From contig CBDHHL010000032.1 of the NCBI GenBank assembly GCA_965263355.1, positions 1,760,001 to 1,824,000 of the forward strand: a stretch of 64,000 nucleotides of DNA, given 5' to 3'. This DNA is from Leptolyngbyaceae cyanobacterium. GTDB lineage: Bacteria; Cyanobacteriota; Cyanobacteriia; Phormidesmidales; Phormidesmidaceae. Each line of letters opens with the position of its first letter. Positions within the stretch are counted from its first letter, which is position 1. The notes beneath the pieces were generated by a model. That model saw nothing but the letters and a program-made list of their open reading frames with translations, was not told the origin of the DNA and ran no database searches. The translations under genes and the position numbers were made by a program. This document shows, piece after piece, positions 1-64,000 of this stretch.

Positions 1-56
1 CTTCTTCATCCAGATAAGAAATAATGCTGGCTAGCACTCTGGGGGATTGAGTGTTC

Positions 57-191
57 CTAGTGGTCTGTTAAGCCTAAGATTTTCGGTAAGGCGGATAAAG
101 AGTAAAGAGTTTGAGGTGATGATGAGTCATTCTTTACTCGTCACTCTTTATCAGTAACCAACCCAAATTTTTAGCCTTGACGATGCACTAA
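57..191 (+). mobile_element. 135-bp MITE-like element, copy 1 (family A)
   Basis: CTAGTGGTCTGTTAAG...CTTGACGATGCACTAA imperfect terminal inverted repeats; colinear with 10548-10682 and (reverse) 34620-34753. Confidence 0.8.
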
Positions 192-237
192 TGGTTAAGG
201 TGATCTTTCTGTCAACGATCCGTCTGGTAATTTTTTA

Positions 238-1920
238 ATGTATCTCGATTCTGATTTTTTGACGGCGTGGCAACAGCTTAGAAACGGGCAAGTTGATTGT
301 CAGCAAGCATTACAACTATTGCGAGATGAGCAGGGAGCGCTTAATCTGCCCTTGCTTGACGATGAAGTGTGTCAGCGTTTCTTTCAGCTATTTCCTGAGC
401 AACAAGAGCTGCCGCCTGTAGTGCCGCTGTTGCTTTGGCGTAATTGCTACTATCTGGGCAGCCCGGTGGCCCTGACGCCCGATTTAATTCAGCGGATTTG
501 CGATCGCACCCTCACCCAAGTCAAAGTCCTATCCATCACCGAAAAAAGCTATCGCTGTTGGCATCACACCCGTAACTTCGATGTTAATCATATGGGGGAT
601 ACTCCCCTGGTAAATCCCTTAACCGGTAACTGCGACTCAGAGGACATCAGCGAAACGACAGAGTTGTTTTTAGCCAAGGCTGAGGGCCAGATCGATCGCA
701 TTAAGACAATTATTGCCAGTGCGTTAAGAAATCGTGCCAGTGATGTTCACCTGGAACCGACCACCGAGGGACTGCAGGTGCGCTATCGCATTGACGGAGT
801 ATTGCGCCATGTGACCAAACTACCCCTAGAAATTAGCCGTCGTGTCATTGTTGCCCTGAAAGTAATGGCCAGCATGGACATAGCCGACAGTCGTCGGCCC
901 CACGATGGTCGCATTGGTGAGCAATATATGTCTGGGGATGGTCAAGCCCTGGGCATGGATATGCGAGTAAGTACCCTGCCCTGTGTCTGTGGAGAAAAGG
1001 CCGTTGTGCGTTTGCTGCCACGCAAAAACCCCTTTTCTACCATCGATAAACTTGGCTTTTCCCCAAAAGTATTGCCCACCTATAAAACCTGGCTGGAACA
1101 ACCCCAGGGGCTAATTATCTTCACCGGTCCTACCGGTTCTGGCAAAACCAGTACTCTGTATACCAGTCTGCAGTCCATCGCCACGGAACATGTCAACGTG
1201 GTTACAGTGGAAGACCCGGTAGAATATGTGCTACCGCGAATCACCCAAACCCAGGTCAATGAAGCCGCTGGCATGACCTTTGCCGCAGGACTGCGAGCTA
1301 TCCTACGACAGGATCCCGACATTATTATGTTGGGCGAGGTGCGGGATCATGAAACTGCCGAAACAGCCGTAAGAGCGGCCTTAACCGGTCACCTGGTATT
1401 TACCACTCTACATACTAATGATGCGGTGGGAGCCATTCCCCGATTGCAGGATATTGGCCCTGATCCCAGTCTTATCAGCGATGCGCTACTGGGTGTGGTA
1501 GCCCAACGATTGGTGCGTCGCCTTTGTCCCCACTGTGCCGAGAGTTACACCGCCACTGAGTCTGACTTTAAGCGATTGGGATTACTGCCATCCCAGATCA
1601 AAACACCCACAGTTTTATATCGGGCACGCGGCTGCAGTCACTGTTTAGACTCTGGATACATTGGTCGGGAAGCCATTGTTGAATTACTCGAAGTGGATGA
1701 ACCCATTCGAGAGATTATTCACAGCGGCAATATGATCGATTTACACCGCTATCTAAGAGAAACTGACTTTATGTCATTCCGTCAGGCTGCCATTGAAAAG
1801 GTCTTTGCCGGAGTAACCAGCATTGATGAAGTCTTTCGGGTACTACCCCGCAGTGCTCTGCGGGTGACTGAACCTCACTCCAAACAACGATTTAGGGAAC
1901 TAACGGCCCAAAACACATAG
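238..1920 (+). CDS. GspE/PulE/PilB family secretion/pilus assembly ATPase
   Basis: ASDVHLEP, Walker A GPTGSGKT, TVEDPVEY, LRQDPDIIMLGEVRD, TGHLVFTTLH, CPHC...CSHC zinc motif. Confidence 0.95.
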   Translation: MYLDSDFLTAWQQLRNGQVDCQQALQLLRDEQGALNLPLLDDEVCQRFFQLFPEQQELPPVVPLLLWRNCYYLGSPVALTPDLIQRICDRTLTQVKVLSITEKSYRCWHHTRNFDVNHMGDTPLVNPLTGNCDSEDISETTELFLAKAEGQIDRIKTIIASALRNRASDVHLEPTTEGLQVRYRIDGVLRHVTKLPLEISRRVIVALKVMASMDIADSRRPHDGRIGEQYMSGDGQALGMDMRVSTLPCVCGEKAVVRLLPRKNPFSTIDKLGFSPKVLPTYKTWLEQPQGLIIFTGPTGSGKTSTLYTSLQSIATEHVNVVTVEDPVEYVLPRITQTQVNEAAGMTFAAGLRAILRQDPDIIMLGEVRDHETAETAVRAALTGHLVFTTLHTNDAVGAIPRLQDIGPDPSLISDALLGVVAQRLVRRLCPHCAESYTATESDFKRLGLLPSQIKTPTVLYRARGCSHCLDSGYIGREAIVELLEVDEPIREIIHSGNMIDLHRYLRETDFMSFRQAAIEKVFAGVTSIDEVFRVLPRSALRVTEPHSKQRFRELTAQNT

Positions 1921-1937
1921 CCTTATAAAACCACCAC

Positions 1938-2444
1938 CTAAAACGAAATAGACTGACCACGGCTATCGCCGCATAGTTCAGCATAATCATCGGGAGACGA
2001 CACCTGGTCTAACCGCCAACAGATATTCGTGGAGGTTTGTGCAATCTCAGTGTTCGTGGCTACCACTGTTGGCTGAGATTGTCGTCGGTAGCCCAAAAAG
2101 CGAATGGATTCACTAAAGTATCTGGTTAGCTCAGTTAAATCTCGATGCTGTTGCCAATCAGCACGCGAAACCTCTGTGGATGACACATAGGTCACTTGCC
2201 CGTTCCGTTCTCCAGATACAATAACCTTCAGCATTGTAGCTGACAGATTCTCAGTAAAATAGTTCTCGGTAGTCGTCTGCACTAACTCTGCCGCATGTTG
2301 TTCCAGAGTTTCAAAAGAGCGATGTTGGTTGGCATCCACCATCAGAGTGATAATTTCTGTGGTTGCCCAGGCTGGTTTGCCAAAGGTGCCCAATAAAATA
2401 ACTAATCCTGCTAGCCAGTGTATTGGCTTGGTCAATGCATACAT
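1938..2444 (-). CDS. secreted cyanobacterial hypothetical protein (paralogue of 6757-7239)
   Basis: Likely start MYALTK (ATG at 2444), signal peptide ending PAWA; shares RNGQ...EVSRxxWQQ with 6757-7239. Confidence 0.65.
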   Translation of the reverse strand: MYALTKPIHWLAGLVILLGTFGKPAWATTEIITLMVDANQHRSFETLEQHAAELVQTTTENYFTENLSATMLKVIVSGERNGQVTYVSSTEVSRADWQQHRDLTELTRYFSESIRFLGYRRQSQPTVVATNTEIAQTSTNICWRLDQVSSPDDYAELCGDSRGQSISF

Positions 2445-2490
2445 GGTTTGTCTTACCCCAATAAAATGCTTAAACGTCAAACTCAATATC

Positions 2491-2519
2491 AAAAAAGGGC
2501 GCACAGTTTTGTGCGCCCC
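2491..2519 (-). terminator. rho-independent terminator after the metallophosphoesterase
   Basis: GGGCGCAC-AGTTTT-GTGCGCCC hairpin with a T-tract on the minus strand (AAAAAA on plus). Confidence 0.75.
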
Positions 2520-2540
2520 ACTGAGAGAGAGCACCCAGGC

Positions 2541-3518
2541 TTAATCGCTAATGTATTCAGGAAAAAATTCAAACACCTGGGGATTGCGAGGGTTAACAAC
2601 TACCCGTAACCAATTGACATTGGGAGAGCCAAAGGTTTCTACCCGAGTGAAGTTGTCAATATCGACATTGTCATCAGGAACATTGAGGGGCTTGTCAATG
2701 CGGAAATAGTGGCTATCACCGTGGACCAATACAACGGGTTTGCCAAAGGCTAGGGTTTCTGCCTGGAGCAGATCAATAAAGTCATTAAACCCAGTACGCT
2801 CCTCAGGTTCTCTATCAAAGCGGGGGTTGGCATGGATAACGACCATTAGCGCACGGCTATTTTGACTGTCTGCTTCATCAAACGCTTCTTCTAACCAAGC
2901 TAAGTTGGCTTCATTCCGATCCTCATATTCAGCATCGTTCTCAGCATTGCGACCCAGGTTATTGTTACTACCTACAACATGGATACCAGCGTAGGTCACC
3001 TCGCCATAGTTCCAAATGACATTCTCACGATATTCACTAAACCCTGACTCATCGCTCTGACGCCTTACGGTCAAAGTTCGCTGACCCAGGGTTTGGTTTC
3101 CATCAGATACTGGGAAGAAAAGCTCACGGATTTTGGCCAAACGCTCAATGGGATCAAACTGCCCAGCCCCTTCACGGTGACAATCCGTCCACTCGTTATC
3201 ACCAGGAATATAAATCAACGGATGCACAAATCGCTGAAATAAATTCAACCGTGCTTCAAAGGCTTCGTCTGTACAGGGCGTAGACCCCCCTTTAAAGTCA
3301 CCATCATGAACGATAAATTCTAAGCGGGAGCTATTAATCTCAGACAACAGCGTTTCGAACTTTTCTTCCTGGATCGGATCGTAGGGAAGGTCACCAGTAA
3401 GCGCAAACTCGTAGCGACTTAGATTGCTAGAACGCTGAGCCAAGCCAGGTACGGCTAAAGCGGCTGAAAATAGACCGGCTAAACAAACAGAAGACAGGAG
3501 TAGATGCTTGATACGCAT
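2541..3518 (-). CDS. secreted calcineurin-like metallophosphoesterase
   Basis: Signal peptide; GDLPY, HDGD, PGDNEWTDC, HGDSH metal motifs. Confidence 0.85.
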   Translation of the reverse strand: MRIKHLLLSSVCLAGLFSAALAVPGLAQRSSNLSRYEFALTGDLPYDPIQEEKFETLLSEINSSRLEFIVHDGDFKGGSTPCTDEAFEARLNLFQRFVHPLIYIPGDNEWTDCHREGAGQFDPIERLAKIRELFFPVSDGNQTLGQRTLTVRRQSDESGFSEYRENVIWNYGEVTYAGIHVVGSNNNLGRNAENDAEYEDRNEANLAWLEEAFDEADSQNSRALMVVIHANPRFDREPEERTGFNDFIDLLQAETLAFGKPVVLVHGDSHYFRIDKPLNVPDDNVDIDNFTRVETFGSPNVNWLRVVVNPRNPQVFEFFPEYISD

Positions 3519-3551
3519 GATATAACCTCGTGATGAAAATTTGGATATTGT

Positions 3552-4121
3552 TCAGGCTTGACGACGACGCAAAGCACTTCCAGCCACAGTCAGAAGTATT
3601 CCAACAATCAAACCAGGCTCAGGTGTAGACGCAAAATTCAGTTCACCATCCGCTAATAAAGCGACATCTCCACGCAGATCATCACTGATGAAATCAACTC
3701 CACCAGGGATATTGGTATTAAATTCAAAGACGAAATCAGGACCGTCAATTTCTACCTTGTAGTTCAATGCAGCAGGACTGCCGGAGTTAAAAATAGCTTG
3801 AGGAAAACCGATACCAAATCCGGTATCATCCTGAGCGCTATAGGTCACAGGCGTGATTGTATCTGAACCAACAAAATCAAACGTTAGATCGAGTAGGCCT
3901 TTATCAAGGGAAAGGGTTTCCTCACCACTGCCGGTAAGAAAACTATCGTCATAAACAAAGCTCCCTAAAAAGGTTTCACCGACAGGAAATAGATCGCCAT
4001 CAATGATCTCTACAGAAAAATCTTGCTGTAGGGTTACAGCATTGGCAGGAGCAGCACTAAACGTAATAAGGCCACTGGTTAGGGTCATGCCAACCAGGGC
4101 AATTTTCCGACAAAGGTGCAT
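3552..4121 (-). CDS. PEP-CTERM sorting domain protein
   Basis: Signal peptide (PANA) and C-terminal TPEPG + hydrophobic helix + RRR. Confidence 0.85.
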   Translation of the reverse strand: MHLCRKIALVGMTLTSGLITFSAAPANAVTLQQDFSVEIIDGDLFPVGETFLGSFVYDDSFLTGSGEETLSLDKGLLDLTFDFVGSDTITPVTYSAQDDTGFGIGFPQAIFNSGSPAALNYKVEIDGPDFVFEFNTNIPGGVDFISDDLRGDVALLADGELNFASTPEPGLIVGILLTVAGSALRRRQA

Positions 4122-4266
4122 GGTAGAACCTCACAGGTGACAAAATATGCCGCTGCTAACCAAGGATCAGCAACAACTGAAATAAAAACTAAAGAAATGC
4201 ACTATCTACACAGTGTTATCCTTTGAAGGGATAAAATCCATTGTTTTACCAACAGGTGTTTTAACA

Positions 4267-4743
4267 ATGAAACTAACGGCTCAAGATCTTCTGGCGCGAT
4301 ATGCCGCTGGTGAACGAGATTTTTCAGGAACTGAACTCGACGATCTAAAGTTTAAGCAGGAAAATCTATCTGGCATAAACCTTGAAGTGGCTACTTTAGA
4401 TGGCGTTCTTTTTCGTGAGACTATCTTGAAAAATGCCTGTTTTAGAAAGGCTAATTTAGTTGATGCTAATATTCGTAAAGCCAATCTAGAGAATGCTGAC
4501 CTATCTGAGGCCGATCTAGAAGGAGCCGATTTAGAAGGCAGTAATTTAAGTGGCGCTTGTCTAGAAGGGGCAAATCTTAAGAGTGCCAGTCTTCGTAACG
4601 TTAACTTAAAAGGCGCTAATTTGAAAAATGCTGACCTACGTGGTGTTGCGCTCCTAGGAGCAAACCTAGAAAATGTTCAAATTGAGGGTACTAGCCTTAA
4701 AGGTGCTCTGCTAAAAGGTACTCAACTAGAAAACCATCAGTAG
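4267..4743 (+). CDS. pentapeptide repeat protein
   Basis: LLARYAAGERDF N-terminal motif followed by A(N/D)Lxx repeats; ATG at 4267 preferred over GTG at 4213. Confidence 0.9.
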   Translation: MKLTAQDLLARYAAGERDFSGTELDDLKFKQENLSGINLEVATLDGVLFRETILKNACFRKANLVDANIRKANLENADLSEADLEGADLEGSNLSGACLEGANLKSASLRNVNLKGANLKNADLRGVALLGANLENVQIEGTSLKGALLKGTQLENHQ

Positions 4744-4748
4744 TCTGC

Positions 4749-4804
4749 GATGAAGGGTGAAGAGTAAAGAGTGAAACATTTACCTTTTACCCTTTACCCT
4801 TCAC
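4749..4804. repeat. inverted heptamer-repeat tract between convergent genes (STRR-like, possible terminator)
   Basis: GGGTGAAGAGTAAAGAGTGAA ... TTTACCTTTTACCCTTTACCCTTCAC; the same heptamers occur inside MITE family A. Confidence 0.6.
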
Positions 4805-4825
4805 GTAAACTAACTAACTATCACC

Positions 4826-6244
4826 TTATACAGTCGTGATGGGCTGACCATCTTGTCTGTACAGCATGATAGTGATACCAGGGGACTGGATGTTGAAGAA
4901 CATCTTAGTACCATCGGCAGAGAAGCAACCACCTGCAAACTCACTGCCCTCAAAGCCAGGAGCAATGTTCTTAGCAATTTGGAAGAGTCCGCCGTCTAGA
5001 GTTACACCTACAACATACTGTTCACCACCACCATCTTCAAACAGGTAGAGGGTACCATCAGGAGCAACAGTGATGTTGTCAGGATTGTCAAGAGCAACTT
5101 CATCAGTGGACTCAACAAACAGAGTTACTGTTTCAGTCACATCGTCATAGCACCAAACCTGACCAGCGCCAGCATCTCCACCGCTGGTACATACCCAGTA
5201 AATCTTGCCATTACCGTACCAGGCACCTTCACCACGGGCAAAGATAGCACCGCCTAGTTCCTGAGCATCAAGGCGAAGAACATCTTCATCAGGGTTAATG
5301 TTGACACCGTTGGCGTTCAAGCTCACCCACTCCACAGCTAGAGGCTGGTTCAGTAAGGACAACACACCAGTACGAGTATCCTGAGGGCCATCTACAAGGG
5401 TAAGTACCTGCAGCTCACCACCAGCAGCTAGGTTACCAGGGGTGTTAGGAATATAGCGATAAATGCAGCTATCGCCACGGTCCTCAGTCTCATATACATA
5501 ACCAGTAGCAGGGTCAACAGCCACTGCTTCGTGGTTGAAACGACCCATTTCAATTAGGGCTACAGGATCCACTAAACCACCACGGGCAGGCACTTCAAAG
5601 TTAAAGCCGTGCTTAACCGTGGAGTTTTCGTTGTTGTCAGGAGTGCTGACGTTCTCTTCACAGGAAATCCAGCTACCCCAAGGTGTGGGACCACCTGCAC
5701 AGTTACGGTAAGTACCGGCAAGAGAAACATAATCCCGTAAAACTTGACCACTGTTGGTGATGATCATGGTGGACGTACCACCAGCACCTAGACCTTCAGG
5801 CACAGTTTGGTCAAACCGATCATAGGCTTTAGCAAGGCCAGTACCACCAGTAAAGCCAGAGCCGTCGTCTTCACCAGGGCTCAACTCATGGTTTTGTACC
5901 AGAATGTTGGTACCACGGGGACCCGCAAACCAAGCCATACCATCGTGGTCGCTAGGGCAAGGGTTGCCATCGCTCATTTTCATTCCACTAACGTGGAATG
6001 CACAATATTCAAATCCCTCGGGAACCTCTAGCAGGGCACCTGCAGTCTGAATGTTATAGACAGGGCTGAATCGGGGGTCAACATTGGCAGGCAACTTGGC
6101 AGTCAATGGGCCAAAGGGGTCAGCCGCAGGATTTTGACCAAAGGCTTTTTTGGCTAGAAGTGCCTGTAGGGGGGAAACAGCTAATGCACCAGCTGCACCA
6201 GCACCCATAAAGCTGAAAAAACTACGACGAGATAGGGAAACCAC
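4826..6244 (-). CDS. phoX: alkaline phosphatase PhoX family (Tat-exported)
   Basis: Twin-arginine SRRSFF; NHEL, NCAGGPTPWGSWISCEE, GRFNHEAVAVDP, DNPDNITV, SEFAGGCFS, NIQSPG. Confidence 0.9.
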   Translation of the reverse strand: MVSLSRRSFFSFMGAGAAGALAVSPLQALLAKKAFGQNPAADPFGPLTAKLPANVDPRFSPVYNIQTAGALLEVPEGFEYCAFHVSGMKMSDGNPCPSDHDGMAWFAGPRGTNILVQNHELSPGEDDGSGFTGGTGLAKAYDRFDQTVPEGLGAGGTSTMIITNSGQVLRDYVSLAGTYRNCAGGPTPWGSWISCEENVSTPDNNENSTVKHGFNFEVPARGGLVDPVALIEMGRFNHEAVAVDPATGYVYETEDRGDSCIYRYIPNTPGNLAAGGELQVLTLVDGPQDTRTGVLSLLNQPLAVEWVSLNANGVNINPDEDVLRLDAQELGGAIFARGEGAWYGNGKIYWVCTSGGDAGAGQVWCYDDVTETVTLFVESTDEVALDNPDNITVAPDGTLYLFEDGGGEQYVVGVTLDGGLFQIAKNIAPGFEGSEFAGGCFSADGTKMFFNIQSPGITIMLYRQDGQPITTV

Positions 6245-6570
6245 TATGTTCTCTCCTCTCTAGAAAACAGTAAATACAAACGGAATTCGATCTGGCAAGG
6301 GGACGATTAAGGCTATTTTTCGACGATCAGACGATCAAAGTTTTCAAACACTGATGCAGCTGCTTTATATCGTTTAGATAGATGACAGTGCTAAAAATGC
6401 TTTCAAGGCTTAAGCCTGTGGACATAGGCCCATACAGATTTTTCCCATAGAAAACGATTGACAAGACAACACAAGCGACAGGTTTATGCGCCGCCTCAAG
6501 CAATCAAAATCTCTAGAAAAAATTGTTTTGAATCCTATGCCGCAAAGATTTTATCAAGCGTTCTCTCGTA

Positions 6571-6601
6571 AGTAGTTAAGGCAGGATTAACGAGAGTTTA
6601 G
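6571..6601 (-). promoter_or_regulatory. candidate Pho box (SphR/PhoB) upstream of phoX
   Basis: Minus strand CTAAACTCTC-GTTAATCCTGC-CTTAACTACT: TTAA-type half sites at 11-bp spacing, resembling the cyanobacterial PyTTAAPyPy(T/A) box. Confidence 0.5.
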
Positions 6602-6756
6602 TATTTATCGTCTTGAGGTTGTGTAAGTTTGACAAAACCAATGAAATCCTTCTCTTTTAATGATTATGGCAATGGTGTCGTTACAAATTCTGTTTAATTG
6701 ACAGAAAAGTATGTGTGCTTGTCTACAAAGAAGTGTGACTTGACATTGTATTCTTA

Positions 6757-7239
6757 TTAGTCAAGCTCATCGATTAGTGCTTCACGCCGATTTAATTCAG
6801 CTAGAAACTGTTGACGGGTCTGTTGCCGACTAGCTGCTATTTGGGTTGGCTGGGCATAGCCTAACAAAATACGCACGCTGGTACTATAACGAGCCCAGGT
6901 TTGAATATCAGATTGCTGTTGCCACTGCTCACGGGACACTTCGGCCATGAGGAGGGGTAAAAGTTGACCGTTGCGATTGATCAGAACAGTTAGCTCAATA
7001 GGAGCAGCCTCTGGATTGGTGTCAAAGGATGTTGCGATCGCATCATTGGCCATCACCACGGCCTGCTCTATCAGCCGATTATAGTTATGGACCTGATCGG
7101 CTTGTAGCGTGATGCTGATTGATTCGGTTGCGACCTGATCGGTTAGGGTGGGTTGTGCGATCGCAGACACATTTGCAATCCCAAGACTCAACAGGGCGAG
7201 TAAACTACTGGAACAAAACTGAAAGAAAGGCTTAACCAT
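6757..7239 (-). CDS. secreted cyanobacterial hypothetical protein
   Basis: Signal peptide; RNGQLLPLLMAEVSREQWQQ motif; paralogue of 1938-2444. Confidence 0.7.
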   Translation of the reverse strand: MVKPFFQFCSSSLLALLSLGIANVSAIAQPTLTDQVATESISITLQADQVHNYNRLIEQAVVMANDAIATSFDTNPEAAPIELTVLINRNGQLLPLLMAEVSREQWQQQSDIQTWARYSTSVRILLGYAQPTQIAASRQQTRQQFLAELNRREALIDELD

Positions 7240-7402
7240 AATTGCCCACCAAACGGGGTTGGAAAAAGTTCTGGAATAGACATTAAAACATAGACAAATG
7301 CCTTAAACATCTAGATAAGAGAAGTTTAACGAAGGGTTAGGGTCATAAAATAAATTGTTATGCCACGTCTAAATCCAGCAATATTTTAGATACTGAGAAA
7401 AA

Positions 7403-8254
7403 TCACGCCATAGTAAACGGAGATAAATATTTAAGTAGTAACTTTAAAACAGATTTTGCTTTGATGGGTTTACTCACAAAGTCTGACGCACCCACCATTT
7501 TGGCCCTTATCCATGCCGAAATTCTATTAGTATTCGCCACAATAACAATGGGAGTATTTTTGAGCATAGAGATGCGCCGAATCTGAGTACACAGCTCATA
7601 GCCATTAGCTACGGGCAGTCCTAACTCTAAAAAGATTAGCTGGGGTTTGAGTTTTATGAGCTGTGATAAAACTTGTAGAGAATCAGAGATATTGACATAA
7701 CTATACCCAGCCCCCTCAACAATCTCTGCCATCACTTGGCTACTAAGGGAGTTATCATCCACACATACCACCATAGTCTCACCAAGCAGACTTTGAGAGT
7801 AGGGAGTAGTCTCTGCTTCTGGCAAAGTTGTCTGCAAATTCAACAGACTTGATGACCTCCGACTGGTACCTGCAAGATTCGTCGCGCTCTTATCTAACAG
7901 AGTTTCTATCCTCTCCAATATATGTCTAACAGAAGCAGGTTTCTTAAGATAGGCATCAAAGCCCGTTTGTATCAGTAAATGCCCGTTTACGCTGGGGTCT
8001 GCCATGGCAATCACTGGAATCAACCCTGTAGGGCTAGATTCCCTAAGTATTTTGATAGCTTGCCAGCCATTCAACCCCACTGCATCTATATCCATGACAA
8101 TCAAATCAGGGGCTTCAGTAGCAGCCAGGGTTATCCCTTCGTCGCCCCGCTGGGTCGTCACTACGTCATAGTTATACAGCTTCAGCGCACGTGTCAGGAT
8201 TTGACGACTGTCTCTATCGTTATCTATCAATAGAACTTTAGCTATATTAGCCAT
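7403..8254 (-). CDS. response regulator with two receiver domains
   Basis: N-terminal LLIDND...PDLIVMD and C-terminal VCVDDN...PQLIFLE...FVSKPI. Confidence 0.85.
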   Translation of the reverse strand: MANIAKVLLIDNDRDSRQILTRALKLYNYDVVTTQRGDEGITLAATEAPDLIVMDIDAVGLNGWQAIKILRESSPTGLIPVIAMADPSVNGHLLIQTGFDAYLKKPASVRHILERIETLLDKSATNLAGTSRRSSSLLNLQTTLPEAETTPYSQSLLGETMVVCVDDNSLSSQVMAEIVEGAGYSYVNISDSLQVLSQLIKLKPQLIFLELGLPVANGYELCTQIRRISMLKNTPIVIVANTNRISAWIRAKMVGASDFVSKPIKAKSVLKLLLKYLSPFTMA

Positions 8255-8676
8255 ACTAACTATAAGAATTATTTATCTTACAACTATCTATAGACAGAGA
8301 TCGATAGTCCAGCTTGATTTACTCCCGTTTTCTAGCCTAGAGATGCACTTCCGTCTAATTTAACCAGCTCTATACAAACTATCAGGCAAAATACGGACTT
8401 CGTTAAAAATATGAACTTTTATAAAGCAGTAGTTATACTTACGTATATCAATAGTCTTAATTTTGCGCTTGACGCAATGCTAGGGCTTTTGCCTTGGTTA
8501 GTTGACGTTATCTTTTAGTTTCGGGGTAAATGCCCATCAAAGCCGGTAGCAAGGAAGCTAATTAATACTGCTATTTGTTCGGGAGAAAAATTGTTGGATA
8601 CTGTCTACTATTTTGGTCCAGGGATACCTTGTAGGGGACCTTGTTGTTCTGACGCTGACCAAAAAGAGATTACTCC

Positions 8677-9225
8677 ATGAACTTCCAAAAGGTATTCATA
8701 CTGATAACAGTCTCTTTAGGAGCTGTGTTGATAGTGCCATTTATACCAAAAGCCAGGGCTAGAGGTGATTATTTTCAGCTAACGACAATGTTCCTTGAAC
8801 ATGAAAACAAGTGTTTTGAAGGCAATCGTCTGGCCCCTGAATCAGTGTTAAAGGGCGCAGCTTTTATGGATGATTGCCAAAATGTATCAGGGCAGCTGTG
8901 GAAGAAAATACCGGCTGACAATGGTTATTTTAAGCTGACCACCTTGTTTCTGGAGGGGCAGTATAAATGTCTTGAAGGGAATCAGGTAACCGATGGGTCA
9001 GTCTTAGGAGGTGCAGCCTTTATGGACAATTGTCGCAATGTGTCGAGCCAGCTATGGAAGGTGATGCCGGTCGGTAATGGTTACTATAAACTGACGACAA
9101 TGTTTCTGGAAGGTCAGAATAAGTGTCTTGACGGAAATCGTCTGGCTCCTGAGTCGATGTTGGGAGGGGCTGCCTTTATGAATGATTGTCAGGATGTATC
9201 AGGACAGCTGTGGACAATTAAGTAG
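8677..9225 (+). CDS. secreted ricin-B-like (beta-trefoil) lectin
   Basis: Signal peptide, then three 52-aa repeats each with KCxxG...C..VSxQLW (QxW motif). Confidence 0.75.
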   Translation: MNFQKVFILITVSLGAVLIVPFIPKARARGDYFQLTTMFLEHENKCFEGNRLAPESVLKGAAFMDDCQNVSGQLWKKIPADNGYFKLTTLFLEGQYKCLEGNQVTDGSVLGGAAFMDNCRNVSSQLWKVMPVGNGYYKLTTMFLEGQNKCLDGNRLAPESMLGGAAFMNDCQDVSGQLWTIK

Positions 9226-9256
9226 TAAGGGATGTGCGAGGAAATAATGTACCCTT

Positions 9257-9453
9257 TGAGAGGCTTGGCGATACCTGGTTCCCCTTATAAAGGGGAACCG
9301 TCAGGGAGGGGGTTTCGACACTGGCGCTATCGGTCGAAACCCCTCCGCCTACGGCACCTCCCCTAAGCCCGAAGGGCAGGCTTCGCCAACGTAAGGGGAG
9401 GAAATCCTACAACACAATTTCAAACGGGTATTTTATTTATTGGCAAGTCCCTA
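9257..9453. repeat. nested-palindrome non-coding element
   Basis: Hairpins GGTTCCCCTT-ATA-AAGGGGAACC, GGAGGGGGTTTCGAC...GTCGAAACCCCTCC and CCTCCCCT...AGGGGAGG; degenerate terminal IRs. Confidence 0.6.
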
Positions 9454-9475
9454 AGTAGGATAAGCCTCGTGTGGT

Positions 9476-10374
9476 TCAAAGGAGATTCTTTTTTATAACG
9501 CCTGACGTTTCCTGTAATTGCTGCACTAACGACCAAAATATATCAAAATTAGGAATCTGTTTAAGTTCAACCCTGGCTCAATGGCTACGGAGATAGCTTA
9601 AAACACTATTTGTATGGCATTTAACATGGACTTTGGTAGCACCATTGGCAACAGTACTTTGATCCAGGGTTACAGCTTGAAGTTCTGACCAGGGCAAGGT
9701 TTTATTGTTATAAGTGATACCATCAGTACTGAGGCTTAAGGGACCAAACTCGATGGTGTCTCCCTGTTGATAGGCTTGGGTTATTTGTTGCAATTTGTTA
9801 GGAAAGATTTGAGCTTTAACATGGTCGCCCACTTCGTCAAAGCCAGAGACAATCCGTTCGCCCGTTGTCAGTTCAAACTGATATGTGTGTAAGATTTTGC
9901 CACCTTTCAGGCTGGAGCGCATTGTTCCCGTTTGAGACTGTTCAGTCAGCATACCGCCTACTAACAGTGTTGCCAGGGGTATGGCAATATTTTGATCGTA
10001 ATAAATGTCTCGTTTGGTTTGATAGATGTTTTGAATATCGCAGTACAGGATGGCACGATACTGGTGGCGTTTGACAGTTACTAAGCCATAATCATAGAGA
10101 ATTTGACGATCGTGTCGTCGGCCCATGGCTTCATAGGCACCGACTAAACCAATTAGGATGCATAGGCTGAACAGGACATAGTAGGGGGCAGCTGACTAAG
10201 GTCTACGGACTGTGGTGAGCTGAGTACAACCAATAGGATAAAGCTTAAAAAGACGATACCAATGCCTCCGACTGCTAGGGTGAGGCTGATAAATGGGTTT
10301 TTCAGTAAGGGGTAGCGATAGGTGCCGAGGGTATTGCCAAGGGGGTATTGCTGTTCTAGTTGGTCTAGTGTCAT
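9476..10374 (-). pseudogene. DUF6585-like membrane protein, frameshifted and carrying a nonsense codon
   Basis: One extra C in the C5 run (10184-10188) joins ORF 10153-10374 to 9578-10126 via YYVLFSLCILIGLVGAYEA; after TGA (9578-9580) the frame continues ARVELKQIPNFDIFWSLV to a stop at 9476. Confidence 0.7.
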
Positions 10375-10547
10375 GGTGCTGATAGAGGTCAGACGAGATA
10401 TTGGTAGACCCTCAAGCGCAGTTTATCTGGACGGTTTTGGTGAAGTGGTGATGGTTTCTGCCGGATGGATTGTAGAAATCGACAATTATATGGGCTCAGT
10501 ATAGTTGAATATATGGGGCAACGATGGTCTAACAGGTCAATGTAATA

Positions 10548-10682
10548 CTAGTGGTCTGGCAAGCCTAAGATTTTCGGTAAGATGGTTAAAGAGCCAAGAG
10601 TCTAAAGGGATGAAGAGTCACTCTTTACCCGTCACCCTTTATCAGTAACCAACCCGAATTTTTAGCTTTGACGATGCATTAG
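10548..10682 (+). mobile_element. 135-bp MITE-like element, copy 2 (family A)
   Basis: CTAGTGGTCTGGCAAG...TTTGACGATGCATTAG; the terminal TTAG overlaps the stop codon of the TPR ORF. Confidence 0.8.
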
Positions 10683-10990
10683 TCGCTGGGTTCATTATTC
10701 TCTTGAATAGACTGAATTTTCTGAAGAGCATAGTCCTTTAAAGGGGCAACGTTAATCTCTTCGCCAATGGTAGCAGCAGCTTGTAGACTACTGATTGCTT
10801 GTTCGGTTTGGTTAAGGGCTAAGTAGGCATCAGAAATAAACATATATAGGTTTCGTCCCTGGCTATAGCGATCTCCGATTTGACTATAGACTGTTTGAGC
10901 AGTTTGATAGGCTTCCAGGGCTACGTTGGGGTCTTCCTCCAGGCTGCCAATGGCCTGAAGCGTATTGGCTTCGCCGAGGCGAGCACCCAC
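10679..10990 (-). CDS. C-terminal TPR cap of the NB-ARC/TPR protein (detached by the scrambled junction)
   Basis: Begins with the repeat segment GARLGEANTLQAIG, then degenerate TPR-like helices; no independent RBS seen. Confidence 0.7.
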   Translation of the reverse strand: MGARLGEANTLQAIGSLEEDPNVALEAYQTAQTVYSQIGDRYSQGRNLYMFISDAYLALNQTEQAISSLQAAATIGEEINVAPLKDYALQKIQSIQENNEPSD

Positions 10991-11031
10991 CTGGCGATAA
11001 ATGGCGTTCTCGATGGCGTTCTCGTAGTTTT

Positions 11032-14000
11032 CTAAGGCCTCATCTCTGCGGTCGAGAAATTGCCAAGCTTGGACGCTTCGAGGCCAATGGCGATTCTCGA
11101 GTTCTCGTATCTAAGGCGTTTGAGAAATTTCGCTTTGAGCGTATTGGCTTCGCCGAGGCGATCACCCACCTGGCGATAAATCTCGATGGCGTTCTCGTAG
11201 TTTTCTAAGGCCTCACTACTTCGTTTGAGAAATTGCAGCACGTCGCCAATGGCTTTGAGCGTATTGGCTTCGCCGAGGCGAGCACCCACCTGGCGATAAA
11301 TCTCGATGGCGTTCTCGTAGTTTTCTAAGGCCTCATCTCTGCGGTCGAGAAATTGCAGCACGTCGCCAATGGCTTTGAGCGTATTGGCTTCGCCGAGGCG
11401 AGCACCCACCTGGCGATAAATCTCGATGGCGTTCTCGTAGTTTTCTAAGGCCTCACTACTTCGTTTGAGAAATTGCAGCACGTCGCCAATGGCTTTGAGC
11501 GTATTGGCTTCGCCGAGGCGAGCACCCACCTGGCGATAAATCTCGATGGCGTTCTCGTAGTTTTCTAAGGCCTCACTACTTCGTTTGAGAAATTGCAGCA
11601 CGTCGCCAATGGCTTGGAGCGTATTGGCTTCGCCGAGGCGATCACCCACCTGGCGATAAATCTCGATGGCGTTCTCGTAGTTTTCTAAGGCCTCACTACT
11701 TCGTTTGAGAAATTGCAGCACGTCGCCAATGGCTTGGAGCGTATTGGCTTCGCCGAGGCGATCACCCACCTGGCGATAAATCTCGATGGCGTTCTCGTAG
11801 TTTTCTAAGGCCTCATCTCTGCGGTCGAGAAATTGCAGCACGTCGCCAATGGCTTTGAGCGTATTGGCTTCGCCGAGGCGAGCACCCACCTGGCGATAAA
11901 TCTCGATGGCGTTCTCGTAGTTTTCTAAGGCCTCACTACTTCGTTTGAGAAATTGCAGCACGTCGCCAATGGCTTTGAGCGTATTGGCTTCGCCGAGGCG
12001 AGCACCCACCTGGCGATAAATCTCGATGGCGTTCTCGTAGTTTTCTAAGGCCTCACTACTTCGTTTGAGAAATTGCAGCACGTCGCCAATGGCTTGGAGC
12101 GTATTGGCTTCGCCGAGGCGATCACCCACCTGGCGATAAATCTCGATGGCGTTCTCGTAGTTTTCTAAGGCCTCACTACTTCGTTTGAGAAATTGCAGCA
12201 CGTCGCCAATGGCTTTGAGCGTATTGGCTTCGCCGAGGCGAGCACCCACCTGGCGATAAATCTCGATGGCGTTCTCGTAGTTTTCTAAGGCCTCATCTCT
12301 GCGGTTGAGAAATTGCAGCACGTCGCCAATGGCTTTGAGCGTATTGGCTTCGCCGAGGCGAGCACCCACCTGGCGATAAATCTCGATGGCGTTCTCGTAG
12401 TTTTCTAAGGCCTCATCTCTGCGGTCGAGAAATTGCAGCACGTCGCCAATGGCTTGGAGCGTATTGGCTTCGCCGAGGCGAGCACCCACCTGGCGATAAA
12501 TCTCGATGGCGTTCTCGTAGTTTTCTAAGGCCTCATCTCTGCGGTCGAGAAATTGCAGCACGTCGCCAATGGCTTTGAGCGTATTGGCTTCGCCGAGGCG
12601 AGCACCCACCTGGCGATAAATCTCGATGGCGTTCTCGTAGTTTTCTAAGGCCTCATCTCTGCGGTCGAGAAATTGCAGCACGTCGCCAATGGCTTTGAGC
12701 GTATTGGCTTCGCCGAGGCGATCACCCACCTGGCGATAAATCTCGATGGCGTTCTCGTAGTTTTCTAAGGCCTCATCTCTGCGGTCGAGAAATTGCAGCA
12801 CGTCGCCGTATTTCTTCAAAACATCAGCGTATATTCTCTTATCCTCATTTTCGGGAATCCAGCCCCATAAAGCTACCTCGTATAGCTCATGGCGGACCTG
12901 ACTATAGCCCCGTAGCTGTAACACCATATCCAAACTGCTGTAGCGGTCTTCCTCATCCGTATCCTGCCATAGCAAATTCAGGGCTTCGGTGCGTTGCTCT
13001 AACTGGCAGAGATGATAGAAAAGTTCTTTATAGGCAAATGTTTCTGCCAGCTGAGTGCTCGGTCCCAAATATGGCTGCAGCTGGGGCAAATAAAACTTGA
13101 CAGCCTTCTGATGACCATCATTATTTCCATTCCGGTTCAAATATCGCTGAATTAGCGGCTGAAACTGATACTGCCAAAGGCGCTCACCATTAATGGAGTC
13201 TTTTTGGGCCACCAGCAACGATCGTTTGGCCAGCTGCCGCAGTTGCTGATCACTTATCGTGTCGTTTACCATCGCTTGGGCCGCCTTCAGGGTAAACGGC
13301 TGTCGATAGACACTGCTATATTGCAGCACATGCCGTAGCGTTTCCGGTAGCCGCTCTAATGTTGCCTCTAGCAGTTTGGCAATGCTGGTTTCCGGTTGAC
13401 CGCGATGTAACCCAATCAGGTCAAACAGATTCATCCCGCTAATAGTAGTGAGATTATTCACATGGGGGTCGTCTTCGTCGTCGTCAAGCAGCCAGCCCGC
13501 TGACAGTTTCAACAATAGGGGATGCCCCTCTGCTGCATCCACCAGCGTTTGTAACTCTATTTCATTGCCTACTATGTCAAGCTTTTGCAATAAGCTCACT
13601 CCAGCCGGGGTGCTTAGACCATCTACTTGTTGCCATTTACAATAAGGCCGCACATTGGCAGGCAGCTTGGGCTCCTCTCGACTAGTGACTAAAACCTTAC
13701 TAGCACTTTTGCTGCCCAACCACCCTAATAAAAATGTCTCATAGCCGTTATCAATCCAGGTACCATCAGATTGCAGTAATGTTTCCAGGTTGTCTAAAAT
13801 CAGCAAATAGCAACCGACTGACAGTTGATTAATTACCCGATCCGCAAGTTCCTTATTACCTGTCTGGTCATCTACTGCCAGATTAAAGTGAGCTAAAAAC
13901 CATCGCCCCCAGATTGCAAACGAATAGGGCTGGTTAAACGAAATGGCCAGGGTAAATTTTATTCTATGTTCTACTCTTTGACACTGCTCCTTAATGATTT

Positions 14001-14193
14001 CTGCCAAAGCCGATTTGCCAAAGCCCCCAGCACCTTTAAGGCCGATCAGCTGTATGGCATCCTTTGTTAGCCAGGTGTGTAAATTTTCCAGCTCAGTCTC
14101 TCGCCCCTGCCAGTGACGGGTATCGGGACGAAAGTTGGGGCTAATAAAATCATCCGGGTTTAACGTTGGCTGGACCGCTCCAGACGACTCTAG
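11032..14193 (-). CDS. NB-ARC (STAND) ATPase + TPR repeats, NLR-like; frame open back to the TAG at 14194-14196
   Basis: WQGRETEL, Walker A GAGGFGKS (14011-14034, upstream of the ORF-track start at 14007), Walker B LLILDNLE, VLVTSRE, GHPLLL, then 14 x 40-aa TPRs. Confidence 0.9.
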   Translation of the reverse strand, partial: LESSGAVQPTLNPDDFISPNFRPDTRHWQGRETELENLHTWLTKDAIQLIGLKGAGGFGKSALAEIIKEQCQRVEHRIKFTLAISFNQPYSFAIWGRWFLAHFNLAVDDQTGNKELADRVINQLSVGCYLLILDNLETLLQSDGTWIDNGYETFLLGWLGSKSASKVLVTSREEPKLPANVRPYCKWQQVDGLSTPAGVSLLQKLDIVGNEIELQTLVDAAEGHPLLLKLSAGWLLDDDEDDPHVNNLTTISGMNLFDLIGLHRGQPETSIAKLLEATLERLPETLRHVLQYSSVYRQPFTLKAAQAMVNDTISDQQLRQLAKRSLLVAQKDSINGERLWQYQFQPLIQRYLNRNGNNDGHQKAVKFYLPQLQPYLGPSTQLAETFAYKELFYHLCQLEQRTEALNLLWQDTDEEDRYSSLDMVLQLRGYSQVRHELYEVALWGWIPENEDKRIYADVLKKYGDVLQFLDRRDEALENYENAIEIYRQVGDRLGEANTLKAIGDVLQFLDRRDEALENYENAIEIYRQVGARLGEANTLKAIGDVLQFLDRRDEALENYENAIEIYRQVGARLGEANTLQAIGDVLQFLDRRDEALENYENAIEIYRQVGARLGEANTLKAIGDVLQFLNRRDEALENYENAIEIYRQVGARLGEANTLKAIGDVLQFLKRSSEALENYENAIEIYRQVGDRLGEANTLQAIGDVLQFLKRSSEALENYENAIEIYRQVGARLGEANTLKAIGDVLQFLKRSSEALENYENAIEIYRQVGARLGEANTLKAIGDVLQFLDRRDEALENYENAIEIYRQVGDRLGEANTLQAIGDVLQFLKRSSEALENYENAIEIYRQVGDRLGEANTLQAIGDVLQFLKRSSEALENYENAIEIYRQVGARLGEANTLKAIGDVLQFLKRSSEALENYENAIEIYRQVGARLGEANTLKAIGDVLQFLDRRDEALENYENAIEIYRQVGARLGEANTLKAIGDVLQFLKRSSEALENYENAIEIYRQVGDRLGEANTLKAKFLKRLRYENSRIAIGLEASKLGNFSTAEMRP
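11132..12807 (-). repeat. tandem array of 14 near-identical 120-bp units encoding 40-aa TPRs
   Basis: Exact 120-bp period visible in the DNA; variation only at DRRD/NRRD/KRSS, D/A and K/Q. Confidence 0.97.
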
Positions 14194-14649
14194 CTAATCG
14201 GTTTTCTGAACATAAGTAATATTTTGAGTACCGCCAATGTAGTTGGTGCTGTTATTTCCGTCGATCTGGTTAATATAGCCCGTAGCGTTGTCGTGGATAT
14301 TTTGCACAGTCGAGCTATTGTCGTTAACCTTGCCAAGGTTAATTTCCTGACCCAGCAGCGTTAGTTCATTAGCAAACTGCGGATCTTCCCGCATGGCAAT
14401 CTTCAAATAATCGGAAACGGCCTCCAGGTCTTCTGTATTACCTTGACTGGCTTCTAACCGTTTTGCTGCATTTACCGCCGGAGCGTTGCCCGTCAGTCGC
14501 GTCATAATTTTCTGGCGCAGCTCCTCCATTTTACCCAGGGCCGCTTCGGTAAATTTCTTGGCTGTTTCCCCTGCCGCCGTTTCCAAAAATTTCTTAAATG
14601 CCAACTCTGTGAGGGCTGATGCTGTGAATGTAGCGACCGGTCCGACCAT
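14194..14649 (-). CDS. Bell-like helical effector domain with C-terminal amyloid-like (BASS-type) motif
   Basis: ATG at 14649 preceded by GAAGGT; TASALTELAFKKFLETAAGETAKKFTEAAL...AMREDPQFANEL helical domain; tail NDNSSTVQNIHDNATGYINQIDGNNSTNYIGGTQNITY; in frame with the downstream NB-ARC. Confidence 0.7.
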   Translation of the reverse strand: MVGPVATFTASALTELAFKKFLETAAGETAKKFTEAALGKMEELRQKIMTRLTGNAPAVNAAKRLEASQGNTEDLEAVSDYLKIAMREDPQFANELTLLGQEINLGKVNDNSSTVQNIHDNATGYINQIDGNNSTNYIGGTQNITYVQKTD

Positions 14650-14754
14650 CGTGATAACCTTCAGATACTTCAATCAGTTTCGTTATAACTTAACAATCCT
14701 GATATCGGTAATTCCTGAAAGTTTTTGATAGGGTTTACAGTTTATTGCCATAGT

Positions 14755-15327
14755 TTATTGCCATGTTTCGATATCTGGCCGTAGGGGGTCCTTTAGTTGA
14801 AAGCCACCGGACATCCATGACCAAAAGTCAGGAGCGTGTAGAGCCATTCGTCTGATCGCGTAATCTGGCAAGACAAAGACCATTAGATACGGCAGTTGAA
14901 GGGTAAATACATCACGAACCCAGTTAAGATTTACTAAAAATGGCGGATATTCTCCCTTTTTACCAATCGAATTTTCTAATCCTTGCAAGATAAATACTAG
15001 CTTTTTGCCGTTGGCCTGCTTGATAACGGTTGGTAGTACAGCTTTAATTTCGGGTATCAAATAGCGGAGCTGAGGATTGTTGAACTTTAAGGTTTCAAAA
15101 TGGATGTTGTGGCAGCGTGGATGGTGTTGAAGATGATCGGCAATACCATTTATGTCCCAGGAGACTATATTCCAGGATAAACTGACTGCGATAAAGCCTA
15201 GGGTGAATCCCTCTGAGAAATCAGCAAAAACAGCTAGTTCATTGAGTGTTTTTACATTTAATTTTAAAAACTCAGTAGATAAAGAAGTGTTTAATCTCTC
15301 TTGCATGTGGTGATGATTTTGCCTCAC
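14755..15327 (-). CDS. isolated 'APDFW'-type N-terminal domain of cyanobacterial TPR proteins (probably truncated)
   Basis: LNWVRD...LPDYAIRRMALHAPDFWSW motif; ORF ends shortly afterwards, without TPRs. Confidence 0.55.
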   Translation of the reverse strand: MRQNHHHMQERLNTSLSTEFLKLNVKTLNELAVFADFSEGFTLGFIAVSLSWNIVSWDINGIADHLQHHPRCHNIHFETLKFNNPQLRYLIPEIKAVLPTVIKQANGKKLVFILQGLENSIGKKGEYPPFLVNLNWVRDVFTLQLPYLMVFVLPDYAIRRMALHAPDFWSWMSGGFQLKDPLRPDIETWQ

Positions 15328-15488
15328 AGAGCAAATTTTATCAAACTTCCGTTTCTTGAATTCGTTGAACGTTGGGTAACTATAGATATCAGCTACCTCA
15401 GTCTATTCCTTCTTTGTCCATCCCCCCCCACAGAGATCACTATGTCCCATACAATGAAATTAAACCCAGTGCGAACACCAGACAGGCC

Positions 15489-16169
15489 ATGGCATTAACC
15501 GCGCAAGAACTGGCAGATCTAATGCCAGATGCCACTCAACTAGAAAGTAATGAACCAGAAATGGAAAGTTCGTTGCACTATGCCCAGCTAGCATTGCTAG
15601 TAGCCTGTTTAGACTGGTTATGGCGGGACCGAACCGACTTTTTTATTGGCGCTAATCTAACCATTTACTTTAGTCGAGAACAGCTCAAAAATCGTGACTA
15701 CCGTGGCCCAGACTTCTTTTTAATCAAAAATACTGAGCGGCATCCCCGCAAATCTTGGGTGGTTTGGGAAGAGCGGGGTCAATATCCCGATTTAATTATT
15801 GAATTGCTGTCCGAGTCAACGGCAAAGACCGATAAAAACTTAAAGAAGGCCCTCTATCAAGACCGATTTCGCACGCCAGAATATTTCTGGTTTTCACCGG
15901 AGACCCTAGAGTTTGAAGGGTTTCGATTAGTGGACCAACGCTATGAACCAATCGCGCCCACAGAAAATGGATACCTTTGGAGTCAGGCCCTTGAGCTTTA
16001 CCTGGGTGTTCAAGCAGGGCAGTTGCGCTATTTCCAAGAAAATAGGGAGCTGGTGTTAACCCCTGAGGAAGCAGCAGAACAGGCTCAAACGCAGGCTCAG
16101 GAAGCTGCAGCACGAGCTGCTAGATTAGCAGAGCAGCTAAGGGCATTGGGCATAGAACCGGATAGTTAG
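15489..16169 (+). CDS. Uma2 family (DUF820) endonuclease-like protein
   Basis: MESSLH, RGPDFF, RKSWVVWEE...PDLIIELLSESTA, EYFWFSP, C-terminal AEQLRALGIEP. Confidence 0.92.
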   Translation: MALTAQELADLMPDATQLESNEPEMESSLHYAQLALLVACLDWLWRDRTDFFIGANLTIYFSREQLKNRDYRGPDFFLIKNTERHPRKSWVVWEERGQYPDLIIELLSESTAKTDKNLKKALYQDRFRTPEYFWFSPETLEFEGFRLVDQRYEPIAPTENGYLWSQALELYLGVQAGQLRYFQENRELVLTPEEAAEQAQTQAQEAAARAARLAEQLRALGIEPDS

Positions 16170-16190
16170 AGGGCTAACTCTGGCAAGACC

Positions 16191-17255
16191 CTACAATCCA
16201 GAATCTCTTACCTTATAATCAATCTCCTCCACTGGCAGATTCTCACAATCCAAATCCCCATACCGCAGCTGCAACCTGCGTTCCTTTGCATACTCCACTA
16301 GCCTGCCACCATACTTCTCCGCTTCCGTCCCCAACCCCTGGATGCGGATTTTGCCGTTAAACACCGTTGCCCGCGCCAAATAGATTACCAAATCATCCCG
16401 CGAAGGCCGATTCACTGTCACACTGGCGGTCAAGTGCGCTACCCCCCGCTCATCCAACTCCTGGGGCAACGCCATCGCCGTATTCCGAATTCCCCGAATC
16501 GCCACAATCGCCGAAGCAATTGCCATCGTAATATCCACCCCATCATCCGTCAAAATCTGATTGTTTGACAGATACTGAAAATTTCTCTCCCGCAGATCAT
16601 CACGAATACGACGATGAATGAGATTGTGTTGGTTGTAATGGGTTAATGCCCCCACAATGGCACCACAAGCAGCCCGAGGTTCTCGCCAGGGAGACTCTCG
16701 GGTTTTGCCATAAATCTGTTTATCGCCATCCCGCAAACGGCCCACATGGGTCTTTAGATCAATCGCCACCAGCGATATCGACTGTGGATTGCCCGCATAC
16801 ACCCGTCGCTTGAGGGCTTCGTCCAGCTCATGGGCCACCGTCACATGGGCCAATGTCGCCCCATTATCTGTCCCCCCACCCGCCGGGAAAAACGCCTCTA
16901 GCTTGAGTTCGCCAATTTCAGACAGTGTGGCAAATCGGGAGGCGACTACATCTCGATAGCGTTTGGTCGCCTCGCCCTGGTGGATGCGATCGCCACAGTT
17001 AGTATAGGCCAACGTCGTTACCACACTCGGCAAACTCATATCCGCACCACAGGCCTTGATATCCGTCGGGCTGACTGCCGCAAACTGCAGTTCATCCCGC
17101 AAAATTTGCAACCCTTTAATTAGGGCGTAGCGATCGCTAACGATTTCATTCAGATAGTTGTGGTACGCATTGCGCTCCATGCCAAAGCTAGCGCCTAGCT
17201 GCCAAAAGCGGTCTACTCGGCCTTGGGTCGCTACTGCATCAAAAGGGATGGTCAT
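16191..17255 (-). CDS. hypothetical protein, possible LCIB-like beta-carbonic anhydrase
   Basis: Order of NCGDR ... THVG ... ACGAIVGAL resembles the Cys/His/Cys zinc ligands of the LCIB/LCIC family; overlaps the upstream gene by ATGA. Confidence 0.5.
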   Translation of the reverse strand: MTIPFDAVATQGRVDRFWQLGASFGMERNAYHNYLNEIVSDRYALIKGLQILRDELQFAAVSPTDIKACGADMSLPSVVTTLAYTNCGDRIHQGEATKRYRDVVASRFATLSEIGELKLEAFFPAGGGTDNGATLAHVTVAHELDEALKRRVYAGNPQSISLVAIDLKTHVGRLRDGDKQIYGKTRESPWREPRAACGAIVGALTHYNQHNLIHRRIRDDLRERNFQYLSNNQILTDDGVDITMAIASAIVAIRGIRNTAMALPQELDERGVAHLTASVTVNRPSRDDLVIYLARATVFNGKIRIQGLGTEAEKYGGRLVEYAKERRLQLRYGDLDCENLPVEEIDYKVRDSGL

Positions 17256-19057
17256 GGTTGTTTGTTAAGCGCAAACACATCAAAGGGGATGACGTCTGAC
17301 TCGGGCTTACGGGTATCAAAATAATAACTGGTGACGTTGCCTGTGCCCGTATCTAGAATGCTAAAGGCGGTAATATCATTGCTAGAAAGATAGGGTAATG
17401 GCTGGCCGGTCTCATCCTTGAATGGCTTTAGGCTGGGCACGATGGGGGTTAACCCATTAGGATCGCCAATAGCCTCATAGGTCTCTTTGTAACGATTATC
17501 GTTAGGCACCGGTCTAGGATTGTCGGCCATGTGAGCATTATAGGTATTACCCACATTCGAAGACTCCAAAAATTGCATCCCGCCATCACTCTCAAAGCGA
17601 TTCCATAGGTGGGAGTGACCATAAAACACCAGGTTTGTACCCGCCTCTTCTAACAGGGGCAACAAATACTTGACAATGTGATCGTCACCCTTAGGATATT
17701 CGTAGCGAATATCCGTGAGATTGCCATCATCATCATGGTCGTATACCGGTATGGGTGTGGTAAACGCAGGTACCACATTACCCCCCAGGCTATGGGGCGG
17801 ATGGTGCAGCATAACAATCTTATATTTAGCCTGTTGAAATGCCTCGCTAGCCAGTTCTTCTTTTAGCCATTCATACTGGGGACTACCCGGTTCAATACTT
17901 TCAAAAATCATGTGACCATGGCCCCAATTTTTCGGGTTATCCAGGTCAGCTTTTCGCTCTTGGTAGCGACCACGGGTGTCGTCATCCACCGTAAACATGC
18001 GCCATATCTGGGTCACATAAAGAGACACCAGGCGCACATCCCCAAAAGTGGTGGCATAGTAACGCTGGGTTTCACCATCACCACGGGGAGTCTTAGGCAA
18101 CGAAAAGATCTCGTTATAGGTATCGATATTAAACGAGTTGTTTTTTAGCCACCGTTGTTCTACCCCAGGCGTATCAGTAGGGTTAAACACGTTTTTATAC
18201 TGGTCATAGAGAGTTTTAGCAGCGTCCCAGGGCACAGGGTCGTTAAACTGGTCATTTAGACCATTGGTGTTGCTGTAGCGTCCCATCACCTCATGGTTGC
18301 CCACTGCCGTAAATAGGGGGGCATTTTGAATCAGCTGACCGCCCCGGTATACGGTGCTAGTACCCTCTTTTTCTAGGGTGTAGTTTCCACGCCCCTGTAA
18401 ACAAGGAAAAAATGCGCCTCCCCGCGCATCGTCAAACCATTCTGAGGCTCGATCTGGGATGTTGACCAGGTCTCCAGCTAAAAACACACCATCGATTTGA
18501 CCCATGGTTTCTTCTACTTTTTGTAGATTAGCAGCGGTCATGGGCATCAGCTGATGATCTGACGTCAGTAAGATCTTTAGGGGCTGACCGGCTGGCGGTA
18601 ATGCGCTTAAGGAAAACCGATCGCTTTGAATGGTATTGCCATCATCATCAGTGCTAACCACCCCATAGGGAACTTGTAAACCGGGGCGGAGGTTACGAAT
18701 TTCAGCTTCGTGTCGCCAAATGGGGCGCTCGGTTACTTGCTCGTAGGACTCAACAGTACTGGACTTGGCATCCTCACGGGTGCGGCTTAGCTGAGTTGTC
18801 GTTGCGGGGACGACCTCATCCGTGGGGCCGTAGATTACTTGGTGATCGCTGCCTTCAAATTCGGTAAACCAGACCACACGTACCGACGACTCGGTGGGCG
18901 ATTGCAGAAATGGATCCGTGAGTAGGGTAGCTTTGGGAGGCATAGACGTTGGCTGCAGGGGTGCTATCGGTACATTGCTTAACTGTACAAATAACACCAC
19001 ACCCAGGGAAAACAATAGTCCCAAGGCTACTAATGTTCCGGTTTTGGCTCGGGCCAT
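17252..19057 (-). CDS. purple-acid-phosphatase-like metallophosphoesterase with N-terminal FN3-like domain
   Basis: N-terminal TM; SDHQ, AGDLV, VGNHE, LHHPP, YGHSH. Confidence 0.85.
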   Translation of the reverse strand: MARAKTGTLVALGLLFSLGVVLFVQLSNVPIAPLQPTSMPPKATLLTDPFLQSPTESSVRVVWFTEFEGSDHQVIYGPTDEVVPATTTQLSRTREDAKSSTVESYEQVTERPIWRHEAEIRNLRPGLQVPYGVVSTDDDGNTIQSDRFSLSALPPAGQPLKILLTSDHQLMPMTAANLQKVEETMGQIDGVFLAGDLVNIPDRASEWFDDARGGAFFPCLQGRGNYTLEKEGTSTVYRGGQLIQNAPLFTAVGNHEVMGRYSNTNGLNDQFNDPVPWDAAKTLYDQYKNVFNPTDTPGVEQRWLKNNSFNIDTYNEIFSLPKTPRGDGETQRYYATTFGDVRLVSLYVTQIWRMFTVDDDTRGRYQERKADLDNPKNWGHGHMIFESIEPGSPQYEWLKEELASEAFQQAKYKIVMLHHPPHSLGGNVVPAFTTPIPVYDHDDDGNLTDIRYEYPKGDDHIVKYLLPLLEEAGTNLVFYGHSHLWNRFESDGGMQFLESSNVGNTYNAHMADNPRPVPNDNRYKETYEAIGDPNGLTPIVPSLKPFKDETGQPLPYLSSNDITAFSILDTGTGNVTSYYFDTRKPESDVIPFDVFALNKQP

Positions 19058-19335
19058 GGAAAATTCCTGGATAGTGACCGATATCTAAGTGACTGATATC
19101 AATGCGATTTACTGTTCGCTAATTTACCCTGTGAACGGTCATAAGAGTTCTCTATCCATACCCAATTGAAAAATTGTCTAAAGCGGTCTCTACCTTTTAA
19201 TTCTAAGAGGAATGATAGATGGGGGATAAGGGGACGACCTAAGCAGGGTGACATTCTTTATTTAGCTGATTTTTTATCCAAAATTTAACACTGGCTAAGT
19301 ATTAATATTTGACGGTTTATTTTTACAGGGTATAG

Positions 19336-20169
19336 ATGGCCAAGCTGCGCCTGCCAAAATTAAATAGCTGGGTGACAACCTTGGTCTTAGCGTCCATCGG
19401 TTTACATGGCCTGGTGCTGGCATTGCCGATGCCAGATTTGGTGGTCGAAACCCCTGAAACCCCTGAAATTACTGATCCAGAAGTGATTCAGGTAGTAACC
19501 TTGCCCAAGTTGGCAAAGGCTGCTGAACCGTCTGAATCTTCCGAACCGCTACTGCCAGAACCTGAGGACCCCCTACCTGAGGAACCGCCATTTAGGGAAG
19601 CGCCAGTGGAAGAAATCGTGCTAGCGGATCCAGAGATATTGGACGAGATTGAACCTGAACTGGACGACTTTATTGAAGACGAATGGGAGCAGGAGCCAGA
19701 CATTGAACCTAATCCAGTGGGTGTAGATGAGGAGTTGAGGGATGAAGAGCCCATTGAGCTGACGCTAGATCAGCGCATGGCAAGTCTTGATAGCTACAGC
19801 AATTTTGACGGTATGCGGGTTGGGGATGGGGTAGCCGCAACTCGACTTGGTGAAATATCACTGCAGGGGGGGGGCTGGCCCAGCCCTTTTCGAGAGTTAG
19901 AACAGGGCTTGGTTGCCGTTATGGTCCCGCTGCAGGATTGTTTAGAGGAACCGCCAGGAACCTCGGTAAGTTTTATCGTTGAAGTAGGGCCTGATGGCAT
20001 GTTAACCGGTGACCCAGAACCCTTAAACAGTGCCGGATATGAGGTGTTGGATGAAAAAGCACTAGAGATTGCTCGTAATGCAGATTATGCTGCATATCAT
20101 CCAGCCGGTGAGACAAAGGCTTACTCCTTCGCCATCCAGATTGAGTATGAAGCTTGTATTCCAACGTAG
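19336..20169 (+). CDS. TonB-like protein (N-terminal anchor, Pro/Glu-rich linker, TonB C-terminal-like domain)
   Basis: SIGLHG TM motif, EP-rich spacer, VGPDG...SAGYEVLDEKALE. Confidence 0.65.
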   Translation: MAKLRLPKLNSWVTTLVLASIGLHGLVLALPMPDLVVETPETPEITDPEVIQVVTLPKLAKAAEPSESSEPLLPEPEDPLPEEPPFREAPVEEIVLADPEILDEIEPELDDFIEDEWEQEPDIEPNPVGVDEELRDEEPIELTLDQRMASLDSYSNFDGMRVGDGVAATRLGEISLQGGGWPSPFRELEQGLVAVMVPLQDCLEEPPGTSVSFIVEVGPDGMLTGDPEPLNSAGYEVLDEKALEIARNADYAAYHPAGETKAYSFAIQIEYEACIPT

Positions 20170-20213
20170 AGTGCTGTTAGCGAAGCGTAACGCACCCAAT
20201 TAAGGGGATATGC

Positions 20214-21788
20214 CTAACCAATACCCAGACGTCCAGCCAAGCTCGGACTCAAAGGAATTAATGTGGCCAACATTAAAAACAGAATCAGCAATGCCAGAGC
20301 AGCACGGGCGTCATCCGGCTCGGTAATATCGTCTGTACAAGGCCGTTCTTCACCACGCTGTAGAAATAAGATGAGGGCTCCCCAGTAAAGGGCGAGGGGG
20401 TTACCCAGGGCGATGAGAATTAGGATAATCAGGGTAACAGCGGTAGCTCGTCCGGCAATTTTGCGACCGTAGATGGATTGGACAATGCGACCACCATCAA
20501 TACGTCCAGCAGGCATAATATTCAGGGCTGTGATCACCATGCCCAACCACCCCATCAGCACCAGCGGATCCACATCCACCAGGGTCGAGTTTTGCAGGGC
20601 ATCCCCTAAAACAGCACGGGCCAGGGTACCAACCAGGACAGACTCTTGGAAAAACTCAACAGGTAATTGGTAATAGCTACCGGGATGGGAGAGTATCAGC
20701 CCTAATATCAGCATTGCTAAGGAGAGCAAACCGCCTGCTGCTGGACCGGCAAAGGAGATGTCGAAGAGTACCGTGCGATTGGGGAGAATGGACTCAAATC
20801 GAGTGAGTGCACCAAAGGCACCGATTTGCCAGGCGGGTAAGGTAAAGGGAGGGCTGAGTTTGACGTTGTAGCGCCTGGCCTGCCAGCGATGGCCCAGTTC
20901 ATGGACAACCAGGACCGAGAGAACGGCTAGGGCAATGGGGAGCACCTCTGGCCAGCGTTGAGGCTCGTCAAATAGGTTAAAGTCTTTAAGTAGGGCACCG
21001 GTTTCTAGACTGGTGATAAATGTTGCGATCGCAAGCGCCACAGCTAAAATTTTCTGCCGTAAATCTGACGGTTTTGGATCCGTGTCACCCGGTAACACAA
21101 TCACCGCAGGTCGATCCTCAGGGCCGGTAATCAAAAATAACCGGTAGCGATCGCCAAAGCGTTTTTCTAGCTGGGCTACTAAAGTCTTGGCAGTGGCCTC
21201 GGCCTCACCCCGCAAATTGCCCTTAAAGAAAACCCCGGACGGGTAAGGCACCGTTTCGGTTCTAAAAAAGGTATCCATGCCGAAAATAGCCTCAATCTCG
21301 GGCAGATCTGCGTCGGGAATGGCCGGGACCGGGGTCAGGGCATCGGCACTGGCTGGTGTGGCTGTATCTGCACCAGATGCGTCAGCATTCACCTCGGTTG
21401 AGGATGCTAAATCCGACGCCATATTTTCAGTAGAAGTATCAGTGGTGGCTACCTCTACTGGCGTTTCATCTGAGGGCGAGTCTGGCATAGCGTCTTGACT
21501 TTGGGTGTCTTGGCTTTGGGGTTTATTCTGGGGAGCCGCTTTAGCTAAGATTCTTAACTGTCGCCCTAAAAAGATATATAAGCCAGTGGAAACCACAATG
21601 GCGGTCAATACCCAGGCAATATTCAGATAGATACCAAAGGTAAATAACCCAAAAAACACCAGCCAGGGCACCATTAACACCACTGACTGTAGCCAAGCAA
21701 AAATTCCTAGCTTGCCATCGGGACGGGCTCGGATAAACCCCCAAATCAAAATGCCAACTGCGGCTAATAAGATTAAAACCGTCACCAT
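20214..21788 (-). CDS. site-2 protease (M50, EGY-like) membrane metalloprotease
   Basis: HELGH, FAGP, NIMPAGRIDGGRI, multiple TM helices. Confidence 0.92.
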   Translation of the reverse strand: MVTVLILLAAVGILIWGFIRARPDGKLGIFAWLQSVVLMVPWLVFFGLFTFGIYLNIAWVLTAIVVSTGLYIFLGRQLRILAKAAPQNKPQSQDTQSQDAMPDSPSDETPVEVATTDTSTENMASDLASSTEVNADASGADTATPASADALTPVPAIPDADLPEIEAIFGMDTFFRTETVPYPSGVFFKGNLRGEAEATAKTLVAQLEKRFGDRYRLFLITGPEDRPAVIVLPGDTDPKPSDLRQKILAVALAIATFITSLETGALLKDFNLFDEPQRWPEVLPIALAVLSVLVVHELGHRWQARRYNVKLSPPFTLPAWQIGAFGALTRFESILPNRTVLFDISFAGPAAGGLLSLAMLILGLILSHPGSYYQLPVEFFQESVLVGTLARAVLGDALQNSTLVDVDPLVLMGWLGMVITALNIMPAGRIDGGRIVQSIYGRKIAGRATAVTLIILILIALGNPLALYWGALILFLQRGEERPCTDDITEPDDARAALALLILFLMLATLIPLSPSLAGRLGIG

Positions 21789-21952
21789 TGCCCAGAAATC
21801 CCGAGAACACCATCGAAACCCTTGATATACCTAAAAATCTAGGTTAGGTGTATCAAAAGGTTCAAGATATCACGGCACCAAAGAAAAAACCAATAACTTA
21901 CTCCTTTAGGGCTTACCTACCTGCAATCTAAGGCAATCAGGAGCATTGAGTT

Positions 21953-23004
21953 ATGAAAAATAGCTTGCAGTGGCATAGACCGTCGGGGCCTTGGATACTA
22001 AGTACCTGTTTTCTAGCGGGCGCTGCCTTTAGCTGGAATCCACCAGTAAAGGCCGACAGTTTTGTGGTTCCTGACAATACCTTAGGAGCAGAAAATTCAG
22101 TCGTAAATGAGCTAGATGGCCTAACGCAGATCGTTGAGGGCGGTGCCATCCGAGAGAGTAATCTTTTCCATAACTTTTTAGAGTTTAACGTCGCCGACAG
22201 TCATGCGGTGTACTTTGCCAACCCGGTAACGGTTGAGTCAATTCTGACACGGGTAACCGGGGATAACCCATCGACTATTTTGGGCCGATTGGGAGTACTG
22301 GGGGACGCCGATCTGTTTTTACTAAATCCCAATGGCATTGTATTTGGCGAAGGGGACTTTCCATTACCACTAACAATCTTTCCGTACAGAATGGTGCCTC
22401 ATTAGGTGCTAGCACGTTTGGCCAGGGTAACTCAGGGCCAGTAGAGATTGTGGCAACAGGCGACATTGTGGTCGATGGCGCAGATTCTTTTCTTACTAGT
22501 GCAGTTAACTCGAGTGCAGCCGGTAATAGTGGCGGTATTTCTATCATCACTGACAATCTCTCTGTACTCAACGATGCAACAGTTACTGCCAGCACATTTG
22601 GTGAGGGTAACTCAGGGCCAGTAGAGATTGTGGCAACAGGCGATATTGTGGTCGATGGCGCAGATTCTTTTCTTACTAGTGCAGTTAACTCGAGTGCAGC
22701 CGATAATAGTGGCGGTATTTCTATCATCACTGACAATCTCTCCGCCTTAAATGGGGCTGCTGTAACCACTCGTACAGACAACGATGGGACGGCTGGCGTT
22801 TTAAGCTTACAATCTAATCCCAATGCTGACCTGACTATTGTGTTATCAGAAGGGGTCTCCATTAACGCCCTGACCAATAGTCCGGAAGATGGAGGCGATC
22901 TAATTATCAGCAGTGGTGGTGCGCTGACAATTCAAGGCCCAGGTAAACTGACCACTGAAAGTGAGGTGGCTCTATCTCGCCCAGGGTTCAAAACCCAGGG
23001 CTAA
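21953..23004 (+). pseudogene. filamentous haemagglutinin (TpsA) family protein, internally deleted, frameshifted and truncated
   Basis: Secretion domain NLFHNF...ILTRVTG...LLNPNGIVFG; frame switches near 22355 into ITTNNLSV repeats; ends at a palindromic element near 22978-23004. Confidence 0.8.
22408..22742 (+). repeat. 180-bp tandem repeat (about 2 units) in the haemagglutinin remnant
   Basis: GGTAACTCAGGGCCAGTAGAGATTGTGGCAACAGGCGA... repeated at a 180-bp offset. Confidence 0.9.
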
Positions 23005-23140
23005 TAGGATCAAAACCTACTAAAGGGGTTAATAAGCTTGTAGACAGTCCCAAAGGGAATTTTGTAAAGAATAAAGTAATGGCAAACACCCTTTCAGGTT
23101 AAACTCGACACCGCGAAGCCTGCTGCCGATTTACGTTACT

Positions 23141-24412
23141 ATGAGCGCTCAAGAGCCGTTTGATCGTACTGCTATGTCAGCAGAGTCGATGCCTCAGACT
23201 CCAAAAGCATCGGAAACCTTTACCGTTGACTACAATCCCGATCCTGATTTTGCACCCCTGGCAGACCATCATCATGCCGAAGCGATCGCGACGGTACCCC
23301 TCAACTCACCGATAAAAGTGTCTGTGCCATTATTGATTGCGATCGCATCCACCCTAATCACCATTATCGGATTAATCTTAAACAGCGTTTGGCTGATTTC
23401 CTTTGGCTCTCTAGTTGCCCTGGTCATTTCCATCCGTTTGGCAATGCCCACCCTGCGAGCAATTGTCCACGACCTATCACCCGAGCAACGATCATTAATT
23501 CTTTCCATTCCCGGACTAACCTTAGGCATTTACGGCTTGATGCAGGTCAGTGGCCTCAATGCCAGTCTGCTAAAGTGGGGCGCAACCCTACGCTGGGATG
23601 CCATCGGTGCCCTGGGCGATTTCCTAGGCGCCCTGGGCCAAATCTTTATCGCCATTTTGGCCCTCTATGTCGCCTGGCGGCAGTTTATAATTTCCCGCGA
23701 TTTAACCACCCAGCAAAATTTAATCACCCAGCAGCAAACCATTGATGCCTATTTCCAAGGCATTTCAGAACTCGTACTGGACGACGAAGGCCTACTCGAA
23801 GACTGGCCCCAGGAACGCATCATTGCAGAAGCCCGCACCGCCGCTATTTTGGGCGGTATCGATGGGGATGGCAAAGCCAAAGTTTTACGATTTCTATCGC
23901 GCTCTAAACTCCTCACTCCCCTGGCCCGCGATCAGCGCTTAGGACGTCCCATATTGGACGGATCCGGCGGTTATGCAGAGGACCGTCTCAACGGCACCAG
24001 GGTAATTGACATTGGTGTCATGCTGGCAGCAGCAGACATCTCTGGTAACGACTTACGCTGGGTCGACCTAAGTGACATCAATTTGATCCGCTCTAACCTG
24101 GCCCAATGCAATCTAGTCCGTGCCGATTTTACCCGCACCGTTTTATGCGATGCCGATTTATCTGGCACCGACCTGATGGGCACTCGTTTCTTTTACGGCT
24201 CCCCTAACATCGCCACACCCCGTACCCGCAACGACGTCCCCAACTATGAAACCGGTGAATTTACCGGTGCTGTCGTAGAAGGTGTAGACCTATCCAATGT
24301 GCAACGACTATCTGAAGACCAGCGCTGTTATCTATGCGCCTGGGGTGGCAGCAAAACCCGAGCAACCATTCCCGGCGGCTGTCACGATATCCCAAATCGG
24401 TTAGGGCGATAA
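23141..24412 (+). CDS. membrane-anchored pentapeptide repeat protein
   Basis: Several N-terminal TM helices, QQTIDAYFQGISEL motif, C-terminal pentapeptide repeats. Confidence 0.85.
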   Translation: MSAQEPFDRTAMSAESMPQTPKASETFTVDYNPDPDFAPLADHHHAEAIATVPLNSPIKVSVPLLIAIASTLITIIGLILNSVWLISFGSLVALVISIRLAMPTLRAIVHDLSPEQRSLILSIPGLTLGIYGLMQVSGLNASLLKWGATLRWDAIGALGDFLGALGQIFIAILALYVAWRQFIISRDLTTQQNLITQQQTIDAYFQGISELVLDDEGLLEDWPQERIIAEARTAAILGGIDGDGKAKVLRFLSRSKLLTPLARDQRLGRPILDGSGGYAEDRLNGTRVIDIGVMLAAADISGNDLRWVDLSDINLIRSNLAQCNLVRADFTRTVLCDADLSGTDLMGTRFFYGSPNIATPRTRNDVPNYETGEFTGAVVEGVDLSNVQRLSEDQRCYLCAWGGSKTRATIPGGCHDIPNRLGR

Positions 24413-24442
24413 TTTCATAGTCAGCATTTCAGCACATGTCAA

Positions 24443-24482
24443 ATTCCCGTAGGAGCATTGCGTGTAATGCCCCTACGGGAAT
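24443..24482. repeat. GTAG-type REP palindrome / terminator
   Basis: ATTCCCGTAGGAGCATT-GCGTGT-AATGCCCCTACGGGAAT. Confidence 0.7.
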
Positions 24483-24616
24483 CAATTTATACACAAATTT
24501 TTTGTAAGGTTGCCTCAATTCCGGTGCAATTTATCTATCAACTAAACCAGGTTTGGGTAAATTTAGACTAGTGCATGTCGCTGTGTTCCTGTCTATTGCT
24601 CTTCTAATCACTGCCC

Positions 24617-26287
24617 ATGGTCTCAAAAAAGCGTAAGAAACGGTCTAAAAAACGATCGGTTGACACACCAGAACAACCCACACTCACAAATAAAGAACAA
24701 CGGGCAAAGGAGCGAGCCGCCGCTAAGGTACGCTCTAGCTTAATTCAGTTTACGATTCTTGCTTTTTTGGCCTCAGGTTTGGTAGGGCTGATGTTGGGTT
24801 TGATGATAGAACCCACATTTGGGATTGCTGCCACGGCTGGACTGCTATGCCTCAGCTTATCCTTTAAGTATCAGCGCTATGCGCTTTACGCCTTTATCAT
24901 CTACATCCCCTTTTCCGGCACCGTCACTTACATGCTGGGGGGCAATTCCTTATTGCAGTTAGCCAAAGACGCCTTCTATATACCAGCCTTAATCGGCGTT
25001 ATTCAGATGTGTCGCAAAAAACGTCTGAATATTTTATTGCCAGAAGCGGTCAAAATGCCGCTGGTGCTGGTGCTGGCAATTGTTATTCTCAATCTTTTGC
25101 TGATTAATCTACCTCAGCAATTTGAGGCGGGTGGAGATGAAAGCCCCTTAATGATGGGCATTCTGGGGCTTAAAATTCTGCTGGGGTATTTACCAGTGAT
25201 CACCTGTATTTACTACTTGATGCGCACCTCGGACGATCTTTACTTTTTGCTGCGGATGCAGGCGACGCTAGTACTGGTCGCTTGTGTTTTAGGCTTTACC
25301 CAATATTTGATGCTCAAAACCGGTATCTGTTCTGGCACCGAGGGGATTGGTGCCGAAGGGGTGGACCTGTTCAAAGCATCACTGCAGTCTCGCTGCTTTG
25401 TGGGTGGCTCGCTTCTATATAGTCCATCCCAGGGCCAAATTCGATTGCCAGGGACGTTTGTAGCACCTTGGCAATGGGGCTGGTTTTTAATCTCCAGTGC
25501 ATTTTTTAGCTTTGGTACCGCCTTTAACGATCGCTCACCCTTTTGGCGACTCATTGGTATCATTTCTTTAATCACTGTATTTGTCATGGCAGTGGTTTCT
25601 GGCCAGCGAATTGCGTTATTTTTAGTTCCCCTTGCTGTGGGTGTGCTGAGTGTGATGACCGGGCAAGTGGCTAACCTAAAACGATTTTTACCCATTGGTG
25701 TGATTTTAGGGTTGATCCTGGTAGGGCTAACCGTTCGTAACCCAGAACTTATGCAGGAGCGGATCGATAGCTTTCAGGCACGGTGGAATGCCTCGCCTCC
25801 CCATGTCTTTGTTATTCAGCAGTTTTCAGAGGTGATTGAGGCTCAAGACGGTATTTTAGGAAATGGTGTGGCTCGAGCTACCAACGGAGCCCGTATATTT
25901 GGTAAAGTTCGCCTGGTAGAAACGTATCACCCTAAACTGCTCTACGAACTGGGACCGTTGGGTTTGTTCTTTATGTTGCTGCTGTATACATCCTTGAGCG
26001 TAGCCACCTTTAAGGCCTATCGAAAAACCAGGGATAAAAACCTACGGGGCTATGCGGCATCCATGTGGGTATTTGTCTTATTTATTAGTTTCTTTCCCTA
26101 TTACTATCCCCTGGATGTTGACCCAGTCTCTGTTTACTACTGGTTAGCAGCGGGTATTGCGCTGAAGATTCCCACCTTGGACAAACAGGAGCGGGAATTA
26201 GCTAACCCGAAGAAAAAGCGGCGGTTGCGATCGCGTAAGCAACCGTTATTGGAAAATACAGCCCAAGAAGAACCTCAACCGGTCTGA
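24617..26287 (+). CDS. hpsL: hormogonium polysaccharide biosynthesis protein HpsL (O-antigen ligase/polymerase-like)
   Basis: Basic N-terminus, multi-TM, IRLPGTFVAPWQWGWFL, YYYPLDVDP; upstream of the GT cluster. Confidence 0.8.
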   Translation: MVSKKRKKRSKKRSVDTPEQPTLTNKEQRAKERAAAKVRSSLIQFTILAFLASGLVGLMLGLMIEPTFGIAATAGLLCLSLSFKYQRYALYAFIIYIPFSGTVTYMLGGNSLLQLAKDAFYIPALIGVIQMCRKKRLNILLPEAVKMPLVLVLAIVILNLLLINLPQQFEAGGDESPLMMGILGLKILLGYLPVITCIYYLMRTSDDLYFLLRMQATLVLVACVLGFTQYLMLKTGICSGTEGIGAEGVDLFKASLQSRCFVGGSLLYSPSQGQIRLPGTFVAPWQWGWFLISSAFFSFGTAFNDRSPFWRLIGIISLITVFVMAVVSGQRIALFLVPLAVGVLSVMTGQVANLKRFLPIGVILGLILVGLTVRNPELMQERIDSFQARWNASPPHVFVIQQFSEVIEAQDGILGNGVARATNGARIFGKVRLVETYHPKLLYELGPLGLFFMLLLYTSLSVATFKAYRKTRDKNLRGYAASMWVFVLFISFFPYYYPLDVDPVSVYYWLAAGIALKIPTLDKQERELANPKKKRRLRSRKQPLLENTAQEEPQPV

Positions 26288-26330
26288 GATATTTTCCCAC
26301 CGATAACCCAACCCTTTATTTCCTATAGCT

Positions 26331-27353
26331 ATGGCTTCAGAACTGTTTATTTCCGTTGTCATTCCCACCTACAGTCGAGAAGCTGTTCTCTGCAGCACCA
26401 TTGACAATGTCCTACAACAAACCTATCCAGCGTTTGAGGTAATTATTGTCGATCAAACCCAAACCCATGAACCCGCAACGGTAGAGTTTCTCAATAGCTT
26501 AAAAACAAACCCTAAAGTGACGCTGTACACCGTCGACTGGGCCAGTTTGCCCGCTGCTCGTAACTATGCGGTAGAGAGGTCCCACGGCGATATCATTCTA
26601 TTTTTAGATGACGATGTAGAACTCCCTGAGGGGTTCTTAGCAGCCCATGCCCAAAATTATCAAACCCATTCGGACATTGGAGCAGTGGCTGGACGCGTCT
26701 TTGACCGGATGAAGCTAGCCGAGTCCAATTCAGCTAAACGGATTGAAACCCTGCCACCAGAAGCCATGGACCCAGGTATTGCCTGGTACCACATTGATCT
26801 GGTGCATACAATCAAACCCCAGCAGGTCCTTACCGCCCGAGGCTGTAATATGTCATTTCGCCGTGATGTCTTTGATTCCCATGGATTACGGTTTGATGAA
26901 CGCTTCCAGGGCAGCGCCGTACGAGAAGAATCGGACTTTTGCCTACGGTTTCGACGCACGGGGCTAAAAATTTGGTACGACCCAGAGGCCAATCTTATTC
27001 ACCTGGGTGAAGAAACTGGCGGCTGTCACGATATCGATACGCGATCGTTGAAATACCAGCTGACGTTTTATCACAATCATTTTTTAATGGCGTTAAAAAA
27101 TCTCACCCCCTGGCAGCTGCTCAGACTGTCGGGACGGTTGTTTGACTGCCATGTCCTGGGTAATCCCCCCTGTAACAAAAGTGGTTCCCCGATAAAAGTT
27201 ATTAGTCGTTTTGGGTTTTATACCCTCGGCTTTTTACAAGCCTGTTGGACACTGATTACCACCTTTAACAGCAAGGGTCGTCTGTTCAGTTTACCTGCCC
27301 AAACCATGCCTGAGGTGAAACATTTAGATGTAACGTCGTTAACAGAGGCGTAA
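26331..27353 (+). CDS. hpsN: GT2 glycosyltransferase HpsN
   Basis: SVVIPTY, FLDDD, ARGCNMSFRR, REESDFC; synteny with hpsL/O. Confidence 0.8.
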   Translation: MASELFISVVIPTYSREAVLCSTIDNVLQQTYPAFEVIIVDQTQTHEPATVEFLNSLKTNPKVTLYTVDWASLPAARNYAVERSHGDIILFLDDDVELPEGFLAAHAQNYQTHSDIGAVAGRVFDRMKLAESNSAKRIETLPPEAMDPGIAWYHIDLVHTIKPQQVLTARGCNMSFRRDVFDSHGLRFDERFQGSAVREESDFCLRFRRTGLKIWYDPEANLIHLGEETGGCHDIDTRSLKYQLTFYHNHFLMALKNLTPWQLLRLSGRLFDCHVLGNPPCNKSGSPIKVISRFGFYTLGFLQACWTLITTFNSKGRLFSLPAQTMPEVKHLDVTSLTEA

Positions 27354-27360
27354 TCTAACC

Positions 27361-28530
27361 ATGAAAGTCTTAGTTGCTAGTCATAGCTACATTGTTGACC
27401 TCAATTGTGAAAAGCTGCGGGAATTGGCCCATATGGGTCATGACGTTACCGTGGTGGTGCCCAAACGCTGGAACCCAGGTGGGGTACAAACTCGCATCAT
27501 TGAACCCGAACCCCGTCAAGAAGGGTCGTTTCAGGTGGTACCCATTGCCAACTTTAGCCAAAACAACCAGGGACTACTCAGTTTTGGTTGGGGAATCGTT
27601 GATTTATTGCGGACGTTTCAGCCCGATATTATCCAAGTGGAACAGGGATCTAAATCCCTGGGATATGCGGAATTAATTACCTTGAATCGATTACTGGGGG
27701 GTAAGGCCAAAAACCTGTTCTTTACCTGGTGGAACTTACCCTATGAGGTGAAATTTCCCCTTTCTTTACTAGAGGGGTATAACCTGCGCCATACCGATGG
27801 ACTGGTAGTGGGGAATCAAGACGGGGCCGACATTCTTAAAGACCATGGATACCATGGCCCGGTACGAGTCATGCCCCAGCTAGGGGTGGATGAGAGCCTG
27901 TTTTGTCCCAAAGAACAGCCCCAGCTACGTCAGCAGCTTTCAATTCCTGATCAAGACTTTGTCGTCGGATTTGTCGGACGCTTTGTCCCTGAAAAAGGGC
28001 TGATCACCTTATTTAAGGCGCTAGAAACAGTGGCTAATTTACCTTGGACTCTGGTGTTGCTAGGTCGTGGTCCCTTAAAAGAAGAACTACAGACCCAAGC
28101 CCAAACGTTGGGTATTGCTGAGCGCATTCGTTGGGTTGAGAGCGTACCCCATGATACGGTGCCTGATTACATTAACCTTATGGATACCCTAGTCCTACCG
28201 TCTGAAACGACCTATGCATTTAAGACCCTGACATCCGTAGGCTGGAAAGAGCAGTTTGGCCATGTGTTAATTGAAGCCATGGCCTGTCAGGTACCGGTCA
28301 TCGGCTCAGACTCTGGCGAAATTCCCCACGTCATTGATGACTGTGGCTTGGTTTTTCCAGAAGGCAATCATGACGCCCTGGCGGATCGGATACGTCAACT
28401 TGTTCAACAACCGGAACAGCAACAATATTTAGCTAAAAAAGGCTACGACAGAGCGATGCAACGCTATACCAATAAAGCCCTGGCAAAGGAGCTGTTAGCC
28501 TTTTACCAAGAACTATTGACCGTTCAATAA
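27361..28530 (+). CDS. hpsO: GT4 glycosyltransferase HpsO
   Basis: VLVASHSYIVDLNCEKL, GRFVPEKG, WKEQFGHVLIEAMA. Confidence 0.8.
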   Translation: MKVLVASHSYIVDLNCEKLRELAHMGHDVTVVVPKRWNPGGVQTRIIEPEPRQEGSFQVVPIANFSQNNQGLLSFGWGIVDLLRTFQPDIIQVEQGSKSLGYAELITLNRLLGGKAKNLFFTWWNLPYEVKFPLSLLEGYNLRHTDGLVVGNQDGADILKDHGYHGPVRVMPQLGVDESLFCPKEQPQLRQQLSIPDQDFVVGFVGRFVPEKGLITLFKALETVANLPWTLVLLGRGPLKEELQTQAQTLGIAERIRWVESVPHDTVPDYINLMDTLVLPSETTYAFKTLTSVGWKEQFGHVLIEAMACQVPVIGSDSGEIPHVIDDCGLVFPEGNHDALADRIRQLVQQPEQQQYLAKKGYDRAMQRYTNKALAKELLAFYQELLTVQ

Positions 28531-28576
28531 GGGATGAGGATTTAATAACTTTCATGATTTTGCTTGAGGCAAATCA

Positions 28577-28650
28577 GGCCCCCCTTTCCCCGCCTGGGAG
28601 GGGCAGCGGAGTGGGTAACCGTTAGCGCAAGTGATCGAAACCCACCCCGT
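28577..28650. repeat. GC-rich palindromic element remnant
   Basis: GCCCCC...GGGAGGGGC and GTGGGT...ACCCAC arms, similar in style to 9257-9453. Confidence 0.4.
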
Positions 28651-28854
28651 CAATTGCTCATTATTAAATTTTCGATCCTAGTAGTAAAAAAAGTAGAGAA
28701 ATCTCCTCTATCTTAAACGTAATTGTTGTTGTCAAAGTTCTCAAGCGGTGACTTCAAAAAAGTTTCATAAATTAAATCGTCTCAACAATTTTTTTGATGT
28801 AATTATTCAAATCAGGTCGAAGTTGTCTAAACTGAGGCTAATTACCAAAATGTA

Positions 28855-29838
28855 TTGATTGAACCAGTGGTCACAAGAGCAGAACATATCGGTTATTTCC
28901 CAGTTGGACGATTAGTCGGACGATTTTCGCTCCTGGTCAGTGTGACCTTGGCTATATCCGCCTGTGGCAGTGACGGTGGCGGTAGCAGTAGTAATGGCGG
29001 TAGCAGCAGTAGTCCAGCTATAACGCCTGTACTTTTTAGTGAGGCTGAGCAGCTTGTCTTAGAGGTTCAACCCATTCAAGTCTGTGACGATGATGGTATT
29101 GTTTGCGCCCAGGTAGAGTTTTTTGAAACTGTTACCGATAAGATCTGGGGGCAGGCCGGTATTGACGTAGCGTTTTTACCAACCAATCAGCTTAACGATA
29201 GTACCTACCTGATTGCCGATGATGATGAATTTTTTGATTTATCGTTTACGGGTGATCCAGGTGATTTTGGCCGTCACCCAGAGTCTACAGACACTAGCGG
29301 TCCAATCAATCTTTGGTTAGTAGACCAAATTGAAGCCTCTGAAGGCTTGGTGCAGTTTGGTAATGCTTGGGTCGGTTTCAATGGCGTCTTAGTCAGTGAT
29401 GATATTTTCGACTTCAACGATGGCGTTGGGCGCATGGACGTCATTGCCCATGAACTTGGTCATAACCTGGGATTGCGCCATTCTACTTTTGGGGCAGGGA
29501 CGCCGGAAAATTTGATGAGTAGCGGTGCCGTACGTACCGTTCCTGAATCGATTGACGATATTTTTCCAGATGGTGACGGATTATCGCAACTGACACCAGA
29601 GCAAATTGATGTTGCTCGCAGTAGTTCTTTTGTCACCTCTTTAGAGCCAGATGAGGCTTTGCCCATTACTGAAGCAGATGCAGTACCGATTGAATTATTA
29701 GCAGCAGCGAGCGCTGCTCCAAGTTCACAGTTTTTAGCGGCTACACAGCCTGTAACGGTTCCCGAAAGCACACTACCTTGGGCTTGGCTATGGCTATTAC
29801 CTCTAGGCAAAGCAGTTTATAGTCGTATCAATCGTTAA
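28855..29838 (+). CDS. zinc metalloprotease (metzincin-like) lipoprotein with PEP-CTERM-like tail
   Basis: Lipobox LAISA-C + GS-rich linker; HELGHNLGLRH + NLM Met-turn; C-terminal VPES + hydrophobic + basic residues; exact start uncertain. Confidence 0.75.
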   Translation: MIEPVVTRAEHIGYFPVGRLVGRFSLLVSVTLAISACGSDGGGSSSNGGSSSSPAITPVLFSEAEQLVLEVQPIQVCDDDGIVCAQVEFFETVTDKIWGQAGIDVAFLPTNQLNDSTYLIADDDEFFDLSFTGDPGDFGRHPESTDTSGPINLWLVDQIEASEGLVQFGNAWVGFNGVLVSDDIFDFNDGVGRMDVIAHELGHNLGLRHSTFGAGTPENLMSSGAVRTVPESIDDIFPDGDGLSQLTPEQIDVARSSSFVTSLEPDEALPITEADAVPIELLAAASAAPSSQFLAATQPVTVPESTLPWAWLWLLPLGKAVYSRINR

Positions 29839-29857
29839 TCAATCGTTAATTTTTGGT

Positions 29858-31102
29858 GTGCCTATGGCTCAGGCCAATCCACTCAATGTGCTTCAAATTG
29901 TGCCATCGATTTCGTTGGTATATGGTGGCCCTAGCCAGATGGTGCGCGGTCTTAGCAGCGCGTTGGCTAACCAAGGGGTCAATGTGACGGTACTGACAAC
30001 AGATGCCAATGGGGATGAAGGACAGGCTCCTTTAGATGTGCCTTTAAATCAACCCGTGGAAACCGATGGTTATCGTACGGTTTATTTTCGGTGCTCACCG
30101 TTTCGGCGCTACAAGTTTTCGCTACCGCTATTGCAATGGTTAAAGCGGCATGGAACCGAGTACGATATCGCCCATATTCATGCATTGTTTTCGCCGGTTA
30201 GTAGTGCGGCAGCGACGGTGGCCCGTTGGCAAAATTTGCCGTATATTTTGCGTCCCCTCGGGACCCTTGACCCAGCAGACCTGGCGAAGAAAAAGCAATT
30301 TAAGCAGCTCTATGCGGCCCTGCTGGAACGACCTAATATTAAAGGAGCGACAGCACTTCATTTTACGAGTGAACAGGAGGCAAAAGTATCAGAGCGGTTT
30401 GGGGTCAATACTCGGGATGTGGTGTTGCCGTTAGGTGTGGTGCTGCCGAAGTTTAGTTGCAGTGATGCTGATGCTCAGCAAAGGATTCGGCAACGCTATG
30501 GCATTTCTGAGGGCGTGCCAATTGTTTTATTTATGTCTCGCATCGACCCGAAAAAGGGGCTGGATTTACTGCTGCCTGCCCTGGAAGAATTGTGCCGCAC
30601 CGACAAGCGGTTTCATTTTATTCTTAGCGGGGGTAATCCACAGGATCAGGCCTATGTGGAAACCATTGGTCAGCGGATAGACAATTCTATTTTGAAGGAT
30701 TGCTCGACGATAACGGGCTTTGTCTCGGGTGATCTAAAAGCACAAATCCTACAGGCAGCGGATGTTTTTGTCCTACCGTCCTATTATGAAAATTTTGGCA
30801 TTGCGGTGGCAGAGGCCATGATGGCAGGTAAACCTGTGGTGATTTCAGACCAGGTACATATTTGGCAGGACATTAAGTCGAGCCAGAGTGGCTGGGTGAC
30901 TGGTTGCGATCAGGCGGGCTTAACCCAAACTCTGGTCAACGCTCTGGCTAATAGTGTAGACCGTCGCCAGCGCGGTGAAAATGGTCGGGCATTTGCCCAG
31001 GAGAATTATGGGTGGGATGCGATCGCATCCCGCATGTTAAAAACCTACCATCAACTTTTGCTAGAAAGCCATCACGGCCAGGTTCCTCAAAAAAATGCCT
31101 GA
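29858..31102 (+). CDS. hpsP: GT4 glycosyltransferase HpsP
   Basis: VPSISLVYGGPSQMV, HIHALFS, SRIDPKKG, ENFGIAVAEAM. Confidence 0.8.
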   Translation: MPMAQANPLNVLQIVPSISLVYGGPSQMVRGLSSALANQGVNVTVLTTDANGDEGQAPLDVPLNQPVETDGYRTVYFRCSPFRRYKFSLPLLQWLKRHGTEYDIAHIHALFSPVSSAAATVARWQNLPYILRPLGTLDPADLAKKKQFKQLYAALLERPNIKGATALHFTSEQEAKVSERFGVNTRDVVLPLGVVLPKFSCSDADAQQRIRQRYGISEGVPIVLFMSRIDPKKGLDLLLPALEELCRTDKRFHFILSGGNPQDQAYVETIGQRIDNSILKDCSTITGFVSGDLKAQILQAADVFVLPSYYENFGIAVAEAMMAGKPVVISDQVHIWQDIKSSQSGWVTGCDQAGLTQTLVNALANSVDRRQRGENGRAFAQENYGWDAIASRMLKTYHQLLLESHHGQVPQKNA

Positions 31103-31563
31103 CACCTTAATTCTGCCGTTCTGCTATCAAAATATCGAGGTTTGTAAGTTACTGCGAGCATATAGTACCTTGGAGGAATTATTCAGAAGATCTCCTTAAG
31201 AATATTTTTTCTAAAATATATTTTTCTGTATACTTAGCAATACAAGCCGTATTTTAAAGTAAGCCCCATTGGGTAAAGATGATGCTTATTTTCACTTGAT
31301 AGTTCAGATAGTGTTCGATTAATCACTTTCAAAAAAAGTGTCAAATGCTACTACACTCCTCAATCCTCTCTAGGTTCAACGTTTGAGTTAGGAGTTCTAT
31401 ACTTCTATACAGATTATCTTTTTAATCCATCTTCCTGCAACAGCTCTTGAGACATAAGTAAAATCTTGAACATGCCTGTAGATGATAATTCTTAAGTTAG
31501 TAAGTTGTTTCAAGCAACGGACATCGTAAAAGAGTAGGATCTACAAGAATATTCGCTTTAGAA

Positions 31564-32616
31564 ATGAGCAATACAACAATTACACCGTCTGGGGCTGTAA
31601 AGCTAGGTCTGATTGGAACAGGAAAGTTTGCACAAGAATATTACTTACCTGCTTTTTCTAACCATAAGAAAGCACAAATTACGTCTATAGCCAATAGAAG
31701 TAAAGATAAAGCTTTTGATATTGCGGAGAAATACAACATTAGTCAGGTTTACACAGGAAATGATGGTTGGGAGAAATTAATTGAAGTCAGTGACGTTGAT
31801 GCCATAATTATATGTACTCCTAATTTCTTACATGCAGAAATTGCAATTGCAGCATTAGAATCTGGTAAGCACGTTTTAGTCGAGAAACCAATGGCGGTTT
31901 CGTTAGAGGAAGCAAACGCCATGATTTCTGCAGCTGCAACCAATGAAGTTATTCTGATGGTGTCATTTCCTCAGCGGTTTATGGCACCCATGCAAGAATG
32001 TAAAAGAATCATTGATAGTAAACTTTTAGGAGAAATTCTGACAATTCAGTCTATATTTGGTCATCCTGGACCTGAATTTTGGAGTCCCTCAAGTGAATGG
32101 TTTTTTGACCCCAGTAGAGCGAGTGGAGGTGCATTACTAGACTTAGGGAGCCACCAAGTTGACTATCTTAGTTGGTTGACTAATCAGAGAATCAAAGAGG
32201 TTTCTGCCTTTACCTCAACATGCAAGAAGGGAATCAAAGTTGAAGATAATGCATTATTACTAGCTAGGTTTGAAGATGGCCCTATAGGATCTATCTATGC
32301 AAGCTGGAGAATTAATCCAAAAGCGGAAAATAGATGTATTCTTTACTGTGAAAATGGAATTCTAGAGATTAATAATAATTCACAAAATCCTTTAAATATT
32401 TGTGCTACCTCAGAAATGGGGGGAGTAACAAAAAAGGAGTTTGATTTGGAAGGAATCTCAAAAATTTCAGCATTTAAAAAAATGCTCGATCACTTTATAG
32501 AATGTGTCATAAATCAAGAGCAGTCATCGATTACGGGTGAAGATGGTTATCGTTCATTAGAAATCATTTTGGCTGCTTACGAATCAGTTCGAACAAAAAG
32601 CGTTATTGCTATCTAA
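31564..32616 (+). CDS. Gfo/Idh/MocA family oxidoreductase
   Basis: GLIGTG, CTPNFLH, GKHVLVEKP, GGALLDLGSHQVD. Confidence 0.92.
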   Translation: MSNTTITPSGAVKLGLIGTGKFAQEYYLPAFSNHKKAQITSIANRSKDKAFDIAEKYNISQVYTGNDGWEKLIEVSDVDAIIICTPNFLHAEIAIAALESGKHVLVEKPMAVSLEEANAMISAAATNEVILMVSFPQRFMAPMQECKRIIDSKLLGEILTIQSIFGHPGPEFWSPSSEWFFDPSRASGGALLDLGSHQVDYLSWLTNQRIKEVSAFTSTCKKGIKVEDNALLLARFEDGPIGSIYASWRINPKAENRCILYCENGILEINNNSQNPLNICATSEMGGVTKKEFDLEGISKISAFKKMLDHFIECVINQEQSSITGEDGYRSLEIILAAYESVRTKSVIAI

Positions 32617-32634
32617 CAAGACATTGGGGAGAGT

Positions 32635-33729
32635 TTGATGATGATGAGACAGACAATTGTTGAAGGAGTTGGCCACCCCCTCTCACTTAAAGAAGTAGAT
32701 ATTCCTAAACCTAAAAGTGGTGAAGTAGCCTTAAAAATTAAGGTTGCAACCATTTGCACTTCGACTGATTTTGATATTATTGCTGGCCTTCATGCTCCCC
32801 ATGATTTGGCAATTCAAGGTATGTTGCCTCACGATGTAAGAGTTCATTTGGGTGAAGAGAGTGACTTATACCCTAAAAATATTTTTCCTGAAAAGCCTTT
32901 TCCCTCACCAATGGGGCATGAAGCCGTAGGAGAAATTATTGAACTTAGTCCAGATGCAAATGACGCAGATAGGTTGGTTTTTCCAGGAGAGAAACTTGCC
33001 TTGGGTGATCGGGTCACCACCTATAAAATACCGGCAGCGTATAGTGATTACTCATGCTTAGGCTCACACAATGTAGCTAAAGTTCCTGACAGTATGAGTG
33101 ATGAAGAGGCGTCTCTCATCGAACCTTTGATAATTAACTACAATTGCGTAAAAAGGTGTTTTGATTATGCTGAACAACGCACAGTTGCTATCCTAGGTCA
33201 AGGTTGCCAAGGGTTATTCTCCACACAAATCGCAAAAGCCCTAGGTGCCCAAACAGTTATAGTGACAGATCCCCTAGATTACAGAAGAGATTTAGCACTG
33301 CAATGTGGAGCAGATATTGCCCTGAATCCTGATGAAGTAAATGTTGTTCATGAGATTGAAAGAATCACCAATGGGAAAGGGGTTGACTTAGCTTTAGAAT
33401 GTGCGGGAGTGCCTGAAACGGTTCAAGTGTTGCCGTATATCACCAAAAGAGGGGGTGTTATCGGCCAAATTGGAGCGATTTGTACACCTGTGGAGTTTGA
33501 ATATGGATATATACATTTCAAACATATCACTGTTATTCCTGTGGATTATGTTCCTAGTTTGCAAATGCTTTCCTCGCAGGTGAGAGAAGTATTTCAACTG
33601 ATTACTTCTAAAAAGATAAATCCAGGCGTTGTGATTACCCATAGATTCCCGTTAGATGATATCAATGAGGCTTTCAATATGTTGCGGGAGACTCGAGATA
33701 AGGTGATTAAAATAGCTGTTACTCCTTAG
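32635..33729 (+). CDS. zinc-binding (MDR) alcohol/sugar dehydrogenase
   Basis: ICTSTD, MGHEAVG, GQGCQG nucleotide-binding loop, ITHRFPL. Confidence 0.88.
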   Translation: MMMMRQTIVEGVGHPLSLKEVDIPKPKSGEVALKIKVATICTSTDFDIIAGLHAPHDLAIQGMLPHDVRVHLGEESDLYPKNIFPEKPFPSPMGHEAVGEIIELSPDANDADRLVFPGEKLALGDRVTTYKIPAAYSDYSCLGSHNVAKVPDSMSDEEASLIEPLIINYNCVKRCFDYAEQRTVAILGQGCQGLFSTQIAKALGAQTVIVTDPLDYRRDLALQCGADIALNPDEVNVVHEIERITNGKGVDLALECAGVPETVQVLPYITKRGGVIGQIGAICTPVEFEYGYIHFKHITVIPVDYVPSLQMLSSQVREVFQLITSKKINPGVVITHRFPLDDINEAFNMLRETRDKVIKIAVTP

Positions 33730-33768
33730 AGGTTACAGTTACTCCCTAGAAGTTATATTTGGGCATTC

Positions 33769-34461
33769 ATGACTGAGCAGATGGGCCTGTTTGGTGGCCA
33801 GCCAGCGCCTGAGGCAGCCACCCTATCCCCCGAAACCTGGGAGCAAATACCCACCAGTGCCAATATTCCGATTCCTCCGAGTACCTATGAGAACTTAGAC
33901 CAGCTGGCACACCATTGCAACCAGTGTCAGCGGTGTGATTTGGCTAGCGATCGCACCAATGTGGTAGTAAGTCGAGGCAATCCGGGGGCCAATTTGTTGA
34001 TCATTGGCGAGGGTCCAGGGCAGCAAGAGGATGAACAGGGTCTTCCCTTCGTTGGTAAGTCAGGGCAGCTGCTGGACAAAATTTTGGCCTCAGTCCGGCT
34101 AGACACCCAAAACGACGTTTACATCTGTAACGTGGTCAAGTGTCGGCCCCCTGGGAATCGCAACCCAACTGCCGGGGAAATTGCAGCCTGTGTGCCCTAC
34201 TTGAGGGAGCAGGTGCGGCTGGTGGATCCTAAAATTATATTGCTGACGGGCAATACGGCTTTAAAGGGTCTACTGGATATTAAGCAAGGTGTTACTAAAG
34301 TACGCGGTCAATGGAGGTCATGGGAAGGACGCCATTGCATGGCCATTTTTCACCCGGCCTATTTACTGCGTAATCCGTCTCGGGAGACGGGTAAACCTAA
34401 ATGGCTGATGTGGCAGGATATTCAGAAAATTCGTAAGAAGTTGGATGAATTAGCTGTATAA
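33769..34461 (+). CDS. udg: uracil-DNA glycosylase family 4
   Basis: CQRC Fe-S motif, IGEGPG, PFVGKSG, NVVKCRPPGNR, HPAYLLR. Confidence 0.93.
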   Translation: MTEQMGLFGGQPAPEAATLSPETWEQIPTSANIPIPPSTYENLDQLAHHCNQCQRCDLASDRTNVVVSRGNPGANLLIIGEGPGQQEDEQGLPFVGKSGQLLDKILASVRLDTQNDVYICNVVKCRPPGNRNPTAGEIAACVPYLREQVRLVDPKIILLTGNTALKGLLDIKQGVTKVRGQWRSWEGRHCMAIFHPAYLLRNPSRETGKPKWLMWQDIQKIRKKLDELAV

Positions 34462-34619
34462 AGCCTATTCTCATAATAAATGAGAGCAATTGCTAGGATA
34501 GTTGGGAAATGGCAATCGTTCTGTTTTTTTGTTTGCGCTATGGCAGGACTGGGGCTTGTCCAGTTTTTTTGGCAGCTAGTCAATTTAGTTATGCCTCCTG
34601 GGGGCTGATTATTGATTGG

Positions 34620-34753
34620 TTTTATCATGCAAAAGCTAAAGATTTGGGTTGGTTATTGGTGAAGAGTTGAGGGTAAAGAGTGACTCTTCATCCCTTTAGA
34701 TTCTTTACTCTTTACCCGTCTTACCGGAAATCTTAGGCTTGACAGACCACTAG
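34620..34753 (-). mobile_element. 135-bp MITE-like element, copy 3 (family A; left end degenerate)
   Basis: Reverse complement starts CTAGTGGTCTGTCAAGCCTAAGATTTCCGGTAAGACGGGTAAAGAG. Confidence 0.75.
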
Positions 34754-34755
34754 AT

Positions 34756-35463
34756 TTACTCACGAAAAATTGCCTTTGCTTTGCAGTCTCTCAGCCACCT
34801 CTGAATAGCTTGCCCCACACTGCCATAGCTACTATCCCGAGGAGGGATCTGTACGTCACCCTCAGCATCAATGGCAGAAAACATAAACACCATTTGCCAA
34901 CCATTTTCATCAGGGGATAAAAATAACCAATGGAAGTGGCTGATTGAGGCAACTTCTAACCCTGAATATTGGCGTTCCAGCGTTGTAAAGAAGAGTTGAC
35001 GCAACTGCTGGCCACTATCCGGTAGTGTAGTATACACCCGGTCTTCAATCGCCAGGGGTACTCGCTCTGGCTGACTGGCTGTGATTACGTAGGCCGGACG
35101 ATAAGCAGTGGGAATGTCGGCTACGCTGCTTTGGAGAATGCGATTAGTGTAACTGGGGATATCTCGGATTAGTAAGTTGGAAAGGGTGTCAAAGTCCTGG
35201 GGGCAGGTGGCTTGGGGACGAATAAACGTGGTTTCAGGTGCTTCTGGTTCTGTAGCGTCGGGTTCGTTGGTAGGGACAGAGGGCGCTGGGGAGCCAGGAG
35301 AAGAAGGTGCAGTTTCAGGTGGAGAAGCAGGCGGAGCAGGGGGAGCAGGGGGGAGTTCTGGTAATTGGGCCAGGCTAGGCGAACTGCTGAGGGCCAAGCT
35401 CAACAATATGCCTATAGGTCCTACGAAATTGTTAGACTTCAGTTTTGGCATCCCAAAAATCAT
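34756..35463 (-). CDS. conserved cyanobacterial secreted hypothetical protein
   Basis: Signal peptide, Pro-rich linker, CP...LIRDIPSYTNR, FFTTLERQY, WLRDC. Confidence 0.75.
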   Translation of the reverse strand: MIFGMPKLKSNNFVGPIGILLSLALSSSPSLAQLPELPPAPPAPPASPPETAPSSPGSPAPSVPTNEPDATEPEAPETTFIRPQATCPQDFDTLSNLLIRDIPSYTNRILQSSVADIPTAYRPAYVITASQPERVPLAIEDRVYTTLPDSGQQLRQLFFTTLERQYSGLEVASISHFHWLFLSPDENGWQMVFMFSAIDAEGDVQIPPRDSSYGSVGQAIQRWLRDCKAKAIFRE

Positions 35464-35532
35464 TGCTGCTCACCCATTGTTGCGGCATAGTGGGCAGTGC
35501 CCACCCTACGGTTTCCCATTTCCCATTTCCCG

Positions 35533-36270
35533 CTACCACATTTCATCGCAAATCTGTTGAAATGTGGTGGCTGGATCGCTCGATTGGGTAATGGGGCGGC
35601 CAATGACAAGATAGCTGGCTCCGGCGGCGATGGCTTGGGACGGTGTCATGGTTCGCTGCTGGTCACCCTTGGGGGAACCAGCAGGTCTAACGCCAGGACA
35701 GACTAACAAAAAATCATCACCGCAGACACGACGGAGAGTTTCGGCTTCTTGGGGGGAACAAACAACGCCGCTGAGACCACTATCTTGGGCTAATAGGGCC
35801 ATTTGCAGGGCGTAGTCTTCTATCTCTAGGGAGACTTTGAGTTCAAAGGCCAGACCACGGGGATTAATGCTGGTGAGTAGGGTAACGGCAATCAGGTTGG
35901 GGGGAGCCCAGCCTGCCGCTGTGGCACCTTCTAGGGCGGCAGCCTGGGCGGCTTGCAGGGCCGCTTTACCCGCTGGGGCATGGACGGTGATCAGGTCAAC
36001 ACCGTAGCGACCGGCGGCACGACAGGCTCCGGCCATAGTGTTAGGAATGTCGTGGAATTTAAGGTCTAAAAAAATCCGTTTTTGCCGCTGTTTTAGATGT
36101 TCTAAAATGGCAGGCCCAGCACTGACAAATAGCTCCAGCCCCACTTTCCAAAAGGTAACGTTGGGCAGGGTGTCGAGCAAGGCGATCGCATCTTCCATCG
36201 TCGGCACATCCAACGGCACAATAATCCGCTCAGTTGCTGATTTTGCCATGCCTAATTTTGGAGCCATCAC
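35533..36270 (-). CDS. pyrF: orotidine-5'-phosphate decarboxylase
   Basis: [38 protein letters not shown]. Confidence 0.97.
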
Positions 36271-37508
36271 ACCACCAACCGGACAAACTTTTTCTTGCCT
36301 ACCTGGAGCACCTTACCTGCGATCGCATCAGGTTCACTAAACTCCAGATTGGGGTCGGTCACTTTCTCACCATCGAGTTTCACCGCCCCACCCTTAATTT
36401 GACGTCGGGCATCACTACTGCTGCTACACAGGGGGGTAGCCCCCAGAAGATAAAAAATCTTAGCGGGAAAGTTCACAGTAGAGAGGGAAAATTCAGGCAC
36501 CGCTTCAGCCTCGCCAGAGCCTCCCTGCACCAGGCTAATGGCATCTTTTTGCGCCTGCTGAGCCGCATCGTCTCCATGGAATTGGGCCGTAACATCCAAA
36601 GCCAGCTGCTTTTGCGCGTCTCGCGGATTATCAGGCAAGGTATCCAAAGACCGTTTAGTCAACAGTTCAAAGTACTCTGAAATCAGAGCATCTGGCACCT
36701 TTTCCAGTTTGGAATACATCGACAGCGGATCTTCCTGAAGACCCACATAATTGCCCAGGGATTTGGACATTTTTTGGCTACCATCGGTGCCCAATAACAG
36801 CGGCAGCATCATGCCAAACTGCGGTGTCAGACCAAAATGACGCTGCAAGTCGCGTCCTACCGCCACATTAAATTTCTGGTCAGTGCCCCCCAGTTCCACA
36901 TCAGCCTTGAGGGCCACCGAGTCAAACCCTTGCATCAATGGATATAAAAACTCATGGAGATAAACCGGATTGCCCTGCTCATAGCGTTTAGCAAATCCCT
37001 CCTTGGCCAGCATTTGACCGACGGTCATCGTGCCAAGAAGCTCCAGGATTTTGCCCAGATCCAGCTCCGATAGCCATTCCGAGTTGTAACGAATTTCCAA
37101 CCGACCAGGGGTATCAAAATCTAAAATGGGCCGCACCTGTTCAATGTAGGTTTGAGCATTGGCCTGGACTTCGGCTTCGGTAAGCTGTTTACGCACTTCT
37201 GACTTACCTGTCGGGTCGCCAATCCGGGCGGTAAAGTCCCCGATTAATAAAACCGCTGTATGGCCAGCATCCTGAAATGCCCGCAGTTTTCTTACTGGAA
37301 TACTATGGCCCAAATGAATTTCTGAACCCGTCGGGTCAATGCCGAGTTTGATCCGCAGAGGCCGATCAGTCTGCTGTAGCCTTGTCAGTAGACTTTCGTC
37401 AGGGTCGCTGGACTCAGGCTGGTGGGGAAATACCTCACTGACACCGCGATAAATCCCCTGAAACTCATCAGGGATAACGGGCATTACAAAGTCGGAAGCC
37501 TCGGTCAT
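36267..37508 (-). CDS. tyrS: tyrosine--tRNA ligase
   Basis: [26 protein letters not shown]-terminal S4 domain; start MTEASD preferred. Confidence 0.97.
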
Positions 37509-38115
37509 AGTGGATTGAAGTCGACAACAAGTAGCCTGGGTGTCGAGGAGTAGATAAATTGCTTCACCGTTACCCCAAAAGCAGGTAAGACAATGCATAG
37601 GTTATCAAGATCCTGGACGTTATAAAATCCTCGATCCTAAGTTTGCAAATTTTCCTAGACATTGAACTGATATCCACTATAGTGGCGAGTAATTGTCCTT
37701 AAGCAGAGAAGTTTAGTACCTGTCTAAGGTACGGATCGAGTTTTAATGGGGCCTATTCACCCAAGCTTCTGTAGATCATAGGGACGCCATCAGCTCGATC
37801 CGCTTGCCGCCCATTAGCCGCCCATTAGCCGCACACCATTGTACTGGCCAATGGATCAGCTGAAACATTCCCAGTAGAATGCGTCTGTACAAACAGGTAT
37901 CATGTGTCCGAATCAAATGCTTTAGAGGGACATTTTTGATAATAATCAGGGCAGACTGAAGCCGGCTGCAAATCCGCGAAACCACCCATGGTTTTTTCGT
38001 AGAAGAAACTTAATATTTCAACTTGGCTATGGTTAGCACCGTTTATTGGCAGTGGACTCTATAATTTATGGCCTATGTAGGCTGCCGTGTATTCCCATAA
38101 GGATTTAACCTATCT

Positions 38116-40038
38116 GTGGCATTTCATACTATTCGTCAAACCCGAATTCCCTTGCAGTTTAGTGGTGAGCCCAAGCTGCTTAAACACATTCAAGATGTGT
38201 TGCAGATTAGCGGGGCCACCTTACTAACAGCAACCATGCTCTGTAGTGCTGTAGCCGCTGGTGGGCTCGTTGGTTTGGCAATTAGCTTTCGCAATTTGCC
38301 GGATGTGCGGGCGCTGCGGAACTATATCCCCACAGAAACCAGCTATATCTACGATATGGATGGCAATCTCCTCGATAGCTTGCACGATGAAGCCAATCGG
38401 GAGGTGGTTGATCTCAATGAAATTTCCCCCCATCTAAAACGGGCGGTGTTGGCGGTCGAAGATAGTGACTTTTATGAGCACAGCGGTATTAATCCCGTTG
38501 GTATTGGTCGGGCATTTATCGCTAACGTCCAGGCAGGTGAAACCACCCAGGGTGGGTCTACCATCACTATGCAGCTAATTAAAAACCTATTTTTAAACCC
38601 GCAGCAGGCCATTAGCCGTAAGGTGGCTGAGGTTGTTTTGTCCCTTCGCCTTGAACAGATTTTCGAGAAAGATGAAATTCTTGAAATGTACCTGAATCAG
38701 GTTTATTGGGGCCACAATACCTATGGTGTTGAAACCGCTGCTCAAAGCTATTTTAATAAGTCATCCAAAGATTTAACCCTGGCCGAATCATCCATGATGG
38801 CGGGGTTGATTAAGGCCCCTGAAGGATTGAGTCCATTTGTTGACTACCAGGCCGCTAAACGGGAACAGTCCCTCGTCCTGGCGCGGATGGAAAAGCTGCG
38901 ATGGATCACAGCCGCCGAAGCTGAGGCCGCTAAACAACAGCCCCTGCGTTTGGGTAAGGTGACATCGTTTATTTCGAGTAAAGCACCCTATGTTACCGAA
39001 GCTGTTGTCCAAGAGCTGCAGGAGCAGTTTGGTCAGGAAGCCGTTCTAAAGGGCGGTATGCGGGTCCAAACTACAATTGATTTTAAGCTGCAAAACCTGG
39101 CTAAACAGACGGTTAAATCGGCCTATATAAATCGGTTTGGGAGTGGTGCGATCGCAGATCAAATTGCTCTAGTCGCCATTGATCCAAGGACCCACTATGT
39201 AAAGGCCATTGTCGGTGGTGTGGACCATGAAAGCAGCCAGTTTAACCGAGCTGTACAGTCCCGGCGTCAGCCTGGATCCGCCTTTAAGCCCTTTGTTTAC
39301 TATTCAGCCTTTGCCTCGGGGCGATATTCTCCTGAAAGTATCGTGGGAGATACACCCGTTACCTATCCAGATGGGTCTGGTTACTATTCTCCCAAAAACT
39401 ACGGCGGCTCCTTTATGGGCAACATGCCCATCCGGCGGGCACTAGAGCTTTCACGGAATATTCCGGCTGTAAAGCTAGGACAGGCCATCGGCATCTCTCG
39501 GGTGATTGATGTAGCCCGTACCCTAGGCATTAAAAGTCCGATGGATCCAGTAATTTCTTTACCACTGGGGTCTGTGGATCTAACCCCCATGGAAATGGCT
39601 GGAGCCTACGCCACCTTTGCTAATAATGGCTGGCATTCCGACCCCACTTTAATTGCTCAGGTGACAGACAGCGACGGCAATGTATTACTAGATAATACGC
39701 CTAAACCACAGCTGGTGTTAGATCCCTGGGCGACGGCAGCATTGACCGATGTTTTACGCGGTGTCATTGAGCGGGGAACAGCCACTAATGCTCGCATTGG
39801 TCGACCGGCTGCGGGTAAGACAGGCACCACTGACTCCCAGCGAGATGTATGGTTTGTGGGCTATGTGCCTCAGCTATCGGTGGCCGTATGGGTGGGCAAT
39901 GATGATTACAGTCCCATGGGACGCAACGCGACGGGTGGAACCTATGCTGCACCAATCTGGCGTGATTATATGGTGCAGGCATTGCGAAATGACCCCGTGC
40001 AAAACTTCCGTCGTCCATCGGAGTTTATACGTCCATAA
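38116..40038 (+). CDS. class A penicillin-binding protein (PBP1A family transglycosylase/transpeptidase)
   Basis: EDSDFYEH, GGSTITMQL, RKVAE, QPGSAFKP, SRN, KTGT. Confidence 0.95.
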   Translation: MAFHTIRQTRIPLQFSGEPKLLKHIQDVLQISGATLLTATMLCSAVAAGGLVGLAISFRNLPDVRALRNYIPTETSYIYDMDGNLLDSLHDEANREVVDLNEISPHLKRAVLAVEDSDFYEHSGINPVGIGRAFIANVQAGETTQGGSTITMQLIKNLFLNPQQAISRKVAEVVLSLRLEQIFEKDEILEMYLNQVYWGHNTYGVETAAQSYFNKSSKDLTLAESSMMAGLIKAPEGLSPFVDYQAAKREQSLVLARMEKLRWITAAEAEAAKQQPLRLGKVTSFISSKAPYVTEAVVQELQEQFGQEAVLKGGMRVQTTIDFKLQNLAKQTVKSAYINRFGSGAIADQIALVAIDPRTHYVKAIVGGVDHESSQFNRAVQSRRQPGSAFKPFVYYSAFASGRYSPESIVGDTPVTYPDGSGYYSPKNYGGSFMGNMPIRRALELSRNIPAVKLGQAIGISRVIDVARTLGIKSPMDPVISLPLGSVDLTPMEMAGAYATFANNGWHSDPTLIAQVTDSDGNVLLDNTPKPQLVLDPWATAALTDVLRGVIERGTATNARIGRPAAGKTGTTDSQRDVWFVGYVPQLSVAVWVGNDDYSPMGRNATGGTYAAPIWRDYMVQALRNDPVQNFRRPSEFIRP

Positions 40039-40142
40039 ATACCCGAAAGGATACGTATCGGTAGCAACAATCCCTAGATGGTAAGTAATGCCAATTCTAC
40101 CCTTTGCAACAATCCCTGGACAGTGGGTGAGCAATGCCCACC

Positions 40143-40460
40143 TTACTCTTTGATGTCAGACTTCATGCGATCTAGGGTCATCTGCATCTGGTCAAACATT
40201 TTTTGCGGCGTCATGCCAAATTGACCAAGATGGGTTTTAAGCTGCTCCATGGTTAGCTGAGCAGTAAAATCTTCGGACAGCTCAAATCGCTTCATAAAGA
40301 CACGATATCGATCCATGATGCTCTCCATCTGTTCGATATAGAGCTTTTTGCCATCACGGTCAAATTTGCCATAGTTGCTTCCCAGCTGCATGAGTGCCTG
40401 ATAATCCTGAAAGAGTTTCGTGGCTTCTTGCTGCACGATCTCTGAATCAAAAAAGCTCAT
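40143..40460 (-). CDS. DUF1825 family protein
   Basis: MSFFDSEIVQQEA...KRFELSEDF. Confidence 0.85.
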   Translation of the reverse strand: MSFFDSEIVQQEATKLFQDYQALMQLGSNYGKFDRDGKKLYIEQMESIMDRYRVFMKRFELSEDFTAQLTMEQLKTHLGQFGMTPQKMFDQMQMTLDRMKSDIKE

Positions 40461-40612
40461 ACATGTACTCCCAGGGACTTATTTTCGTTGGCCGTTCGCT
40501 ACTAGTGGACAGTTAAGCCGACTACTCTTTTAGAGTAAAAGCTTGTTTTAATATACGCAAAGGTGAGATATCCCTACCTGGGGGCTAATCTCCCCAAAAT
40601 TTTCCTAAAGCG

Positions 40613-41605
40613 TTAGCCCCCTAGAATTTTTCTGAGCCAGGATTGTTGTTTGGGTTTTGATTTAGACGTTGGCTGCACAGCTTGACTGGTAACCTTACCC
40701 TTCTTAGCTTTAGATGCAGATTGAGCTGCTGCTTGAGACTGCGACTTTTGCTTCTCAGCCATCCGTTTTTCCAACACCTGGCTGTACTTAATGGCGACAG
40801 GATGATTGGGATTGAGTTCTAACACTCGTTTGAGATGGACACGGGCCATACCATAGGACTTTTGCATAAGATAGGCCTGTCCCAACATCGAATGAAGTTC
40901 AATGCCGTTGGGAATTATTTTCAGAGCTTCTCGCAGCTCTTGAATAGCTAGCTCATAATTACCCTGGTTCAGGTAAGTGCGCGCTCGAATGCCATACTTT
41001 TCGGCATAGTTAATAACCGGGGGGGCTGGAGCTTTTGGTTCTTCTGACTTGGTATCTTCTTCTAAAGCAGAGCTAGACTCCACAGCAACTAACCCAGTCC
41101 GTTTAGCCCGAATAGGCTTGCTGATTTTACGATGGAGAAAGGCTAGATTTAGCTGGCTAAGCCCGGATAGAACGATGGCGAACTCAACTGCTGAGTCAAA
41201 TTGCCTGGCCGTTAAATGATTGACTGTATTCTCATAAAAAACCTCAATCTCTGCCTCAGGGATACGCAAGAGCTGTTGCGCACTCTCAAAGGAAGGCTTG
41301 AGCTTGCCTTGACGTTCTAACTGCTTGACTCGAAACCGCATATTTGCCAAAACTTCAGAGCGGCTTTTCTCTTGCTTGAGTCGCTGATAGGCAGGATTAA
41401 TGACCTTCGCAATCAACGGTTCAGATGCTTGATTAATCGGGCCATCATTAGCAGCTTGAACATCGGGATGAAGGAGCTTAGCTACCTGACGATAGCGTTT
41501 AAGAATACGACGGTCTTCAGCATTGAGAGAAAGCCCCAGGGCAGCGTAGGGATCTTTTTCAGCAGCTGTGATCCATTCATCTTGAAATGACTTTGCGTTG
41601 GTCAT
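40613..41605 (-). CDS. J-domain + TPR protein
   Basis: DPYAALGL...LHPD J-domain; C-terminal TPR. Confidence 0.85.
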   Translation of the reverse strand: MTNAKSFQDEWITAAEKDPYAALGLSLNAEDRRILKRYRQVAKLLHPDVQAANDGPINQASEPLIAKVINPAYQRLKQEKSRSEVLANMRFRVKQLERQGKLKPSFESAQQLLRIPEAEIEVFYENTVNHLTARQFDSAVEFAIVLSGLSQLNLAFLHRKISKPIRAKRTGLVAVESSSALEEDTKSEEPKAPAPPVINYAEKYGIRARTYLNQGNYELAIQELREALKIIPNGIELHSMLGQAYLMQKSYGMARVHLKRVLELNPNHPVAIKYSQVLEKRMAEKQKSQSQAAAQSASKAKKGKVTSQAVQPTSKSKPKQQSWLRKILGG

Positions 41606-41890
41606 GCAATGGCAGGCTCAGAATTGGCTCACGTACAATTCATAAACAGGATGAGGTGGCTAAATTCCGGCGATTATCAACATAAATTTGTTCATTAGAT
41701 AAAAAAGCACACCTGATACCTAAAATATGCGATGTCTAATTTCTAACCTTAGCTCTCACTCTCAAGAGAGGGGACATAGATTAACTTTACAAAAAGCATA
41801 TTAACTATGCTATCCAGAAAAGCCTACCTACCCAAGGTATAGTTGACTTTCTCAAGTCTAAAGCCTAGATATCTTTAAAGGCTGAGAATA

Positions 41891-41965
41891 CTAAGCTTTG
41901 TCTGCGTCCAGAGCTGGAATTTTTCCGTAGAAGAACCTACAGGTTTCAACTCGGACGTAGTTTAG
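41891..41965 (+). repeat. ~75-bp dispersed element (family B)
   Basis: CTAAGCTTTGTCTGCGTCCAG...TTTTTCCGTAGAAGAACCTACAGGTTTCAACTCGGACGTAGTTTAG; matches 56140-56216, 56227-56279 and 60242-60316. Confidence 0.75.
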
Positions 41966-42089
41966 ATACATCATGTTATGTAGATACATATCAAATTCTA
42001 GCTGCTTCCTTACAGAACGGGACATTGGCTATCTTGCGGATTAATTGGGTTAATATGACATATCTCAAAATACGTTTCTAGGACTGCTT

Positions 42090-42497
42090 ATGGATGATAG
42101 GCAGAGAGAGCATCAAAAAAGCAAAAAAATTACAGTTTTTTTGACACTTTTAGGGGCACTACAGCCAACTCCAGTCCCTGTGGCCGGAATACACAAGTTT
42201 TATTTAGGTCAATACGGTTGGGGAGTTATTTATATGCTTCTAGGTGTTACCCAAGTGCCTCGTATTGCCTGCGCAGCTGAAGGTATATGGTATTTGGCTG
42301 AGCCAATGCTAAAGGGGGGGTGGTCAATGCTGTGGTCAATATTGGAACCATCCCCCCCAGTTGCCCCTATCCTTAATCAAACGGTGGAAACGGTAGCTAA
42401 TAGTCTGCGCGAAATTGAGCATTTGCGACAGGAAGGTCTCCTTTCAGAACATGAATTTGAGCAAAAACGACGCAGTTTGCTAAAACAAATCCCGTAA
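42090..42497 (+). CDS. NINE/TM2 domain protein with C-terminal SHOCT-like motif
   Basis: GIHKFYLGQ; LRQEGLLSEHEFEQKRRSLL. Confidence 0.85.
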   Translation: MDDRQREHQKSKKITVFLTLLGALQPTPVPVAGIHKFYLGQYGWGVIYMLLGVTQVPRIACAAEGIWYLAEPMLKGGWSMLWSILEPSPPVAPILNQTVETVANSLREIEHLRQEGLLSEHEFEQKRRSLLKQIP

Positions 42498-43117
42498 TGA
42501 AATTATCCTTAAACAAACTTGACCTAGCAATGGCCAAAGGGCAAAGCAGGTCTCAAACATGGCGGCGATTGATCGTCAAACAGGCCTTACGAGGCTTGGA
42601 TGCCCTTGAAAGTAGATTAAACCCTCTGCGCAATAAGCTAGCACAGGATAGCTATTATCGATTTCGGTCAATTGATGAGGTCAGATTGGGCATCAAATTG
42701 GGCGTTCACATTGACGCTAATCGCGCAACGGTAGACGATTGGTTAAGATTGCCGGGTATTTCTATCCATCAGGCAAGGGCTCTAGTTGAGCTGAGTCGTT
42801 CAGGCACGTCCCTGACTTGTTGGGAGGATGTAGCAGCTGTTACTGGCATTGGACTTCCCAGCTTGCAGGCACTGGGTAACATTGTGCAATTTTATTATTA
42901 CGACCCGGATAGTGACCTTACGCCCAAACAGCTAAATGTGAACCAAGCCAATGTTAGGGAATTGGCAACAATTCCTATGATTGAACCAGCCTTAGCTGAA
43001 CGGTTGGTTTACTATCGTCAGCGATTTGGTCCCTACAAAGATTGGCTAGACCTAAAGCATCGGCTACAGCTGCCGCCCCAGGTGATCACAGCTTTATTAC
43101 ACTACCTACGATTTTGA
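42497..43117 (+). CDS. ComEA family helix-hairpin-helix DNA-binding protein
   Basis: IDANRATVDDWLRLPGIS and LNVNQAN...LATIPMI HhH motifs. Confidence 0.85.
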   Translation: MKLSLNKLDLAMAKGQSRSQTWRRLIVKQALRGLDALESRLNPLRNKLAQDSYYRFRSIDEVRLGIKLGVHIDANRATVDDWLRLPGISIHQARALVELSRSGTSLTCWEDVAAVTGIGLPSLQALGNIVQFYYYDPDSDLTPKQLNVNQANVRELATIPMIEPALAERLVYYRQRFGPYKDWLDLKHRLQLPPQVITALLHYLRF

Positions 43118-43330
43118 AGGGCAGGAGGAGGCTTAGCCTACCGATAGTAAACAGATGCATGTTTTCCATTCGCAATTTCCCAAAGTGACAGCTATATCAA
43201 CTTTTAGTGATGACACTCACACCAATCTTGTCAAAGGCGACGTTTACTTAAGGTATCTGCAAATTCTATAGGAATGTCCTGAGTCTATCCGTGGAATTGA
43301 GTAGATTGAGAGAAGTACAGAGTCGAGACC

Positions 43331-43591
43331 ATGCAGGGACTAAGAAAGGTCAGTGAGACTATTTATCGAGGCATCACAGCTATTGCCATGACTGCTGCCC
43401 TCGCTACTATCTACGCTGCGACAGCGACAGATGGCCAGGTGACTAGTGGTGATGTCTTAATAAAACAGATACAGGTTGTTTTAAGGCTTCATCAAACTGA
43501 TGGGGAAATTACCCAGGGCATTCAAGACTCTCAGGAGAGTTTAGCAACGCTTTTACTGAGTTCCCAGGGCAATGAGTACAGCCATCAGTGA
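43331..43591 (+). CDS. hypothetical protein
   Basis: 86-aa ORF with an N-terminal hydrophobic segment; no recognisable motif. Confidence 0.4.
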   Translation: MQGLRKVSETIYRGITAIAMTAALATIYAATATDGQVTSGDVLIKQIQVVLRLHQTDGEITQGIQDSQESLATLLLSSQGNEYSHQ

Positions 43592-43677
43592 ACAATTTTG
43601 GTTAATATTTGTTGCAGTTGATTTGTCTTACGTTAGACTTAAGCATTTTCCATAACTGTGTCCCGTAAGATAGAGAC

Positions 43678-44973
43678 ATGGCTAACTCTCTACTTACTGA
43701 TGCCAGCCGTCGCCTTGATCGTGCGCTTAAGTACGTCACTATTTCTGACGATGCGGCAGAGCGTCTAAAGGCACCGAAGGCAAGTTTAAAGGTCTCCATT
43801 CCTGTGCGGATGGATGATGGTTCCCTCAGGGTTTTTGAAGGGTACCGGGTTCATTTTGATGATACTCGTGGCCCCACTAAGGGGGGCATTCGCTTTCATC
43901 CCCAGGTGAGTTTAGATGAGGTGCAGTCCTTAGCATTTTGGATGACGTTTAAGTGCGCGGCGCTAAATATACCATTTGGTGGCGCAAAGGGAGGGGTGAC
44001 GCTAAACCCCAAAGAACTCTCTAAGGCAGAATTGGAGCGTTTAAGTCGTGGGTATATTGATGCGATCGCAAATTTTATTGGCCCCGACACCGATATTCCA
44101 GCCCCTGACGTTTATACCAACCCTATGATTATGGGCTGGATGATGGACCAGTACAGTATCATCCGTCAGCAGCGCAGCCCAGCGGTAATTACCGGTAAAC
44201 CCGTGGCCTTAGGCGGTAGCTTAGGCCGATCCACCGCCACAGGTACCGGGGCATTTTATGTGCTTGAAGCCATTATGGCCCAGTTGTCAGAGACCCAAAA
44301 ATCAACCCCAAAAACGGTGGCAATTCAAGGGTTTGGCAATGCTGGTGCAGTCGTTGCCCGTCATCTCTTTGATGCCGGGTACACCATTGTTGCTGTCAGC
44401 GATTCTCGCGGCGGTATTTATACCCCTAACGGGTTAGATATTCCCAGTGTTCAGAAATTTAAGGCCGACACCCGTTCTGTCAAAGCCGTTTACTGTGACG
44501 ATAGTGTCTGCAGCCTGGTCGACCATAAGGTGATTACAAATGAAGAACTGCTCAGTCTGGATGTGGATATCCTGATCCCGGCCGCCTTGGAAAATCAGAT
44601 TACCGCTGACAATGCCAATAGTATTAAGGCTCGCTACATTTTTGAAGTCGCCAATGGGCCGATCAGTGCTGATGCCGACGACATTTTAGACGCCAATGGT
44701 ATTACGGTATTTCCCGACATTTTAGTCAATGCGGGTGGGGTAACGGTGAGCTACTTTGAATGGGTGCAAAACCGCAGCGGGCTTTATTGGTCCCTTGAAG
44801 AAGTGAATCAGCGGCTGAAGCAACAAATCGTCACCGCTGCTAATACAATTTGGCAACTTGCCCAAACCCATCAAACATCCGTGCGGACTGCTGCCTATAT
44901 CCATGCCCTAAGGAGCCTGGGCGAGGCGATGGATGCGCGGGGTACCAGGGCAGATTACGTCGAAAAAAAATAG
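43678..44973 (+). CDS. gdhA: Glu/Leu/Phe/Val dehydrogenase (glutamate dehydrogenase)
   Basis: GPTKGGIRFHP, FGGAKGG, DIPAPDVYT, QGFGNAG, NAGGVTVSYFEWVQN. Confidence 0.93.
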   Translation: MANSLLTDASRRLDRALKYVTISDDAAERLKAPKASLKVSIPVRMDDGSLRVFEGYRVHFDDTRGPTKGGIRFHPQVSLDEVQSLAFWMTFKCAALNIPFGGAKGGVTLNPKELSKAELERLSRGYIDAIANFIGPDTDIPAPDVYTNPMIMGWMMDQYSIIRQQRSPAVITGKPVALGGSLGRSTATGTGAFYVLEAIMAQLSETQKSTPKTVAIQGFGNAGAVVARHLFDAGYTIVAVSDSRGGIYTPNGLDIPSVQKFKADTRSVKAVYCDDSVCSLVDHKVITNEELLSLDVDILIPAALENQITADNANSIKARYIFEVANGPISADADDILDANGITVFPDILVNAGGVTVSYFEWVQNRSGLYWSLEEVNQRLKQQIVTAANTIWQLAQTHQTSVRTAAYIHALRSLGEAMDARGTRADYVEKK

Positions 44974-44997
44974 ATAATTCATATAGGCGTATCCCAG

Positions 44998-45029
44998 AGG
45001 TAGGGGCGTTCCATGGAACGCCCCTACCT
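44998..45029. repeat. GTAG-type REP perfect palindrome
   Basis: AGGTAGGGGCGTTCCA-TGGAACGCCCCTACCT. Confidence 0.8.
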
Positions 45030-45091
45030 GAACCTCCCTACATTTATGAATGCGAAGGGGTAGAATTGCAAAGCACATTATTGGGCTTGTA

Positions 45092-45649
45092 ATGACCGCT
45101 GAAAAATCCTCTGTTGGAGCCTCGCTGAAAAATTTGGTTCAATCCAATGCCAAACTGGTGGCCATCGCCGTGGTCATTGCTGTGGTCATTCGGCTATTTA
45201 TTGCAGAGCCTCGATTTATTCCATCAAATTCGATGGATCCCACCTTACACATCGGTGATCGATTACTGATTGAAAAACTGTCCTATCGCTTCCATCCTCC
45301 TCACCATGGCGATATTGTGGTGTTCGAGCCTCCCCCACAACTGCAAGCGATTGGCTATCGTCCGGAGCAAGCCTTTATTAAACGAGTTATTGGGTTACCT
45401 GGAGACACTTTAACCGTCCATGACGGTCAGGTATATCGGAATAACCACCCCCTTACCGAGCCCTATATTTTGACCTCGCCTCGCTATGAAATGAATGTGG
45501 TAACGGTGCCTGAGAACACTCTATTTGTCATGGGTGACAATCGAAACGATAGTAACGACAGCCATATCTGGGGTTTTTTGCCGATGAAAAATGTCATTGG
45601 CCATGCAACTGTAAGGTTTTGGCCCCCGGATGACTTGGGTATGGTTTGA
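45092..45649 (+). CDS. lepB: signal peptidase I
   Basis: IPSNSMDPTL, FIKRVIGLPGD, MGDNRNDSNDSH; start MTAEK preferred. Confidence 0.95.
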   Translation: MTAEKSSVGASLKNLVQSNAKLVAIAVVIAVVIRLFIAEPRFIPSNSMDPTLHIGDRLLIEKLSYRFHPPHHGDIVVFEPPPQLQAIGYRPEQAFIKRVIGLPGDTLTVHDGQVYRNNHPLTEPYILTSPRYEMNVVTVPENTLFVMGDNRNDSNDSHIWGFLPMKNVIGHATVRFWPPDDLGMV

Positions 45650-45781
45650 AGAACTAATTAATTGATAACCTTATTTATTTTTAACGGCGGAATACCGAAC
45701 CTCTTTACCTTAAAAGCTTTGCTAGTCTAATCAAAGAGGATATTGTGACAGGATTTTGCGATCGCAACGAGGAGCTTGGCT

Positions 45782-46765
45782 ATGGCAGCAACTGACTTCA
45801 AAGATTATTACCAAATTCTCGGGGTCAGCAAATCCGCCAGTACGGACGAAATTAAACGCGCCTTTCGCAAGCTTGCTCGCAAATACCATCCCGATGTCAA
45901 CCCTGGCGATCAGGTCGCTGAAGCCAAGTTTAAGGAAATCAACGAAGCCAACGAGATCTTATCGGACCCCGAAAAGCGGCGTAAATATGATCAGTTTGGT
46001 CGTTATTGGCAACAGGGTGGTCAGGCGGGTGCTGGCGCTGCTCCTGGAGACTTTGGTGGCTTTGACTTTAGCAACTATGGCAGTTTTAATGAGTTACTCA
46101 ACGAGCTGCTTGGCGGTTTAGGCGGCGGGTTTCCTGGGGGCGCTAGAACCAGCTATCGTCAGCCCGCCGGAGGGGGTGCCCCTGGTGGATTTGGGTTTGA
46201 AACGCCGGGAGCTGCCAACAGCGCCCAGTTTGATCAAGAAGCCAGTATCACCCTGTCCATGGCTGATGCCTTTAGGGGCACTCAAAAGAAATTTCGCATT
46301 GGTGGCGATGCCCTAACGGTCAAAATTCCGGCCGGGGTTAAACCTGGCAGCAAAATCCGCTTGCGGGGAAGGGGGCAGATGAATCCCTACACCCAGCAGC
46401 GTGGCGATATTTACTTAACGGTGGATATCCAGGCCCATCCGTTTTTCCAGTTTGATGGCGACAATAATTTGGTGTGCGAGGTATTGATTTCTCCTGACGA
46501 GGCCGTCTTGGGAGCCAAGATCGATGTGCCCACACCCGATGGCAATGTTACGGTTAACATCCCAGCAGGAATTCGCTCAGGTCAAACCCTACGGTTACGG
46601 GGTAAAGGCTGGCCTAAGCCCAAAGGTGAGCACACCGATCAGTTGGTTAAGGTAATGATCAAAGCACCTAAAACAGTGACTGACAAAGAACGGGCTTTAT
46701 ATGAACAGCTACGGGACATGCGCAGTTATAACCCCCGTCAAAACCTACAAAATGTCCGGCTGTAG
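45782..46765 (+). CDS. DnaJ-class (type II / CbpA-like) co-chaperone
   Basis: DYYQILGV...YHPDVN, G/F-rich region, DnaJ C-terminal domain, no Zn finger. Confidence 0.93.
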   Translation: MAATDFKDYYQILGVSKSASTDEIKRAFRKLARKYHPDVNPGDQVAEAKFKEINEANEILSDPEKRRKYDQFGRYWQQGGQAGAGAAPGDFGGFDFSNYGSFNELLNELLGGLGGGFPGGARTSYRQPAGGGAPGGFGFETPGAANSAQFDQEASITLSMADAFRGTQKKFRIGGDALTVKIPAGVKPGSKIRLRGRGQMNPYTQQRGDIYLTVDIQAHPFFQFDGDNNLVCEVLISPDEAVLGAKIDVPTPDGNVTVNIPAGIRSGQTLRLRGKGWPKPKGEHTDQLVKVMIKAPKTVTDKERALYEQLRDMRSYNPRQNLQNVRL

Positions 46766-46833
46766 ACGCGTCGCAACGCACCTAATCAGTAAAGAAGCTA
46801 ATATAGTTAGAACATCCATACCAGTTTCTCCCT

Positions 46834-46995
46834 ATGGTGTTCCAGCTACGGGATAAATATATCGACCCGTTTATAGATAAAGGCAGAAATGAGGAAAAGC
46901 GACAGATTGCGCAACAAATGAAAATAGCAGGGATAGACGTTCAGAAAATTGCTCAGTTTACTGGACTGACGAATACTGAGATTGAAGGACTCTAG
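46834..46995 (+). CDS. 53-aa internally deleted Rpn (PD-(D/E)XK 'transposase_31'-type) protein: N-terminal start fused to the C-terminal HTH
   Basis: My translation (not in the ORF track): MVFQLRDKYIDPF-IDKGRNEEKRQIAQQMKIAGIDVQKIAQFTGLTNTEIEGL*. Confidence 0.65.
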   Translation: MVFQLRDKYIDPFIDKGRNEEKRQIAQQMKIAGIDVQKIAQFTGLTNTEIEGL

Positions 46996-47500
46996 TGTTC
47001 TGTTCTTTTCCTTTGCTAAGTCGACGAAATATAAAAATGTAGGGTGGGCGGGCGAAGTATCTTATATCTCTAAATATTAACACCGCTTTCTTGAATAAGA
47101 GTAAAGTCTGCTACAACAGGCATAATTCTCTCCTTTATTAGATGATTGTTTTGTAAGGTTCCTTGGGTTTAGTTGGCTGACGACTCCCAAAGAATCGGTA
47201 TAGATTATTTGTAGCAAGATCGAAGCTACATCAACCTTACCCCTAGGGGTACTCTTTGGCCTGCCTTAAAATCTTGGTCTATGTCTCATCAAAAAAAATG
47301 CCGCATAACGTGGAGGTGTGCGACCGAAGACTTTCTTCATGCACTTTGTCTCTAACTTCCTGTTTTTCTTCACGAGCTTCCATATAGCAACTTTTTCATT
47401 GCGCAGTTAATGAAAGTTTCGCCCCGACGAATCACCTAATTCTGTGGGTCATCTATTGTAGGGCATAGCAAACACCTAGCCATGGTTATTTGGGTTCATT

Positions 47501-48904
47501 TCACTCATTCTCTGTAGAAATGTCTGAGCGATTGGCCAGGTCCGTCACATAGCGTTCACCGTTATACCGAAGTGTAGGTTCTACTTCGCTCGTTCTACTT
47601 TCCTTATTAGTAGTCACGTCTATCTCAGTCAGACCAGCGTCGGTAATTTCTGACTCACTGAGGTTTATCGCTTGGTCCGATTGAACTGCCTGTTCCTTAG
47701 TCTCAAGCAGCTGTTCCAGTTCCGTCGCCATCTGAATTTGCTGATTAAGTTGCTCAGCGATGGCGGTTTGGTCTTCTAAATCACCCGTAAACGACACCAA
47801 ATTAGTCAGGCTATTAAGTAACTCCCTGACATCGCTGCGCAGTTCAGGGTCCCCCGTTAAAGTATCCACATCCGCCATAATTTTTTGTGCACTTTGAAAT
47901 ACATCGCGGGCGGACTCAAGGGTCTGCTGCAATAAAACTAAATTTTCGTCAGTATTAAAGCTGGAGGTAATACCCTGTAGATCTTGGGCTGCTAATGATG
48001 CGTTACTAGCCAGCAGTTCTAAATTAGTCAGGAAGGTGCCTTCGTGAATTACTGGCGCTAATGTATCCATCGCCAGCCGCAGCTGCCCCGTGCTAGCACT
48101 AATATTATCTAGGGTGACCGCCAGATTGCCCTGATTAGTGGTCAAAATACCGTTCACCTGGGCCAATGTAACCTCTAGTTGCTCAGATGTACGTACGGTA
48201 GTCGCTTCTAACTGAGTAGCCGCTCCGGATACAGAGTCCAAGGTCTGGCGGGCCGATGCCGACAATGGCTTAATCTCAGTACGGATATCCTTGGCCATCA
48301 TGGTAACTTCATCGGTCAAGTCCACCACATTACTCAGAATTTCCTGCGTGTTGTCGAGTAAATCCCCAAGATTATCAAGGGTTTCAGGATCATCAAGGGT
48401 ATTTGAAAGGGCCTCGGAAATTCGTTGGGAGGATTCTAGAAGATCCTCGTAGTTAACACCCACTACGCCATCAATGCGATCGCCATTACACAAAATAGTA
48501 CTGCTGTCACAATTTCTTGCTGTGGGTCCAGGGATAGAGTCTTCAGACAGGATCGCATCAGTCGGCGGTTGGATCGATATGGTTGTCTCACCAATCAGTC
48601 CAGACTGACTCGTCTTAACTACAGACTCTTTAGGAATGAGTAAATCCCCTTTATCGATTTCAATTTCTACTAAAACCGTATTGGAAGCGGGTGAAATGTT
48701 CGTAATACGTCCTACCGGTACACCTCGATAGCTGACAGAAGATCCTTCTAAAATGCCACTAGCACTTTCAAAGTCTGCGAAAAAACGGTAGCTCCGTTGG
48801 CCAAAGGTAATGCCACGTAGCCACATGACTAAACCTCCAAATAGGGCCAAGCCCGCCAAAATCAGTAATCCAACAGAGCCTTCACGAATGGTTCTTGCAC
48901 GCAT
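47501..48904 (-). CDS. mlaD: MlaD/MCE family lipid-transport substrate-binding protein (Ycf22/TGD2-like)
   Basis: REGSVGL N-terminus, VSYRGVPVG, SGLIGE, long helical C-terminus. Confidence 0.9.
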   Translation of the reverse strand: MRARTIREGSVGLLILAGLALFGGLVMWLRGITFGQRSYRFFADFESASGILEGSSVSYRGVPVGRITNISPASNTVLVEIEIDKGDLLIPKESVVKTSQSGLIGETTISIQPPTDAILSEDSIPGPTARNCDSSTILCNGDRIDGVVGVNYEDLLESSQRISEALSNTLDDPETLDNLGDLLDNTQEILSNVVDLTDEVTMMAKDIRTEIKPLSASARQTLDSVSGAATQLEATTVRTSEQLEVTLAQVNGILTTNQGNLAVTLDNISASTGQLRLAMDTLAPVIHEGTFLTNLELLASNASLAAQDLQGITSSFNTDENLVLLQQTLESARDVFQSAQKIMADVDTLTGDPELRSDVRELLNSLTNLVSFTGDLEDQTAIAEQLNQQIQMATELEQLLETKEQAVQSDQAINLSESEITDAGLTEIDVTTNKESRTSEVEPTLRYNGERYVTDLANRSDISTENE

Positions 48905-49053
48905 GGTTTCCTATGGATTAACGGTAGATGGTACAGCCAGTCGCACACCCTGGGAGAAATTATACGGGGGGATTCCAGATATCGTCCACAGTTAGAACAG
49001 TAGTTTTACCCAAGAAAAATTTAGGCTTACTACCTAGGGATGGTCTAACTGTA

Positions 49054-49881
49054 TCAATTTGCCACCCGAATTGGCCCGTCAATGGCGGCGCTAAAAAACT
49101 GCCGCACATAGGGATTGGGCGTATGGTCAATCTGATCAACTGGCCCCATCCATTGAATGGATCCTTTGTGCAGCATCACAACCCGGTCGGCAGTACGGCG
49201 AATAGTACTGTCCTGATGGGTGACAATCAAATAAGTACTACACCCTTGATTGCCATGGATATTACGGATTAAATCTTCAATTACCGTTGAGGCAATGGGA
49301 TCTAATCCAGCAGTTGGTTCGTCGTACAGTAAAACCGTTGGCTTGTCTTGGGCCTCTTGGGGGTTAGAAATCACAGCACGGGCAAAACTAACCCGTTTAC
49401 GCATTCCCCCAGATAGCTCGGCGGGGTAGCGATCGCAAATATTGGGTAACCCCACCATTTGTAGCGCCTGCTCAGCCAGCCGACTAATTTCGGCCTCTGA
49501 CAAGTCAGAATTCTGATATAGGGAAAAGCCTACATTTTCCTGTACCGTCAACGAATCAAATAGGGCTGCCTGCTGAAATACCATGCCAATATTGACCGGA
49601 TCATCCGCATCTTCAATTAACCCCTGTCGCCGTTGGCCAGCCACAAAAACATCCCCCTGGTCAGCCGCTAGTAGCCCAGCAATGATGCGTAAAATAGTAG
49701 ACTTACCCGTACCCGATGGGCCAATCAGGGCAACGGCTTCACCTGGCTGAACCGTTAAATCAACATTATTTAGGACCTGATTGCTACCAAATCGTTTAGA
49801 GATACCCTTGAGTTGAAGAATTGGGGAGGCATCATCACAGGGAGATGGGGGAACAATTCCATTTGATTCAGAGACAGACAT
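49054..49881 (-). CDS. mlaF: MlaF/TGD3 ABC transporter ATPase
   Basis: GPSGTGKS, FQQAALFDS, LSGGMRKRV, LLYDEPTAGLDP. Confidence 0.9.
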   Translation of the reverse strand: MSVSESNGIVPPSPCDDASPILQLKGISKRFGSNQVLNNVDLTVQPGEAVALIGPSGTGKSTILRIIAGLLAADQGDVFVAGQRRQGLIEDADDPVNIGMVFQQAALFDSLTVQENVGFSLYQNSDLSEAEISRLAEQALQMVGLPNICDRYPAELSGGMRKRVSFARAVISNPQEAQDKPTVLLYDEPTAGLDPIASTVIEDLIRNIHGNQGCSTYLIVTHQDSTIRRTADRVVMLHKGSIQWMGPVDQIDHTPNPYVRQFFSAAIDGPIRVAN

Positions 49882-49963
49882 GGCGGCAGTTGCTATAACT
49901 CGCTAACGAGCTGGGGACAGCTTATGACAAGATAACCCATGGTTATAAAAAGGGCGTGAGAGA

Positions 49964-51346
49964 TTGACTATGCTCTTGTGGATCGGTTCACTCAGAAAGT
50001 TTCTACAGCGTAATATCCGTTTTGTTTGGCACGAAACAAAGGATTTAACCCCGGTCCACAACCGTTGGGTGCGCTGGCTTTTACCAGGTCTATTGGTCAA
50101 ACGTTGGCTGTTTTTAAGTACCGTTGGGGTGCTGATGGTTGGCCTGGGGGCCATGATTTGGCTAAAACTCACCCCCGTTTTTTTTACAGTCCGATTTGTA
50201 TCGACGGTACTACGGACAATTACACAACTTATTCCCCGTTACATTAGCGGTCCCCTGGCGATTTTATTTGGTTTATCCCTGATTATTTGGGGCCAAAGTC
50301 GCACCCTCGGCTCAATTACGGAAGTTTTACTACCGGGCAGTCAGGAAAACAGCCTGTGGGATGCCATTGCCACTCACCGCAAACTCAATCGCGGCCCCAA
50401 AATTGTGGTGGTAGGCGGGGGCACAGGGCTTTCTACCATGTTGCGCGGGTTAAAACGCTATAGCGCTAATATCACTGCGATTGTGACGGTGGCAGACGAT
50501 GGTGGTTCATCCGGTCGCCTACGACGGGAAATGGGCGGGTTACCGCCAGGGGATATTCGTAACTGTCTGGCAGCGCTAGCGGATCAAGAAAAGCTGGTGA
50601 CTGAATTATTTCAGTATCGATTTAGTAGCGGTAGCGGTCTCAGCGGTCACAGCTTTGGCAATTTGTTTTTGGCAGCGATGAATGAGGTGACTGGCGATTG
50701 GGAAAAAGCCATTGCCGCTAGTTCTCAGGTATTGGCCGTACGCGGTGAAGTCCTGCCCTCCACCCTGAGCGATGTCAAACTTTGGGCAGACCTGAGCGAT
50801 GGCCGCCGAATTGAAGGGGAGTCAAATATTACCAAGGCGCGGGGACGCATTATCAATATTGGTTGCACACCAGCGGCGCCCCCAGCGTTGCCTAAAGCCC
50901 TTGCTGCGATTAAGGAGGCCAACTACATCATTATGGGTCCTGGTAGCCTCTACACCAGCATTGTGCCCAATTTGCTAGTGCCCGATATTGCTGCTGCGAT
51001 CGCAGCGGCCCCTGTCCCCCGTATCTACGTATGTAACATCATGACGGAACCGGGTGAGACAGATAACTACAGTGTCTCTGAGCACATTCATGCCATTGAC
51101 CGGGCCTGTGGTCAGCGTTTATTTGATGCCGTTCTAGTTCAAAAACGGTCACCCTCTGCGGCGGCATTAGAACGCTATCGCAAAGAAGGGGCAGAGCGGG
51201 TGACCTTTGATCGGGATGCGGTGATCTCTTCGGGACGACGAATTGTCATCGCTAACGTCATGCACGAAACTGACAAAGGCACTATTCGCCATGATCCACC
51301 CAAACTAGCCAAGGTCCTGATGCGCTGGCACGCCAGGGTGTATTAA
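49964..51346 (+). CDS. yvcK: YvcK/CofD-like gluconeogenesis factor family protein with N-terminal TMs
   Basis: [40 protein letters not shown]; start may lie further downstream. Confidence 0.9.
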
Positions 51347-51399
51347 CCCCGTGGGAACGCGTCCCCTACGGAGTGGGATGGGTGTATGTGGATAATCGA

Positions 51400-51645
51400 T
51401 TACCCCTTCGCAAAAAAACGTCTGGATACCCAGCTAATTAAACCGCTGGCGATGGCCCCTGCCATCAAAATGCCAATAGAGGGCGTAAACACTGGCTCCC
51501 AAAGGCGATACCAAAGATCAAATCCAAGGTTAATATCGGCAGCCCTGCCTAATAAAGCCAACACAAACCAAACAAAACTAAATAGAACAAAGAAAAGATT
51601 GATCGTCAGAGCGGTGTTTAGCCAGTTGATTAAACGGTCTTTCAT
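51400..51645 (-). CDS. small conserved cyanobacterial membrane protein
   Basis: Two TM helices, LWYRLWEPVFTPSIGILM. Confidence 0.75.
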   Translation of the reverse strand: MKDRLINWLNTALTINLFFVLFSFVWFVLALLGRAADINLGFDLWYRLWEPVFTPSIGILMAGAIASGLISWVSRRFFAKG

Positions 51646-52121
51646 ACCAGCAATAAAGAATGGTTAGCGGTCAGGCACAGGATGATTATCCTCAAATTAG
51701 TATCCCGAACCCAGGTGCTTAATCAACTGAAACACCACTCACCATTAACCATCTCCCGCTTTACCCTCAGAGCTTGCACCTGATCATGCTAATCCGCCTT
51801 GGCCTCAAAGTTTCAAGGCTAACCCGCTAAACGGTTCAAAGGAGCGGTAAAAGCTAGATATATAGAGCTTCATGACTAACCTTGCTGCTTTAGCCACAGC
51901 CCTCAATTGGCGTTGGGTTTGAACCCAGCGTGAGTTTTTACTTAGAAATATTAAATAATGAGCCGTCTTAACAATAGGTAACAATCCAATAGAGATAATC
52001 TAAATTACCTGAGAAACATCTTAAAAATCGAGTATTTCTAACAAAATATTGATGGTTAGAAACGAGATCAGATACTTATTTAATCTCGAGAAAGCCCGCA
52101 ATAAATCCAGAAAATTCACAA

Positions 52122-52154
52122 AAAAATATGGTTAGCCCGTCAAGGGTAACCATA
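52122..52154 (-). terminator. terminator of the 52209-52403 gene
   Basis: TATGGTTAGCC-CGTCAA-GGGTAACCATA hairpin preceded by an A-tract on plus (T-tract on minus). Confidence 0.65.
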
Positions 52155-52208
52155 CTGTAGAAGCTGAGTTTTACCGACTGAAAACCACAAGGGATGGGGT
52201 TGAAACCC

Positions 52209-52403
52209 CTACACAGCATCAATATCTAATCCTTGAGATGCCTTTAGATTGTCAGGATCAACATAGTGGCAAACAGATTCATCGATACAAATCAAAGCCC
52301 AGCCAGACTTTTCAATACCCATCAATTCATAGGGTCCATCCTGAACAAAAAACCCTTTATGATTCCTTGTTTCAGGTTTGACTTCTACAGCATGCTTATC
52401 CAT
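52209..52403 (-). CDS. small hypothetical protein (64 aa)
   Basis: AAGGAG RBS upstream of ATG; downstream terminator. Confidence 0.65.
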   Translation of the reverse strand: MDKHAVEVKPETRNHKGFFVQDGPYELMGIEKSGWALICIDESVCHYVDPDNLKASQGLDIDAV

Positions 52404-52718
52404 TTTTTAAGGCTCCTTGCAACGGGGTGAGATCCAATAAAAGGAAAACTTATCGGAATCTTTTCTTAAGCTTATCAGTTCCTTTTTATTCCGAGCGTTA
52501 AGTTATCTGATCCAGAAAAGCAGCTAAAAAAACGCGGGGATCATTGCCCCGCAACCCTTACAAAAAGCTAAGGAAAGCTATTTTTCAGTGATGGTAAAGA
52601 CACGGTTAACAAACCGTTTACTCAGGATTGTTTACAAAAAACAATGAATATTCGTAAACCACCTAACCTTACAGTCGAAGTGGAGCTTGAAGGCTGAAGT
52701 GCTCTCAGCATAAGGGTT

Positions 52719-53141
52719 TCAATTGTTGAAAATCCAGTTTTTAACCTTTTTCAGGCTTTCCCAATCGGGTTTTCTAGTTAATCCTTCTTCAAAATTCCGT
52801 CGAATGTCCGCTTGAATGTCCTCAACAGACATCACCAGCTGACTAGCGAGTTCCACATGCTCACGCACACCTTTGCGATCGCTATCAAGAATTGCGATCG
52901 CAATATTAATATGGGCCTGAGGATCCTGAGGTGTCAGTTTAATCGCTTTCTGGGCTGCCTTATAAGCGGCGTTAGGTTTATCTACCAAGAGATAGAGCCA
53001 CGACAGGCAAGTATAAATAGCACTATTCTTAGGGGCCTGAGCGCTTAATTCCTTAAATATAGGAATCAGGGTATCAACGCTTTCACCAGCCTGATAGCGC
53101 TCTAGTGCCGCTTCAAACTGTTCATCAATAGTAGGGCTCAT
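52719..53141 (-). CDS. TPR protein
   Basis: TPR-like helices (AIYTCLSWLYL...AIKLTPQDPQAHIN); adjacent to iscA. Confidence 0.8.
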   Translation of the reverse strand: MSPTIDEQFEAALERYQAGESVDTLIPIFKELSAQAPKNSAIYTCLSWLYLLVDKPNAAYKAAQKAIKLTPQDPQAHINIAIAILDSDRKGVREHVELASQLVMSVEDIQADIRRNFEEGLTRKPDWESLKKVKNWIFNN

Positions 53142-53181
53142 ATGGGGAAAGTCTTGGTCAAAAACTTTCCCATTCTAAACC

Positions 53182-53535
53182 TTAGGCGCTAAAGGATTTA
53201 CCACAGCCGCAGGTTTGATCCGCATTGGGATTAGTAAATTGAAATCCACCGCCAATTAAGGCGTCGCTGTAGTCGAGAACGAGGCCATAGAGGTAGAGCA
53301 TACTCTTCTTGTCACAGATCACCTTGAATCCTTCATAATCGAACACTTCGTCATGTTCGCCAATGTTGCCAAAGGTTTCAAAGTCCATCATGTAGGACAT
53401 GCCAGAGCAGCCTCCCTGACGGACGCCTACCCGCAAACATAGATCGGAACCTTGTTTTTCTTTCAGGGCGAGGACATGGGTTAGGGCCGCTTCAGTCATC
53501 ATGATGCCCTGTTTCGGTTGCGTAGCTTGGGTCAT
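53182..53535 (-). CDS. iscA: iron-sulfur cluster assembly accessory protein (IscA/HesB)
   Basis: GGCSGMSY and [12 protein letters not shown]. Confidence 0.95.
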
Positions 53536-53739
53536 GGGTCGTCTGCTTGTTTAGATTACTGACATTTGTTAGCGCTTAGTTTAGTGTAGCTTAGCCATTG
53601 GTGAGGAACGTTTCTAGCTTCAATGATTGTGATTGACTATAGCCATGGTGTGTCTCTGCGATAGTTGAACAAATCTATCGGGGCATAGCCAATGGTTTGA
53701 TTCTTCTTCACAATAGAAGCTGTTCATACAGCCGTATTT

Positions 53740-55338
53740 ATGCCCCCACTGAGCCCGTTTACCTGTCGTCGTATTCAAAAATTGCCCCAAACCAATAGCG
53801 TTTGGGAAGGTGGGCGCTGCTCAATGCCTGAATCAGAGGAGAATAAACGAGACTGTATTTTGTGGATTGATGGCAATCAGGGATATGTGCGCAGCGTGGA
53901 TATGGTGTCTACCGATAGTGGTTATGAAGCGGTGGCCCGGAGTTTACTACAAGCTATAGAACATCCTCAAGGCCCTGCAGACCCCTGTCGTCCCCAAAGG
54001 GTGGTAGTGAATGATCGAGAACTGCAGTTTTTTTTAAGGGGGGTGCTGCAGGATTTAGATATTGACGTCACCTATGGTGCAAAGCTTCCTTGGGTAGATG
54101 AGATTTTTGATCATTTACTCTCCCATATCAATGTGCCGACATCGTCTTTGCCTGCAGACTATCGGGAGCGTCTTTGTGAAAAAGCACTGGCACTGTGGCA
54201 CCAGGCACCCTGGTATCGCTTGAGTGAGCAAGAGTTATTGGCAGTTGAGTTAAACCGTTGGGATACAGACACCCTATATGTTTCTATTTTGGGTATGGCG
54301 GATGTGGACTATGGTCTGTTGTTTTATCGCAGCCTGGACTCGTTATTGCAATTTCGTGAGCGGGTGCTAAATTGCGATTACGATAGTGCTGATTTGTCAG
54401 ATCACATGTCGTCTCACATCTTGCAACAAGTCTTTCTCAGTCAGGATTGCTTTTTTCTTAATTACTCAGTGGAGCGCCCGAGACAGCCAGAGCCTGACGA
54501 TTATGAATTTGGTAGTATTCACCCGCTTGAGGGGATCCGCCATGAAATTGATGAAGCTGAAGCGGCGACATTGATCATTACCTTGGATGCACTGCATCGC
54601 TTTTTCGAAAAAGCACCCGAACCGCTTAATGTATTAGAGCCCATTCAAAAGACTTTGCGGGTGCCCAACCCGTTGTCAGGGGATGGCCCTAAGCAATGCA
54701 CAGTGAAAGTCATGTCGTTGCCAGACATTTCTAGCAAACTAATGGCGGAAACTGAGCAGATGCTTGAACTGGAGGCAAGCGTCTTAGATGAGCCCGTACT
54801 AAAAGATGACCTGATCCCTGACGGAGCCCTGATTTTGCTTACTCAGGTATCCCCTGAGCGAGTCAAACAGCTACAAACGACCAAAGTTTACCACCAGGCT
54901 CTATCGAAGGATAAAACGAGATCGACAAAAGCATCCTGGCCTGTGGTGATTATTCAAACGTCACGCCCCAAAGCAGTTGCTCTAGTGGAGCGCCTTGAGT
55001 CATTGGGAGGAATCAAGGCCATGTGCTTTAATCCTGGCCATGATCCGTTTAGACAACTCACCTTTCAACTGGGTATTTGGCAAACGGGTGACAATAGTCT
55101 GCATCTGTTCCATGAATATGATGGCAACAATGATTACCATTGCGAAGCCCTTGAAAAATGGCAGCAACAGCAACTTAAGAGCCATGGTTGCTGTGGCATC
55201 ATGATTGCGGCAGGCGTGACTGGACGCAATCGAGGTAATCCTCAACCCAAAGATATTATGGCTTTCTTAGAGGTAAATTTTTGCCCCCCTGAGGTGCTCA
55301 ATCTAGAGCCTTTAGTGTTGAGCTATGCAATTGACTAA
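53740..55338 (+). CDS. conserved cyanobacterial protein (DUF6930-like)
   Basis: LPQ..SVWEG, RPQRVVVNDRELQFFLRGVL, IIQTSRPKA motifs; family name recalled, not verified. Confidence 0.65.
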   Translation: MPPLSPFTCRRIQKLPQTNSVWEGGRCSMPESEENKRDCILWIDGNQGYVRSVDMVSTDSGYEAVARSLLQAIEHPQGPADPCRPQRVVVNDRELQFFLRGVLQDLDIDVTYGAKLPWVDEIFDHLLSHINVPTSSLPADYRERLCEKALALWHQAPWYRLSEQELLAVELNRWDTDTLYVSILGMADVDYGLLFYRSLDSLLQFRERVLNCDYDSADLSDHMSSHILQQVFLSQDCFFLNYSVERPRQPEPDDYEFGSIHPLEGIRHEIDEAEAATLIITLDALHRFFEKAPEPLNVLEPIQKTLRVPNPLSGDGPKQCTVKVMSLPDISSKLMAETEQMLELEASVLDEPVLKDDLIPDGALILLTQVSPERVKQLQTTKVYHQALSKDKTRSTKASWPVVIIQTSRPKAVALVERLESLGGIKAMCFNPGHDPFRQLTFQLGIWQTGDNSLHLFHEYDGNNDYHCEALEKWQQQQLKSHGCCGIMIAAGVTGRNRGNPQPKDIMAFLEVNFCPPEVLNLEPLVLSYAID

Positions 55339-55475
55339 ACGGAAACAAAACGGAAAAGCCCTATGGGATGTGCAATCTCCTTCTGACTTCCGTACCGTTA
55401 GGTCCTCCAGAGGACTTGTTCTGATTTCCGAATTCGGACCTGGCCGAGATTTGCTGGCTAACGTTGATACCTGAC

Positions 55476-56066
55476 TTATTGGTGTTCCCAATGGAAGGTA
55501 GCGAGAAAAAATAGACTGGCGGACATGATAATTCCTGTCAATAAAAATTGATGAATCGGTAAAAATGTCAAACCAGGTACGGTGCAGACATGGATAATAC
55601 CTATCAGTACTAGGGCTGGTGCTTTTATCCCTAACCCCGTAATCACATAGCCAAAGGCACTTATGCTAAGCCATAGAGGACAAAGATGTGGCAAAATCAA
55701 GCCCCATCCTGCCAAAATGCCATAGTCGGTGAGACCCAGTCCAGCTATGACTAACAGTGACCAGCTATAAAAAATCCAGCGCTGATTTCTTGTGGTTACC
55801 CAAAACCAGGTAAGTCTACCGGACAGCCAGATAACAATGCAGGAAAGCACTGACCAGAGGATCGCCTGGGTAGACCAATCCAGAAGAGTGTATTGTGCAA
55901 CCAAAAAGATGGCGGCAGTTGCCACGCTCCAGGTGAGTAGGGCCTGATCTAGTCGGGTCAGATAGGTTGAAATAAAGGCGTTATCGGGGTTGCCAATTTG
56001 GATTTTTATTACTCCATGGAGATCTACAGGGTCAACCAATCTCTGTTTTAGCTGAAAAATGGACAT
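55476..56066 (-). CDS. multi-pass membrane hypothetical protein
   Basis: About 6 hydrophobic segments, Trp-rich. Confidence 0.7.
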   Translation of the reverse strand: MSIFQLKQRLVDPVDLHGVIKIQIGNPDNAFISTYLTRLDQALLTWSVATAAIFLVAQYTLLDWSTQAILWSVLSCIVIWLSGRLTWFWVTTRNQRWIFYSWSLLVIAGLGLTDYGILAGWGLILPHLCPLWLSISAFGYVITGLGIKAPALVLIGIIHVCTVPGLTFLPIHQFLLTGIIMSASLFFLATFHWEHQ

Positions 56067-56139
56067 CAGTTATAGAGCGAGTTTTAAGCGTTAATGGAAA
56101 GACTCAAACAACAATGTTTCTCGGGCTGAAGGTGGGTAA

Positions 56140-56279
56140 CTAAACCTTGTCCATGTCTAGGACCGGTCATTTTTCCGTAAAAGAACTTACAGGTTTGAAC
56201 TTGGACGTGGTTTAAGCCCAAGGGACATCCAGGATTAGAAATTTACCGTAGAGGACCTACCGGTTAAACTTTGGACGTG
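56140..56279 (+). repeat. two tandem copies of the family B element
   Basis: CTAAACCTTGTCC...TGGACGTGGTTTAAG (56140-56216), then a partial copy ...TTTACCGTAGAGGACCTACCGG...TTGGACGTG. Confidence 0.7.
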
Positions 56280-56286
56280 AGATTAT

Positions 56287-56323
56287 GGCTCCTAAAGTCT
56301 TAAAAATTAAGACTTTAGGAGCT
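56287..56323. terminator. long perfect hairpin
   Basis: GCTCCTAAAGTCTTAA-AAA-TTAAGACTTTAGGAGC. Confidence 0.65.
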
Positions 56324-56404
56324 ATAGGGTTTTTGTTGTCATTTTATTGATTATATACTGGCTTAAACGCCTGTGGGGTCACGTTATTGCGCCTACAGGC
56401 TCGC

Positions 56405-57223
56405 TCACTGGTTTGTCTCTTGGGGGATGAGTTGTAAGGGGTAGTCTAGGGTGTGTGCGATCGCATCATAACGTCGCAACTGATCCTGATAGATGGCATC
56501 CCAATCATTTCCTAACCCTGGCGCATCCCAATAGCCCGTATCTGGATCAATAAACGCTTTAGTACGTGCCCAGACAATCCGCTCCGGCAGGTCCATTGTG
56601 CGTGCCTGGTAGAGCCAGTCAATATAGCCTCGGTCAAGGGCCGCTAAGGGAGCTTGATTTGCTAAATCAATGCCGTTAAGTTCTTCAAGTAACGACAGTT
56701 GGAAAGCCTTAGTTTGGGTTTGACGACGGAGTTCTTTAGCCTGTTGTTGCAAACGATGTAATTGTTTGCGATCGGCTTCCTCTGGAGAAGACGCCCCATG
56801 CTGGTAGGAAAAGCTACCTAAGTTCCAAACACCGTTGCCAGGATCCACATGACCATAATAGGCACTGGTATACCCACCCGCAGGCGTGCGAGTCCCTTCC
56901 GCGCTACCCACAGCTCTAGCTACCAAGGAGGCAGACTCCCCAGCAAAGAGAGCATTGATAGCATAGCTGGTTTTAGTATTTGCAATAATGAGGTTTGGTA
57001 TTTGGGCTGCCGGGGTAGGCCGATGGTCTGGAACAAACGTTAGGGCAACAGAGTTTTTCGATTTAACCGTTGCACGAACGGTAGACGGCTGCGATCGCTT
57101 GGCAAGCTTAAATTCTAGGGCAGCCGCTTGAGCGCTACTGAGCCAGCTAAGGGTAGCGCTCAGGCTAGTAATAATGACAAATAAGGGCTTAACAAATCTG
57201 GGTTTCAAGGAGATACGTTTCAT
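56405..57223 (-). CDS. secreted cyanobacterial hypothetical protein
   Basis: Signal peptide; AEGTRT...YYGHVDPGNGVWNLGSFSYQHG, DLANQAP motifs. Confidence 0.7.
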   Translation of the reverse strand: MKRISLKPRFVKPLFVIITSLSATLSWLSSAQAAALEFKLAKRSQPSTVRATVKSKNSVALTFVPDHRPTPAAQIPNLIIANTKTSYAINALFAGESASLVARAVGSAEGTRTPAGGYTSAYYGHVDPGNGVWNLGSFSYQHGASSPEEADRKQLHRLQQQAKELRRQTQTKAFQLSLLEELNGIDLANQAPLAALDRGYIDWLYQARTMDLPERIVWARTKAFIDPDTGYWDAPGLGNDWDAIYQDQLRRYDAIAHTLDYPLQLIPQETNQ

Positions 57224-57230
57224 TGGCTAT

Positions 57231-57677
57231 CTATGACTGAGTCAGTAATTGTTCAATAAACGTTGGCGCAGGTTCTACAACAGCCCAGGTACCGTTGGGT
57301 TCTCGACGCAACATTGCAAATACCAAATGCTGAGCGCGACCGATGGTTTGATTTTGGTTTAGAGCACCAAATCTAGGCTGACTCAGGCCACAGAGACGAA
57401 AGAGATACGCAGGGACATCGGCACTGGAAACAATGACGCAGTTTGTGGCAGTCGGTTCGACGGTGCCATCAAAGGGCATATGTACGGTATCGCCGCCTAA
57501 GGCCAGACTAATATCGCCCAGGCCACTACTGACGGCATAACCAGCAATCTCGGTACCGATAGCTAGGGGCCAAGTCTGGTGCATAGTTAAGGTGCGAGGA
57601 GCCGGTGTAGCACGACTGCAAGCAGAAAGGCTAAGGCCTAAAATTAAGCCCAGACAGTTGCAAAGGGTAAATTTCAT
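57231..57677 (-). CDS. lipoprotein, hypothetical
   Basis: Lipobox LSA-C; GLGDISL...PFDG. Confidence 0.7.
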   Translation of the reverse strand: MKFTLCNCLGLILGLSLSACSRATPAPRTLTMHQTWPLAIGTEIAGYAVSSGLGDISLALGGDTVHMPFDGTVEPTATNCVIVSSADVPAYLFRLCGLSQPRFGALNQNQTIGRAQHLVFAMLRREPNGTWAVVEPAPTFIEQLLTQS

Positions 57678-57917
57678 GGGGAGAGAGGAAAAAATTAGGG
57701 GAGCAATTTAAGCTGAAAAATCTTGATCTGGTGGGGAGTCAGGAATCACGAGACATACCAAATCCGAGTTCATTAACCCCGATAAAACATCATCAGCCTG
57801 TAGGGGCAATCCCTTGTGGTTACCCTGTGATATCGGGGACAAGCAACCAAGATTTTATATTGGAGTCAAGCAGGATATCGCCTCTGCCCCCCTGATACAT
57901 GACTCCTGATACCTGAC

Positions 57918-58391
57918 CTATTGAAAACTAAAGGCAAATCCAGCATATTCGTCGCCTTCGTATAGCATCACCAACCATGTTGTTGGAGAGAATGCCAGAG
58001 GATACGCTTCGCGTTCAGCAGTGATGCCATCTCTAAGTTCGAGGCTGGGTAGTTGACAATAGGGGTCTGCCACAATCGCTCTAACAGATTGTTGACTAGA
58101 GCGCTCGGGTACAGTGAGAATCTGCGCAAGCTGGGCTCTAGACAGGACAGCAGAGGATTGAACCATACGCTGACACGTCTCTTTGGTGTCAGCTGTCGAG
58201 GCGTGCAAATGAGAACTGGCATCGAATAGGAGGCTAAAGAGAGCAATCCCCCATCCGGCAGCAAGAACGTATGGATTTCGCCACCATGGACTAACACGCT
58301 GGCTCAAGGGTTTTAGAAATGGGGTAGTTCGTTTTCTGGTTCTGCGTGGTGCTGGACGTGGAATAGAACGGGTGTAGAGCTGTTGAGTCAT
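57918..58391 (-). CDS. membrane-anchored cyanobacterial hypothetical protein
   Basis: Start MTQQLY; one TM; LSRAQLA...PYCQLP...REAYPLAF...YEGDEYAG. Confidence 0.7.
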   Translation of the reverse strand: MTQQLYTRSIPRPAPRRTRKRTTPFLKPLSQRVSPWWRNPYVLAAGWGIALFSLLFDASSHLHASTADTKETCQRMVQSSAVLSRAQLAQILTVPERSSQQSVRAIVADPYCQLPSLELRDGITAEREAYPLAFSPTTWLVMLYEGDEYAGFAFSFQ

Positions 58392-58682
58392 GGCTTGGTG
58401 TGTGTTGGTTATGCAGCTATCTACAACTATAAGAGAAAGAGTTTCGAAAAGTATTCGGTTTTCAGATTGATTGCTATGGAAAAATCGTATAAATCCTTTA
58501 TTTTCAATGACTTTAGTGGATCGCATAAATCTTTCCGTCAAGCTGTGCAACAACATTTAGAAAAGGATCTTTGATGGTGGCATTTGTGCAACAGCGTTGA
58601 TTGTCAACCACGTTCATAAATGAAGACTTCGAAAGTCAGAATTCTGACTTAACCGAAATTTTCCGACTTAAGTTATACCCCT

Positions 58683-59288
58683 TTAAGACAAGGCTTGAAC
58701 TAAAATTCGCATTAAAGCTGCAACATCTTCTGGCACACGGTAACTTTCCAAGCCCTGCTCAATTGTCTTCTCACTTCGACCAAGCCGAGCAAACTCCCAA
58801 ATCTTTCCTGTGGTTACAGCACCTACCAGATGGGTTTGTTCCTTACTTTCTTGCCATTGCTCTAATGCAATTAATTCAGCGATCAGCTGAGTCATCCCAT
58901 AATCTAAGTCTTCCTTTTTGGCTTCAATCACCAACAAATTGCTAGCATTTTCTAGAAAATAATCTAAATATCCTTGGATTTGCTCATTCACTTTAATGGA
59001 GTACTCAATGAAGATTTCGGCTTTCGTATAATGCACTAAATCTAACATCAAAGGCGAGATTAGTAATTCTCTCCTAGCGGCCTCACTAGATAAAGATGCA
59101 TAGGGTAGGACTTCTTCAATCCGGTCCTTTAATTGATCAATCCGGTCTAAATTTCCCTGATATTGAAATAAGTTCAGTTTTCTCCTAGAAAATGAATACC
59201 CAAAATAATTAGCTAGATCCTTGGGTTCAATCTTGAGATCAAAGATTTTACTAAACGTATAAGATTGCTCCGGATTAATAACTTTCAT
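58683..59288 (-). CDS. PD-(D/E)XK-like protein (HsdR-N-like cyanobacterial family)
   Basis: SEAARRELLI, GYLDY, LVIEAKK, QLIAEL, GAVTTGKIWEF. Confidence 0.7.
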   Translation of the reverse strand: MKVINPEQSYTFSKIFDLKIEPKDLANYFGYSFSRRKLNLFQYQGNLDRIDQLKDRIEEVLPYASLSSEAARRELLISPLMLDLVHYTKAEIFIEYSIKVNEQIQGYLDYFLENASNLLVIEAKKEDLDYGMTQLIAELIALEQWQESKEQTHLVGAVTTGKIWEFARLGRSEKTIEQGLESYRVPEDVAALMRILVQALS

Positions 59289-59391
59289 AGTCCATTTATG
59301 ACAGAGTAAATTAACGATCAGATCTGGCGATTAACTCTAGTATCAGGCATATTTATGATAGATTCAATCTTATGTTTGAGCCTTACTGATT

Positions 59392-60054
59392 TCAGCCTGT
59401 TATATTATCGACAACCGTTGCTCGGTTAAGCAGAGTACAAACTTGTTTATCGGTCACTTGCTCAAAGTTGTTGTACCAAAGGCCAATGGCATACAGGTGA
59501 CTAGGAACAGATAGACATATTAGCCGATCAACCTGCGGTTTTATTTGTTTATAGGCCTCCATAGCCGCAATGGGAGCCGTGACGATTAGCTGTCTTGGTT
59601 GTTGCGATCGCACCCACATCACCGCTGCCCGCATCGTTGCTCCAGTGGCCAGACCATCATCCACCAAAATAACAATGCGATCATAAACAGTTACTACAGA
59701 ACGATCACCCCGATAGACCTGTTCCCGTCGTCGGAGTTCCTGGAGTTCATCGTTTGTAATGGCGTCAAGTTCCTGTTTTGTTATTCCTAGATAACGAATG
59801 GCCTGGTTATTAATCACTCGCACACCATCAGCGGAAATGGCTCCAATGGCACTTTCTTTATTACCAGGCTCCCCCAGTTTTCTAACCAGGCAAATATCCA
59901 AGGTTAAATTGAGGGCACGGGCAATCTCATAGGCAACGGGGACTCCCCCTCGGGGTAACGCCAACACCAAAACATCGGCACGGTTAGCGTAGGCCTTTAA
60001 CTGCTGTGCCAGTTGCTGGCCCGCATCGGTGCGATCGCGAAATCGGCTGGTCAT
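59392..60054 (-). CDS. phosphoribosyltransferase family protein
   Basis: FRDRTDAG, LPRGGVPV, ILVDDGLATGAT PRPP-binding motif. Confidence 0.92.
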   Translation of the reverse strand: MTSRFRDRTDAGQQLAQQLKAYANRADVLVLALPRGGVPVAYEIARALNLTLDICLVRKLGEPGNKESAIGAISADGVRVINNQAIRYLGITKQELDAITNDELQELRRREQVYRGDRSVVTVYDRIVILVDDGLATGATMRAAVMWVRSQQPRQLIVTAPIAAMEAYKQIKPQVDRLICLSVPSHLYAIGLWYNNFEQVTDKQVCTLLNRATVVDNITG

Positions 60055-60241
60055 GGGTTTATCCCCCGCAGTGTTACGACACAGGTCAGAAAACACCCTA
60101 ATCTTAGGATATAAGACGATTCTGAGGACCGTATGAAGGATATTGAATTTTAGCCGCTATCAGGGCAAGCTCTGATTAAACCAGGTAAGGTCCGTTGAGA
60201 AAATCCCCTGGCAGATCGTTGGTCATACCCTCGATAATGTA

Positions 60242-60316
60242 GTAACCATGTCCACGTCCAGATCTGAATCTTTTTCCATAGAAGCAGCTATAGGTGTCAA
60301 CGTGGACATGGTTTAG
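60242..60316 (+). repeat. family B element with perfect 13-bp terminal IR
   Basis: AACCATGTCCACG ... CGTGGACATGGTT. Confidence 0.75.
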
Positions 60317-60338
60317 TCGACTTTTCAAAGGAGTTAAG

Positions 60339-60977
60339 ATGGAAAAAAGTTTTTGGCTTCAGAAATGGGAGAACAATAAAATTGCTTTCCACAAAAGTGA
60401 AGCTAATCCCCTATTGGTCAAATACTTTAAAGAACTTTCTTTAGAGAAAGGTAGCCGCATATTTGTACCACTATGTGGTAAAACCCTTGATATTGCTTGG
60501 CTGCTTGCCAATGGCTATCGTGTGGCTGGGGCTGAACTGATCGAAATGGCCATTGAGCAATTATTTACAGAGCTGGGGATAGAGCCCAAAATTTCAAAAG
60601 CTGGCAGTGTAAAGCACTACAGTGCCGAAAATATTGACATATTTGTCGGCAATATTTTCGATGTATCCAGCAAGATACTTGGCCCTGTCGATGCCGTTTA
60701 TGACAGAGCCGCGCTGGTGGCCCTACCCACAGCAATGCGCGATCGCTATACAGTACACTTAACTGAGATTACGGCTAAAGCACCACAGCTGCTGGTTAGC
60801 TACGAATATGACCAAACTGTAATGGGCGGTCCTCCTTTTTCAGTGAGTAACGAGGAAGTCAGTCAACATTATGGCAATAGTTATGACGTAACCCTCCTTA
60901 TGAGCAAAGATGTACCTGGTGGCTTAAAAGAGAGATGTACTGCCCAAGAAAATGTTTGGTTGTTGCAAACAAACTAG
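60339..60977 (+). CDS. tpm: thiopurine S-methyltransferase
   Basis: AAGGAG RBS; FWLQKW, FVPLCGKTLD, YDRAALVALP, GPPFSV. Confidence 0.92.
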   Translation: MEKSFWLQKWENNKIAFHKSEANPLLVKYFKELSLEKGSRIFVPLCGKTLDIAWLLANGYRVAGAELIEMAIEQLFTELGIEPKISKAGSVKHYSAENIDIFVGNIFDVSSKILGPVDAVYDRAALVALPTAMRDRYTVHLTEITAKAPQLLVSYEYDQTVMGGPPFSVSNEEVSQHYGNSYDVTLLMSKDVPGGLKERCTAQENVWLLQTN

Positions 60978-61086
60978 ATTCTGTGGTGACATAGGTAATG
61001 CAACAGTGCCAGAAAATTTGAAAACCCTAGGGTGGCGGCTGTTATAAACAATTCAACCAAACTAAATTCTCATGATCTGAGAGACT

Positions 61087-61392
61087 TTATTCTGATTCAT
61101 CATCAACAGGGATTGCCTCACCTTCGCTTTCATCCTCAACAGAGATGATTTCTGCATCAACAGAGATTACCCTATCTTCGCTTTCATCTTCAACAGAGAT
61201 GATTTCTGCATCAACAGAGATTACCCCATCTTCGTTTTCATCCTCAACAGAGATGATTTCTGCATCAACAGGGGCTGTCTCAACCTCGCTAACAGGCGTA
61301 ATTTCTATTGCCTCAGCTTTATTTACTACGTTTTTGTTTAACTGAGCTGAGTGCTTGCGTATCTTTTTGACATTACGCCAATTATTTCTCAT
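61087..61392 (-). CDS. small protein with a basic N-terminus and acidic 18-aa repeats
   Basis: Three 54-bp repeats encoding VDAEIISVEDE(N/S)E. Confidence 0.6.
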   Translation of the reverse strand: MRNNWRNVKKIRKHSAQLNKNVVNKAEAIEITPVSEVETAPVDAEIISVEDENEDGVISVDAEIISVEDESEDRVISVDAEIISVEDESEGEAIPVDDESE

Positions 61393-61557
61393 GTCGTTAA
61401 TTTACCCTAGGTAAGTCCTCCTAGAGACTATAACCATCCAAGGGAAGCAAGCCTCCATAAGGCCTGAAATTTATATAGATATCTCACACAACCTACAAAA
61501 ATTTTAACTCTATGATGTATGCCAGGATGCAACAAGATAGACCATCCTATGAATGCT

Positions 61558-62508
61558 TCAAATACAAAAGATACAGCGACCCATGGATAGGTCAAACATG
61601 TGCAGGTTGTATTCTTTCGATAGTGCTTCAAACACTCGTAACCCGCGCACGCTGTTGCCGTTGTCATCAATCGGTGGTGAGAATGTAGCAATGCCTGCTT
61701 TTCCTGGAATTATGGCCAAAATACCGCCAGAGACGCCACTCTTGGCCGGTATCCCTACCCGATAGGCCCATTCCCCAGCCCGGTTATACATGCCGCAGGT
61801 ATACATAATACTCAGCAGATCCCGCACATAGTTCTCATTGATTGCACGAGTTTGAGTAATGGGGTTTTCACCATGGTTAGCTATGGTGGCCGCCATGGTA
61901 GCCAGGTCACAGCAGGTAACCATAACAGAACATTGCTGAAAGTATAGGTCAAGCGCCGCATCAATGTCCTGATCAATCATGCCAAAATTGAGCATCAGAT
62001 GCGCCATGGCCCGATTACGATGGCCGGTAGCACGCTCCGACATAAATGTAGGCATATCAATAAACACCTCATGCCCGATGTAACGCTCAAACATTTTGAG
62101 CATGCGGTTGAGTTTATCGGTAGGGCTATTTCCCTTGAGCAAACTGCTAGTAGCAATGGCTCCGGCATTAATCATTGGGTTATAGGGGCGGTGGGACCCT
62201 TCATCCAGACGAATAATTGAGTTAAACGGGTCCCCGGTAGGCTCTACACCGACTTTCTCCAACAAGACGTCTCGACCATGATCCTCTAGGGCTAAACCGT
62301 AGCAAAAGACTTTAGAAATTGACTGAATCGTAAATTTCTGGGCGGTATCACCCACATTAAACACCTGACCATCGGTAGTGACTACGCTGATACCAAACCA
62401 GTCTGGATTTGCCTTTGACAGCTCCGGAATATAATCCGCCACTTGTCCCGAATCCGTCGCAGAATAGGTATGGTGTAGCTTTTCTAAAAAAGCTTGCAAT
62501 TGTGCCAT
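61558..62508 (-). CDS. glsA: glutaminase A
   Basis: [36 protein letters not shown]. Confidence 0.96.
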
Positions 62509-62558
62509 AGTCGATGCCTCACCCGCTCGATAGCATCATAGTGTGAAATTGCCGTCGG

Positions 62559-64000
62559 TTAAACTGTCAGCCGCTTACCCTCAGCATCTAAGGTTTTGAC
62601 CAAAAACGCCCACTTGTCAGCGACTTCCTCAATAATTTTGGTTGTGGGTTTACCAGCTCCGTGGCCTGCCTTAGTCTCAATGCGAATCAAGACTGGGTTA
62701 TCGCCTTGATGGACAGCCTGGAGCGCGGCTGCAAACTTAAAACTGTGGGCGGGCACCACCCGATCATCATGGTCAGCTGTGGTAATCAGAGTGGATGGGT
62801 AGCTGGCCGAGGTGAGATTATGTAACGGAGAATAGGCATACAGCGCTTCAAACTCCTCAGGATTTTGGGGAGACCCATAGTCACTTTCCCAGGCCCAGCC
62901 AATGGTGAACTGATTAAATCGCAACATATCCATCACCCCTACGGCAGGCAGTGCTGCCGCAAATAGGTCAGGACGTTGAATTATGCAGGCACCCACCAGA
63001 AGACCGCCATTACTGCCGCCCATAATGGCCAAATTTTCCGGTGCGGTGTAATTGTTGTCAACTAACCACTCAGCTGCACCAATAAAATCATCAAATACAT
63101 TTTGCTTATTCAGCTTTGTTCCGGCCTGGTGCCAGGTTTCACCATATTCTCCCCCGCCGCGCAGGTTTGCCAACGCATAGATGCCGCCCATTTCTAGCCA
63201 CACTAGATTACTCACAGAGAAACTAGGCCTGAGGGAAATATTAAAACCACCGTAGCCATAGAGCAGTGTGGGGGTTTGACCATTGGGCGTTATACCCTTT
63301 TTGTGGGTGATAAACATGGGTACTTGGGTGCCGTCTTTGCTGGTGTAAAACACCTGCTGGGTTTCATATTGGCTTGGGTCAAATGCGACATCAGCATCAC
63401 GGAACAGACGTTGTTCTCCGGTCTCCAGGTTGTAGCGATAGATACGACTGGGAACTGTAAAACTAGAAAACCGATAAAACGTTTCCGTATCGTCTTTTTT
63501 ACCGTCAAACCCACCGGCTGAACCAATGCCCGGTAGTTCTACCGTTCTGAGGGGTTGCCCCGTCAAGTCAAAGATTTGAATGGTGGTGTAGGCATCCTTA
63601 AGATAGTTAGCCACAAACTGGTTGTTGATAAGACTCACGGAGTCCAGCGTTTCTTCAGCTTCTGGAATAATCTCCTTGGGTACCTTTTCCTGGGCTAAAT
63701 CTAGGGCAATAACTCGACCACGGGATGCGTCTAAATCTGTCTGAAACCAAAATGTAGTACCGTCATTATCAATCAACCTATAGGAGGCTTCAAACTCACT
63801 GATGAGTTCAACAACGTCACCATTGGGATCTTGCAGATCTTTATAAAAGATCAGATTTTTGCGCTCAGTGCTACGCCAAACTCCAATCATCAGATAACGG
63901 CCATCGTTGGTTACTCGCCCTTGAAATCCCCACTCCTTTTCATCCGGGCGTTCATAGATTAGCGTATCCTCTGACTGGGGAGTGCCCAGACGATGGTAGA
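62559..64000 (-). CDS. prolyl oligopeptidase (S9A), 5' end outside the window
   Basis: LYGYGGFN, GGSNGGLL, DHDDRVVPAHS, AGHGAG; frame stays open to the window edge. Confidence 0.95.
   Translation of the reverse strand, partial: YHRLGTPQSEDTLIYERPDEKEWGFQGRVTNDGRYLMIGVWRSTERKNLIFYKDLQDPNGDVVELISEFEASYRLIDNDGTTFWFQTDLDASRGRVIALDLAQEKVPKEIIPEAEETLDSVSLINNQFVANYLKDAYTTIQIFDLTGQPLRTVELPGIGSAGGFDGKKDDTETFYRFSSFTVPSRIYRYNLETGEQRLFRDADVAFDPSQYETQQVFYTSKDGTQVPMFITHKKGITPNGQTPTLLYGYGGFNISLRPSFSVSNLVWLEMGGIYALANLRGGGEYGETWHQAGTKLNKQNVFDDFIGAAEWLVDNNYTAPENLAIMGGSNGGLLVGACIIQRPDLFAAALPAVGVMDMLRFNQFTIGWAWESDYGSPQNPEEFEALYAYSPLHNLTSASYPSTLITTADHDDRVVPAHSFKFAAALQAVHQGDNPVLIRIETKAGHGAGKPTTKIIEEVADKWAFLVKTLDAEGKRLTV

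Follow-up and report, generated by a model that had tools for sequence, protein, structure and literature searches.

How can a receptor be made when its gene has no start codon of its own and lies behind a stop codon? The question is raised by the minus strand of a 64,000-nucleotide stretch of DNA from a Leptolyngbyaceae cyanobacterium (contig CBDHHL010000032.1), the whole of which we call the window. A short effector ORF of 151 aa from its ATG (14194..14649) encodes a helical Bell-like domain with a C-terminal tail rich in N, Q, G and T and, read from 14649 to 14194, ends in ...QKTD-TAG. Past this in-frame TAG (14194..14196; context GAT TAG CTA GAG) the same frame runs on without a stop for 1053 codons, across NB-ARC and TPRs, and the 53 codons preceding the Walker A motif hold no in-frame ATG, GTG or TTG. 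The original prediction had noted both the amber stop with its continuing frame and the missing starts, and the ORF reading bears out both. It had also asked for the TAG to be confirmed in raw reads; assembled contigs, rather than reads, match it difference-free in three of four runs, and these come from two samples of one study that may be the window's own source. A scan for promoters and terminators stayed near background.

The comparisons below point to programmed stop-codon readthrough as the best reading and a probable one, in which one gene most likely makes a short cell-killing protein together with a full-length sensor that is rarer and bears the same signalling tag. Such a two-product gene had been predicted originally, and the comparative evidence strongly supports it.

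A conserved stop junction in cyanobacteria

The arrangement recurs across cyanobacteria, the scope of our survey, in the same order: effector ORF, in-frame TGA or TAG, C at +4, 8-nt spacer, hairpin at +12, and an NB-ARC or NACHT receptor without its own start. An in-frame stop is kept at the same position, as the original prediction had proposed to check, in 108 junctions, which are mutually related and were in part found with models built from one another. The stop is TGA in 98 and TAG in 10 but never TAA, and the next codon is CTG (45) or CTA (39) in 84 of the 108, with 13 other codons making up the remaining 24; this is the conserved leaky stop and conserved 3' context expected of readthrough. 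Bell-like, TIR and hydrolase domains are among the partners found upstream. The prediction foresaw neither TGA as the usual codon nor the hairpin, the modular partners or the -1 variant described next, and we found no description of this junction in the literature.

Of the 99 distinct Bell-like ORFs compared, 45 are followed by an NTPase that lacks an ATG at least 40 codons before Walker A. The two frames agree in 40 of these pairs, this locus included, while four are in the -1 frame behind A_AAA_AAG and one is broken; the excess of frame 0 has a binomial p of 1e-14, uncorrected for kinship. The 40 in-frame loci carry TGA (35) or TAG (5) and no TAA, with C at +4 in 35. The 26 loci whose receptor has its own ATG use TAA (11), TAG (10) and TGA (5), with C at +4 in six. 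Close clades have switched between the two architectures at least in two cases, namely L253 (TGA and hairpin) versus L254 (TAA, ATG and motif copy), and L257 versus L266. A sequence pattern that left out the stop itself gave 41 matches, spread over 36 of the 401 genomes searched, against 4 for its reversed control; of 40 matches read, 37 are preceded by TGA or TAG and three have a sense codon outside long frames.

Some features of the survey sit less well with readthrough. In four in-frame loci (L072, L074, L076, L082) an ATG lies 33 codons ahead of Walker A, and GTG or TTG occurs in the linker of many. Broken copies of the junction also exist (L038, L060, L121, L132, L234). The exact junction pattern had no match in viral contigs, and one narrow pattern, run without a positive control, found no further -1 slip loci in 301 genomes. 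Nostoc PCC 7120 carries a copy of the junction on plasmid pCC7120gamma, with WP_044520337.1 and WP_044520336.1 as its two annotated proteins, and the annotation splits all seven named plasmid loci in two.

A covarying hairpin and selection behind the stop

The candidate readthrough signal of this copy (14168..14193, minus strand) consists of the C at +4, an 8-nt spacer (14193-14186) and, from +12, a hairpin of five contiguous pairs with a GCGG loop (14185-14168). In the family the hairpin covaries, has 5-7 bp and starts at +12. Over 33 sequences 98% of upper-stem cells are paired, four of five pairs show two-sided changes, and the covariation score was reached by none of 500 shuffles. Single sequences fold weakly, with z from -1.9 to +1.0, which speaks against readthrough; this copy's hairpin folds as the centroid, with a z of only -1.3, and several in-frame loci (L078, L082, L087) lack a hairpin of this form. 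A lower stem that would pair the stop itself could form in 74% of cells and is folded in some of the copies, but it was weak, with a two-sided change in one of six pairs, and was dropped from the model.

The resulting covariance model has one strong match in the window, this hairpin, by construction. Of the model-match loci read, 49 of them outside the training set, all 60 have the stop and 57 have at least 100 open codons behind it, and none of 20 two-gene loci is matched. Rfam gave a single chance match (E 3.2) in 13900-14500 and none in six related loci. A REP-type repeat was considered and ruled out, the element being low-copy (1-8 model matches per genome) and always coding; the accessible text of PMC3733652 does not list CGTC repeats for cyanobacteria.

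Selection has also acted on the codons. In 18 close pairs, pN/pS is 0.29 from the hairpin to the first ATG, GTG or TTG, and synonymous changes in codons 1-13 number 17 per 186 sites, as against 88 per 264. Judged from these substitutions, the stretch reachable only via the stop is under protein-level selection. Coding constraint, suppression of synonymous change across the hairpin and a covarying 3' structure occur together downstream of the stop, as readthrough calls for.

The effector and its tail

AlphaFold2 models the effector as helical at residues 10-105 and with low confidence at 112-147. This is the architecture of Bell proteins, a helical bundle of about 100 aa with a hydrophobic N-terminal helix in a protein of 120-140 aa, although at 151 aa the effector is slightly above that range, and its relatives are mostly of 130-165 aa. 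Fourteen relatives have 147-155 aa, and Asp is the last residue in 11 of the 14 rows of the alignment, one of which is the query. Pfam, NCBIfam and PADLOC matched no family and returned no Bell profile, PDB sequences gave nothing under E 0.05, and Foldseek found no match at E 0.001 to the HeLo, MLKL 4HB or Babybell folds (best VIA Z 5.2). The ESM Atlas held only unnamed cyanobacterial clusters and a 12% lead to HetE-N. We call the domain Bell-like, a membership founded on architecture and not on a profile or fold match. A word-index search for longer relatives found a single protein, which carries the domain C-terminally; a full scan showed that fusions are present.

The tail (residues about 110-151; 14197..14322, minus strand) is a candidate BASS-like amyloid signalling motif that aligns to the N-terminal motif of two-gene receptors. 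It resembles BASS tails (about 25 aa, rich in G, N, Q, V and I) in composition and in its likeness to the receptor-side motifs of its relatives, for 7 of 26 of which the alignment scores so high that no more than 3 of 200 shuffles equal it. In the own-ATG loci the tail is repeated at the receptor's N-terminus in 25 of 26 cases; in the in-frame and slip loci it is repeated in 0 of 40 and 0 of 4. The motif sharing with a separate receptor that marks BASS pairs is accordingly absent here: this locus scores 16, and no in-frame locus reaches 35. Because the in-frame loci have no receptor-side copy, their receptors would obtain the motif only by fusion.

The receptor of this copy

Behind the junction, an NB-ARC domain (13558..14103; PF00931, E 2.5e-9, 37.2 bits versus a cut-off of 23.5) contains the Walker A motif GAGGFGKS (14034-14011) and is followed by a TPR sensor array of 14 copies of 120 bp with 97% matches (11132..12807), all on the minus strand. 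An NB-ARC above cut-off followed by 14 TPR units is the build of STAND/NLR-like receptors, in which TPR or WD repeats come after an NB-ARC or NACHT NTPase. Among NB-ARC relatives for which DNA is available, the nearest share 27-44% identity with this copy. The frame does not reach 10679, the end of the stretch noted originally, in one piece: a garbled repeat unit full of small deletions (10991..11131) breaks it, and, as assembled, it stops at 11032, while the last TPR and C-terminal cap (10679..10990; TPR_12 E 9e-5, under cut-off) lie in another frame. Array 8-mers or longer tile 71% of the garbled unit in unit order (controls, 0-7%). Contigs from three runs match 10660-10982 difference-free, and none of the contig pieces listed spans 11131-10991. 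The garbling is probably an assembly error and possibly decay.

A proposed model of readthrough signalling

We hypothesize that most ribosomes would halt at the TAG or TGA and release the short effector, with its Bell-like domain and amyloid-like tail. In a minority, a near-cognate tRNA would read into the stop, helped by the weak UGA-C or UAG-C context and the hairpin 8 nt downstream, to give an effector-tail-NB-ARC-TPR protein; UGA-C, UGA-CUA and 3' structures from +12 are described as readthrough signals (PMC7026636, PMC13517186, in the sections available). The TPRs may sense a ligand, presumably a phage protein, upon which the receptor would oligomerise, its tails would seed an amyloid fold, and the free effector, which by construction bears the identical tail, would be recruited and kill the cell. 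A single gene would thereby replace the known two-gene pair and fix both motif match and ratio. The junction with its conserved features is observed; the fusion protein, the inserted residue, amyloid templating, killing and an antiphage role are our inference. The residue would be expected to be Trp, Cys or Arg at UGA and Gln, Tyr or Lys at UAG. The model carries a demand that counts against it, as a full-length receptor that carries a toxic domain has to be held inactive itself.

More tentatively, stop, C, spacer and hairpin may be a dedicated readthrough cassette, independent of Sec or Pyl machinery, mobile as a unit among different effectors and receptors, that also serves as a control point. 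When infection or stress made termination less efficient, the amount of armed receptor would rise, and translation fidelity would therefore be wired into immunity; cyanobacteria would have arrived twice at the same two-product design, by readthrough and by -1 frameshifting. We regard this extension as possible but doubtful.

Alternative explanations

The junction might be merely inherited in a dead copy whose receptor loses its frame where the TPR array ends. The lost frame at 11131-10991 fits this, as do the broken copies at other loci and the close relative L003, cut after residue 84 by a transposase-like insertion. However, both flanks of the garbled unit match contigs difference-free, the product as assembled still holds 13 whole TPR units, and contigs and window differ by indels at other places (15421, 15456), which shows indel errors in the assembly; we think it unlikely that this copy is dead. 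A simple nonsense mutation silencing an all-in-one receptor, which the original prediction had offered as its alternative, has very little probability left. Transient in-frame stops are described as common in bacteria (PMC7918605, in the text available), and stop-free true fusions occur among the relatives (P0046, P0071). Yet the same position, context and hairpin recur in 108 junctions joined to both NB-ARC and NACHT clades, and none of the 36 pattern matches with a long coding frame on either side has a sense codon there. Conservation largely refutes this explanation, and for the family a recent nonsense allele is refuted. Separately, P0035 has Glu at the stop position and a linker-like stretch, at the protein level only.

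The remaining alternatives accept a working junction. Ribosomes might terminate and re-initiate at a non-standard start (CUG, CUA) behind the stop, making a separate receptor without effector or motif. CTG, the commonest codon there (45/108), could serve as such a start, weak starts can be aided by downstream hairpins, and purifying selection on the linker fits either route. Re-initiation is nonetheless rather improbable: the other junctions of the 108 have CTA (39) or one of 13 further codons (24) there, the process needs neither an in-frame upstream ORF nor the exclusion of TAA, a motif-less receptor could not signal like the two-gene receptors, and the four -1 slip loci suggest that fusion has been selected for. 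Less probable again is A-to-I editing of the mRNA, which would turn UAG or UGA, held in the lower stem, into a tryptophan codon. It would account for the missing TAA, two changes from UGG where UAG and UGA are each one, and the stop-pairing stem can form as described above, but that stem shows a two-sided change in only one of six pairs, the edited base would differ in position between TAG and TGA, the stop context presumably does not fit the TadA motif, and C at +4 is left unexplained. Cognate recoding by selenocysteine, pyrrolysine or a changed genetic code is, like the nonsense mutation, highly improbable. Although the hairpin just behind UGA resembles a bacterial SECIS, none of five related element-bearing genomes has SelA or a tRNA-Sec above cut-off, PylS above cut-off is likewise found in none of five other organisms' genomes with TAG elements, and long ORFs of the window terminate at each of the three stops (17 TAA, 14 TAG, 12 TGA). 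For tRNAs with suppressor anticodons, a loose pattern gave no more matches than its control.

Implications

If programmed readthrough is true, the junctions add a large, natural and structure-assisted family to the few readthrough sites on record in bacterial genes, and their natural variants could serve to dissect how the bacterial ribosome skips a stop. They would also constitute a third architecture of amyloid immune signalling beside the two-gene and all-in-one forms, and would explain receptors that seem to have no N-terminal motif. The annotation of many cyanobacterial NLRs would then give a wrong start and miss the effector domain. The pCC7120gamma copy makes readthrough directly testable in Nostoc PCC 7120.

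Comparison with known systems

A hairpin shortly behind an in-frame UGA is shared with bacterial SECIS elements, unlike which the junction has TAG versions, an inter-domain linker position, no Rfam match and no SelA or tRNA-Sec found. The likeness to viral and eukaryotic readthrough, as far as the excerpts of PMC13517186 and PMC7026636 describe it, is closer: UGA-CUA or UGA-C, an 8-nt spacer and a 3' structure, as in type II UGA-CUA sites and MoMLV gag-pol (+12 structure), and a short abundant product with a long NTP-using one. The junction differs in its bacterial genes and ribosomes, short simple hairpin, use of both UGA and UAG, and immune function. In the parts of the review at hand, its table names only Q-beta coat and B. 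subtilis SacB for the bacterial side.

In effector-associated-domain systems (Kaur et al., PMC7159879, PMC8195603), a domain common to a stand-alone effector and an NTPase core lets the two meet, and the TIR copies that have no amyloid tail (L120, L133) would achieve a similar meeting by fusion. Those systems are described as separate genes, and the accessible portions of the two papers do not mention readthrough or a stop codon.

In E. coli Bab/Agp (bioRxiv 10.1101/2024.11.07.622273), an experimental model for the output we infer, the sensor's amyloid motif converts a Bell-type effector, leading to abortive infection. Unlike this locus, Bab/Agp has two genes, a TPR-GreA/B-PIN sensor and a shorter Babybell domain, and the available text leaves readthrough unmentioned.

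Closest are the Bell/BASS-NLR gene pairs, known from cyanobacteria with TIR, hydrolase and CHAT as alternative effectors (bioRxiv 10.1101/2020.01.06.895854, Dyrka et al.), in whose main text, so far as available, readthrough, stop codons and frameshifts are not mentioned. As the accessible account describes them, these pairs share with our locus a short helical protein with a C-terminal G/N/Q-rich tail beside an NB-ARC/NACHT-TPR receptor, and an acidic residue near the N-terminus, found in most effector relatives; this effector's own protein family forms such pairs in 25 of 26 cases. Here, in contrast, the receptor has neither its own start nor a motif, and a single stop-bearing frame takes the place of the pair.

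Effector, stop and receptor at the window locus

The effector ORF, on the minus strand (14649-14194), begins at 14649, encodes 151 residues and ends in the context GAT TAG CTA GAG. Past the TAG the same frame is open through an NB-ARC domain (PF00931, above cut-off) and 14 near-identical TPR units of 40 residues each, and the 53 codons ahead of Walker A contain no ATG, GTG or TTG. The original prediction of an effector joined in frame to a receptor across a single TAG, without a standard start before Walker A, thus agrees with the sequence as read. The TAG itself also appears to be real, as contigs from three of the four runs compared match it without difference; these are assembled contigs rather than raw reads, come from two samples of one study and may be the source of the window. 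The predicted extent of one frame over 10679..14649 holds from the TAG through NB-ARC and TPRs but breaks at a repeat unit (11131-10991) full of small deletions, downstream of which the final TPR part lies in a different frame. No contig piece among those listed crosses this unit, and elsewhere, at 15421 and 15456, a comparison of contigs and window shows single-base indels, which indicates indel errors in the assembly. Assembly error is therefore the likelier cause of the garbled stretch, and the 3' end of this copy may be damaged.

Close relatives that carry names are all cyanobacterial, and 13 of the effector's 14 relatives are 147-155 aa long, ending at almost one column. From its size, helical model, tail and pairing behaviour the effector is predicted to be Bell-type; profile and fold searches returned no Bell match for it. 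In one effector copy that is 92% identical (L003:88-345), a transposase-like ORF cuts in behind residue 84.

Several features flank the window locus. Directly upstream is a 190-aa ORF (14755-15327, minus strand) with cyanobacterial Atlas clusters of 163-189 aa and no Pfam match, which we take to resemble the N-terminal portion of TPR proteins from cyanobacteria. Directly past the receptor lies a multi-copy repeat (10548-10683) to which numerous divergent run contigs align, and a DUF6585 gene (9480-10374, minus strand) runs across two frames with an in-frame TGA at 9578-9580, reflecting decay or assembly error.

Conservation of the stop

Searches over 401 and 201 cyanobacterial genomes, together with metagenomes, supplied the DNA around effector-like proteins, with only the better-scoring matches kept. 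An NTPase lies close behind 71 of 99 distinct full-length effector-like ORFs; the 28 without one by a strict Walker A pattern include two in-frame cases (L016 and L023) that this pattern missed. Among the 71, 26 receptors have their own ATG (one of them, L057, in truth belongs to the in-frame class and has its ATG late), 40 are in frame 0, with no ATG at least 40 codons ahead of Walker A and with the window locus included, four are in the -1 frame and one is broken. The in-frame class ends its effectors with TGA (35) or TAG (5) and never TAA, whereas the own-ATG class uses TAA (11), TAG (10) and TGA (5); C occupies +4 in 35 of 40 versus 6 of 26 loci (Fisher p 7e-6 for stop usage and 2e-7 for C at +4, uncorrected for kinship among loci that are not independent). 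Pooling all loci, a biased set with near-duplicates, gives 108 distinct junctions, 98 TGA, 10 TAG and no TAA. A pyrimidine precedes the stop in 101 of these 108; in most cases the final residue is Asp, Phe, Pro or Asn.

The in-frame stop is therefore conserved in related cyanobacteria, and such recurrence, never with TAA, makes a simple recent nonsense mutation very unlikely. In a family search of 90 genomes, the listed matches that reach over both effector and NB-ARC, 14 in number, all hold a stop (13 TGA and one TAA, a two-gene case). Some copies are broken, and relatives P0046 and P0071 are true fusions free of a stop; in the relative P0035, Glu precedes a linker-like stretch.

A repeated tail is a hallmark of BASS pairs in Dyrka et al. 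(10.1101/2020.01.06.895854). The effector tail is repeated at the receptor N-terminus in 25 of 26 own-ATG loci (local score at least 35; the exception is L057), and at that score in 0 of 40 in-frame and 0 of 4 frameshift loci. Second motif copy and in-frame stop are mutually exclusive. An in-frame receptor, having no copy of its own, could therefore have the motif only through translation from the effector start. The effector tail in the window is similar to the receptor motifs of several two-gene relatives: for 7 of 26, no more than 3 of 200 shuffles matched its score. Closely related receptors switch design: L253 shows TGA and the hairpin, L254 a TAA with an ATG and a copy of the motif, and L257 and L266, also close receptors, differ likewise.

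Hairpin and selection behind the stop

The stop is followed mostly by CTG or CTA and, from +12, by a hairpin; the spacer is 8 nt long in every case. In 33 aligned junctions, 98% of the cells of its five-pair stem are paired, and four of the five pairs show two-sided changes; none of 500 shuffles reached its covariation score, a control that kinship among sequences can beat. A lower stem pairing the stop is weak (74% of cells), individual copies fold only modestly, and no Rfam family matched the hairpin. Over 18 close pairs, pN/pS is 0.29 for codons from the hairpin to the first ATG, GTG or TTG, and synonymous change drops in the first 13 codons (17 per 186 sites vs 88 per 264). Judged from these substitutions, the linker without a standard start is under protein-level selection and the hairpin under nucleotide-level selection.

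Seven junctions (L072, L074, L076, L078, L082, L087 and L095) have an in-frame TGA-C followed by CTG CTG GTA or CCC TCT GGT rather than the standard hairpin, and are possibly a second element type.

Spread and modularity

A covariance model of the element matched in two orders, in 22 of 57 genomes of one and 34 of 150 of the other. All 60 of the 78 matches that were read (11 being training loci) carry a stop, 56 TGA and 4 TAG, with three TGA one base off the model register; at least 100 open codons follow in 57, and a Bell-like ORF precedes in 42. The same layout was seen in 8 of 10 additional matches fetched. Of 20 two-gene loci the model matched none. It matched all 7 named plasmid loci (five found by protein likeness, two by DNA likeness), each annotated as two genes; they include loci on pCC7120gamma of Nostoc PCC 7120 and on three plasmids of Acaryochloris marina MBIC11017. 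A stop-less pattern, built from known loci that many of its matches overlap, gave 41 matches in 36 of 401 genomes versus 4 for a reversed control; of 40 read, 37 are preceded by TGA or TAG, and three have sense codons outside long frames.

Other upstream partners are TIR_2 (four loci) and alpha/beta-hydrolases (three loci), and downstream partners include NACHT, CHAT, NA-iREase1 and a CHASE2 sensor; in L240, L122 and L287 the element links Bell-like ORFs to CHAT, NA-iREase1-NACHT and CHASE2 proteins. A TIR domain without an amyloid-like tail ends at the element in L120:940-1506, L133:952-1506 and L157:2-346, with an NTPase after it in L120 (NACHT by Pfam) and L133; the L120 and L133 fronts suggest that the junction also supplies a homotypic domain. 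In L171:885-1409 a 175-aa partner of no Pfam family, presumably resembling an effector-associated domain, precedes TAG, hairpin and NTPase.

Proposed readthrough and its rivals

We propose that near-cognate readthrough of the stop probably operates at the junction. Two sources (PMC7026636, PMC13517186) give UGA-C, UGA-CUA and structures 8 nt past the stop as established readthrough signals of viruses and eukaryotes, and put readthrough at leaky UGA in bacteria at a few per cent. Recoding by Sec or Pyl is unlikely, because SelA, tRNA-Sec above cut-off and PylS above cut-off were each found in 0 of 5 related genomes with the element, and TGA, TAG and TAA each end long ORFs in the window. Re-initiation in place of readthrough would be surprising, and editing more so.

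A frameshift may yield the same fusion. In four loci the effector ends in A_AAA_AAG TAA (L101:~1205-1214, L103:712-721, L105:658-667, L108:~1153-1162) and the NTPase, which lacks an ATG, lies open in the -1 frame. A_AAA_AAG is a standard bacterial -1 slip site, so these are candidates for programmed -1 frameshifting; a follow-up pattern found no further such loci. These four suggest that selection has independently favoured a fusion as minority product.

Relation to known systems

Our literature search, mostly outside subscription papers, found no description of the junction. Readthrough and stop codons go unmentioned in this context in the available portions of the BASS, Bab/Agp, two Kaur, Kibby and 2026 STAND papers and of a 2026 amyloid review, as do cyanobacteria and NB-ARC in those of a genome-wide study of in-frame stops (PMC7918605). 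By analogy with Bab/Agp (10.1101/2024.11.07.622273), a ligand-driven receptor oligomer would template amyloid, with membrane damage as the presumed outcome. The immune parts are known and the type of recoding is known; the joining of both is widespread and, in the literature searched, undescribed.

Follow-up and report, generated by a model that had tools for sequence, protein, structure and literature searches.

The gene analysed here appears to encode a shuffling TPR receptor whose synthesis likely depends on programmed readthrough downstream of its own effector; we put the probability of this reading at roughly 0.6. The window is the whole stretch of DNA analysed, 64,000 nucleotides from a Leptolyngbyaceae cyanobacterium. 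Programmed readthrough of the stop codon between the two coding parts would be the likeliest mechanism joining effector and NLR, and recombination within the gene likely shuffles the variants of its TPR units. The product is an NB-ARC/TPR NLR-like protein (Pfam: NB-ARC E 2.5e-9, TPR_12), and a tree of NB-ARC domains places it closest to loci from marine cyanobacteria of Leptolyngbyaceae type. Its features are as follows:

14335..14649, minus strand: Bell-like helical effector domain, residues 1-105 of a 151-aa ORF (AlphaFold2 model; named from architecture).
14197..14310, minus strand: N/Q/G/T-rich tail, a predicted amyloid signalling motif (composition and tail profile).
14194..14196, minus strand: in-frame TAG separating effector from NLR (contigs of X1, X2 and X3 agree).
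14168..14193, minus strand: predicted readthrough signal, spacer plus hairpin (covariation, covariance model).
14186-14193, minus strand: 8-nt spacer of the predicted readthrough signal.
12808..14193, minus strand: linker, NB-ARC and helical region, with no ATG, GTG or TTG ahead of Walker A (start-codon scan).
About 14103-13558, minus strand: NB-ARC domain (Pfam).
11125..12804, minus strand: 14 clean 40-aa LGN/Pins-type TPR units with three variable sites.
11064..11132, minus strand: deletion-riddled copy of another KRSS..Q unit with an apparent frameshift (assembly fault).
10679..11063, minus strand: terminal DRRD-A-Q unit and C-terminal cap helices to the true stop, the cap being common to relatives' proteins.

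The NLR frame starts directly after the TAG that closes the 151-codon ORF, and this TAG is present without difference in the contigs of the three sequencing runs X1, X2 and X3. An in-frame stop occupies the same place in 28 of 44 related loci, the 44 being the best of 80 GTDB loci; together with the window, these comprise 23 TGA, 5 TAG and 1 TAA. The bases after the stop are conserved, third codon positions included. In 401 cyanobacterial genomes, each of the matches listed that spans the small ORF to Walker A has one stop; one such match, L141, is an ordinary two-gene locus. A tree of NB-ARC domains from 36 signal-bearing and 15 two-gene loci indicates that the two layouts switched at least 4-5 times, with TAG appearing in three separate places. 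The stop at 14194-14196, along with a frame that is broken after unit 14 in the window, might be taken for the nonsense mutation and the frameshift of a pseudogene. This reading is largely refuted and we regard it as extremely improbable, the stop being conserved over many genera while exchanging TGA, TAG and TAA, and the frameshift finding no support in the contigs. In some cases a sense codon takes the place of the stop while the linker is retained: TGT in locus L310, and W, C and E in P0204, P0217 and P0094, respectively (3 of the 150 best library proteins), the last three cases being known from protein only, where gene calling with an alternative code may be responsible.

The stop is followed by a conserved RNA element. 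After an 8-nt spacer, positions +9 to +13 pair with +22 to +26; the family stem is 5-6 bp long, and that of the window has 4 of 5 pairs with one mismatch. Changes on both sides of the stem were found in 35 cells in an alignment of 41 sequences, compared with 11.7 in shuffles (0 of 500 as high). Among 68 representatives less than 85% identical, a set that takes in model hits selected for pairing, the top two covarying column pairs are both stem pairs, scoring 0.89 and 0.78, with the next pair at 0.20. Where a Bell ORF has an in-frame Walker A, a full 5-bp stem is present in 43 of 48 cases, a count that takes in the loci that suggested the stem, versus 1 of 29 other Bell ORFs, and the background rate is 1791 of 99441 stops (1.8%). 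The single exception among the other Bell ORFs, L147, has the signal and a broken NLR frame. RNAalifold returned no consensus fold on the first alignment, and the signal had no match in Rfam. A second stem, which would make the structure a pseudoknot, is paired in 65-69% of cases, with weak covariation; in the comparison with controls, 66% pairing stands against 58% in shuffled sequences and up to 58% when slid.

A covariance model built on this element recovered the same gene context elsewhere. In 151 genomes it gave 20 matches with E < 0.001, 8 of them from the training set; each of the remaining 12 coincides with a TGA that terminates a Bell-like ORF, and 11 have a long in-frame ORF. Judged by eye, some of these in-frame ORFs are of NACHT type. 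The model also matches 39 of 150 genomes from the family to which G004 belongs, with 52 matches in all. All 30 of those examined (4 from training) lie at a stop ending a Bell-like ORF, 19 at TGA and 11 at TAG, and 29 of the 30 have an in-frame Walker A. When metagenomes were searched with a DNA pattern in which the stop was left unspecified, 62 of 66 matches proved to be preceded by a stop (50 TGA, 12 TAG); the other four comprise one after TGT in a fused hydrolase-NTPase gene and three apparently due to chance. The signal is also found after TIR and alpha/beta-hydrolase domains, and is present in plasmid gamma of Nostoc PCC 7120 (RS01205/RS01200) and in four Acaryochloris plasmids. Beyond these contexts, of 19 weaker model matches in the phylum sample (E 0.003-0.09), none of the 13 inspected lies in a Bell-stop-NLR context; five Chloroflexota-type genomes gave one weak RNA-model match (E 0.025), and a viral scan gave four matches, none following a stop.

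The arrangement resembles that of known readthrough genes. In murine leukemia virus (MuLV) gag-pol, a stop is followed by an eight-nucleotide spacer and a pseudoknot, as described in PMC13517186, and the window gene shares with readthrough of this type the spacer length and a downstream structure. MuLV gag-pol and the phage Qbeta coat gene likewise consist of two in-frame ORFs separated by one stop, with an abundant short product and a rare fusion, as is predicted here. By contrast with MuLV, the window gene is a cellular bacterial immune gene, has a 5-bp stem and a weakly supported second stem, and uses both TGA and TAG, and its readthrough is a prediction from sequence.

Two other recoding mechanisms were considered and rejected. 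Shifts of +1 and -1 at the stop reach another stop after 0 and 14 codons, respectively, and frameshifting is rejected on this ground. Selenocysteine insertion in bacteria uses UGA together with a SECIS element, and thus likewise combines an in-frame UGA with a downstream hairpin; it differs in that TAG is used here in several lineages and at 11 of 30 loci, and in that selA was found in none of five carrier genomes, which are possibly incomplete.

A third possibility is that the NLR is a separate protein, translated by re-initiation or from a weak internal start, with the hairpin tuning translational coupling or mRNA processing and no fusion being made. In 30 of 48 loci, CTG directly follows the stop; starts of this kind appear in database annotations (P0007 and P0073 begin MESS), and some ATG, GTG or TTG occurs further downstream in many loci. 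Against this, the codon after the stop may be CTG, CTA, CCG, CCA, CTC, AAG or GTG, mostly not a start, and many loci have CTA, CCG, CCA, CTC or AAG; the window itself offers just an ATT ahead of the WQGR motif. Moreover, a separate NLR would be without the motif that two-gene NLRs have, and the sense alleles retain the linker in frame. We therefore consider a separately initiated NLR unlikely. Less likely still is that A-to-I editing of the mRNA recodes TGA or TAG to Trp, or that the stop is read only conditionally, such as during phage infection, the hairpin being a recognition site. The near absence of TAA, which would need two edits, is in line with editing (none of 122 elements and a single signal-bearing locus, L009), as is the existence of the W allele in P0204. 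TAA is, however, the tightest of the stop codons, and its scarcity is equally explained by readthrough; in addition, the conservation of the C that follows the stop and the constant spacer length of 8 nt suit a signal acting at the level of the ribosome. C directly after a stop weakens termination. Programmed readthrough thus stays the preferred reading of the stop.

The 151-aa product has the hallmarks of a Bell-like effector, an assignment made from its architecture, the searched libraries containing no Bell profile. AlphaFold2 predicts six helices with pLDDT mostly 70-90 across residues 11-109, followed by a tail of low confidence. Searches of Pfam, PADLOC and the PDB gave no match to the effector (best structural Z 4.4; two weak single-member matches in PADLOC), and the Atlas search gave cyanobacterial clusters without names; the fold need not be new on that account. 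When longer Bell proteins were sought through a word index, one was retrieved, which is weak evidence. Across the family, the tail consists of 19% N, 13% G, 13% T and 12% Q, and its profile matches the N-termini of 4 of 19 NLRs from ordinary two-gene loci, with E values up to 1.1e-4. These two-gene NLRs have their own ATG and their own copy of the tail motif. Signal-type NLRs are without the motif: in the window, the linker contains nothing of tail type. Since a signal-type NLR has neither start nor motif, only translation through the stop would give the receptor a motif.

A similar organization is known from the Bell/BASS-NLR pairs, in which a helical domain of about 100 aa with a G/N/Q-rich tail adjoins an NB-ARC/TPR gene, also in a cyanobacterium, according to 10.1101/2020.01.06.895854. 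As in those pairs, the same tail motif is paired in the two-gene relatives, and TIR or alpha/beta-hydrolase domains can substitute for the effector. The window gene differs from them in that its NLR is without its own start or motif, and in that a single stop, accompanied by a conserved hairpin, divides what is one reading frame. Cell death by a Bell-type protein and amyloid signalling were demonstrated in E. coli for Bab/Agp, as reported in 10.1101/2024.11.07.622273. By analogy with these systems, the small protein probably kills cells and its tail probably acts through amyloid signalling. The main texts of 10.1101/2020.01.06.895854 and 10.1101/2024.11.07.622273 mention neither readthrough nor stop codons.

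We propose that the TAG would halt most ribosomes, yielding the free 151-aa effector together with its amyloid-type tail, while a weak stop context and a hairpin 8 nt further on would help a minority to read on and produce an effector-tail-NB-ARC-TPR fusion. This receptor would bind a foreign ligand and oligomerise; amyloid seeded by the tails of the oligomer would then draw in the free effector, present in abundance, and the infected cell would be killed. Because one DNA encodes both, the motifs of receptor and effector would always match.

We then consider the repeat array, which may confer variability on such a receptor. Between 11132 and 12807, Tandem Repeats Finder delimits 14.0 copies of a 120-bp unit. 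The units lie on the minus strand at an exact 120-bp spacing, the first starting at 12804 and the fourteenth at 11244. Cutting the minus strand into units reproduced every entry of the three-site code listed in the first-pass annotation. In gene order, units 1 to 7 read DRRD-D-K, DRRD-A-K, DRRD-A-Q, DRRD-A-K, NRRD-A-K, KRSS-D-Q and KRSS-A-K, and units 8 to 14 read KRSS-A-K, DRRD-D-Q, KRSS-D-Q, KRSS-A-K, KRSS-A-K, DRRD-A-K and KRSS-D-K. Only 8 of the 120 columns vary (19, 21, 24, 27, 28 and 29 for site 1, 83 for D/A and 109 for K/Q), so that the repeats are more than 85% identical over at least 100 aa. The observation that the array has no independent synonymous difference holds as well: column 24 is synonymous and linked within the DRRD/KRSS block. 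All four gametes are present among the window units for each of the three site pairs, and in sequencing run X1 the contigs are interrupted exactly at D/A and K/Q, which supports the earlier proposal of recombination between units. The suggested 480-bp duplication of units 6-9 and 10-13 fared less well. The match is a run of 10 identical sites, which is only marginal when compared with shuffles (P = 0.050 for sites and 0.042 for whole units; 20,000 shuffles). Both the unit order and this higher-order duplication are further weakened because the assembly is faulty inside the array.

Contigs were compared at both ends of the array, and there only, in X1, X2 and X3, which contain most of the region; X1 and X3 come from one sample, which may be the source of the window. 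Two further runs, X4 and X5, hold small shares, and X4, whose coverage is mainly repeat, was left out of the evidence. An X1 contig is identical to the window over 12787-15400 (0 differences, 2614 flanking bases) and departs from it at the variable site of unit 1. At this unit, the window and X3 have DRRD and X2 has the KRSS letters, within one word length of unique DNA. Alleles of unit 1 thus differ between runs with identical flanks. Each of the X1 contigs with D, A or Q ends at the base adjoining the neighbouring variable site, from which we infer that all four D/A x K/Q links exist in the reads. The NRRD unit is absent among the contig differences and is therefore a tentative reading. Repeat contigs of X1 have a depth of 155-160 and the unique flanks 10.7-11.4, about 14-fold and a rough hint only. 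The D variant accounts for 45% of contig depth in X1 and 55% in X2, which differs from its share of 5 in 14 window units.

The end of the array is misassembled. No contig covers 11105-11135, and a 6-bp duplication at 11002 is absent from the contigs. The segment at 11064-11132 aligns to one more KRSS..Q unit by deletions alone, with zero mismatches, and is followed by a DRRD-A-Q unit and the cap helix. The uncovered junction and the missing duplication indicate that the apparent frameshift is an assembly fault and that the array likely has about 16 units. The frame is then likely open to the stop at 10679 and the gene intact. The description of the array as 14 clean units consequently stands for units 1-14, and not for a clean end after unit 14, where the extra faulty unit and the terminal unit follow. 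With its faulty array junction, the assembly might also have produced most of the variant pattern, as a consensus of mixed strains in which site states are scrambled between units. The runs are indeed strain mixtures, with broken contigs and a second haplotype, and short reads are described as misassembling such arrays and yielding chimeric repeats in PMC11761791. Yet the contig break points imply that the reads contain all four combinations, the depth of the X1 repeat argues in the same direction, as far as so rough a hint goes, and relatives show the same mixing. An assembly origin of the pattern is accordingly quite unlikely; it likely holds for the exact unit order, which is uncertain, and not for the shuffling.

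Related arrays vary at the same sites. In the best 44 of 80 GTDB loci, arrays have 1-10 assembled units each, and units within an array are 0.90-0.99 identical at the DNA level. They share an alphabet of DRR/KRS, D/A/S and K/Q/R/I, which is the same across distant genera. Among the 11 related arrays with at least 3 comparable units, unit positions 7, 9, 28 and 37 are variable in 10, 9, 11 and 10 arrays, respectively, position 10 in 6, and every other position in 4 at most. The three sites thus coincide with hot spots in 9-11 of 11 related arrays. Unlike the window array, relatives' units contain synonymous differences. Clusters P0012/P0074 and P0014/P0081 combine identical NB-ARC regions with differing unit number or order (4 versus 9 and 4 versus 5 units), differences that short-read assembly could fake. 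In the P0009/P0073 cluster, both the NB-ARC regions and the arrays are identical, and two Nostoc strains have an identical 10-unit order; arrays can be stable. Donor copies of the 120-bp unit in other genes, which had been envisaged, were not found: no copy lies outside the array in G001, G002 or G003, and of two further genomes, G288 has two contig-end pieces outside the array and G222 none.

In the Pfam TPR_1 register, K/Q is TPR position 5, in the groove, and the other two variable sites are TPR positions 15-18 and 36, in loops. A single-sequence AlphaFold2 model of the TPR units (pLDDT 64) was discarded, its helix breaks not agreeing with the TPR register. Of the variable residues, which the first-pass annotation expected on the ligand-binding surface, K/Q would thus occupy a groove position, and the two loop sites are non-canonical. 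This distribution raises the question of whether the three sites form a specificity code. Alternatively, unequal crossing-over may turn the array over, and the sites may represent tolerated surface variation kept by recombination. In favor of the latter, two of the three sites are loop positions that do not coincide with those of HOP-type binding, distant genera share one small alphabet, and the ligand part of the code is presumed. On the other hand, variation falls on the same three amino-acid-changing sites in 9-11 of 11 arrays, with most of the remaining surface invariant, and position 5 belongs to the concave positions described as variable by Magliery and Regan (PMC1261162) and is known to be hypervariable in binding. 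Tolerated variation is, on balance, the less probable explanation, although the most serious of the alternatives, and a shuffled set of receptor variants is retained as the preferred reading.

The array recalls the high-conservation NLRs of fungi, namely the Podospora WD40 proteins het-d, het-e and NWD and the TPR protein Pa_2_10340, with which it shares an NB-ARC domain and near-identical repeats, few variable codons per unit, mixed units and difficult assembly, as described in PMC4986451 and PMC11761791. It differs from them in being bacterial, in its 40-aa LGN/Pins-type unit and in having no exchange partners elsewhere in three related genomes. According to PMC4986451, all selected sites of fungal TPR arrays are concave. 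The likeness to fungal het-type genes seen in the first-pass annotation thus extends to the NB-ARC domain and the near-identical mixed repeats, and not to the concave location of all sites, only K/Q lying in the groove. Dyrka et al., in passages on bacterial NLRs, had noted conserved repeats and suggested the same regime. Because the fungal arrays and these bacterial repeats were already noted, the array is a real bacterial case of a known fungal pattern, good but expected.

The stop-plus-hairpin signal is a different matter: it is not described in the literature searched, which included PMC7918605, PMC13581612 and PMC8195603, with supplements, figures and subscription papers outside its scope. 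We tentatively extend our reading to the family, at somewhat less than even odds: cyanobacteria may have a dedicated, portable RNA recoding signal, consisting of stop, 8-nt spacer and hairpin or pseudoknot, by which a single gene yields both halves of an amyloid-signalling immune system; effectors (Bell, TIR, hydrolase) and receptors (NB-ARC, NACHT) would be exchangeable, and in the family of the window gene this would be combined with reshuffling of three-site TPR units within populations. Readthrough programmed by structure is familiar from viruses; if our reading is true, its conservation across a widespread family of bacterial immune genes would amount to cellular recoding of a new kind. 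Amyloid signalling would then have a third architecture, beside the two-gene and all-in-one forms, in which the ratio of effector to receptor is fixed and their motifs are matched. Signal-type NLRs are now annotated with inconsistent, guessed starts. The array, for its part, would provide bacteria with a recombination-based repertoire of variable receptors, and its small, family-wide alphabet makes it easy to test whether the repeats encode specificity.

The surroundings of the NLR gene, a minus-strand NB-ARC/TPR receptor-like gene, comprise the following features, given in window coordinates:

8677-9225: apparently secreted protein containing a 52-aa repeat in three copies
14755-15327: ORF of 190 aa immediately upstream of the Bell-like effector and on its strand
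21953-23004: filamentous-haemagglutinin-like gene, fragmented
57-190, 10548-10683 and 34632-34753: three copies of a MITE-like element

The 190-aa ORF, for which no Pfam match was found, may be left over from a larger gene. The secreted-looking protein gave a weak match to a ricin-type beta-trefoil lectin, and the fragmented haemagglutinin-like gene carries a 180-bp tandem repeat at 22407-22742. The MITE-like element is ~135 bp long, with imperfect inverted ends and ~87% likeness between its window copies, one of which lies directly behind the NLR stop. Its copies in the contigs of the read runs are far more numerous than the three of the window. In runs X1 and X3, the contig downstream of the NLR gene (9800-10493) reached about twice the depth of the gene itself, differed from the window by 7-8 letters, and diverged from it past 10493. 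This deeper contig possibly stems from a second strain without the NLR gene in this neighbourhood.

Among the related loci, the contig edge falls within the TPR array in many cases, indicating that database versions of this NLR family are often truncated or collapsed. Among loci bearing the predicted readthrough signal (stop, spacer and hairpin), six had a hairpin loop of 9 or 11 nt rather than 8 nt, with the reading frame kept (L006, L007, L009, L189, L190, L193). In six others (L147, L191, L213, L268, L273, L289), the NLR frame was broken within 16-70 codons, reflecting either decay or assembly faults.

By eye, the same NB-ARC clade also occurs without the stop, fused to other N-terminal domains, protease-like, CHAT-like or HTH-like (L024, L029, L027, L032-L042). 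In the library protein P0094, a Bell domain and tail are followed by a sense codon at the stop position, the signal linker, and then a membrane helix plus a GUN4 domain in place of the NTPase.
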